From contig DATFCV010000055.1 in NCBI GenBank assembly GCA_035252645.1, positions 1 to 32,000 on the forward strand: DNA of 32,000 bases, given 5' to 3'. The position numbers were made by a program, and so were the translations under genes. The notes beneath the pieces are model-generated. The model saw nothing but the letters and a program-made list of their open reading frames with translations, was not told the DNA's origin and searched no databases. Of this stretch, positions 1 to 32,000 are shown in pieces (position 1 is the stretch's first letter; each line of letters opens with the position of its first letter). The stretch is from Nitrosotalea sp. GTDB lineage: Archaea > Thermoproteota > Nitrososphaeria > Nitrososphaerales > Nitrosopumilaceae.

Positions 1-252
1 AAGTGGTCAAAAACCGCTGAAAGTCAACTTCGAAAAATTTCAAGATTGAACAAGGACATCGCGCAGCAAATAGTTACAAAACTTGACGAGATTTCAAACA
101 ACCCTTATCTTTTTACGGAGAAACTTTCAGGCCTCAACCTAAGAAAACTAAGAGTTGGAAATTACAGGGTAATTCTATATTTAGAAGGCCAAAAGATGGT
201 TATCTTCATAGTTCAAGTAGGTCCAAGAAGCAACATTTACGAGAAACTGTAA
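1..252 (+). CDS. RelE/ParE-family type II toxin (mRNA interferase); 5' end runs off the window
   Basis: Frame 1 is open from base 1 (KWSKTAESQLRKISRLNKDIAQQI...), so the TTG at 46 in the ORF track is probably internal. The C-terminus LRKLRVGNYRVILYLEGQKMVIFIVQVGPRSNIY fits the RelE/ParE core (G-[DN]-YR-[VI]-I-Y ... V-G-x-R-x-x-[IV]-Y). The region is AT-rich relative to the rest of the window. Confidence 0.8.
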   Translation, partial: KWSKTAESQLRKISRLNKDIAQQIVTKLDEISNNPYLFTEKLSGLNLRKLRVGNYRVILYLEGQKMVIFIVQVGPRSNIYEKL

Positions 253-386
253 TAAAGTCAGTTGGCGATCCTGCCTTGCTCTGTTATTGCTGTGTATCCT
301 AACGGCAGTTGTATGAGCAACGCAAACCCTGAAGGATCAAATCCCTGCAAGAATACTTCACCAGAAGAAACCATGTTGCATTTTGA

Positions 387-404
387 TTAAATTTGAATTT
401 AACA
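387..404. repeat. Copy A of an 18-bp perfect direct repeat TTAAATTTGAATTTAACA, with internal palindrome TTAAATT-TG-AATTTAA
   Basis: Identical 18-mer at 387-404 and 1043-1060. This copy lies about 85 nt upstream of the Doc-like ORF. Confidence 0.9.
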
Positions 405-487
405 TAACTTCGCGATGATTTGATTCATCATATTAAAAAAAGAATTTCTTTCAACCCTTAAATCGTACTGCCAAAGGGAAATATCAT

Positions 488-931
488 ATGACGTCAAATG
501 ATAAGATACTCATGAATCTTGATAATCAGTATTTAATTGATGTTAATGAGAAAATTCTCAAAAGATATGAGAAAATAAAAAAAGTCAAGGTATACATTGA
601 AACTACAAAAAATATTGATCGTGTAATTCCCACAGTAAATAGTGTTGGCAATTCTGGAAATCGAGAAAAAGACTTGATTGAAAAAGCAGCGTGTATAATG
701 GCTGTGATTCCGTGGACTCAAGCATTTTTTGATGGCAATAGACGAACTGGAATTATCGCTGCAAGTAAATTTCTGTATGATAACGGGTATGAATTAGATA
801 TTGATCCAGGAAGCGAGAATTTAGAGTTAAGACACATGTTAAGTGAGATCAAGAAACAGACCCAGACCTTGAACCAAGACATTATGAAACAGCTGTCTTT
901 TTATGTCTCAAGGAGAATCAAGAAACTATGA
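488..931 (+). CDS. Fic/Doc (death-on-curing) family protein with a degenerate catalytic motif
   Basis: 147 aa. The motif ...PWTQAFFDGNRRTGIIAASKFLYDNGYEL aligns to the Doc/Fic core H-x-F-x-D-[GA]-N-[KG]-R-T, with Gln in place of the His. The gene is very AT-rich. Confidence 0.75.
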   Translation: MTSNDKILMNLDNQYLIDVNEKILKRYEKIKKVKVYIETTKNIDRVIPTVNSVGNSGNREKDLIEKAACIMAVIPWTQAFFDGNRRTGIIAASKFLYDNGYELDIDPGSENLELRHMLSEIKKQTQTLNQDIMKQLSFYVSRRIKKL

Positions 932-1011
932 GTCCAAAGGATGAGAAAGTGACGGATGAACTCATTGAGAAATATTCTAAACTTTTAGATGATCTAGCCA
1001 CAGACGACTAG
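928..1011 (+). CDS. 27-aa acidic mini-ORF (MSPKDEKVTDELIEKYSKLLDDLATDD), stop/start-coupled to the Doc-like gene
   Basis: Its ATG (928-930) overlaps the Doc-like TGA (929-931) as ATGA. It has 9 acidic versus 4 basic residues and is below the ORF-track size cutoff. The coding status is unproven. Confidence 0.3.
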   Translation: MSPKDEKVTDELIEKYSKLLDDLATDD

Positions 1012-1042
1012 ATGCTAAACCATTTTTGCATATGGTATTTGT

Positions 1043-1060
1043 TTAAATTTGAATTTAACA
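1043..1060. repeat. Copy B of the 18-bp perfect direct repeat TTAAATTTGAATTTAACA
   Basis: Identical to 387-404. It lies 32 nt after the mini-ORF stop, so the pair brackets the Doc-like cassette. Confidence 0.9.
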
Positions 1061-1196
1061 AGCAGAAAGAACAAAAACGTAGTTGGTCTTGATGTCATCT
1101 CTTTGCCAATTTGTTATGCAAATTCTTTCTTCTCTTTAACAAATCTGCCACCAATTCCTGAATTTTCTTGTAACCTGAATTTTTTTCCGGCAATGC

Positions 1197-1505
1197 CTAG
1201 GCTTCTCCCTGCTCAACGCCGGGGAACCCTGCCTCGTACTCTCGCTCGAGGCTCTCGCGTGTCTGCTTCTCAATCTCGTCCTCCTCCCCCTCCGACGTTG
1301 CAAGCTCTATCCTCCTCTCGTCCTTTGTGAGCCATGTCACCTTGATGAGGCCATAAATCTCAAGGTTGAGGAGGGTCTTGTTGAACTCGTCCTCGGGAAT
1401 GGTTATCCCTTTCTTGATGAGCGCTTTTGACAGCTCGCTGTCAGTCATCGAGCCCGCGTCCCTTATAATCTCGTACACCGAGTTTCGAAGTGGCATTGTA
1501 GTCAT
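1197..1505 (-). CDS. Small conserved-looking protein (possible winged-helix fold) with an acidic C-terminal tail, directly downstream of cdc48
   Basis: 102 aa. Its start lies 3 nt after the cdc48 stop on the same strand. The pattern SELSKALIKKGITIPEDEFNKTLLNLEIYGLIKV looks wHTH-like, and the tail is EGEEDEIEKQTRESLEREYE. I recognised no specific family. Confidence 0.6.
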   Translation of the reverse strand: MTTMPLRNSVYEIIRDAGSMTDSELSKALIKKGITIPEDEFNKTLLNLEIYGLIKVTWLTKDERRIELATSEGEEDEIEKQTRESLEREYEAGFPGVEQGEA

Positions 1506-1508
1506 GTT

Positions 1509-3689
1509 TTATCCGTAAAAGGCCTTGTCAATTGGCTTTGGAAGGGCGTATGATATATTGTCTTTGATTGATGTGTACCAGTCCTCCACTCCCTTGGTAA
1601 TCGAGGGCTTGACGACCTTTAGCGCCGCAGCAAAATCGACGCTGTTAATCTTGGGGGCGTTGTTTCGCATGGCCTGGACTGCTGCCTCCCTGCATACTGC
1701 TACAAGGTCCGCGCCGGTGTATCCCTTGGTAGAGAGCGCAATCTCCTTGAGGTCGACGTCTCCTGAAAGGGGCATCTGGCGCGTAAGCGACTTGATTATC
1801 TCAAACCTTCCCTTCTCCTCGGGCGGCGGTATGAAAAGAATAAGGTCCAGCCTGCCGGGCCTCAGAAGCGACGGGTCTATCAGGTCTGGCCTGTTTGATA
1901 TGCCTACCACGACAACCCTTGCAGCCCCTCCGTCCTCCATCTCGGTGAGCAGCTGGCTCAGGAGCCTCTCGCCAACACCTGTTTCCTCGAGGGACTTTGA
2001 TCTTGCAAGCGAGTCAAGCTCGTCGAAAATTATTATGCACGGCGACGACGCCTTGGCCTTGCGGAATATCTCGCGAATTGCCTTTTCCGACTCCCCGACC
2101 CACTTTGAAAGAATCTCGGCGCCGCGAACAAGTATCATGTTGCCCCCGCTCTCGGTGGCAAGGGCCCGCGCAAGAAGGGTCTTGCCGCATCCTGGTGGCC
2201 CGTAGAGAAGCGCGCCCTTTGGCGGCTTGATGCCCATCTTCTGGAACTTGGCAGGCTCCTTGATTGCCGTTATGAGGTTGTCGTTTAGCGTGCGCTTGGC
2301 ATCGTCGAGTCCCCCGACGTCCTTCCACCATATCTTGGGGGATTCTACGTAAAACTCCCTCATTGCAGTCGGCACGATCTCGTGCATCGCGTCGTAAAAG
2401 TCCTGCATCTTGATTATGAGCTTCTGCAAGACCTCGCCTGAAATCTTTTCAGTCTCCATCTCGATTTCGGGCAAGAATGTCCTCAGCGCCTTCATCGCCG
2501 CTTCCCTGCAAAGCGACTTGATGTCGGCACCTGTGTACCCGTGCAGCTCTGAGGCAAGGGCCTTGAGGTCGACATCGTCGTCAAGCGGCATGCCGCGCGT
2601 GTGAATCTGCAAAATCTCAAGCCTCCCGTCTGCGTTTGGAACCGATATCTCAATCTCCCTGTCAAACCTTCCCGGCCTTCGCAGCGCGGGGTCTACCGAC
2701 TCGGGCCTGTTGGTTGCCCCGAGGACTATTACGTTTCCCCTGTCGTTGAGCCCGTCCATGAGGGCAAGAAGTTGGGCAACGACCCTTTTTTCCACGTCGC
2801 CGTACGCCTCCTCCCTCTTTGGGGCAATCGCGTCTATCTCGTCGATGAATATCACTGCAGGTGCGTTCTCCTTTGCCTCCTTGAATATGTCCCTGAGGCG
2901 GGCCTCGGTCTCACCGTAGTACTTGTTCATTATCTCAGGGCCGTTGATTGAATAGAAGTTTGCCTCCGACTCGGACGCAAGCACCTTTGCTATCAGAGTC
3001 TTGCCGCATCCTGGAGGGCCGTAAAGAAGTATGCCGCTGTGCGGCTCGATGTTAAGCTGCGTAAAGACCTCGGGGTGCTTGAGCGGAAGCTCGACTATCT
3101 CGCGCATCCTGTTTATCTGCGCCCGCAGGCCGCCAATTTCCTCGTATGTGACGCGGAGCTTCTTGTCAACGGACGACTCGGTAAGTATGGTAAGCGACGT
3201 TGCGCGCTCTATCTTTACAACGCCTTTTGGGGCAACCTTGTGAATCTTAAAGTCCATGGAATTTCCAAGTATCATGACTGAAATCTCGTCACCCTCCGAA
3301 AGGGGCAGTCCCTTGAGCCTGTTCTTGACAAAATCCGTAAACTCCTTGTCTACAGTGACGTTGCCGTTGACAGGCATCAGTACTACTGTCTTTGCTGCCT
3401 TGGCTGCAACCTTCCTTACTGAAACCAGGTCATTGATGCCAATTCCAACGTTCTTCCTTGTCTGACCGTCGATTCGTATCATGTCTGGCGCCTTGTTGTC
3501 GTCATCCGCAGGCCAGACTATGGCACAGCTTGACTTTTTACCTATTATCTCAATCATGTCGCCTGGCTCTACCTTTAGAAATTCCATTGCCTCAGGCTCT
3601 ATCCTTGCCCGCCTCTTGCCCACATCCCTCTGCTTTGCTTCGCCAACACGCATCTGGAGAAGCTCTTCCTTTCTTGCCACTTGGGCCAC
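1509..3689 (-). CDS. cdc48: Cdc48/VCP/p97-type double-ring AAA+ ATPase
   Basis: 726 aa with an N-domain followed by two Walker A sites (GPPGCGKT twice), Walker B (IIFIDEID / IIIFDELD) and SRH regions. The C-terminus ...DKAFYG is an HbYX-type tail. The start is GTG at 3689, immediately after the aEF-1beta stop. Confidence 0.97.
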
Positions 3690-3971
3690 CTACTTGGCGT
3701 CTACAGAGGCGCGGCTGACTCCGAGCACCTCAAACTCCCCAATGCCTTCAACTGAGCGCACGCTGTTTTCAAGCGAATCCATTTGTCCTTCCTTATCATC
3801 TAAGTTGAACTCGGCATTAATAAAATAGAGGCCAAAAGCAAGGGGCTCTTTTGTATACTTTGATAGCGTGATCCCATCCTTGAGGGCGGAGGATATCTTC
3901 TTTGCAGCGCTGTCAAGGTCTATCTCGGTTCCAGTCGGAAGGATCTTTGCACGTAGTGTTAGTCGCGGCAT
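3690..3971 (-). CDS. ef1b: Translation elongation factor aEF-1beta
   Basis: The ORF track extends to 4088, but homology begins at Met40 (ATG at 3971). MPRLTLRAKILPTGTEIDLDSAAKKISSAL...EPLAFGLYFINAEFNLDDKEG...ENSVRSVEGIGEFEVLGVSR matches the ~90-aa archaeal EF-1beta pattern. Confidence 0.85.
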   Translation of the reverse strand: MPRLTLRAKILPTGTEIDLDSAAKKISSALKDGITLSKYTKEPLAFGLYFINAEFNLDDKEGQMDSLENSVRSVEGIGEFEVLGVSRASVDAK

Positions 3972-3975
3972 CTTT

Positions 3976-4104
3976 CTATGGTCCCTGAAAATTGCATGAC
4001 TTGCACGTATATGCCCTTGCCGATTCCCTGCAGCTCTCGCATCTCCAGAGCAGGACCTGTCCGCAGCTTGGGCAGTTGAACTTGACACATTTATCGTTAG
4101 GCAT
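3976..4104 (-). CDS. Small Zn-ribbon protein (42 aa, CxxC motifs) of the kind conserved upstream of aEF-1beta in archaea
   Basis: My own translation is MPNDKCVKFNCPSCGQVLLWRCESCRESARAYTCKSCNFQGP. It has CPSC, CESC and CKSC motifs plus one more Cys and is below the ORF-track cutoff. A Zn-ribbon gene next to ef1b is a known archaeal gene pair. Confidence 0.6.
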   Translation of the reverse strand: MPNDKCVKFNCPSCGQVLLWRCESCRESARAYTCKSCNFQGP

Positions 4105-4204
4105 TATCGGCCTGTGGCATGAACTGCATACCGGCAGGGCTATGGATGACGACATAATTCACGCTGATTCGAGTCCGAATTTATACCTTCGCGATCGTGA
4201 ACAG

Positions 4205-5341
4205 CTAGCTTAGGAAACGTCTCAACTCGTTTCCAAGCAATGCCTGCACTGCCTTTACAGATCCCTTGACTCCCAGCATCTTGGCAACGGACGTGGTGTG
4301 AAAGTCAAAACTTCCCTCGCGCGAGATCTCTTCTAGTACCTGCGGTGTAATAGAGTCAAAGAGAGAGTTAATGGTCTTGTTGTCAAGCCTCTCAAGCAGC
4401 GACCTTGCAAGAAGCATCTGCGAAAACTCCTTTCCAAACTTGGCCTGCCACTCGGACTGGTACTGGCCCAGGTCTGACAGGCTGCCACTCTCAAGGTATC
4501 TTGAAATCGCCCTTCCCGCAAGTATCCCGCCAACGCCAGACGAGTAAATGCCACCCGCCGTTGTAGGTTTTGCCTGCCCTGCCGCGTCACCTATTGTTAC
4601 GACGTTCTTTGCCACAAAATCCTTGATTGGCCCCTTAATCCAGATGGGCGCAAATATCTTCCTAATTGTAGAATGCCTCCCCTTGCTTTTCAAAAATTCC
4701 TCAAGAACGGTAGCTGCATTTATCCCCCTTCCTGCAACTCCGACCTTTGCCTCGTCATGCCTTGTAGGTATGACCCACGCAAAAAATCCCGGATACTTTT
4801 CCTGGTCAAGATAAACCTCGACACTTTCTTTGTCAACCCAGTCCGCATAGACCTCGTACTGCGCAGACTGGAGGGTTCCTGTACGGTCCCTGTTTACAAG
4901 CGACGTCACGCCCCTTGCATCAACTATGACCTTGCATCTTACGTCCCCCTCGTTTGTCCTGACCCCGTCGCCTGTAATCTCGCGCATCTGTGTCCTTACG
5001 CGGACCTCGGCCCCGTTTGACGTCGCTTGGTGTGCAATCTGCTTGTCAAACTCGCGCCTGTCAAGTACTATTACCTGCTGGGGTCTTGCATCAAGCGTAA
5101 CCTCTTTTCCGGAAGGCGCAACAAGGCGGGCCGACCTTATCTTGTTGTCAAGGGTTGCCCGCATCGGAATTATTCCAAGGTCGTCCATCGCAGGAATGCT
5201 TACTAGCCCGCCGCAGTGCTCAGGAGTCCCAATCTCATAGTCTTCTTCGATGACAAGCACCTTGTGGCCAAGCGTTGCTATCTCCCGGGCGCAGAGAAGT
5301 CCTGCGACGCTTCCGCCTGCTACAACGACGTCGTAATCCAC
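4205..5341 (-). CDS. Geranylgeranyl reductase family FAD-dependent oxidoreductase (archaeal lipid saturation type)
   Basis: 378 aa. The N-terminal Rossmann FAD motif is YDVVVAGGSVAGLLCAREIA, and GDAAG and overall GGR-like features are present. Confidence 0.9.
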   Translation of the reverse strand: MDYDVVVAGGSVAGLLCAREIATLGHKVLVIEEDYEIGTPEHCGGLVSIPAMDDLGIIPMRATLDNKIRSARLVAPSGKEVTLDARPQQVIVLDRREFDKQIAHQATSNGAEVRVRTQMREITGDGVRTNEGDVRCKVIVDARGVTSLVNRDRTGTLQSAQYEVYADWVDKESVEVYLDQEKYPGFFAWVIPTRHDEAKVGVAGRGINAATVLEEFLKSKGRHSTIRKIFAPIWIKGPIKDFVAKNVVTIGDAAGQAKPTTAGGIYSSGVGGILAGRAISRYLESGSLSDLGQYQSEWQAKFGKEFSQMLLARSLLERLDNKTINSLFDSITPQVLEEISREGSFDFHTTSVAKMLGVKGSVKAVQALLGNELRRFLS

Positions 5342-5399
5342 GAGGTATTGATTCGCGACAATTATTTATATTAACCAAAACTCGGCGCAGAAATCTGTC

Positions 5400-5546
5400 T
5401 CAATCAGCATGTCTTGGCAAGAGCCTGAACTTTGGCGCGCAGTCCTTGTGGAACCACGCGTCGCCAAAGATCACGTCGCCCTCCTCAAACCTAATTTCCG
5501 CGCTACAATAGGCGCACAAAAGCGCGGTGGTCTGGGACCTTACCAT
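5400..5546 (-). CDS. Small zinc-finger-like protein (48 aa if started at Met87 of the tracked ORF)
   Basis: MVRSQTTALLCAYCSAEIRFEEGDVIFGDAWFHKDCAPKF has a C-x2-C...H-x2-C arrangement. The ATATAT element about 25-30 nt upstream (5569-5580) fits a leaderless promoter. The tracked 134-aa version would run antisense through the pth2 start. A GTG at 5600 is an alternative start. Confidence 0.4.
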   Translation of the reverse strand: MVRSQTTALLCAYCSAEIRFEEGDVIFGDAWFHKDCAPKFRLLPRHAD

Positions 5547-5648
5547 ATTTTTGGTATTTGCGCTCTCCGATATATCACCAAGTCTGTAACAATTTTGCAC
5601 ATCCCTCTTGAGCCAAAGTTTAACATTCCCACCCTCGTCAGGGTTATC

Positions 5649-6005
5649 ATGGGTGCAATAAAGCAGGTCATAGTAGTTAGGAGGGACCTTGGGATGGGAA
5701 CAGGCAAGATTGCAGCCCAGGTGGGGCACGCATGCGTCCTTGGAGCCGAGCATGTCAGGAAATCCAAAAGGGAGTGGTATGACGAGTGGGAAAGGTACGG
5801 CCAAGAAAAGGTAGTGGTAAAAGTATCAAGCCTCCAGGAACTCGAAGACGTCAAGAGACACGCCATAGCACTTGGGCTCCCATGGTCAGAGGTCACAGAC
5901 GCGGGGCACACCCAGATAGAGCCTGGTACTGTGACATGCATATCGATAGGACCTGCACCCGAAGTCGAGATTGACAAGGTCACAAAAGACCTAAAGCTTC
6001 TCTAG
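5649..6005 (+). CDS. pth2: Archaeal-type peptidyl-tRNA hydrolase Pth2
   Basis: Homology starts at Met81 of the tracked ORF. MGAIKQVIVVRRDLGMGTGKIAAQVGHACV...TDAGHTQIEPGTVTCISIGPAP...LKLL matches the ~118-aa Pth2 pattern. The upstream 80 codons look non-coding. Confidence 0.9.
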   Translation: MGAIKQVIVVRRDLGMGTGKIAAQVGHACVLGAEHVRKSKREWYDEWERYGQEKVVVKVSSLQELEDVKRHAIALGLPWSEVTDAGHTQIEPGTVTCISIGPAPEVEIDKVTKDLKLL

Positions 6006-6271
6006 ATCTGTTTTTCGCGCTCTCTTACCTTTGCGTCAAAGGTAGCAGTTATGTTGTCCCCAGGCTGCGCATGGCAGGGCGGCACATGAATTACAAAGTG
6101 GTCCTTTGTCTCCACCCAGCATCCTGTCGAGTCGACCTCCTTTACGGTGACCTGCTCGGTTACCGTATTTGGAATAAGGTTCCAGAACGGGAATACCAAG
6201 GTGGTCATGACTATTATGGCAGCGGCAATTCCGCCAAAGATCATGAGTTTCTCGTTCATACCATGTCCCAC
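6002..6271 (-). CDS. Small single-pass membrane protein, unknown function
   Basis: One hydrophobic helix (LMIFGGIAAAIIVMTTLVFPF) is followed by a soluble ~55-aa domain. The start is GTG at 6271 or ATG at 6259. Its stop shares a CTAG with the pth2 stop. Confidence 0.5.
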   Translation of the reverse strand: MGHGMNEKLMIFGGIAAAIIVMTTLVFPFWNLIPNTVTEQVTVKEVDSTGCWVETKDHFVIHVPPCHAQPGDNITATFDAKVREREKQI

Positions 6272-6372
6272 TTGAACCCGTATTTAGGATTATTGCGGGA
6301 AAATTTTCGGGCGGCTTGCCGGAAATGGGAATATGAGAAATCCTCTTAAATCCTTTAATCGACGGATATTTT

Positions 6373-6654
6373 GTGTTCGTAGCAGTAGTAGAGGTACAGC
6401 TCAAAAAAGGGACGGAAGAGGAGTTCCGAAAATGGGTCACCGAGTCAAACCAAGAGCTCTCCAAGTTTGATGGCTTTGTCAACCGAAGGCTTTTGGCCAC
6501 GCGTACTGGCAAGCACGCGATGCTTGTAGAGTTTGAGAACCAGGAAAAGTTTGAGAAGATGCACCAGACCCAGGAACATTTTAGGATCCAGTCCAAGGGC
6601 CATTCGTACATGGAGACCCCGCCAAGGCCTGTCTTTTACGAAGTCGTAAGCTAG
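6373..6654 (+). CDS. ABM (antibiotic biosynthesis monooxygenase-like) / dimeric alpha-beta barrel domain protein
   Basis: 93 aa with a GTG start. The pattern VAVVEVQLKKGTEEEFRKW...GFVNRRLL...MLVEFENQEKFEKM is typical of stand-alone ABM domains. Confidence 0.7.
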   Translation: MFVAVVEVQLKKGTEEEFRKWVTESNQELSKFDGFVNRRLLATRTGKHAMLVEFENQEKFEKMHQTQEHFRIQSKGHSYMETPPRPVFYEVVS

Positions 6655-6715
6655 AATTCGTTTCTGTATCCGACCACCTTGCTTGCTTTTATGAAAATTT
6701 TGTGAGAGAAAACTC

Positions 6716-6805
6716 GGACGGGTCGCCAAGATAGGTATGGCGAGGATCTGAAAAATCCTTCACTGGGTTCGCCTCAGCTCGTGGGTTCGAATCCCACCCC
6801 GTCCG
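6716..6805 (+). tRNA. Class-II tRNA with a 21-nt variable region; the anticodon loop reads CU-GAA-AA and the isotype is ambiguous (Ser-like body with G73)
   Basis: Hand fold: acceptor GGACGGG/CCCGTCC, D arm GCC-AAGATAGGTAT-GGC, anticodon arm AGGAT-CTGAAAA-ATCCT, variable hairpin CTGGG-TTCG-CC(T)CAG, T arm GTGGG-TTCGAAT-CCCAC, and discriminator G. A TATA-like TTTTATGAAAATTTT lies about 25 nt upstream. No CCA is encoded. Confidence 0.85.
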
Positions 6806-7029
6806 GGTTCTACCTTGATAATGACACTAGATCTATTTATGTTTGCCAGCTTTTTTCCCGATTCATGAAATGGACTTGCAATCAAATTTTATGTCAACTG
6901 GGTAAAACGATAATCTGTATTGATCTTCTATAATTATTCTAGCATGGCGAAATAGGTATCCTTTACTATGGAACACCATTGCAGCTGAATTTTAGAGGAG
7001 ACAGATGCAGTGTCCTCGAATGACTTCTG

Positions 7030-8529
7030 TCAGCCAATCACATTGACGGAAAATTGTGACTGCTCCGAGATTGGCATAAAGTACACCCCGTCAACTTCTA
7101 CCAAAATGCTGTAGGTGCCAGCATCCTGGAACTGGTAAGGTATGGTGACGGTCCCCTCCGCAGTGTGCAGGAATGGAGTCCCGTACACCGGCGCGCCGCC
7201 TTTGCTGATGGTAACCCTGTAATCCACATGCCCCTCAGGCGTGCCCGTATTGCCGTCTAGGAAGCTTAGCGCAAGATTTGCCGGCCTTCCCACCATTAAG
7301 TTTGCAGGATCTGTTGACAACGCAATCTTGAGACCACCTGTAGTAATTGCCTGCGTCCCGTTGCCGCCCTCAACGGTATACAGTGCAAGCATACCTCCAT
7401 TAATGTGGTCATTTACATGGCAGTGCAGCAGCCAAGTGCCTGCGTTGTCAGGATACATGTCAAGCGTCTTCATGCTCATCGGGAGAAGCTCTACCATGTC
7501 AGTTCTCCCGCCGTTCATAAGGAGCGTGTTCCCATGCCAATGCGGAACATGTAGGTCACTCTCGCCTCCCATGCCCGCTACATACCACCTCACATGTGTA
7601 TCTTCATTCATCTTGAGGCCTGGAAGGTTTCCAAAGATGTATCCATTGATGGAATACTTGAGGTTGCTTTCCAAAAAGTTCGGGTCGCTATAGTTTACCT
7701 GCGATGCGGTCTCTCCTGCGAACTCCTTGAGATTGGATGCAAAGTAGGGTGAGTTTGTCTCGTTGAAAATGGTAAACAGTGTTACAAATTCCCGGTCGAC
7801 GCCCTTGGGCGTTCCGTTCTGGTTTGCCTCGCCATGCCTTGTTATTATCATCGGACCCACAAGCCCCGCCGTGGTATCCGTGATTTCATTTACATGCGAG
7901 TGGTACATCCAGAGTATGGAACTTGGATCGTCAGGGCCGGGCCCTGCCCTTTCAGGGACACGCCAGACATAGGTAAAGGTCCCGCCAGGTTGTACTGCCT
8001 CGCCTCCTTTTTGCGAGTCTGGAACTCCGTCAAGATAGGGCGCCCCCTCTGATGCCTTGTCATAGAGGACGCCGTGGGGGTGCATGCTTGCAGGAATTGT
8101 GCAGTTGTTCTTGAAGACGACGTCAATAGTGTCACCGACCTCGGCATGAATGACAGGCCCCAATATGCCAAGCCAGGCGGGCCTTGGCAGGGGTGTCGTA
8201 AACGTGCCATCAGTGTATCCGCGATAGACGCACTTGATGTACGTGCTACCTATCCTGTCCACGCCGGTTTGCGTGTAAAGGGCAGTAGTCGGATCGTCTG
8301 CAAGGGCCTTGCCTGTTATCCCGTTGACACCTGTCGGCGCGTAGTTCCACCTGACCTCCTCTGCCTCGACATAGTAAGTGCGTGTGACTCCTTGATACTG
8401 GGTGGGTACCGCCGCCTGTATTACTGGTGCAGGCTGGGAACTGCCAGCAAAGGTGTAGGCGACAATGACCACAAGCGCAGATGCCAGCGCAACAATAATC
8501 CCAAGCATGACGTAGGTCCGGGCTGCCAT
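7030..8529 (-). CDS. Membrane-anchored two-domain multicopper oxidase (ceruloplasmin/hephaestin-like) with an extra C-terminal ~100-aa beta-rich domain
   Basis: 499 aa with an N-terminal signal anchor (VMLGIIVALASALVVIVAY). Copper-ligand motifs are HPHG, WMYHSH, HVPHWHG and HCHVNDH...GGM. The stretch YYVEAEEVRWNYAP...RIGSTYIKCVYRGYTDGTF...LGILGPVIHAEVGD closely resembles ceruloplasmin A-domains. Confidence 0.95.
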   Translation of the reverse strand: MAARTYVMLGIIVALASALVVIVAYTFAGSSQPAPVIQAAVPTQYQGVTRTYYVEAEEVRWNYAPTGVNGITGKALADDPTTALYTQTGVDRIGSTYIKCVYRGYTDGTFTTPLPRPAWLGILGPVIHAEVGDTIDVVFKNNCTIPASMHPHGVLYDKASEGAPYLDGVPDSQKGGEAVQPGGTFTYVWRVPERAGPGPDDPSSILWMYHSHVNEITDTTAGLVGPMIITRHGEANQNGTPKGVDREFVTLFTIFNETNSPYFASNLKEFAGETASQVNYSDPNFLESNLKYSINGYIFGNLPGLKMNEDTHVRWYVAGMGGESDLHVPHWHGNTLLMNGGRTDMVELLPMSMKTLDMYPDNAGTWLLHCHVNDHINGGMLALYTVEGGNGTQAITTGGLKIALSTDPANLMVGRPANLALSFLDGNTGTPEGHVDYRVTISKGGAPVYGTPFLHTAEGTVTIPYQFQDAGTYSILVEVDGVYFMPISEQSQFSVNVIG

Positions 8530-8582
8530 GTTTATGCACCCGTCTCTAACGTCATACTGGTTGACCAGAAAAGAACCATTTG

Positions 8583-8598
8583 ATTAGGTCGACCTAAT
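8583..8598. promoter_or_regulatory. 16-bp perfect palindrome ATTAGGTCGACCTAAT upstream of the multicopper oxidase gene (candidate operator)
   Basis: It is perfectly self-complementary and lies 54-69 nt upstream of the MCO start codon (8529, minus strand) in an AT-rich intergenic region. Confidence 0.3.
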
Positions 8599-8945
8599 TA
8601 TGGTATTTAATTTCTTCAATACAAACAGGTCTTGAAAATAATTTCTTGTTCCAAGGTTTGAAAATCGCAACTTGAATCGAATAAACATACACGGAAAGGC
8701 GGGATTGTAGTATCGTTCTAAAAATGACGGAAAGTTCTACATCGGATGCTCCATTGAGATCCCACAATCTAGGTGCAGGCAACACCAAGGAAGCGGTAAT
8801 GTGAAACACGAAAAAAAGCAATCAAACCATGCAAACCTTGCCTTGAAAACTAGGTTTGAAAAATCACTTCTTTTTCTTGTACCGTAACTTGGTTTCGTAT
8901 TGACTCTCTTGCATGTTTTTATAAAAAAATTTGCAAGAACGTATC

Positions 8946-9034
8946 GGCGGGCTCGCCTAGCAAGGTCTAGGGCGGGAGATTGAGGATCTTCAAGGCGTCC
9001 AACGTCTTCACGGGTTCAAATCCCGTGCCCGCCG
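8946..9034 (+). tRNA. tRNA-Leu (anticodon GAG), class II; G at position 73 followed by genomically encoded CCA (to 9037)
   Basis: Hand fold: acceptor GGCGGGC/GCCCGCC, D arm GCC-TAGCAAGGTCTAG-GGC, anticodon arm GGAGA-TTGAGGA-TCTTC (G37), an 18-nt variable arm and T arm ACGGG-TTCAAAT-CCCGT. A TATA-like TTTTTATAAAAAAA lies about 25 nt upstream. Confidence 0.85.
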
Positions 9035-9074
9035 CCAGCCTTGGCTATGGTATGACATTTTTGATTAATAAATC

Positions 9075-9443
9075 CTACAGATAATGTATCTTCATGTGGT
9101 TGTTGTGCACCGTTTCAAACTGCGTGACATGGCCGCAGTGGATGCATGAGAAGAACTGGTCCGTCTTTCCCTGCGGAACCGATTCCAGCTTGTAACCGTC
9201 AAGGGCCACTATTGAAATGACACTGCCCTTCTGAATCACGGCAAAGTGCCTCTCGCAGCTGAGCGATGCCAGGAACATCTTGATTGCGGTAATGACGTCC
9301 TCGCCCTTTATCTCCTCGTCGCCTACTGGGGCCAGCATGAACTCGTGAATCTTAAGCGCGGGCACTGCCCCGACCTTGTCAGACGTGTATACTGCAAGCG
9401 ATGACTTGATGGTGGGAACGTCCCTGCAGTTTACGGTTATCAC
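9075..9443 (-). CDS. Hypothetical protein with a C-terminal classical C2H2 zinc finger
   Basis: 122 aa. The terminal FSCIHCGHVTQFETVHNNHMKIH spells C-x2-C-x12-H-x3-H. It lies 30 nt downstream of the ArsR-like gene on the same strand. Confidence 0.6.
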   Translation of the reverse strand: MITVNCRDVPTIKSSLAVYTSDKVGAVPALKIHEFMLAPVGDEEIKGEDVITAIKMFLASLSCERHFAVIQKGSVISIVALDGYKLESVPQGKTDQFFSCIHCGHVTQFETVHNNHMKIHYL

Positions 9444-9473
9444 GGAATCACTTCGATTGGGGCTTGCTTTAAG

Positions 9474-9740
9474 TTATTTGAGCACCCTGCTTAGGACATA
9501 GAGGTTGCTCTTGTAAAGTATCTCGCGCTTGCCCGATTCGTTGATTATGCCAATCTTGCGGATTGCCCGGCATTCTGCAAGTTTTTGCATCTTCCTGTAC
9601 CCAGTACTTGTGGGTATGCCGCACTCGGTACAAATCTGGCTTGTCGACTTGGGAGTGCCCATGATTGACTCTAGTATTGCCCTGTTGGCGCTGTCTGCAA
9701 GAAGGCTCTCCAGTTCTTTTTCTACGTCAACTTCTGGCAT
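9474..9740 (-). CDS. ArsR/SmtB-like winged-helix transcriptional regulator
   Basis: 88 aa. The pattern NRAILESIMGTPKSTSQICTECGIPTSTGYRKMQKLAECRAIRKIG is typical of a small wHTH regulator. Confidence 0.75.
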   Translation of the reverse strand: MPEVDVEKELESLLADSANRAILESIMGTPKSTSQICTECGIPTSTGYRKMQKLAECRAIRKIGIINESGKREILYKSNLYVLSRVLK

Positions 9741-9856
9741 TGATCCTTCTATGCCGGTCTCGATTTAATGGGTTGCTTAACTTAGTTACATAAGGCAACG
9801 CCAGACAATCGTTTTGGACAATCGGGCAAACCTTTACATAAATACTTTGCAGATTC

Positions 9857-10663
9857 GTGTCATTGAACAACATCTATGCCAATGCAGCAGACGACTTTCT
9901 TGAATTGGCAAGCGAACAGCGGCTCAACATAATATTCAAGCTGCTTGAAAAAAAGTCCAAAGTTTCAAGCATGGCAAAGGAGCTCCATGCCACGGTCCAG
10001 GAGGTCCACAGGAACTTTGAGAGGCTTGCAGGCGCGGGGCTGATAGCAAAGGACAAGGACGGCATGTACGACTTGACAACATACGGCAAGACAATGTGCA
10101 CCCAGGTGCCGTCGCTTCTTTTCCTGTCAAAGAACAGAAAGTACTTTGAGAACCACGACTTTGGGGACGTGCCGATGAAGTTCATACAGAGGATAGGCGC
10201 CCTTGCGGGGGGCCAGCAGATAAAGGGATTTGTCAAGGTGCTGGAGCAGTGGAAGTCAATCTACAAGGACGCCGACGAGTTTGTCTACGAGATCTTCACC
10301 GAGGTCCCCCTTGACCTCATCGAGCCACTGCTCACAAAGGTAAGGCAGGGAATCAGCCTGCAGTACATCTTTGCCGAGTCGGTGATAGTCCCAAAGGGAA
10401 GAAAGGAGCTTCTTGCCAAGCTAGGCATCAAGGAACTTTTGGAAAAGGGCCTAGTCGAGCGGAAGATGAGGGCAGGCACAAACGTGGTGGTGGTGCTCAA
10501 CGAGAAGGAGGCATGCGTGGGGTTTCCGACCCTTGATGGGGTTGCCGACATGCGCGAGATGTTCTACAGCAAGGACCCCCTGTTCCACGAGTGGTGCCTT
10601 GACTACTTTAGGTACTGCTGGTACAACTCGCAGACGTTCCAGGAAAGCAAGATACGCGAATAG
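9857..10663 (+). CDS. Archaeal transcriptional regulator with an N-terminal wHTH and a DUF1724-type C-terminal domain
   Basis: 268 aa with a GTG start. It has an N-terminal HTH (SSMAKELHATVQEVHRNFERLAGAGLIAKDKDG). The segment ...KYFENHDFGDVPMKFIQRIGAL... and the remainder resemble the COG4742/DUF1724 family. Confidence 0.8.
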   Translation: MSLNNIYANAADDFLELASEQRLNIIFKLLEKKSKVSSMAKELHATVQEVHRNFERLAGAGLIAKDKDGMYDLTTYGKTMCTQVPSLLFLSKNRKYFENHDFGDVPMKFIQRIGALAGGQQIKGFVKVLEQWKSIYKDADEFVYEIFTEVPLDLIEPLLTKVRQGISLQYIFAESVIVPKGRKELLAKLGIKELLEKGLVERKMRAGTNVVVVLNEKEACVGFPTLDGVADMREMFYSKDPLFHEWCLDYFRYCWYNSQTFQESKIRE

Positions 10664-10700
10664 ACAATGAATTTAATCTACGTCGCCATGCATCTCTTCG

Positions 10701-11570
10701 TTGCTTGACTTTACGCTGCGATACCTCAGGTGCATAAACTGCAGGTCGCGCCTTTCAGCCGAGCCCCTCCTGTACGGAAGCGAGTTGGAGGAGGGATTCC
10801 TAAACTGCGATTTGTGCGGTTCCAAATATCCAGTTATTTCATCGATTCCGCTTCTTGTCGCGGACCTTTCACTGTATTTCTCAGTAAGAATGTCCCTTGG
10901 CGGCGAACTTATGCTAAAGTCAAGGACTGCAAAGATGAGGTCCTTTGTCAAGCAGGCCCTTGCAAAGGTGAGGCACGCGTCGGAGGACACGACAGGCCTT
11001 GAGAAGAGGTGGGTCGCAATTTACAGAAAGAGCCTGAAGACTCGGTTCTACAGGCAAGTCGAGTCACTGATTGGAAAACTGCCAATCTCTGAAACGTTCC
11101 TTGAGCATGGCTGCTCTATAGGGCATGTGTCAAGCAGGGCTGCAAGGCGGGGCGGCCTTGTCTTTGGCATGGACAAGTCGTACTATGCAATATCTGAGGC
11201 AATGAAAAGCAGGGAAGGTAATTCCGACTTTGTGGTTGCCGACTCGCTAAAAAATCCCTTTGGAGGAAAGTTTGACACGGTGCTTGCGCTCAACCTCCTT
11301 GACATCGTAGAGCCAAGGCCACTTGTCAGGGTACTGTCAGCGCAGGCAAAAAAATTCCTCATACTTTCCGACCCGTACGACTACGAGCGCGGGAAAAATT
11401 CTGTCAAACAGCAGTTGGGCCCAGAAGAGGTAAGGTCGCTTCTCAGGGCCACGGGCTTTAGGCTGGTCGCAGGAACGGCCCGGCAGTCATTTATCCCGTG
11501 GAGTCTTGAGGCAAACCCAAGGCTTGTCCTGAACTACAAGGTAGACCTTGTTGTCGCAAGAAGACGCTAG
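10701..11570 (+). CDS. Class I SAM-dependent methyltransferase with an N-terminal Trm112-like zinc-ribbon
   Basis: 289 aa with a TTG start. The N-terminus is RCINCRSRL...LNCDLCGSKYPVISSIPLLV. The SAM fold is LEHGCSIGHVS...VFGMD...FDTVLALNLLDIVE. Confidence 0.8.
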   Translation: MLDFTLRYLRCINCRSRLSAEPLLYGSELEEGFLNCDLCGSKYPVISSIPLLVADLSLYFSVRMSLGGELMLKSRTAKMRSFVKQALAKVRHASEDTTGLEKRWVAIYRKSLKTRFYRQVESLIGKLPISETFLEHGCSIGHVSSRAARRGGLVFGMDKSYYAISEAMKSREGNSDFVVADSLKNPFGGKFDTVLALNLLDIVEPRPLVRVLSAQAKKFLILSDPYDYERGKNSVKQQLGPEEVRSLLRATGFRLVAGTARQSFIPWSLEANPRLVLNYKVDLVVARRR

Positions 11571-12640
11571 ATCTGCTGTGCTATCTCGGGCGCCTTCTGG
11601 GAAATCATCTTTGAGAGGCCGCGCATGTAGTTTTGTGCAAATGTCGTCACAGGCTGTGACGAGTACCAAATGCACCCAAGTACCTTGCAGTCATGGCAGG
11701 TCTTTGCAATCTCCCACTGGGGCGCCGACCATATCTCCTCGACGGATTTTTCAAGGAGGCTGTACGTGTTTTGCGGGCTGTTGTACTTCCAGCAGGGCAC
11801 CATGACCGTGCCGTTGCCGTTTACAAATATGGACTTCCACACCCCGCACTCGTCATAGATTCCTCGCCCGTGCTCGATTATCTGCTCAAAATATTCCGGA
11901 GGCAGCATTACCTGCGGGTCCTCCCTGCTTGAAATGTGCTCAAGGACGGACTTGCAAACCTGGACCATTGTCTCCCTGTCTGGCAGGAGGCTATAGTCCA
12001 CATCCGACCTGTCCTCGACAAAGGTCAGCGAGACCGAGCCTACGCCAAGCTCGCTGGCTTTTCGGAAGTATGACTTGTCGATGAATTCCTGCGTGTTGAA
12101 CTTGGTGATTACCGAGTTGAAGGTGTGCGGTACGCCGTGTTTGCTGAGAAGCCGGAGGTTGTCCATGACCCTCTGGTATGTCTGGGGCGTGACCCCGCGA
12201 ACCTTGCAGTAGGACTCTTCATGCACCGAGTCTATGCTGCAGGTCACAAACTGCACGTACCTTTTTAGCTCCTCGAGGTCTACCGTATGCAAAAGCGAGG
12301 AGTTTGTGATGAGGGTTATCGGCATCTTAAGCGAGTAGAGGTACCTGACAAGCTCCATAAAGTCTGGCCTGCTTGTGGGCTCGCCGCCCTCGATTATGCA
12401 CCATATGCAGTACTTGGCGACCTTGTCGAAAATCATCTTCCACTGGTCAGTTGTGAGGTCGTGTTTTGATGCAAACTTGATCTGGCCCTGCTTGTCGGCG
12501 TCCCCAAAGGGGCACATGGGGCAGAAATAATTGCAATAATGAGTAAGACTGAAGACTGCGACGATTGGGCGCTTTCTTCCTACGGCCCTGTTAAGGGACC
12601 ACTTGCCCACCCTGTCAATTGTCCGGATGATGTCTACCAC
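11567..12640 (-). CDS. Radical SAM enzyme with a Cys-rich C-terminal (SPASM/twitch-like) region
   Basis: 357 aa. It has CNYFCPMC (CxxxCxxC), GGEPT, and C-terminal ECGVWKSIFVNGNGTVMVPC ... CHDCKVLGC. The substrate is unknown. Confidence 0.9.
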   Translation of the reverse strand: MVDIIRTIDRVGKWSLNRAVGRKRPIVAVFSLTHYCNYFCPMCPFGDADKQGQIKFASKHDLTTDQWKMIFDKVAKYCIWCIIEGGEPTSRPDFMELVRYLYSLKMPITLITNSSLLHTVDLEELKRYVQFVTCSIDSVHEESYCKVRGVTPQTYQRVMDNLRLLSKHGVPHTFNSVITKFNTQEFIDKSYFRKASELGVGSVSLTFVEDRSDVDYSLLPDRETMVQVCKSVLEHISSREDPQVMLPPEYFEQIIEHGRGIYDECGVWKSIFVNGNGTVMVPCWKYNSPQNTYSLLEKSVEEIWSAPQWEIAKTCHDCKVLGCIWYSSQPVTTFAQNYMRGLSKMISQKAPEIAQQI

Positions 12641-12703
12641 AAATTTGCTGCCGCGCTGAATCTATTAAGATTTTTGAGGCCTGCGTGTTTGAAATCAATT
12701 TAT

Positions 12704-13519
12704 TTGAAACCCAAGCGTATCTACTTTGTGAGGACAGCACTCGTTTTGCTTGCAGCCGTCGCAATCATTCCGCTATCCTGCTGTAATGCAAGCTCGCAAC
12801 AGGTTCCATCCTGGGTAAAAAATAACGCCAAGTGGTGGTCGGAAGGACAGGTAAGCGACGTTGAATTTCTAAAAGGGATGCAGTATCTCATCGACCAGGG
12901 ACTGATGGATGTTCCGCATCATGCAAACGGCACATCTGGCGCTGTATCCGTAAAGATACCGTCCTGGGTCCGTACCGATGCAGGCTGGTGGGCAGAGGGA
13001 GTTGTGCCTGACCAGGAATTTCTCAATGGCATGGAGTACCTGGTGGATGCCGAGATAGTCCGCATCCAAGACAATGACGAATTTATGGTATCAAGCCCTG
13101 CATTTGCTGACAACGGCACGATACCTTCGCAGTACACCTGCGACGGGGGCAACAAATCTCCGCCGCTTGTGGTGCTAGGAGTGCCCTCAAGCGCAAAAAG
13201 CCTAGCCCTCACGGTTGTAGATATCGACGCCCCGTCTGGGCCATTCACGCACTGGACCATGTGGAACATCCAGCCAAACCAAACGTCGCTTGCACAAGGG
13301 ATGAACGCAAGTCTCCCACAGGGAACCTCAAGCGCTGGAACTGTAGGATATCACGGACCATGCCCGCCGCTTGGAACGCACAGGTATGTCTTCAGCCTCT
13401 ATGCCCTTGACAGGGTGCTAGACCTTGGGCAGGGGGCATCGAGGGCTGACCTGGAAGATGCGATGCAGGGACACGTTATTGAAAAAACCCAGATAATAGG
13501 TACATATGCAAGACACTGA
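12704..13519 (+). CDS. Secreted/anchored YbhB/YbcL-type PEBP (Raf-kinase-inhibitor-like) protein preceded by two thaumarchaeal 'PSWV..NA.WW' repeat modules
   Basis: The tracked ORF (from 12539) overlaps the radical SAM start in antisense. A plausible start is TTG 12704 or GTG 12728, ahead of the signal-like RTALVLLAAVAIIPLSC. The PEBP core is FADNGTIPSQYTCDG...DAPSGPFTHW...GPCPPLGTHRYVFSLYAL. Confidence 0.85.
   Translation: MKPKRIYFVRTALVLLAAVAIIPLSCCNASSQQVPSWVKNNAKWWSEGQVSDVEFLKGMQYLIDQGLMDVPHHANGTSGAVSVKIPSWVRTDAGWWAEGVVPDQEFLNGMEYLVDAEIVRIQDNDEFMVSSPAFADNGTIPSQYTCDGGNKSPPLVVLGVPSSAKSLALTVVDIDAPSGPFTHWTMWNIQPNQTSLAQGMNASLPQGTSSAGTVGYHGPCPPLGTHRYVFSLYALDRVLDLGQGASRADLEDAMQGHVIEKTQIIGTYARH
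12803..13066 (+). repeat. Tandem ~37-aa protein repeat inside the PEBP gene (12803-12913 and 12956-13066)
   Basis: VPSWVKNNAKWWSEGQVSDVEFLKGMQYLIDQGLM aligns with IPSWVRTDAGWWAEGVVPDQEFLNGMEYLVDAEIV. I recognise this module from many exported thaumarchaeal proteins. Confidence 0.8.
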
Positions 13520-13520
13520 A

Positions 13521-13527
13521 TTTTTTT
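13521..13527 (+). terminator. Oligo-T tract (T7) right after the PEBP stop
   Basis: TGAATTTTTTTAAC follows the stop. Archaeal RNAP terminates at oligo-T runs. Confidence 0.4.
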
Positions 13528-13554
13528 AACCCCTGGGATTTTGGCTCACATGGC

Positions 13555-13562
13555 AAAAAAAA
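13555..13562 (-). terminator. Oligo-T tract (T8 on the minus strand) 18 nt after the stop of the Cys-rich mini-protein
   Basis: An A8 run on the plus strand is T8 on the minus strand. Confidence 0.4.
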
Positions 13563-13579
13563 GAGAAGGCGTGCAGGCG

Positions 13580-13786
13580 TTACGTGCCACCGGGGGTTCT
13601 AACCGAGGTGCAGACGGATATCCCTGCCGCGTTTACGATACAGCCGTCGCCACAATCGTCGCCGCAGTCATTGTCGGCGTAGACTGGGTGTATGGTTGTG
13701 GCAGCTCCTATTGCTACAAGGAGCAGCGCAAAAACCACTGCGACAGCCTTGATGCCAAGTTGCTTGCGGTGTTTCTCATCAATCAT
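13580..13786 (-). CDS. Small exported acidic Cys-rich protein (68 aa)
   Basis: MIDEKHRKQLGIKAVAVVFALLLVAIGAATTIHPVYA / DNDCGDDCGDGCIVNAAGISVCTSVRTPGGT shows a basic n-region, a hydrophobic core and an A-x-A-like site, followed by a 31-aa tail with 4 Cys. It has a TATA-like element about 25 nt upstream and a T8 tract downstream. The overlapping plus-strand ORF (13541-13789) looks less protein-like. Confidence 0.5.
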   Translation of the reverse strand: MIDEKHRKQLGIKAVAVVFALLLVAIGAATTIHPVYADNDCGDDCGDGCIVNAAGISVCTSVRTPGGT

Positions 13787-14038
13787 TGATCCAAGCTTTT
13801 AGCCAAAATTTTTATGACTATCCATGGATTTTTCTGCGCAAGCGATACGTACCTATAGCAGGTGAAAGGAAAACATATCGCAGGGCCTGCAGCAGCCTTC
13901 ATAAAAAGACTACATGTGACTGTCTTGCAGGACCAGTATCCAATTTTGTACCTCGGCTCCGCCCAAAAATTTGTAACCACTGGACAATAATTTCATTTCA
14001 TGGCTTGATTCTGCCTGCCAACCTTTTGGTTTCTTGTT

Positions 14039-14239
14039 CTAAAACCCAATGACTTGGCCGGTCTTTGCGTTTACCTTGACATGGAATTTCTTGAAACTGG
14101 ACGAAGAAACCAACACTTCCACAGTCCAAATGCCGTCCTCAAGGGATGACTTGATTATCTTGACGACAGAGTGATACTGCTGCAGGAATCCCACCGCAAT
14201 GTCGTTTGCGGCCTTGCTGTCAATTACATATAATGACAT
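14039..14239 (-). CDS. PepSY-like small protein (66 aa), paralog 1
   Basis: It starts at Met89 of the tracked ORF. MSLYVIDSKAANDIAVGFLQQYHSVVKIIKSSLEDGIWTVEVLVSS...VKVNAKTGQVIGF fits the PepSY-type pattern (..A...A..fl......v..v.l.dg.W.V.v.......v.vda.tG.v). It is a paralog of 28812-29012. Confidence 0.6.
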   Translation of the reverse strand: MSLYVIDSKAANDIAVGFLQQYHSVVKIIKSSLEDGIWTVEVLVSSSSFKKFHVKVNAKTGQVIGF

Positions 14240-14582
14240 CCTGTATAATATGGAAGAAATTAGATTTAACACTGTATGATAGATTGTTCGGTAATTCTCT
14301 TCGGAAATTTTTTTTCCTAGGCACGAAACCCAACCTATCGAAGACACTTTAGGTATTGATCTCCTAGACTCAACTTGCAAACGTCTTATGTGCTGCCGCG
14401 ACCTATGAAAGCCATAGCTGTGGATCGGAAGATACGTTGCCCAACTCCGGGGGGTGTCCGAACCCAGGACGCCCTCCATCATTCTTCTAAATGAGTGCCC
14501 CATCTGCGGTGTGCCGCCGTCTCATCATCAAAACCTGTCTGAAATAGGCTTAAATTCACCCCAGATCTGTATTGATTCATTC

Positions 14583-14645
14583 GGGCTATGACATTAGCCT
14601 TGGACCGTTCCTAAACCGCCCCGCGAGGTGCTGATAATGTCTACC
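14583..14645 (+). promoter_or_regulatory. Fluoride riboswitch (crcB RNA motif)
   Basis: GGGCU-AUGACAUU-AGCCU ... AAACCGCC-CCGCGAGG-UGCUGAUAAUGUCUACC matches the remembered conserved blocks (..AUGGCAUUC.. / AAACCGC / GCUGAUGAUGCCUAC). The pseudoknot covaries: GACAU with AUGUC instead of GGCAU with AUGCC. It sits 68 nt upstream of crcB, and a TATA-like CTTAAATT lies about 30 nt upstream. Confidence 0.8.
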
Positions 14646-14665
14646 AAAAAATCAGGGGTAGACAA

Positions 14666-14716
14666 ATGAAAAACAAAACCAAAAAAACAATGAAGATTGC
14701 AGGACAGTCGATATGA
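14666..14716 (+). CDS. 16-codon Lys-rich uORF (MKNKTKKTMKIAGQSI) between the riboswitch and crcB
   Basis: Its TGA (14714-14716) overlaps the crcB ATG (14713-14715) as ATGA. A GGGGT Shine-Dalgarno-like element lies 8-12 nt upstream. It could be a chance ORF in A-rich sequence. Confidence 0.25.
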   Translation: MKNKTKKTMKIAGQSI

Positions 14717-15102
14717 GGATGATCGAACTAGCATTCTTAGCAGCTGGGGGAGTGGCGGGGGTGTTCGTGAGGTACGGGATTACAAAATCTCCGCTAGTTC
14801 TCGGAGCACTGCCGGTAAACGTGCTCATTGTCAACGTTATTGGCAGCTTCATACTTGGGGTCTTTGCGGTTCTCTCGCTCCAGTGGAACCTAGACCAGAA
14901 ATACGCGATGCTTGTGGCACTCGGGTTCTGTGGGGGCCTTACCACCATGTCGTCGTTTGCACTGGAGGCCTCCAACATGCTTGATAACAAGCAATACCTA
15001 CTAGTAGCGGCAAACATACTGACAAACGTTGGACTTTCGCTTGGCGCAATCTTCGGAGGTAAGGCCTTGGCAGGCATGATGCTGGAAGGAGGGCTGAAAT
15101 GA
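14713..15102 (+). CDS. crcB: Fluoride ion channel CrcB/Fluc
   Basis: 129 aa with four hydrophobic helices. The signature regions are GGVAGVFVRY...PVNVLIVNVIGSFILG...GFCGGLTTMSSF. Confidence 0.95.
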   Translation: MRMIELAFLAAGGVAGVFVRYGITKSPLVLGALPVNVLIVNVIGSFILGVFAVLSLQWNLDQKYAMLVALGFCGGLTTMSSFALEASNMLDNKQYLLVAANILTNVGLSLGAIFGGKALAGMMLEGGLK

Positions 15103-15413
15103 GAACGCAGGATATGTGGTGCCTCATGATAAGGATAAAGCGAAACGACAACTTTGAGGGAAAGCGCGTGCACAACATAATACTTGACCTGTTAAGGAAG
15201 GGAAAGATCTCAGGCGCCACGGTCTGGACCGGCGTGGCAGGCTACGGCAAGCGCGGCAAGTCAAACTTCCAAATCGAGGGGATCTCAGTCAACATGCCCA
15301 TGCTAATCGAGGTCATAGACGACCTGTCAAAAATTGAGAAGATCCTGCCGGAGATAAAGGAAGTAATTGGAGACAACGGGCTTGTCACAATCAACAAGGT
15401 CGGAGTGGTCTAG
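15099..15413 (+). CDS. DUF190 (PII-like fold) protein commonly partnered with crcB
   Basis: 104 aa. GATVWTGVAGYGKRG...NMPMLIEVIDDLSKIEKILPEI matches the DUF190 pattern. Its start overlaps the crcB stop as ATGA. Confidence 0.85.
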   Translation: MRTQDMWCLMIRIKRNDNFEGKRVHNIILDLLRKGKISGATVWTGVAGYGKRGKSNFQIEGISVNMPMLIEVIDDLSKIEKILPEIKEVIGDNGLVTINKVGVV

Positions 15414-15493
15414 CCTTTCATGGCGCATCGAAAAAAAAGCAACCGGGTTTGCCACAAAAGATATTTTACTAGTGCGCCGCACCGTCAAGTGAT

Positions 15494-16414
15494 TTGAAGT
15501 CAATCAACTATACCCTCCTTGGAGACGAGTCCATTGCAAAGGACTTTGGAAAGAAGGGAACCGCGACAGACCTTACAATTTATGACAAGAAGGAGACGGG
15601 AACGGTAAAGACCTGGACCATACCTACGGGCTTTCCTGACAAGATACAGCCCCTCCTCCAGGCGATAAACATGGGCGAGTACGTCGTGTTTCACGTCTCA
15701 AAGCTTGACAAGTTCACAGGAGAGCAGATTGTGGCACTTGACGTACTCGGGAAGACAAAGGGCATAGTGACCCATTCCTACGAGGTCGACGGCGAGAAGC
15801 TGAAGACGATGATCAAGGGAACTGTCGTCGAGCAGTACAAGATGGTTGACCTTGCTGACCTCAAAAAGGAGATGGACGCGTTAGAGCCTGTATCGCAGGG
15901 GGGGGCCTTGAGGATTCCTATAGACCACTGCTTTGACGTAAAGGGCGTAGGTACGGTAATACTTGGAAAAGTTGCACAGGGCGCGGTCAAGGCATACGAC
16001 AAGCTCAAGCTGCTTCCAAAGGGAGACGAGGTCCTGGTAAAATCAATCCAGATGCACGACGACCCTGTAGAGGAGGCAACCTCGCCTGCAAGGGTAGGCC
16101 TTGCAGTAAAGGGAATTGTGTCAGACGACGTACAGAGGGGAGACCAGCTCACGATAGGGGACGGAGTAACCGTATCCCAGGATATTGCCCTTGACTATGT
16201 GCAGAACAAGTTCTTCAAGGACAAGATTGCAGAGGGGCAGACGTTCACAGTAAACATAGGCCTCCAGGCAAGGGCAGCCAAGATAGTATCACTGAGCCCG
16301 ATGAAGCTCTCGCTTAACAAGCCTGCCGCATTTACAAAAAACGAGATTTGCGTAATCCTCAAGCCCGAGTCCCAGACAATAAGGATAGTTGGGAGCGGGC
16401 CTATAGTGGGCTAG
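15494..16414 (+). CDS. EF-Tu/EF-1A-like protein with a degenerate (non-P-loop) G domain and an intact beta-barrel domain II
   Basis: 306 aa with a TTG start. Domain II is clear (LRIPIDHCFDVKGVGTVILGKVAQGAVKAYDKLKLLP...VKSIQMHDDPVEEATSPARVGLAVKGI..DDVQRGDQL). The N-terminal ~130 aa has no GxxxxGK[ST] or DxxG, and only SKLD where NKxD is expected. Confidence 0.75.
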   Translation: MKSINYTLLGDESIAKDFGKKGTATDLTIYDKKETGTVKTWTIPTGFPDKIQPLLQAINMGEYVVFHVSKLDKFTGEQIVALDVLGKTKGIVTHSYEVDGEKLKTMIKGTVVEQYKMVDLADLKKEMDALEPVSQGGALRIPIDHCFDVKGVGTVILGKVAQGAVKAYDKLKLLPKGDEVLVKSIQMHDDPVEEATSPARVGLAVKGIVSDDVQRGDQLTIGDGVTVSQDIALDYVQNKFFKDKIAEGQTFTVNIGLQARAAKIVSLSPMKLSLNKPAAFTKNEICVILKPESQTIRIVGSGPIVG

Positions 16415-16574
16415 AACCGCATGCGGGGCCACCGTGGACTAAAATAGAAGAGCGTGAGATTTACAAGCATGCCGGACTTTGACATTGCAGCCTTTGCTTC
16501 TTGGTCTGTCATTACGGCATGCTTTATCGCAGTAACGGTCTTTGCATACCGAAAGGTTTCAAAAAGAAAAAGCA

Positions 16575-17150
16575 ATGAATCACATACATCTTGAAAAAAA
16601 GGGGCTGAGGGGACTTGGCGTGGCAGAGTCATTTCGCGAGAAGGGCAAGCACTCAAGCCTTGCCGGTGTGGTGATGAGAAGGGACCTTGTAATCGACGGC
16701 TTTGTCTTTGGAAGAGCGACGCTAGAGGGTGACGACGCAACCGACGCAATTGTATCAATGTACCAAGGCCTGGGGCGGCAGGACATTAGCTTCGTCCTGC
16801 TCTCGGGGCTCATAATATCGATGTACAACATAGTTGACATCAGGAGGCTCTGGGAGGAGGTCAAGGTTCCGGTAGTAGGGGTTACATATGAGGAGTCGGT
16901 CGGAATCGAGGATGCCATCAAGTACCACTTTCCAGGCTCGTACGACGCCAAGGTATCGCAGTACAAGAAACTCGGCCCAAGGGCCAAGGTGCAACTGCAC
17001 ACTGGGCATGACATCTACCTCAGGGTAGAGGGCTGCGACCTCAAGGAGGCAAAAAAACTACTTGACGAGTTTACCCTTCAGGGCGCCATCCCCGAACCGC
17101 TGAGGGTAGCCCAACTTCTTGCCAAGGCGGAGCTTGACGCCTCCGGCTGA
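16575..17150 (+). CDS. UPF0215/DUF99 family protein (endonuclease V/RNase H-like fold family)
   Basis: I take the start at the ATG at 16575 (MNHIHLEKKGLRGLGVAESF...); the track begins at an upstream TTG. GVVMRRDLVIDGFVFGRATLEGDDATDAI...LSGLIISMYNIVD matches the DUF99 pattern. Confidence 0.8.
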   Translation: MNHIHLEKKGLRGLGVAESFREKGKHSSLAGVVMRRDLVIDGFVFGRATLEGDDATDAIVSMYQGLGRQDISFVLLSGLIISMYNIVDIRRLWEEVKVPVVGVTYEESVGIEDAIKYHFPGSYDAKVSQYKKLGPRAKVQLHTGHDIYLRVEGCDLKEAKKLLDEFTLQGAIPEPLRVAQLLAKAELDASG

Positions 17151-17152
17151 TG

Positions 17153-17557
17153 CTATTTGCGCTCTTCCTTTGTAACCTGCCATTTGGACTGGGTAAGCCT
17201 TGATGATGAAAACTCAACCTGGCCTACTATGCGGTCCCCGCTGCGGACCATCCCGTACTCGTTTCTTACTTTCTTGATTATCAACTTGCGAGTCTTGTAC
17301 CCCCCTTCTATTACCTTTATTCTGAACCTCTTGCTTGCCCTTTCCACAAGATCGCGCGCGGCCTTTGTGTCGCCAATCCAAGAATACATCTCAAAGGAAC
17401 CAAAGTTCTTTGTAGTGACCTCATGATCGTAAAGCCTTGCCTCAAACTTCCAGCCGTTCTTCTTTGCCTCTTCGTTCATCCACCCTACTGCCTGGGCGCC
17501 GTATCCCTTCTCGACGCCAAAAGATTCCGAGTCTGCCAATCTCTCACCAATGACCAA
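17153..17557 (-). CDS. Hypothetical protein
   Basis: The 134-aa ORF has a TTG start and its first ATG would be at 17479. I recognised no family. Only 29 nt separate its tracked start from the divergent nreA start, so one or both starts are probably mis-set. Confidence 0.5.
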   Translation of the reverse strand: MVIGERLADSESFGVEKGYGAQAVGWMNEEAKKNGWKFEARLYDHEVTTKNFGSFEMYSWIGDTKAARDLVERASKRFRIKVIEGGYKTRKLIIKKVRNEYGMVRSGDRIVGQVEFSSSRLTQSKWQVTKEERK

Positions 17558-17586
17558 CCTGTAGACAACGACATAAAAGAGATCCC

Positions 17587-18786
17587 ATGGATATCTTATT
17601 TAGAAGAGAAAGTCCACCTATTGCAGTGGCAAGGACAGCTGCCGACATACGAAAGGCCATAGAATCAAACTGGAATGAGTATCTCTCAAGGTATGCCAAT
17701 CTTTTTTCATCAAACTATGTAGAGGGCTCAAGCCCGCCTTCCGTCTTCGTGGGCTCGTATGGGTACCCAAGGGTGCTCGTCGGGCCTATGGTGCCGCCCG
17801 TCCATGGGAACACCACGGTGATGGACCTGCCCGAGTCCTGGGTGGGAAAGGGGCTTGAGGACATTGTAAACTACCGCCTCTCGCTTGTCAGGGGAATCCA
17901 GCCAGTAAAGGCGCAGGAGCCCTCAGGGAGGTACATCGAGAGCCTTCAGGAGCTTGCCATGTCGACGCACTCGACAGACTCGGAAATGGAATTTGTAAAG
18001 AGCGCAAGGGCCCACTCGTTTGTCGATTCGGAAAACGCGCCCTTTGGGCCTGTGGGCGAGATTAAAAGCGCCAAGTTCTCAAACTCGCCATCGGACGCAA
18101 ACATCCAGAAAATGTATTACGACAAGGACTTGCTTGCGCAGGACGCGGTGCTCGAACTTTACAACCGGGGCATAGAGGTAAGCAAGATCCAAAAGTGCTT
18201 CAGCATAGGGATGTTTGGCAAGTCTCGCAAGCTTGTGCCCACCCGCTGGAGCATAACTGCCACAGATGACATTATATCAAAATCTCTTGTCGAGGAGATT
18301 GTAACGTTTGGCGCGATTGACTCGTGCGGGGTTTACTCCTTTTCTCACCTGGGCAACCTCTACGCGGTGGTTCTTTTCCCAGGGAGGTGGATGTTTGAGA
18401 TGCAGGAGGCGTGGTATGACAACGAGGGGAACATAGGCTTTGGCTCGGCATTTGAGGACGCAAACGGGCTTGCACACTATCCTGAAACCGCAGGGGCCCA
18501 CTTTGCATCAAGGCTTGCGGTCGCAGAGCACCTCTTCTCACAAAAGGTCCAGGCAGGCGCATTGGTATTGCGCGAGATAAGGCCCGAGTACGCAGTGCCT
18601 GTCGGAGTATGGCAGGTGCGAGAAGGGGTCAGGATGGCCCTCAAGCAACGCCCTGCCATTGTATCAAGCTTTGAGGAGGGGCTGGACTTTGCCTGCAGGG
18701 GTCTTTCCGTCGACAAGAAAGAGTGGCTTGCAAGGAGCGGTCTGCAAAACGCAAGGAAGCAAAAATCAATCAAGGACTTTTTCTAA
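17587..18786 (+). CDS. nreA: Archaeal DNA repair protein NreA (Nre_N/Nre_C, DUF650/DUF651) with a C-terminal PIP box
   Basis: 399 aa. PPSVFVGSYGYPRVLVGPM is a hallmark of the Nre N-domain. The C-terminal QKSIKDFF is a canonical PCNA-interacting motif Q-x-x-I-x-x-F-F. Confidence 0.8.
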   Translation: MDILFRRESPPIAVARTAADIRKAIESNWNEYLSRYANLFSSNYVEGSSPPSVFVGSYGYPRVLVGPMVPPVHGNTTVMDLPESWVGKGLEDIVNYRLSLVRGIQPVKAQEPSGRYIESLQELAMSTHSTDSEMEFVKSARAHSFVDSENAPFGPVGEIKSAKFSNSPSDANIQKMYYDKDLLAQDAVLELYNRGIEVSKIQKCFSIGMFGKSRKLVPTRWSITATDDIISKSLVEEIVTFGAIDSCGVYSFSHLGNLYAVVLFPGRWMFEMQEAWYDNEGNIGFGSAFEDANGLAHYPETAGAHFASRLAVAEHLFSQKVQAGALVLREIRPEYAVPVGVWQVREGVRMALKQRPAIVSSFEEGLDFACRGLSVDKKEWLARSGLQNARKQKSIKDFF

Positions 18787-18801
18787 GCGTTACCATTTTT
18801 A

Positions 18802-19776
18802 TTGAAGCCGATTTGCAGTAGATCGTTGCAGAATAGAAGCGTGCTTGTTGCAATTGCGATAATCGCGTCTCCGATAATGTTTGCACTTGCGGTATTTCCA
18901 GATTCCTTCAGTCTTGGCTGGAACCAAGGGAGGGGAGGATTTCTCTTTGCACTTGCATTTATCGCAGCAGAGATAATGGGCCTGAAACTTGACATTCCAA
19001 AGAAGAGGCTTTATGCCGCAATCCCGCTTGCCGCCGCAGTAATTGCTTACCTAGTTGGCGTCGAGTACGGACTAAAGGACTACCTCATAGCAGTCGCGCC
19101 CCAGTTCCACGTGCAGCTCAAGGACTCGTGGACATGGATGTGGGACTTTATCGTTATTGCCGCGTTTTTCGTGGGGGTCCTTACGCTGCTCTTTGGCAGG
19201 AGGTGGATTAGGATCTCGCCTGCAGGCCCGATATATGCCGCAGGAACTGCGATAATACTCTCGCTTGACGCGTTCTTCCCGTACGACTCGCTTGGCCCTC
19301 TCCAGTATGTCGTACCGTATCTTGTAAGGCTTGACGTCTTTTTGATTAACACGTTCCACTTTGGGGCAGCCACGGCAACAGGCAACATAATGTTCCTCAA
19401 CGGAGACCACGGGCCTTTTGCCCTCCAGGTGTTCTGGCCGTCGGCAGGGGTCCACAGCATGATAATCTACTCGCTTGTGATGATGGCGTTCCTCCTGAAG
19501 ATGAACATCCCGAGGAACCGCAAGGCGGCCTATTTTGCGATGGGCGTGGTTGGAACAATCGGGGTAAACGTCATCAGGATACTCTCGCTCTCGCTGTTTG
19601 TGCTCAAGGTCTCAACTGACGTGAACCAATTCCAGTCCTTCCACGGGATTGCGGGGGAGATAATGTTCCTTCCATGGCTCTTTGTCTTCCTGCTTATAGT
19701 CACTTATGTCGAGACCAAGAGGATGAAAAGAAAGGAGTTGGAGGTTGCTGGAAAGGGACCTGATCAAAATCAATAG
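18802..19776 (+). CDS. Exosortase/archaeosortase-family polytopic membrane protein (thaumarchaeosortase-like)
   Basis: 324 aa with about 8 hydrophobic helices. WPSAGVHSMIIYSL aligns to the sortase ..CSG[IL]RS.. block, followed by GVNVIRILSL (N-x-x-R) and FHGIAGEIMF (His block). The start could be TTG 18802, GTG 18841 or ATG 18877. Confidence 0.75.
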   Translation: MKPICSRSLQNRSVLVAIAIIASPIMFALAVFPDSFSLGWNQGRGGFLFALAFIAAEIMGLKLDIPKKRLYAAIPLAAAVIAYLVGVEYGLKDYLIAVAPQFHVQLKDSWTWMWDFIVIAAFFVGVLTLLFGRRWIRISPAGPIYAAGTAIILSLDAFFPYDSLGPLQYVVPYLVRLDVFLINTFHFGAATATGNIMFLNGDHGPFALQVFWPSAGVHSMIIYSLVMMAFLLKMNIPRNRKAAYFAMGVVGTIGVNVIRILSLSLFVLKVSTDVNQFQSFHGIAGEIMFLPWLFVFLLIVTYVETKRMKRKELEVAGKGPDQNQ

Positions 19777-20239
19777 GGAAGTAACGCCTGGGACATACCA
19801 GATAGAAGATGTCTTCTCGGGGTTGAGGGAGGCTGCCATACTTGAGAAGGTGTTTGGCTCAAGGCAAGAGCTTGACGACGTCTTTTCAAGCATCAAGCTT
19901 GTGGTGGATGCAAGCACGCATTACATGCACGTAAAAAATGAGGACGCTACAATAGTTGTATCCCCACACCACCTCAAGAACTCCGACCAAGTTACCCTCT
20001 ACCTTGACATTGTTCATGAGCTTGTCCACGTAAGGCAGCAAAGGCAGGGCCTTGACCTGTACGACAATTCGTATTCTTACGTCGACAGGCCGACCGAGAT
20101 AGAGGCATACATCGTGGCAGTGGAGGAGGCAAAAAGGCTCGGCATGGAGCACGAAAAGATACTTGACTACCTCCATGTGGAATGGATATCGCCAGACGAG
20201 CACAAGAGGCTTGCAGACAACGTGGGCCTGCGCCACTAG
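19745..20239 (+). CDS. Putative small zinc metalloprotease (HExxH, gluzincin-like)
   Basis: 164 aa as tracked, with a TTG start that overlaps the sortase gene by 32 nt, so the true start is uncertain. It has LDIVHELVHVRQQ (HExxH) and a downstream TEIEAY as a possible third ligand. Confidence 0.6.
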   Translation: MLERDLIKINREVTPGTYQIEDVFSGLREAAILEKVFGSRQELDDVFSSIKLVVDASTHYMHVKNEDATIVVSPHHLKNSDQVTLYLDIVHELVHVRQQRQGLDLYDNSYSYVDRPTEIEAYIVAVEEAKRLGMEHEKILDYLHVEWISPDEHKRLADNVGLRH

Positions 20240-21330
20240 AAGAACCTTGTAATGTCGTCTTGGCCAGTCGCCTCGCTAAACTCTGAAACCCTTACGCCAA
20301 GCCTCCGTACTAGGAGTCTCTGGTCTTCTAGCAGCTCCCGTAAAAGCACAAGCGCGTTTCGTTTAAGCTCGTCAAGGCTTGTAGTGGGATTCTTCAGCAT
20401 CCTGGACTTGGTCCTGTTTGACAGGTCCTCCTGCACGAACTGTATCCCGACAGACCTGAATGCTAGGCTGTCCCTTGTCAGCGCGCCATGGACGTCCTGG
20501 CACAGCTCCTCCAAGTCGTGTGAAAGAAAACCAAGATCTTTCGAGTCCTGCTTTAGCGTGACTATCCTGCTGTACTGGACAGGATCTCCCCTTGGCGATA
20601 CCGGGTACTCGTCTATGCCGCGCGCCGCATTGTAGATGTAGGTGCCAGTCTTCCTCCCAAACATTCCGTTTAGTGCAAAGACATCAAGTTTCTTAAGGTC
20701 TGAAATGGTCTCAAGCCCAAGCTCCATCAACTTTGCCTCGGTCTTGGACCCGATTCCGGGGATCTCCTTTACGGGCATGGGGTCAAGGAACGGCTCGACC
20801 TTTTCGGGTGGCACTACTGTCAGCCCGTCGGGCTTTTTGTAGCCAGACGCAATCTTTGAGACAAGCTTGTTGGTTGACACGCCGACTGTCGATGATAGCC
20901 TGATGCTGCTTCTGAGGGCGTTTTTCAGCTGCTGTGCAAGGTGAGCGGCCCTTGAAAAATCCCCGCCTGTTCTCTGGGAGACGTCAAGGTAGGCCTCGTC
21001 CCTTCCGACGTACTCGAACACGTCAGCAAACCCCCTGATGACTTCCATTGCCTTTTCTGAGACCTCGGAATAGTACTCAAAATCTGTAGGCAGAAAAACC
21101 GCCTCCGGTACCTCGGCAAGCTTGTTTTTTGCAAATTTTATAGGCATGCCTGACTTGACCCCGAACTTCCTTGCGTGGTAGTTTGCAGTGGCAACGGCGC
21201 CGCTGTCGCCGCCCCTGTCGGAATATACGCACACCACTACTGGCTTGGTCTTGAGGTCTGACCTTCTAAGCTCCTCGCACTGGGCATAAAAATAATCAAA
21301 ATCGATGTGAAAGACTACCCTCTGTGCCAC
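20236..21330 (-). CDS. dinB: Y-family translesion DNA polymerase IV (Dpo4/Dbh/DinB)
   Basis: 364 aa. It has HIDFDYFYAQCEE, SIGVSTNKLVSKIAS and PVKEIPGIGSKT (HhH). The C-terminal QDDITRFF is a PIP box. Confidence 0.95.
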   Translation of the reverse strand: MAQRVVFHIDFDYFYAQCEELRRSDLKTKPVVVCVYSDRGGDSGAVATANYHARKFGVKSGMPIKFAKNKLAEVPEAVFLPTDFEYYSEVSEKAMEVIRGFADVFEYVGRDEAYLDVSQRTGGDFSRAAHLAQQLKNALRSSIRLSSTVGVSTNKLVSKIASGYKKPDGLTVVPPEKVEPFLDPMPVKEIPGIGSKTEAKLMELGLETISDLKKLDVFALNGMFGRKTGTYIYNAARGIDEYPVSPRGDPVQYSRIVTLKQDSKDLGFLSHDLEELCQDVHGALTRDSLAFRSVGIQFVQEDLSNRTKSRMLKNPTTSLDELKRNALVLLRELLEDQRLLVRRLGVRVSEFSEATGQDDITRFF

Positions 21331-21412
21331 GAGTCTGATGTTGTTCCGGTTTGCTTTTTATGTTTTGGGAGGTGTTTCAAACTACCTCTAAATACCGACT
21401 GCGCAAACGGTA

Positions 21413-21682
21413 TTGGTGGACTATCCCGTAACAATCGAGAATGGTGAAATCAAGATCAAGGCAGAAAAGATGGAGGTTGACAAGCTCTACTACTGCCTTT
21501 ACAAGGAAAAGGTGATGCTCTTCTTCAAGGACAAGAACGACCTTCTCAACTGCTATGAGATAGAGGAAAAGGAAATTGTCGACGAGGTAAAGATGTCCGA
21601 GCAGGCAGATATCGACAAGATTCTGGAAAAATTCATCGAGAAAAAGAACCTAAACCCCAAGCCGGGCGGTCACTCGCACTAG
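21413..21682 (+). CDS. Hypothetical small acidic/lysine-rich protein
   Basis: The 89-aa ORF has a TTG/GTG start, with a TTTTTATG TATA-like element about 50 nt upstream. I recognised no family. Confidence 0.45.
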   Translation: MVDYPVTIENGEIKIKAEKMEVDKLYYCLYKEKVMLFFKDKNDLLNCYEIEEKEIVDEVKMSEQADIDKILEKFIEKKNLNPKPGGHSH

Positions 21683-21815
21683 ACACCGGACCATTGCCTT
21701 GTCCTGGGCAGGCCCTTCCATGAAAATTAAAATTCGGAATGCCATTCCAGACGAAATTTCGGTATGTCAGTTCCAACACGCTAACCATTAAATAAAACAC
21801 TCTTAGAGCTCTGTT

Positions 21816-22103
21816 GTGACAAGGCCGCCCAATATCATATTCATTGGAAAGAAACCTATCCTTACCTACGTAAACGCCACGCTTACACTCCTTGCAAACG
21901 AGCCCACGGTTACGATAAAGGCCCGCGGGAAGAGCATAACCGCCGCGGTGGACGTCTCGCAGATGATAGTCAAGAGGATGAACGCAGTAGGCTACAAGGT
22001 AAGCGGCGTGAGGATCTTCTCCGAAAGGATGGAGTCAAAGGACGGCAAGGAAAGGAACGTCTCTACAATAGAGGTCGACGTCTCCAAGCCAGAGAATGTC
22101 TAG
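21816..22103 (+). CDS. albA: Chromatin protein Alba (DNA/RNA-binding)
   Basis: 95 aa with a GTG start. NIIFIGKKPILTYVNATLTLL..EPTVTIKARGKSITAAVDVSQMIVKR matches Alba. Confidence 0.9.
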   Translation: MTRPPNIIFIGKKPILTYVNATLTLLANEPTVTIKARGKSITAAVDVSQMIVKRMNAVGYKVSGVRIFSERMESKDGKERNVSTIEVDVSKPENV

Positions 22104-22326
22104 AAGAAACTGGTACGTCCTTGTCGCTGCCACCTGTACGGCCGCAATTGTCGCATATTTCCTGGTTGGGAGCAACGGCTGTCCCATGCAGCAACTCGCC
22201 CTTGAGCAAGACATAAAAAAGTACGGTTCAAGTCCCGACCCAGAATCCTGTGCCGCTATAAACGAGCGAATTTCAGGATATGACAGCCAGTGCAAGGCAA
22301 GCTTTGAGATCCTCGACTGCGGCTAG
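22096..22326 (+). CDS. Small membrane-anchored protein with four extracytoplasmic Cys
   Basis: 76 aa. It has an N-terminal helix WYVLVAATCTAAIVAYFLV followed by a soluble tail with 4 Cys. It overlaps the alba 3' end by 8 nt. Confidence 0.45.
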   Translation: MSRRNWYVLVAATCTAAIVAYFLVGSNGCPMQQLALEQDIKKYGSSPDPESCAAINERISGYDSQCKASFEILDCG

Positions 22327-22943
22327 AGGGAGCCTGCAAGGAAAACCGTCCCGAAATAAACAAGGACGCCCGCAAGGGCCACCATGAGCATCCTGTAGTT
22401 CTTTCCGGAGAGTATCGCCCTGCCGCGCCCTGAAAGGAACCCCACTGTCCCAAGCCAGCCATAGTCCATCCAGATGTGAAAGCCAAAGACAAGCCCAATG
22501 CCGACAAGCGAATAGAGGGCCACGGCATCGGAGATGAGCTTGAACCCTATGGTGAGCCACCACACGATAAAGAAGGGATTGAGGGCGCTTAGAAAAATCC
22601 CGGCATAAAACGGCCCGTGCTTTGACTGCCGCTCAGTTGGTGTCTTTTGAAGAGCAGACCTAACCTGGAGGCCGGCAAAAACAAAGAGGGCAATTGCCCC
22701 AAGCACCGAGACGTATTGGCGAAACTGGGGGAGGGCTCCAAGCGATAACGCGCCAATCCCTATGAGCAGGACAAGCGGACCCTCCACTATTGTATGTCCA
22801 AGTGCCATCCTGATGCCGGACCTCCAGCCACCTCTGATGCCGTAGGCAACGTTTGACGCAAAAAGCGGGCCTGGCGACATTACGCCCGAGACCGAGATTG
22901 CAATTACCGTCGCTGCAAATTCCGTAATGGAGGGCATTGGCAC
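22323..22943 (-). CDS. LysE/RhtB-family amino-acid exporter
   Basis: 206 aa with six hydrophobic segments. The N-terminal SPGPLFASNVAYGIRGGWRSGIRMALGH is typical of LysE translocators. The start is GTG 22943 or ATG 22937. Confidence 0.85.
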   Translation of the reverse strand: MPMPSITEFAATVIAISVSGVMSPGPLFASNVAYGIRGGWRSGIRMALGHTIVEGPLVLLIGIGALSLGALPQFRQYVSVLGAIALFVFAGLQVRSALQKTPTERQSKHGPFYAGIFLSALNPFFIVWWLTIGFKLISDAVALYSLVGIGLVFGFHIWMDYGWLGTVGFLSGRGRAILSGKNYRMLMVALAGVLVYFGTVFLAGSL

Positions 22944-23192
22944 TCAATATGCAAATATCTTGGTCAGGGGCCCTATCTTCTTCGATATAAAGTCAAGGAC
23001 CTCGCCCGGCTCTGTCATATAGAAGAACTCGTCTTTTCCATCACGCGCTATGTTTACGCAGTATCTCCGCGATGTCCTGTTTATGTAGGCATGCTCAGGC
23101 TCGTTCTCTATCCTTATTCCCTCATCGGAATCCAAGACCCTGAGGTGTTTTTCAAGCGCCTCGACTGAAATCTCTCTTTCCTGGTAGCTCAT
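22944..23192 (-). CDS. Hypothetical 82-aa protein, stop/start-coupled to the upstream PAC2-like gene
   Basis: The real start is probably Met46 of the tracked ORF (MSYQEREISVEALEKHLRVL...). Its ATG overlaps the upstream TGA as ATGA at 23189-23192. Confidence 0.5.
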   Translation of the reverse strand: MSYQEREISVEALEKHLRVLDSDEGIRIENEPEHAYINRTSRRYCVNIARDGKDEFFYMTEPGEVLDFISKKIGPLTKIFAY

Positions 23193-23902
23193 CCGTAGAT
23201 AGCATCTCGGAGTGGGCCGGCATCTTCCTCGGCCTGCTTCATCTGCGACTCGATGTTTTCGGCCTCGCTCATCAGCGTCCTCAGGTCGCAAGATGCGCCA
23301 GGCACCAGCTTTGATACCGCCATGCAAATCTCAGCCCCTGCCCTAAAGTCAGGCCCGGTCTCCTTGCCGGTGTAGAGGAGCACTATGACGTTTGTGTCTG
23401 TAATGGATCCCTCGTTTAGCAAAATCCCTGGTATTCCTGGCACCGTCCCGTTCTTGAGTACTGGAATGTCGGCGTCTGCAAGCTTTTTCCTTGCCGCGTC
23501 TGTTGTCGCAACGCCTATGACTGCGGGCTTTTCGTCGTTTTTTACCGCCGCTGCAGAAACTATCAGAGAGCACTTGTGGTCGTTTGCCCACTTGAGCATG
23601 CACCTTGCCACCTCCCTGTGGAGGGATTCGTGCGGCGTGAGATACGACGAAAACACGGCAACCTTGAGCTCTTCGTTTACAAATATCCTTGCAGGAAAGC
23701 CTGGCTTTTCATCCCTTATAATTGAGATTGGTGGAAAAAGTTCCGAGTCTAGGACTCCTGCCAGCACAAATTGGGCAGTAGTGTTTATGAGGGATTCCGT
23801 TGCTATGGCGTTTGCAAGGCCGGCGTAAGGAAACCCGTCGATGACAAAACCTCCTTGGATGTTTACTTGCTTTATCTCGCGTATGAAAATTCCATTATCC
23901 AT
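23189..23902 (-). CDS. PAC2-family proteasome assembly chaperone (PbaA/PbaB-like)
   Basis: 237 aa. GGFVIDGFPYAGLANAIATESLI... and the overall pattern fit COG1938/PAC2. The C-terminus ...RDAIYG is an HbYX-type tail. Confidence 0.8.
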   Translation of the reverse strand: MDNGIFIREIKQVNIQGGFVIDGFPYAGLANAIATESLINTTAQFVLAGVLDSELFPPISIIRDEKPGFPARIFVNEELKVAVFSSYLTPHESLHREVARCMLKWANDHKCSLIVSAAAVKNDEKPAVIGVATTDAARKKLADADIPVLKNGTVPGIPGILLNEGSITDTNVIVLLYTGKETGPDFRAGAEICMAVSKLVPGASCDLRTLMSEAENIESQMKQAEEDAGPLRDAIYG

Positions 23903-23954
23903 GAATTTTCATATTTGTTACGCCTTTTTAAATGGAATCGTCAGGGCAGCCGTC

Positions 23955-25499
23955 CTATTCCGTAGCTACGCGTATGAGTTCTGCAATCTGCTTGCCCTTG
24001 CCCTGTGATATTGCAGAAATGCCCCCAGTGAGGCTCTCACTTACGATTCCCTTGTCGGCTAGCACCTTCACGGCGTTAAGCGAGGTGTATCCTGCCATGC
24101 ACACAAGCAGCGACTTGTGCGAGCCCTCAAGCGCCTTGTTTATCGTATCGGGAACCTTCTGGGTCATGAGCAACTGCTCGGCCTCCCCCGCGGTAGGGAC
24201 TATGACCTTGCTCTTGTCGATGCCGAGGGTCTTTGCAATCATTTCTATCCCCTCCTCGCGCGGCGTGTATTGTGTGTGGATCCACACCACCTTGTCGTAA
24301 TCGCCAATGCTTGACTGGGCCTCCTCAAGGGACACCTGAACCCTGGCCTGCTTCTCTGACATGCTTTCAAGGTTCTTCCTGTACTTTGCAATTCCGTCTG
24401 CTACTATTACCACAAATTTACTGCCGCCTCCAAAGTTTGCAAGCTGCATCGTGGCATAGAGTGCAAGCGCGCTGCTCTCGCCCATGTCGTGGCCCTTGGA
24501 TACAAAAAACTTTAGCAACTTCCTTGCCTGTGTAAAATCTACCTCGTGCTGGCCCGCGTACCTGTCAGGCTCGTAGAACTTGAGTCCTGCTGCCTTTGAC
24601 TTGGTCCTGATGCCTGCAACGTCCTGGTCTCCCTGCGGAAAGACCACGTGGAGCGACTTTTTGTTGTATTTTTCGGAGAGGTACCTGCTCAGTCCACCGG
24701 ATGTCCCGCCTGTGCCAAATGTGCAGACTATCCCATAGTCTCCAAGAGATTGGCCACTTGCGCGCAACTGCTGGTCAATCTCGGGACCTGTGACGGTCCT
24801 GTGAACCCCGACGTTAAGTTCGTTGTCATACTGCTCCGGGCAAAACCCCCCGTAAATTTTTGCAAGCAGTTTTGCCAAGTTTATGATGTCTTGCTTTGCC
24901 AGAATCTCATGCGCCTCGGTTATAGCGCCGTCAAAAATTGTAGGATCAAACCCAAGTTCGGAAAGCTGCGAGCGTATGTTTGCAGCGGTTGCCTTTGCCG
25001 CAAGGACGTTTGGGCTGTCCTTCATCCCTGGCGCCGGGCAAATGTCCATGTCAAGATTGAGGATGCGTATCTTCTCGTTTCGCAGCTCCTCAAAGACCCC
25101 TTCCTGGAGCTTCCTTGAAACTAGTGCTACCACGTCAAGGCCCAGCCTTGAGAGTTGCCCCAAGGCAATCCCAAAGTTGCCAGACGTTGCCTCAAAGATG
25201 GGCTTGCCGTTCCTTATCTTGCCAGTAGCTATGGCGTCATGGATGATGTGTACGGCGGGCCTTACCTTTATCGAGCCGCCCGGCAGCTTGGAATCGAACT
25301 TGCCAAAAACCCTCAGCTCTTTGTCGTCGAGGTTTACGTTGAATTCCTTCTTTGCACACTCCTTAAGATCACTAGTGATATCTACAAGCGGGGTTGCGTT
25401 TACAATGCCTCCGTCATTGCCAAGGTGTGGTACCTTGGACCAGATTTCGGCCTCAAATTTTTCAAGCAGTAACTTGTCGGTTTCTGTGCTCAAATTCAC
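23955..25499 (-). CDS. CysK/CBS-family PLP-dependent beta-replacement enzyme fused to a C-terminal rhodanese domain
   Basis: 514 aa. It has the PLP lysine block PGGSIKVRPA, the substrate loop EATSGNFGIALG and the phosphate loop FGTGGTSGG. The C-terminal ~100 aa has a rhodanese active-site loop LLVCMAGYTSLNAVKVLADKG. Confidence 0.85.
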   Translation of the reverse strand: MNLSTETDKLLLEKFEAEIWSKVPHLGNDGGIVNATPLVDITSDLKECAKKEFNVNLDDKELRVFGKFDSKLPGGSIKVRPAVHIIHDAIATGKIRNGKPIFEATSGNFGIALGQLSRLGLDVVALVSRKLQEGVFEELRNEKIRILNLDMDICPAPGMKDSPNVLAAKATAANIRSQLSELGFDPTIFDGAITEAHEILAKQDIINLAKLLAKIYGGFCPEQYDNELNVGVHRTVTGPEIDQQLRASGQSLGDYGIVCTFGTGGTSGGLSRYLSEKYNKKSLHVVFPQGDQDVAGIRTKSKAAGLKFYEPDRYAGQHEVDFTQARKLLKFFVSKGHDMGESSALALYATMQLANFGGGSKFVVIVADGIAKYRKNLESMSEKQARVQVSLEEAQSSIGDYDKVVWIHTQYTPREEGIEMIAKTLGIDKSKVIVPTAGEAEQLLMTQKVPDTINKALEGSHKSLLVCMAGYTSLNAVKVLADKGIVSESLTGGISAISQGKGKQIAELIRVATE

Positions 25500-25625
25500 T
25501 TACATTTCAATGTTGGATTGGATGATCTTATAAAAGATACTCGAAATTTCCGACGGTGTCAGGGTTTAAAAAACACGAGCCGCCCAGCAGATATCTTTTT
25601 TTCCTCTGGGTTTTTAACAAAAGGC

Positions 25626-25871
25626 ATGGAATCACTTTACATTCTCATAAACTGCGACCTGGGCTCTGAGATCGACATAATAAGCCAGCTAGCAAAAATT
25701 CCAGAGGTAAAGGAGGTCCGTGGGACATACGGCATTTACGACATTTTTGTAAAGGTCCAGGCCGACTCTAATGCGATACTTGAGGAAATCGTCACTCACA
25801 AGATAAGGAGAATTCCAAAGGTGCGCTCTACAGTTACACTGACACCTATCATGTCCCAGGGCGGACGCTAG
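25626..25871 (+). CDS. Stand-alone RAM/Lrp-AsnC ligand-binding domain protein
   Basis: It starts at Met37 of the tracked ORF. MESLYILINCDLGSEIDIISQLAKIPEVKEVRGTYGIYDIFVKVQADSNAILEEIV..KIRRIPKVRST fits the ~80-aa RAM domain. It ends 8 nt before the next gene. Confidence 0.7.
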   Translation: MESLYILINCDLGSEIDIISQLAKIPEVKEVRGTYGIYDIFVKVQADSNAILEEIVTHKIRRIPKVRSTVTLTPIMSQGGR

Positions 25872-25879
25872 ACCATCCC

Positions 25880-27040
25880 ATGATTTCCCTTTTCAACTCT
25901 TTTTCTTCAAAAAATGAAACGTTCGAGCCTTTTCAAAAAGACTTGGCCAGGGTTTTCATCTGCGGCCCTACGCTTTATGACCTGACCCACTTGGGCCACG
26001 CAAGAATCTTCCTGACCTACGACCTGCTTTGCAGGCACCTAAACGAGCGAGGCTACAGAACAGACGTGCTTGTCAACATGACTGACATTAACCAGAGCGT
26101 CTTTACCAAGGCAAAGGCCGAGTCGAAGGACTGCCACTCGGTGGCCAAGTTCTACGCGGAAAAGTTTGTCCAAGACCTGGCACTTCTCAACATCCGAAGC
26201 GTAACGCGGCTTGCATATGTTTCAGACTATGTAGGACAAATAGAGAACCATGTCGCCAGGCTCCTTGACCTCAAGCTTGCTTACCATGCAAACGGCAACG
26301 TCTACCTAGACTCCTCAAAGGACGAGCGTTACGGCATGCTCTCAAAGCAGTCAAAAGGCCAACTATTGCTCCACCGCCTTGACATAGGCCCTAACAAGAA
26401 AAGCCAGAACGACGTCATGCTGTGGAACTGTTCTGAAAACTTTGACTTTACCTGGCAAAGCAGATTCGGCCGGGGAATTCCGTGGTGGCACATGCAGGAC
26501 ACCACGGTTGCCCTTGAAAACTTTGGAAGGAACTACGACATCCACGGCGGAGCAAGGGAGCTTCTCTACCCCCATCATGAGGCGCACCTTTCACAGTACA
26601 AACTTCTTACAGGCTCGGAAACCCCGGTGAAGACCTGGATGCACGTAGGCCTTGTACTTGTCGGAGGGGATAAGATGTCAAAGTCTCTTGGGAATGTGGT
26701 GTGGTCAAGAGACCTTGCTGAAAAATACGGCCAGAACCTTATCAGGCTGTACCTGTTTTCAACCCATTATCGCAAGGACATCGATTTCAGGGAGGAAGAC
26801 ATTGCGGAAAAAAATGCACAACTGGAAAGGATATACAAGGCCGGACTGAAGGCATCATCACAAACCGACCCTGAGATTACATCCCTTGTGGAAGGCTTTC
26901 TTTCCTCGCTTGACTGTGACCTTGACTCGCCAAGGGCGCTTGAAATCTTTGATGCGATTTGTTCCAAGGTCTTGTCTGGTGCAAAAGTAAGCCGTACTGA
27001 TTTCGAACGGATATGTCGGGTTCTGGGGCTGGCGACCTGA
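25880..27040 (+). CDS. Class-I CysRS-fold ligase lacking the anticodon-binding domain (MshC-like architecture) with substituted metal-site residues
   Basis: 386 aa. It has FICGPTLYDLTHLGHAR (CGPT + HIGH), IHGGARELLYPHHEAHLSQ and KMSKSLGN. It ends at ...RICRVLGLAT. The position equivalent to E. coli CysRS GWHIECS reads WWHMQDT. Confidence 0.85.
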   Translation: MISLFNSFSSKNETFEPFQKDLARVFICGPTLYDLTHLGHARIFLTYDLLCRHLNERGYRTDVLVNMTDINQSVFTKAKAESKDCHSVAKFYAEKFVQDLALLNIRSVTRLAYVSDYVGQIENHVARLLDLKLAYHANGNVYLDSSKDERYGMLSKQSKGQLLLHRLDIGPNKKSQNDVMLWNCSENFDFTWQSRFGRGIPWWHMQDTTVALENFGRNYDIHGGARELLYPHHEAHLSQYKLLTGSETPVKTWMHVGLVLVGGDKMSKSLGNVVWSRDLAEKYGQNLIRLYLFSTHYRKDIDFREEDIAEKNAQLERIYKAGLKASSQTDPEITSLVEGFLSSLDCDLDSPRALEIFDAICSKVLSGAKVSRTDFERICRVLGLAT

Positions 27041-27735
27041 TACCGCGGGTCGAGGACCTGGACCTTGCCTTCACAGGGCTGTGGGCCAACTCGGTCAAGA
27101 TGGATTGCGGAACGCTGTTTTTCAGTGACGAAATGCCAAACGATGTATTTTTCGACAAGTTTGCAGGAATCACATGCCTTGACGAAAAAACAATCAACGA
27201 TTTGCTTGCCCTCTTTGAGCAACACCACACAGTTCCGTACTTTTATCTCTTGGAAAGGGAAGACCTTGAGGAACTGCTGAAAAGAAAAGGCTTCAAGCTT
27301 TACGACACGCAGCATGTACTTGCAAAGGCTCCCTCGCATTCTGACAAGGTGGCGTTTAGGATCTCGCAGGGTGAGGCGCGAAGGTGGGCAGAGACATTTT
27401 GTAGGGCCTATGACTGCATGGATTGGCTCGGTCCAGTGAAGGCGGCAGTCGGGAATACGGCAACATCAATTGAATACTACCTTGACAAATCAAAGGGCTC
27501 TTGCATGGCACTGTACGAAAAAAACTTGATACTGGGGCTCTATTGCCTTGGAACCGTACCTTCAATGAGGAAGATGGGGCTTGCCGCGTCCCTTGTTGAG
27601 TTTGCTGCAGGTGAGGCCAAGAGGAGGGGGCTTGAGGTCCTGATGCTTGAAACCTACCAGAGGGACGGACTAGTCAATTTCTACACTAGGCTGGGCTTTA
27701 GGGAAATTTACAGGAAAAAAATCTACACTACTTGA
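27013..27735 (+). CDS. GNAT-family N-acetyltransferase
   Basis: 240 aa. The C-terminal GNAT core is LGLYCLGTVPSMRKMGLAASLVEFAAGEAKRRGLEVLMLETY...NFYTRLGF. The tracked ATG overlaps the preceding ligase gene by 28 nt, and an internal Met at 27100 is an alternative start. Confidence 0.8.
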   Translation: MSGSGAGDLIPRVEDLDLAFTGLWANSVKMDCGTLFFSDEMPNDVFFDKFAGITCLDEKTINDLLALFEQHHTVPYFYLLEREDLEELLKRKGFKLYDTQHVLAKAPSHSDKVAFRISQGEARRWAETFCRAYDCMDWLGPVKAAVGNTATSIEYYLDKSKGSCMALYEKNLILGLYCLGTVPSMRKMGLAASLVEFAAGEAKRRGLEVLMLETYQRDGLVNFYTRLGFREIYRKKIYTT

Positions 27736-28672
27736 GCTTGGCAAGCAGCGCCGAATAAAGGAATGGCAAAACCGTAGTCGCCTCGGCATGAATTGTTGTC
27801 TGCTTGGCATTTTGCGTCACTTTTCCCCATGAGATTGCCTCCCGCACAAGGGCTCCGCTAAGGCTTCCGTCAAACTCCTGTGCGGTCGTGATATATATCG
27901 CATAATCCAGCCCCTCGCGGTACTGGTTCCACCACAGAGTATGGTGCTTTGAGATTCCTCCTCCTATCATTAGGGCTCCAGACTTTTTTGCCTTGAATAT
28001 CAGCCCCGACAAAAGGTCGCCGTCTGATGCCACGTTGAGCCTGAAATCGTTGTGCTTTTGCGTGAACATCCAGATCTGGCTGCCGACAGCTCCGTCCATT
28101 ATGCCAGGCACTACCACCGGTATGTTGTTTTTGTAGGCCCAGTAAAGGAACGAGTCCTCGCCTAGGTTTGCGCCTATGGCCCTGCATACCTCGTGCGTAG
28201 ACATCTCTTTCTTGCCTTTCTCGTATTCCTTTTGCAGAAATGACTGGACCTTTTCCTCTATTAGCGGCCCGTAGCTTTTCAGGGGCACAAGCACGTTCCC
28301 AAGCCTGTGTATTCCCTCGTCTGCAAGCTTGCTGTCGTCAAGAGTAAACGAGCCTTCGAGATAGTTTGAAAAGTGTCTTGCAATGTCATGATCTAGTGCA
28401 CCGCAAGTAGTGATGACAACGTCGCACATCTTGTTCTTTACCATGTCTGCAATTATTCCTCGCAGCCCTGTCGAAACTATGGCCCCTACAAATGACAAAA
28501 ACTTGAGGCACTGCTTGTCCTCAACCATTTCGGTCATAATGTGGAGCCCGTCTGAAAGATTCCTTGATTCAAAACCTCCGGACTTGGCCATCTGATCAAA
28601 AATCTCCCCGATGTCGTCACCCTTTTTTATCGAAATGTCCTTTACTGGCCTTCCCTGCTTCACACCCCACAA
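27728..28672 (-). CDS. dys: Deoxyhypusine synthase
   Basis: 314 aa. GGFESRNLSDG, VVITTCGALDHD, IHRLGNVLVP, GGGISKHH and EFDGSLSGA...EAISWGK match DHS. A TATA-like TTTTATAG lies about 25 nt upstream, so the transcript looks leaderless. Confidence 0.95.
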   Translation of the reverse strand: MWGVKQGRPVKDISIKKGDDIGEIFDQMAKSGGFESRNLSDGLHIMTEMVEDKQCLKFLSFVGAIVSTGLRGIIADMVKNKMCDVVITTCGALDHDIARHFSNYLEGSFTLDDSKLADEGIHRLGNVLVPLKSYGPLIEEKVQSFLQKEYEKGKKEMSTHEVCRAIGANLGEDSFLYWAYKNNIPVVVPGIMDGAVGSQIWMFTQKHNDFRLNVASDGDLLSGLIFKAKKSGALMIGGGISKHHTLWWNQYREGLDYAIYITTAQEFDGSLSGALVREAISWGKVTQNAKQTTIHAEATTVLPFLYSALLAKLK

Positions 28673-28811
28673 ACCAAGTCTGGGGCTATAAAATCTTCTG
28701 AAAACAAAATCACACAGTCGCGTCTGGGTCGGTAGTTGGAACTAGGGGCTTTGGGGCTACCTGCGGCATATGCAAAAGATGCCAGCAGGTTCCCGCGTGC
28801 CACGCCCAATC

Positions 28812-29012
28812 CTAAAAGCAAAGTATGTTTCCAGTGTGGGAGTCGATCTCAACCTGCAACTTTCTCTTGGTAGGGGATGAGACCAGTACATCAACCTGCC
28901 ACACTCCGTCAACCAAGACAATCCTTTCCACCCTTACAACGTTGTGGTATCTCTGCAGAAAATTAACTGCCGCCTCCCTTGCTCGGACCCTGTCCACTGC
29001 CTGACTCATCAT
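28812..29012 (-). CDS. PepSY-like small protein (66 aa), paralog 2
   Basis: MMSQAVDRVRAREAAVNFLQRYHNVVRVERIVLVDGVWQVDVLVSS...VEIDSHTGNILCF. By my hand count, 27/66 positions are identical to 14039-14239 in an ungapped alignment. Confidence 0.6.
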   Translation of the reverse strand: MMSQAVDRVRAREAAVNFLQRYHNVVRVERIVLVDGVWQVDVLVSSPTKRKLQVEIDSHTGNILCF

Positions 29013-29178
29013 GATTTCACTACGTCGAAATCATTTTTATGACTATATGCTAAATTGTAACCTGAAAGTTTTCAAGGCTGGTCTTTTGTGCATTGGTTAC
29101 AGATTGCTGTCCCTGTTCCAAGGCTTGCCGCCTAGTCACGGTTAATATGTAGGTGTAAATTGGTAGCTATCGATAAGG

Positions 29179-30246
29179 TTGGGTAAGAAGATCAAGATTG
29201 CCATAGCGGGAATGGGCAACTGTGCGTCTGCACTGATCCAAGGCTCGAAATACTATAAGGATAATCCAAACGATACCGTAGGTCTCACCGCCTACAACTT
29301 GGGCGGATATGAACCGGGGGATATTGAAGTTGTTGCCGCTTTTGACGTTGCCGACACCAAGGTAGGAAAGGACATTTCAGAGGCAATCTATGCAAGACCC
29401 AACAACACAATCACCATCGCGGAGGTGCCAAAAACAGGTGTTCTGGTACAGAAAGGACCGACTAAGGACGGCCTTGGCAGGCACCTTGGCAGGGTAGTCA
29501 CTCCGTCAGGCGAGCCTGACGTGAACGTCAAAAAGATCCTTCAGGATACAGGTGCCGAGATGCTTGTCAACTACCTTCCTGTGGGGAGCACAGAAGCCGT
29601 AAGGTTTTACGCAAGCCAAGCTCTCGAGGCAGGAATAGGGTTCCTCAACGCCATCCCGGTTTTCATCGCATCCGAGCCAAAATGGCAGCAGATGTTTGCC
29701 GAGAAGAAGATCCCGCTTGCAGGAGACGACGTAATGAGCCAGCTTGGCGCAACCGTGGTTCACAAGACGCTTGTCAAGCTATTTGTAGACAGGGGAGTGC
29801 TAGTGGACGGCACGTACCAGCTCAACATTGGCGGAGACATGGACTTTTACAACATGCTTGACGAGGAGAGACTTGAGGACAAGCGAATAAGCAAGACCAG
29901 CGCCGTCAAGGCGATGGCAGACTATGACATACCGATGAGGATCGGGCCTAGCGACTATGTGGACTTTATCGACAACGAGAAGATCTGTTACATCAACATA
30001 GAGGGCAAGTACTTTGGCAAGATACCGATCAAACTAGACCTCAAGCTGAAGGTAATAGATGCCTACAACAGCGCCGGTATCATGATTGACGCAATAAGGG
30101 GCTTGAAGGTAGCCCTTGACAGGAAGCTCTCAGGGCCAATGACCAGCATCTCATCGTACTGCTTCAAGCACCCGCCCATTCAGATGCCGTACACTGAGGC
30201 AAAGAGCGCATTCAAAGAGTTTGTTGATGGAAAACGCGAAAGGTAG
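29179..30246 (+). CDS. ino1: myo-Inositol-1-phosphate synthase (archaeal short type)
   Basis: 355 aa with a TTG start. IAIAGMGNCASALIQG, NYLPVGS, AGDDVMSQLGATVVHKTL and LNIGGDMDF match archaeal MIPS. Confidence 0.92.
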   Translation: MGKKIKIAIAGMGNCASALIQGSKYYKDNPNDTVGLTAYNLGGYEPGDIEVVAAFDVADTKVGKDISEAIYARPNNTITIAEVPKTGVLVQKGPTKDGLGRHLGRVVTPSGEPDVNVKKILQDTGAEMLVNYLPVGSTEAVRFYASQALEAGIGFLNAIPVFIASEPKWQQMFAEKKIPLAGDDVMSQLGATVVHKTLVKLFVDRGVLVDGTYQLNIGGDMDFYNMLDEERLEDKRISKTSAVKAMADYDIPMRIGPSDYVDFIDNEKICYINIEGKYFGKIPIKLDLKLKVIDAYNSAGIMIDAIRGLKVALDRKLSGPMTSISSYCFKHPPIQMPYTEAKSAFKEFVDGKRER

Positions 30247-30301
30247 GTAACACATTGCAATTGTTGTTAGCATGGTCAACGAATCTTGTCAATAATCTGT
30301 T

Positions 30302-32000
30302 ATGTTACATGCGAGGTCACCGGATACATTGGTACACATACGCAAGCTAGAGATCTTTGGCTTCAAGTCTTTTGGGTACAAAAACACGATTGTTAACCTC
30401 GAGCCCGGTCTCATAGCGATCTCAGGCGCAAACGGATCTGGCAAGAGCAACATACTTGACGCAATCTCCTTTGCGCTTGGCGAAAACTCGCCAAAGGTAA
30501 TGAGGGTGGATAAGCTGCGTTCGCTGCTCCACGACGTTGACAACCAGCGCCACGGTGCAAAGATAGCGCGTGTCAGCTGCCATTTTGATAACACAGACAG
30601 GAAGATCCCTGTAGACTCGAACACTGTTACGATCACGCGTGAGATGGACGAGTCAGGCGAGAACATCTACTATCTCAACCAGAAAAAGGTCCTCAGAAAC
30701 CACGTGCTTGACCTTCTTGAGGTCGCCAACTGCGGTATACACAAGCTGAACATCGTGCAGCAGGGTACCATTACAAGAATTTCGGAATTTAACTCAGAGG
30801 AGAGGAGGAGGATAATCGAGGATATCATAGGGCTTGCATATTTTGACGAGAAAAAGACAGAGGCACTCAAGCAGCTTGACGAGGCAGACAGGAGGCTTGA
30901 GATTGCGCTTGCAAGGATGGACGAGATAAAAAAGCGAATCGACGAACTTGAGGTGGAAAGGAACGACCAGCTCAGATACGACTTTGTGGACAGGGAACTC
31001 AAGAGGCTCTACGCAATCCAGGCTTCAAACAAGCTGCGCGATATAGACACACAGAAGGTCTCAAAGGAAAGGAGCCTTAACGCCATCCAGTCGGAGTACA
31101 AAAAGTTCGATGAGCAGCGCGTCCAGATGAGGGAGGAGATAAAGAAGCTAGAAGAGGAGAAGCAAAAGTTCATGGAGGAAGTGAACGCCTACAACATTGC
31201 CAAGGCCTCGATAGATTCGGAACTTTCTGCGGCGATGCACCAGTCCGAGGCCGCAAACAGCAAGATTGCAACAGGGGCAAGGAGGCTTGCACAAATCGAG
31301 TCCAGGCTCCCAGAAATTCAGGCCGAGCTTGCAGACTTTCATGCAAAGCGCGAGACGCTCGAGTCCCAAATTTCAGAGCTGAAAAATTCCATTAACACAA
31401 TCAACGAGTCAAAGCGAAGCACAACGGCTGAGCTTGCACAGGTCGAGTCGGAGATAAACCAGACCATGAGGCAACAGTCGCAGGTGGCAAGCAACAAGCT
31501 CAAGGTGGACGAGAAGCTGCGAAACCTAAACGGTACTCTTAACGAGGCCAAGCTTGCGATTTCAAAGCTCGAGCAGGAGAGGCTCGACATACAGAACAAG
31601 ATAGAACAAAACACAACGAGGGCAAAGGCCATGGAGGCAGAACGCGAAAAACTCCTTGACCTTGAGCATAAGCTCAGGGTGGTGAGGGCAGGCCACGAGG
31701 CCGCAATCGGGGAACTCAAGTCCCGGCTCTCCGAGCTGCGGGACAAGGGAGCAAAGATAGAAAGGGACATCGAGGAAACGACGCTGATTTTTGAAAAGGC
31801 AAGCAAGGCTGCCGCACAGTACGAGGCAAAGATCAAGGTGGTAAAGGAAGTAATGCACGAGGACTATTCGATTGCAAAGCTAAAGGAGGACTCGAAGAGG
31901 CTCGGCATCCAGGGGCTTGTATATGAACTCCTTTCGTGGGACAAGCAGTATGAGAGGGCCGTACTTGCGGTAGGCTCTGACTGGCTAAAGGCGCTGGTTG
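30302..32000 (+). CDS. smc: SMC chromosome segregation ATPase; the N-terminal head and coiled coil continue past the window end
   Basis: It is not in the ORF track because it is open-ended. My translation is (M)VHIRKLEIFGFKSFGYKNTIVNLEPGLIAISGANGSGKSNILDAISFALGE... followed by a long E/K/L/R-rich coiled coil. The start is ATG 30302, or TTG 30329, which gives the family-typical M-x-I-x-K-L-E-I-x-GFKSF. Confidence 0.95.
   Translation, partial: MLHARSPDTLVHIRKLEIFGFKSFGYKNTIVNLEPGLIAISGANGSGKSNILDAISFALGENSPKVMRVDKLRSLLHDVDNQRHGAKIARVSCHFDNTDRKIPVDSNTVTITREMDESGENIYYLNQKKVLRNHVLDLLEVANCGIHKLNIVQQGTITRISEFNSEERRRIIEDIIGLAYFDEKKTEALKQLDEADRRLEIALARMDEIKKRIDELEVERNDQLRYDFVDRELKRLYAIQASNKLRDIDTQKVSKERSLNAIQSEYKKFDEQRVQMREEIKKLEEEKQKFMEEVNAYNIAKASIDSELSAAMHQSEAANSKIATGARRLAQIESRLPEIQAELADFHAKRETLESQISELKNSINTINESKRSTTAELAQVESEINQTMRQQSQVASNKLKVDEKLRNLNGTLNEAKLAISKLEQERLDIQNKIEQNTTRAKAMEAEREKLLDLEHKLRVVRAGHEAAIGELKSRLSELRDKGAKIERDIEETTLIFEKASKAAAQYEAKIKVVKEVMHEDYSIAKLKEDSKRLGIQGLVYELLSWDKQYERAVLAVGSDWLKALV

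Follow-up and report, generated by a model that had tools for sequence, protein, structure and literature searches.

In the window (the whole 32,000-nucleotide stretch of Nitrosotalea sp. DNA that was analysed), a short paralogue of cysteinyl-tRNA synthetase (CysRS) is encoded directly upstream of a GNAT acetyltransferase. The ligase lacks the anticodon-binding domain of CysRS and has lost many of its canonical residues, and a GNAT gene follows it at every testable related locus. On balance, the ligase-GNAT pair, joined by a RAM protein in this lineage, appears to be a dispensable biosynthetic cassette that is not part of translation. It probably makes a small molecule that contains N-acetyl-cysteine rather than charging tRNA.

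Locus layout and neighbouring genes

The three genes of the cassette are on the forward strand. The RAM protein (25626..25871, 81 aa, ATG start at 25626) matches PF01037 over residues 6-72 (E = 7.3e-13) and has no HTH. The ligase (25880..27040, 386 aa, PF01406) belongs to a group of short ligases referred to here as clade A. It starts 8 nt after the end of the RAM gene, and its 3' end overlaps the start of the GNAT gene (27013..27735, 240 aa; Pfam Acetyltransf_1, Acetyltransf_7, Acetyltransf_10 and FR47) by 28 nt. Both spacings had been given in an earlier note on this DNA and agree with the coordinates. From the 28-nt overlap, the GNAT is predicted to be translationally coupled to the ligase. 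The neighbourhood of the module is free of tRNA genes, both in the window and at 14 related loci.

Downstream, the GNAT gene is convergent with a deoxyhypusine synthase gene (DHS; 27728..28672, reverse strand; PF01916, E = 9.8e-104), and their 3' ends overlap by 8 nt. A myo-inositol-1-phosphate synthase gene (MIPS; 29179..30246, forward strand; PF01658) begins 1.44 kb past the end of the GNAT gene, which matches the distance of about 1.4 kb in the earlier note. MIPS lies at most 4 kb from the module in 58 of 60 loci. On the other side of the module is a LysE-family exporter (22323..22943, reverse strand; PF01810), whose position near the module is conserved in both orders among the related loci. 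The syntenic region of N. maritimus contains LysE (Nmar_0646), PAC2, DHS (Nmar_0648) and MIPS (Nmar_0649) in this order, and the RAM, ligase and GNAT genes are absent from it. Because this backbone persists where the module is missing, adjacency to MIPS, LysE and DHS is discounted as evidence that these three are functional partners. MIPS had been regarded as a meaningful neighbour of the ligase but is part of the backbone synteny.

A CysK/CysM-like PLP enzyme (23955..25499, reverse strand; Pfam PALP) is divergent from the ligase and lies outside the module. Of 80 related loci, only 4 have this gene, and its site is a variable insertion hotspot that contains TFIIB-like, transposase-like and secreted-protein genes in other loci. 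On these grounds it is ruled out as a module partner. The protein scores 99.7 bits on the cysKM subfamily model against a cutoff of 344, and its last 140 aa or so form an uncharacterised extension. This enzyme had been described as fused to rhodanese, but it has no match to Pfam Rhodanese at E <= 1. Its match to the C-terminal region of MoeB is weak (E = 0.005).

Fold, truncation and family scores of the ligase

The ligase matches Pfam tRNA-synt_1e (PF01406) over residues 15-310 (E = 4.6e-77). Its architecture consists of a Rossmann catalytic core with the HIGH (HLGH) and KMSKS motifs, a CP insertion, an SC fold and a truncated helical bundle. In the PDB sequence matches and the MAFFT and HMMER alignments, it is collinear over residues 1-358 with E. 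coli CysRS and over residues 21-366 with MshC. The motifs CGPT, HLGH, WWHMQD, HHEAH and KMSKS (residue 265) are all present, so the collinearity with E. coli CysS and the motifs that had been read by hand are recovered over residues 1-358.

The ligase covers positions 2-374 of the 466 in the cysS HMM, and nothing is present past the helical bundle. Neither the C-terminal anticodon-binding alpha/beta domain (PF23493) nor DALR_2 (PF09190) has a Pfam match in the ligase. No residues remain past the end of the alignment, compared with 55-90 in full-length CysRS. The AF2 model is very confident (pLDDT 95.4), and its chain stops after five C-terminal helices. The Pfam result, the HMM coverage and the end of the model confirm a CysRS-fold ligase without a C-terminal anticodon-binding domain.

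On TIGR00435, the cysS equivalog model, the ligase scores 285.7 bits and is under the cutoff of 340. Clade A scores 261-303 bits on the cysS HMM, a second group of short ligases from other Nitrososphaeria (clade B) scores 383-425 bits and full-length CysRS score 497-560 bits. On TIGR03447, the MshC model, the ligase scores 219.6 bits against a cutoff of 485.1; genuine CysRS reach 284-285 bits. The earlier comparison with MshC is therefore correct for the domain loss but does not extend to membership of the MshC family, given this score and the separate clade described below. In Foldseek comparisons of the ligase model, TMq is about 0.9 for both enzymes (0.92 for tRNA-bound E. coli CysRS and 0.89-0.90 for MshC). 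Because CysRS and MshC score alike, the fold comparison says nothing on function. The ligase gene has a constant length of 386 aa in more than 100 clusters. Within the Nitrososphaeraceae alone, there are several ligase clusters with less than 50% identity.

Active-site and canonical residues

In the MAFFT and HMMER alignments (E. coli numbering), Cys28 and His234 are kept in the ligase pocket, Cys209 is replaced by Asp and Glu238 is replaced by His. Cys28, His234, Trp205 and Thr68 are invariant across the ligase family. The HIGH and KMSKS motifs, Zn ligands and 39 invariant columns persist in sequences that are only 33-40% identical to the window ligase.

Asp at position 209 is also the normal state in a large clade of full-length archaeal CysRS (GWHIEDTA). 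For example, Asp-type full-length CysRS are found in Thermoplasmata, Bathyarchaeia and Nitrososphaerales. Asp at position 209 alone does not predict a new substrate. His at position 238 is restricted to the Nitrosotalea/Nitrosopumilaceae branch, and sister branches have D, L, Q, I or Y. Because position 238 varies among branches, a Cys/Asp/His/His site is not a family feature. Both substitutions that had been reported for this ligase (Cys209 to Asp and HHENE to HHEAH) are present, but the first is common in full-length archaeal CysRS and the site is not the distinctive one that had been proposed.

The marks that do separate the ligase from canonical enzymes are the loss of canonical residues, the cysS score below the cutoff and the obligate GNAT partner. 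In clade A, about ten positions that are invariant in canonical enzymes are replaced, including D72, F181, K185, R202, G204, E208, E238 and E243. Among 60 Asp-type and 50 Cys-type full-length CysRS, this set (E. coli numbering) is conserved at a level of at least 85-100%. In the ligase, G204W and E208Q flank the substrate-contacting Trp205. The lysines of the KIIK motif, which are said to be required for the persulfide synthase activity of CysRS, are replaced in the alignment (S73 and T76).

GNAT and RAM partners

The GNAT begins with about 105 aa of unrecognised fold, after which comes a classical GNAT domain of the acetyl-CoA type. In its motif R186-x-x-G189-x-A191, which fits GNAT motif A (R/Q-x-x-G-x-G/A), R186 shows no variation and conservation of G189 and A191 is 90% or higher. 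Acetyltransf_7, Acetyltransf_1 and Acetyltransf_10 match 25-26 of 26 GNAT homologues, and the FemAB and Leu/Phe-transferase Pfam models match neither the GNAT nor its homologues (26 members). The Pfam matches and the conserved acetyl-CoA motif rule out an aminoacyl-tRNA transferase of the Fem or L/F-transferase type. The window GNAT does not match the MshD model TIGR03448 at E <= 1. Weak matches to this model are seen in 12 of the 26 homologues (best E = 0.0028), similar to their matches to rimI and other generic GNAT models. MshD is absent among the best 60 of the 221 PDB profile matches (E <= 1) of the GNAT. The single-sequence AF2 model of the GNAT has a pLDDT of 36.

The GNAT gene is directly 3' of the ligase in all testable clade-A loci (71/71) and in all clade-B short ligases of other Nitrososphaeria that were looked up (7/7). 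It is downstream of full-length Asp-type CysRS in 0 of 4 independent contexts. Homology between the clade-A and clade-B GNATs extends along the whole protein (E 1e-17 to 1e-24), and the two sets have invariant residues in common, which indicates that the ligase-GNAT pair is ancient and co-evolving. The RAM gene is directly 5' of the ligase in 65 of 78 testable loci and is absent from Nitrososphaera-type loci. The RAM protein is a lineage-specific third member of the cassette. The RAM-ligase-GNAT triplet proposed in the earlier note is thus conserved in its ligase-GNAT part but not in its RAM part.

Distribution and coexistence with canonical cysS

The excerpt of the published N. viennensis table gives the order MIPS-GNAT-'cysS' (NVIE_003280)-radical SAM-LysE, and the NVIE_003280 'cysS' family is marked there as NV-only. 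In the published tables, the label 'NV+NF+NM' assigns a core cysS family, separate from this one, to all three ammonia-oxidising archaea (AOA) studied (N. viennensis, N. franklandus and N. maritimus), with NFRAN_0108 and Nmar_0967 as members; the presence of an N. viennensis member rests on this label. Since this separate family coexists with NVIE_003280, the ligase is not the only CysRS homologue, as the earlier note had required of its own claim. Because the core cysS family is separate and the syntenic site of N. maritimus is without RAM, ligase and GNAT, the module is read as a dispensable cassette and not as the sole CysRS. The N. viennensis excerpt also contains expression values for the ligase, in unlabelled columns, that are below those of neighbouring genes.

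For N. viennensis, the occurrence of the ligase beside a canonical cysS is documented; for the lineage of the window, it is based on orthology and synteny. A tblastn search of full-length CysRS against 80 loci and the window finds no second CysRS copy. The clade-B and full-length CysRS contexts come from non-overlapping assemblies.

Proposed function

The retained pocket residues (Cys28, Asp209, His234, Trp205 and Thr68) are the same set as in Asp-type archaeal CysRS. Because this cysteine pocket is retained together with HIGH and KMSKS, the ligase is predicted to activate L-cysteine with ATP to cysteinyl-AMP. Because the anticodon-binding domain is missing and the tRNA-CysRS residues are replaced, the ligase would then hand the cysteinyl group to a molecule other than tRNA. 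In the simplest case this acceptor would be an amine, and an amide would form as in MshC. The co-translated GNAT would N-acetylate the product with acetyl-CoA. By analogy with MshD, the likeliest site of acetylation would be the free alpha-amino group of the cysteinyl moiety. As its family suggests, the RAM protein is probably an amino-acid sensor that modulates the cassette.

A more specific reading is that the product is an N-acetylcysteine-containing low-molecular-weight thiol. The cassette would then be an independent archaeal counterpart of the mycothiol and bacillithiol systems, derived from an Asp-type CysRS, that is present in terrestrial and freshwater ammonia oxidisers, other Nitrososphaeria and Aigarchaeota and was lost in marine Nitrosopumilus. 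This reading is tentative. If it is true, many 'cysteine--tRNA ligase' entries in databases are misannotated; clade B, for example, passes the NCBI cysS threshold and is named cysteine--tRNA ligase. AOA have a major role in nitrogen cycling, and little is known about their redox buffering. The module occurs in soil, freshwater and acidophilic lineages, and the corresponding site of the N. maritimus genome is without it. Together, the ligase and its own acetyltransferase offer two concrete genes with which to look for a new thiol or cysteinyl metabolite. With the proposed function, the CysRS scaffold would have been recruited a second time, independently, to chemistry outside translation.

Alternative readings

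In two alternatives the ligase would act on a macromolecule. It may be an auxiliary CysRS that charges tRNA-Cys or a special tRNA, like CysRS* of Desulfobacterales, with a GNAT that is a regulator or unrelated. The intact HIGH, KMSKS and cysteine-binding residues, the TMq of 0.92 to tRNA-bound E. coli CysRS and the retention of nearly all canonical residues in clade B, which passes the cysS cutoff, are consistent with tRNA charging, and CysRS* charges tRNA despite having lost the anticodon-binding domain. This alternative is nevertheless unlikely, as clade A has replaced R202, G204, E208, K185, F181, D72, E238 and E243, which are invariant in all tRNA-charging CysRS, the module lacks a linked tRNA gene of the kind seen in the CysRS*-SelC* pair and N. 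maritimus does without the cassette. A spare synthetase would also not be expected to have a co-diverging GNAT beside it in 78 of 78 cases, compared with 0 of 4 for full-length CysRS. The ligase could also place cysteine or another amino acid on a protein side chain, a modified tRNA base or a carrier protein, and the GNAT would acetylate the attached residue. Truncated aaRS paralogues without an anticodon-binding domain are described in a review as acting in this way, with PoxA/GenX on EF-P and GluQRS on tRNA-Asp as precedents. No acceptor-biosynthesis genes are beside the pair in either clade, and the cassette adjoins DHS, a translation-factor modification enzyme. The DHS adjacency, however, is backbone synteny that is kept in N. 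maritimus without the module and is absent at clade-B loci. No candidate target gene is co-conserved, and MshC, the closest precedent in the CysRS lineage, yields a small molecule; a macromolecular target is accordingly considered distinctly unlikely.

The remaining alternatives concern the chemistry of the active site. An altered metal site may select another amino acid (e.g. serine, 2,3-diaminopropionate, homocysteine or a persulfide), for which the CysK-like enzyme might be the source. The G204W and E208Q changes beside Trp205, the replacement of E238 and the divergently transcribed CysK/SbnA-like PLP enzyme in the window would fit such a change. It is improbable given that Asp is common to full-length archaeal enzymes that are annotated and score as CysRS, that Cys28, His234, Trp205 and Thr68 are invariant and that the CysK-like gene is restricted to 4 of 80 loci. 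The persulfide variant is further opposed by the replaced KIIK lysines. It is very improbable that the ligase is a decaying or regulatory pseudo-enzyme, such as a cysteine sensor without ligase chemistry. Many canonical-invariant residues are lost, and the values in the unlabelled columns of the N. viennensis excerpt are under those of the neighbouring genes. Decay is contradicted by the catalytic motifs, Zn ligands and 39 invariant columns kept at 33-40% identity, by the constant gene length, by the very confident AF2 model and by the co-conserved GNAT. A cassette with a small-molecule product remains the preferred reading.

Comparison with known systems

Canonical archaeal Asp-type CysRS share ancestry, Asp209, Thr210, Ala237, CGPT, HIGH and KMSKS with the ligase and are 33-37% identical to it. 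Their motif is GWHIEDTA ... HHE[A/C]E. Unlike the ligase, they are 455-495 aa long, end in a domain of about 60 aa (PF23493), contain a complete DALR_2, score 497-560 bits on cysS and keep R202, G204, E208, E238, K185 and F181. No GNAT gene adjoins them. Clade B, annotated as 'cysteine--tRNA ligase', has the same truncation as clade A and a homologous downstream GNAT (7/7), and in a crude NJ tree it is near clade A and apart from MshC. Unlike clade A, it has GWH(E/Q)DT and HHEAE, nearly all canonical residues and a weak DALR_2 match, passes the cysS cutoff and has no link to MIPS, LysE, RAM or DHS.

CysRS* of Desulfobacterales is likewise a CysRS paralogue without the anticodon-binding domain that occurs beside a canonical enzyme. 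According to a review, it is coupled to a dedicated tRNA (SelC*) and SelB* and charges tRNA. The partner of CysRS* is thus a tRNA, whereas the partner of the ligase is a GNAT, with no linked tRNA gene in the window and 14 loci.

The earlier note had stated that genome papers suggest mycothiol-type synthesis for AOA. No paper proposing mycothiol in AOA was found in the accessible literature. The thiols discussed in AOA genomics papers are ergothioneine and gamma-Glu-Cys only, and a 2020 review based on InterPro reports that MSH genes are absent from archaea.

The ligase-then-acetyltransferase logic of MshC and MshD that the earlier note had recognised is the best available analogy, and the GNAT pairing is universal. 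MshC has the same CysRS core without the C-terminal anticodon-binding domain, keeps HIGH and KMSKS and has also lost the Glu238 ligand. In both systems the ligase precedes the GNAT in the pathway, an order that is predicted by analogy for the ligase described here. Position 209 is Asp in the ligase and Cys in MshC, and position 238 is His in the window ligase and Ser in MshC (3c8z/8hfm). In the crude NJ tree of 152 sequences, the ligase falls among Asp-type archaeal CysRS, and MshC sits among short bacterial proteins of the Cys type. This branching points to an origin of the ligase that is independent of MshC. MshD is a tandem GNAT of about 300 aa. The GNAT described here has 240 aa and one recognisable GNAT domain and is not in the MshD family. 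The ligase and GNAT genes are in one operon, unlike MshC and MshD, and no MshA-like GT4 or MshB-like deacetylase genes are found near the module within the 32-kb window, unlike the mycothiol pathway, in which the substrate of MshC is GlcN-Ins. The comparison suggests that the module may work like MshC and MshD yet belong to neither family.

Gene layout in the window

The cassette lies on the forward strand. The RAM protein (Lrp/AsnC ligand-binding; 25626-25871, ATG at 25626) has 81 aa and is a bare PF01037 domain (E = 7.3e-13) in which Pfam found no HTH. The 386-aa ligase ORF (25880-27040) follows 8 nt after the RAM end, and its last 28 nt are overlapped by the start of a 240-aa GNAT (27013-27735). 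Upstream is a divergent 514-aa CysK/CysM-type PLP enzyme on the reverse strand (23955-25499; PALP domain at residues 62-367). Downstream of the GNAT are a convergent deoxyhypusine synthase gene (DHS; 27728-28672, reverse strand) and, beyond it, myo-inositol-1-phosphate synthase (MIPS; 29179-30246, forward strand). From RAM through MIPS, these ORFs agree with the description in an earlier note on this DNA. The 3' ends of the GNAT and DHS genes overlap by 8 nt (27728-27735), which leaves no space for separate terminators.

Several other features of the window were recorded. A 127-aa ORF (22944-23327, reverse strand) shares 139 nt with the 3' region of the PAC2 gene (23189-23902, reverse strand). 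It has no Pfam match, and tblastn shows it to be conserved in most related loci (38-61% identity). Translation may really begin at an internal Met, in which case the overlap disappears. ARAGORN places a tRNA-Phe (GAA) of 92 nt at 6715-6806 (forward strand), a length that is long for tRNA-Phe and suggests an intron. A tRNA-Leu (GAG), also 92 nt, is at 8946-9037. A 306-aa ORF (15494-16414, forward strand) matches only EF-Tu domain 2 (PF03144), with no GTPase domain detected, and could be a translation-factor-like protein that is truncated or divergent; a homologue in N. maritimus is listed in a study of archaeal SelB-like factors. Further content comprises a multicopper oxidase (7030-8529, reverse strand), an exosortase/archaeosortase-like membrane protein (18802-19776, forward strand; weak match) and a CDC48-type AAA ATPase. 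The GC content of the first kilobase is markedly low (35% vs ~50%).

Fold and active-site residues of the ligase

The 386-aa protein belongs to the CysRS-fold enzymes. It matches Pfam tRNA-synt_1e (E = 4.6e-77) and in HMMER alignments is collinear with residues 1-358 of E. coli CysRS and residues 21-366 of M. smegmatis MshC. Its motifs are CGPT (Cys28), HLGH, WWHMQD, HHEAH and KMSKS, and the alignment gives Asp in place of Cys209 and His in place of Glu238 (E. coli numbering). The C-terminus falls within the helical bundle, and coverage of the cysS HMM stops at position 374 of 466. Neither DALR_2 nor CysS_C was found by Pfam. The AlphaFold model (pLDDT 95.4) has five terminal helices and nothing beyond them. 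The earlier description of a CysRS-fold protein with its motifs present and its anticodon-binding domain absent is thereby confirmed.

A homologue search over 1.84 billion cluster representatives, followed by motif typing, gave four sequence types. Canonical full-length enzymes carry GWHIECS/HHENE. A large set of full-length proteins (455-495 aa) carries GWHIEDTA/HHE(A/C)E; members from Thermoplasmata, Bathyarchaeia, Aenigmarchaeota and Nitrososphaerales bear the NCBI name cysteine--tRNA ligase. The third type, clade B, has these Asp-type motifs in a short protein (~400-437 aa). The fourth, clade A, is also short (~350-390 aa), carries WWH.QD and includes the window protein. Because Asp209 occurs in full-length archaeal CysRS, it is the ancestral residue in the archaeal lineage that gave rise to the window ligase and does not point to a new substrate. 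By motif typing, His at 238 is found in the Nitrosotalea/Nitrosopumilaceae branch alone; among sister branches the residue is D in Nitrososphaeraceae (HNESD) and otherwise L, Q, I or Y. Constraint on position 238 has simply been lost, as in MshC, where the equivalent residue is Ser. The Asp209/His238 site, put forward earlier as unusual, is thus ordinary for this lineage, and the argument drawn from it fails.

The protein stands apart in residue conservation, for which 85 sequences of clade A and 59 of clade B were compared with full-length ones (60 Asp-type, 50 Cys-type). Clade A has replaced D72, F181, K185, R202, G204 (to Trp), E208 (always Gln), E238, I239, E243 and P249 (E. coli numbering), ten positions at which conservation reaches 85-100% throughout the tRNA-charging enzymes. 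Most of these are retained in clade B. With the NCBI cysS model (cutoff 340 bits), full-length sequences score 497-560 bits, clade B 383-425, clade A 261-303 and the window protein 285.7. The MshC model (cutoff 485 bits) gives 156-285 bits for every group, genuine CysRS included. In a neighbour-joining tree, a crude method, MshC falls beside short Cys-type proteins of bacteria and well away from both clade A and clade B. Foldseek TMq values are nearly equal for CysRS (0.90-0.92) and MshC (0.89-0.90), so structure does not discriminate between them.

Conservation of the ligase-GNAT pair

Clade A was surveyed at 80 loci of GTDB species representatives, drawn from Nitrosotalea, Nitrososphaera and MAGs of Nitrosopumilaceae, with identities of 41-73%. 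The GNAT is directly 3' of the ligase in 71 of the 71 loci with sufficient downstream sequence, and in nearly all its register relative to the ligase is constant. RAM is 5' of the ligase in 65/78 loci and is missing from the Nitrososphaera-type loci. In clade B, from groundwater, lake and mesopelagic Nitrososphaeria, a 245-265-aa GNAT is immediately 3' of every ligase examined (7/7). No GNAT was found beside full-length Asp-type CysRS in four independent contexts.

Alignments between the GNATs of the two clades span the full proteins (21-26% identity, E 1e-17 to 1e-24), and E14, W24, D44, W125, G175, Y177, G180, R186 and Y224 are invariant in both. By this homology and the common invariant residues, the ligase-GNAT pair is an old, co-diverging two-gene unit. 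The adjacency, noted earlier for this window, holds in both clades.

In the GNAT the acetyl-CoA motif is present as R186-x-x-G189-x-A191. Its Pfam matches are to classical GNAT models only, and the MshD model gives weak hits of a generic kind. The N-terminal region of ~105 aa carries no domain assignment. FemAB and L/F-transferase were considered as identities, and neither model was matched. Upstream of the pair, three clade-B loci (L090, L102, L106) have genes for an acetyl-CoA synthetase (ACAS_N/AMP-binding) and for an HhH-GPD glycosylase; in two others (L087/L088) the flank that was retrieved holds the HhH-GPD gene and lacks the synthetase. The synthetase could be a supplier for the GNAT or plain synteny.

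Genomic setting of the cassette

Adjacency of MIPS and LysE is conserved in 58/60 loci. In tables from the supplement to a 2025 ISME J paper (PMC12448741), the N. viennensis order is NVIE_003260 (MIPS), NVIE_003270 (GNAT), NVIE_003280 ('cysteine--tRNA ligase'), NVIE_003290 (radical SAM) and NVIE_003300 (LysE), which is that of the Nitrososphaera loci surveyed here. Among the three strains in these tables, the NVIE_003280 family is marked in N. viennensis only. The same tables mark a separate 'cysteine--tRNA ligase' family in all three AOA (NFRAN_0108, Nmar_0967 and, by family label, an N. viennensis member). The ligase is not the cell's CysRS; a sole CysRS homologue, raised in the earlier note as a point against its own reading, is not what the tables list.

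The syntenic stretch of N. maritimus is listed there as Nmar_0646 (LysE), 0647 (PAC2), 0648 (DHS), 0649 (MIPS) and 0651 (SMC), and in this listing RAM, ligase and GNAT are all missing. The triplet is thus a dispensable cassette inside a conserved backbone. Since the backbone is kept without it, the MIPS/LysE adjacency is backbone synteny and no evidence for an inositol-containing product, and the earlier argument from the MIPS neighbour fails.

The CysK-like neighbour, also cited in support, is present in 4/80 related loci and sits in a hotspot that holds unrelated insertions in other loci; that support is lost. The PAC2-RAM interval (window ~23900-25625) is the insertion hotspot in L003, L005, L013, L022, L024, L035, L040 and L045. 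By eye, from N-terminal sequences, its ORFs look TFIIB-like, transposase-like, response-regulator-like or like large secreted proteins (759-1002 aa), and they differ by genome. The CysK-like protein has a C-terminal extension of ~140 aa with a VCMAGYTS motif resembling a rhodanese active-site loop. Pfam detected nothing in this extension, including the proposed rhodanese fusion; there is a weak MoeB C-terminal match (E = 0.005).

Predicted function

In the simplest reading, the ligase would form Cys-AMP from Cys and ATP and transfer the cysteinyl group to an amine acceptor. The cysteinyl alpha-amine would then be N-acetylated, and the RAM protein would act as an amino-acid sensor. Taken jointly, these four parts are judged moderately probable. 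An inositol-glycoside acceptor, as in mycothiol, is possible; the context no longer favours it.

The protein appears to retain all that is needed for aminoacyl-adenylate formation and metal-thiolate cysteine selection. Its anticodon-binding domain is gone, as are many residues never varied in tRNA-charging enzymes, and its constant partner is an acetyl-CoA-type GNAT. On these features the cysteinyl-transfer reading is preferred. No tRNA gene was found linked to the module. Among the rivals, an auxiliary tRNA-charging enzyme is unlikely, and so is a ligase that modifies macromolecules in the manner of PoxA or GluQRS. A changed amino-acid specificity is quite improbable and a pseudo-enzyme highly so.

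Comparison with known systems

Reviews give MshC and CysRS* as the only CysRS paralogues (PMC9437257). Rawat and Maupin-Furlow report no MshA/B/C in archaea by InterPro and that MSH was never detected there (PMC7278568). Abby et al. give only ergothioneine and gamma-glutamylcysteine for AOA (PMC7554672). In the accessible literature no paper describes the cassette or proposes mycothiol in AOA, and the literature precedent given in the earlier note is not borne out. The cassette is apparently undescribed so far. It is of interest because it offers a testable route, with chemistry predicted from sequence, towards a putative new metabolite made from cysteine in organisms of worldwide importance.

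The CysRS*-SelC* system is tRNA-linked, unlike the module here. The earlier view of the ligase as having MshC architecture rather than being a tRNA synthetase stands for the architectural plan, which is the same, and fails for family membership by the MshC model and the tree. At position 238 constraint is gone from both, with Ser in MshC and His in the window ligase. The cassette is real and conserved across many lineages, a variant on the MshC/MshD theme with its own origin in Nitrososphaeria, and present annotation places it at or near cysS; its ligase follows the plan of MshC yet lies outside the MshC family.
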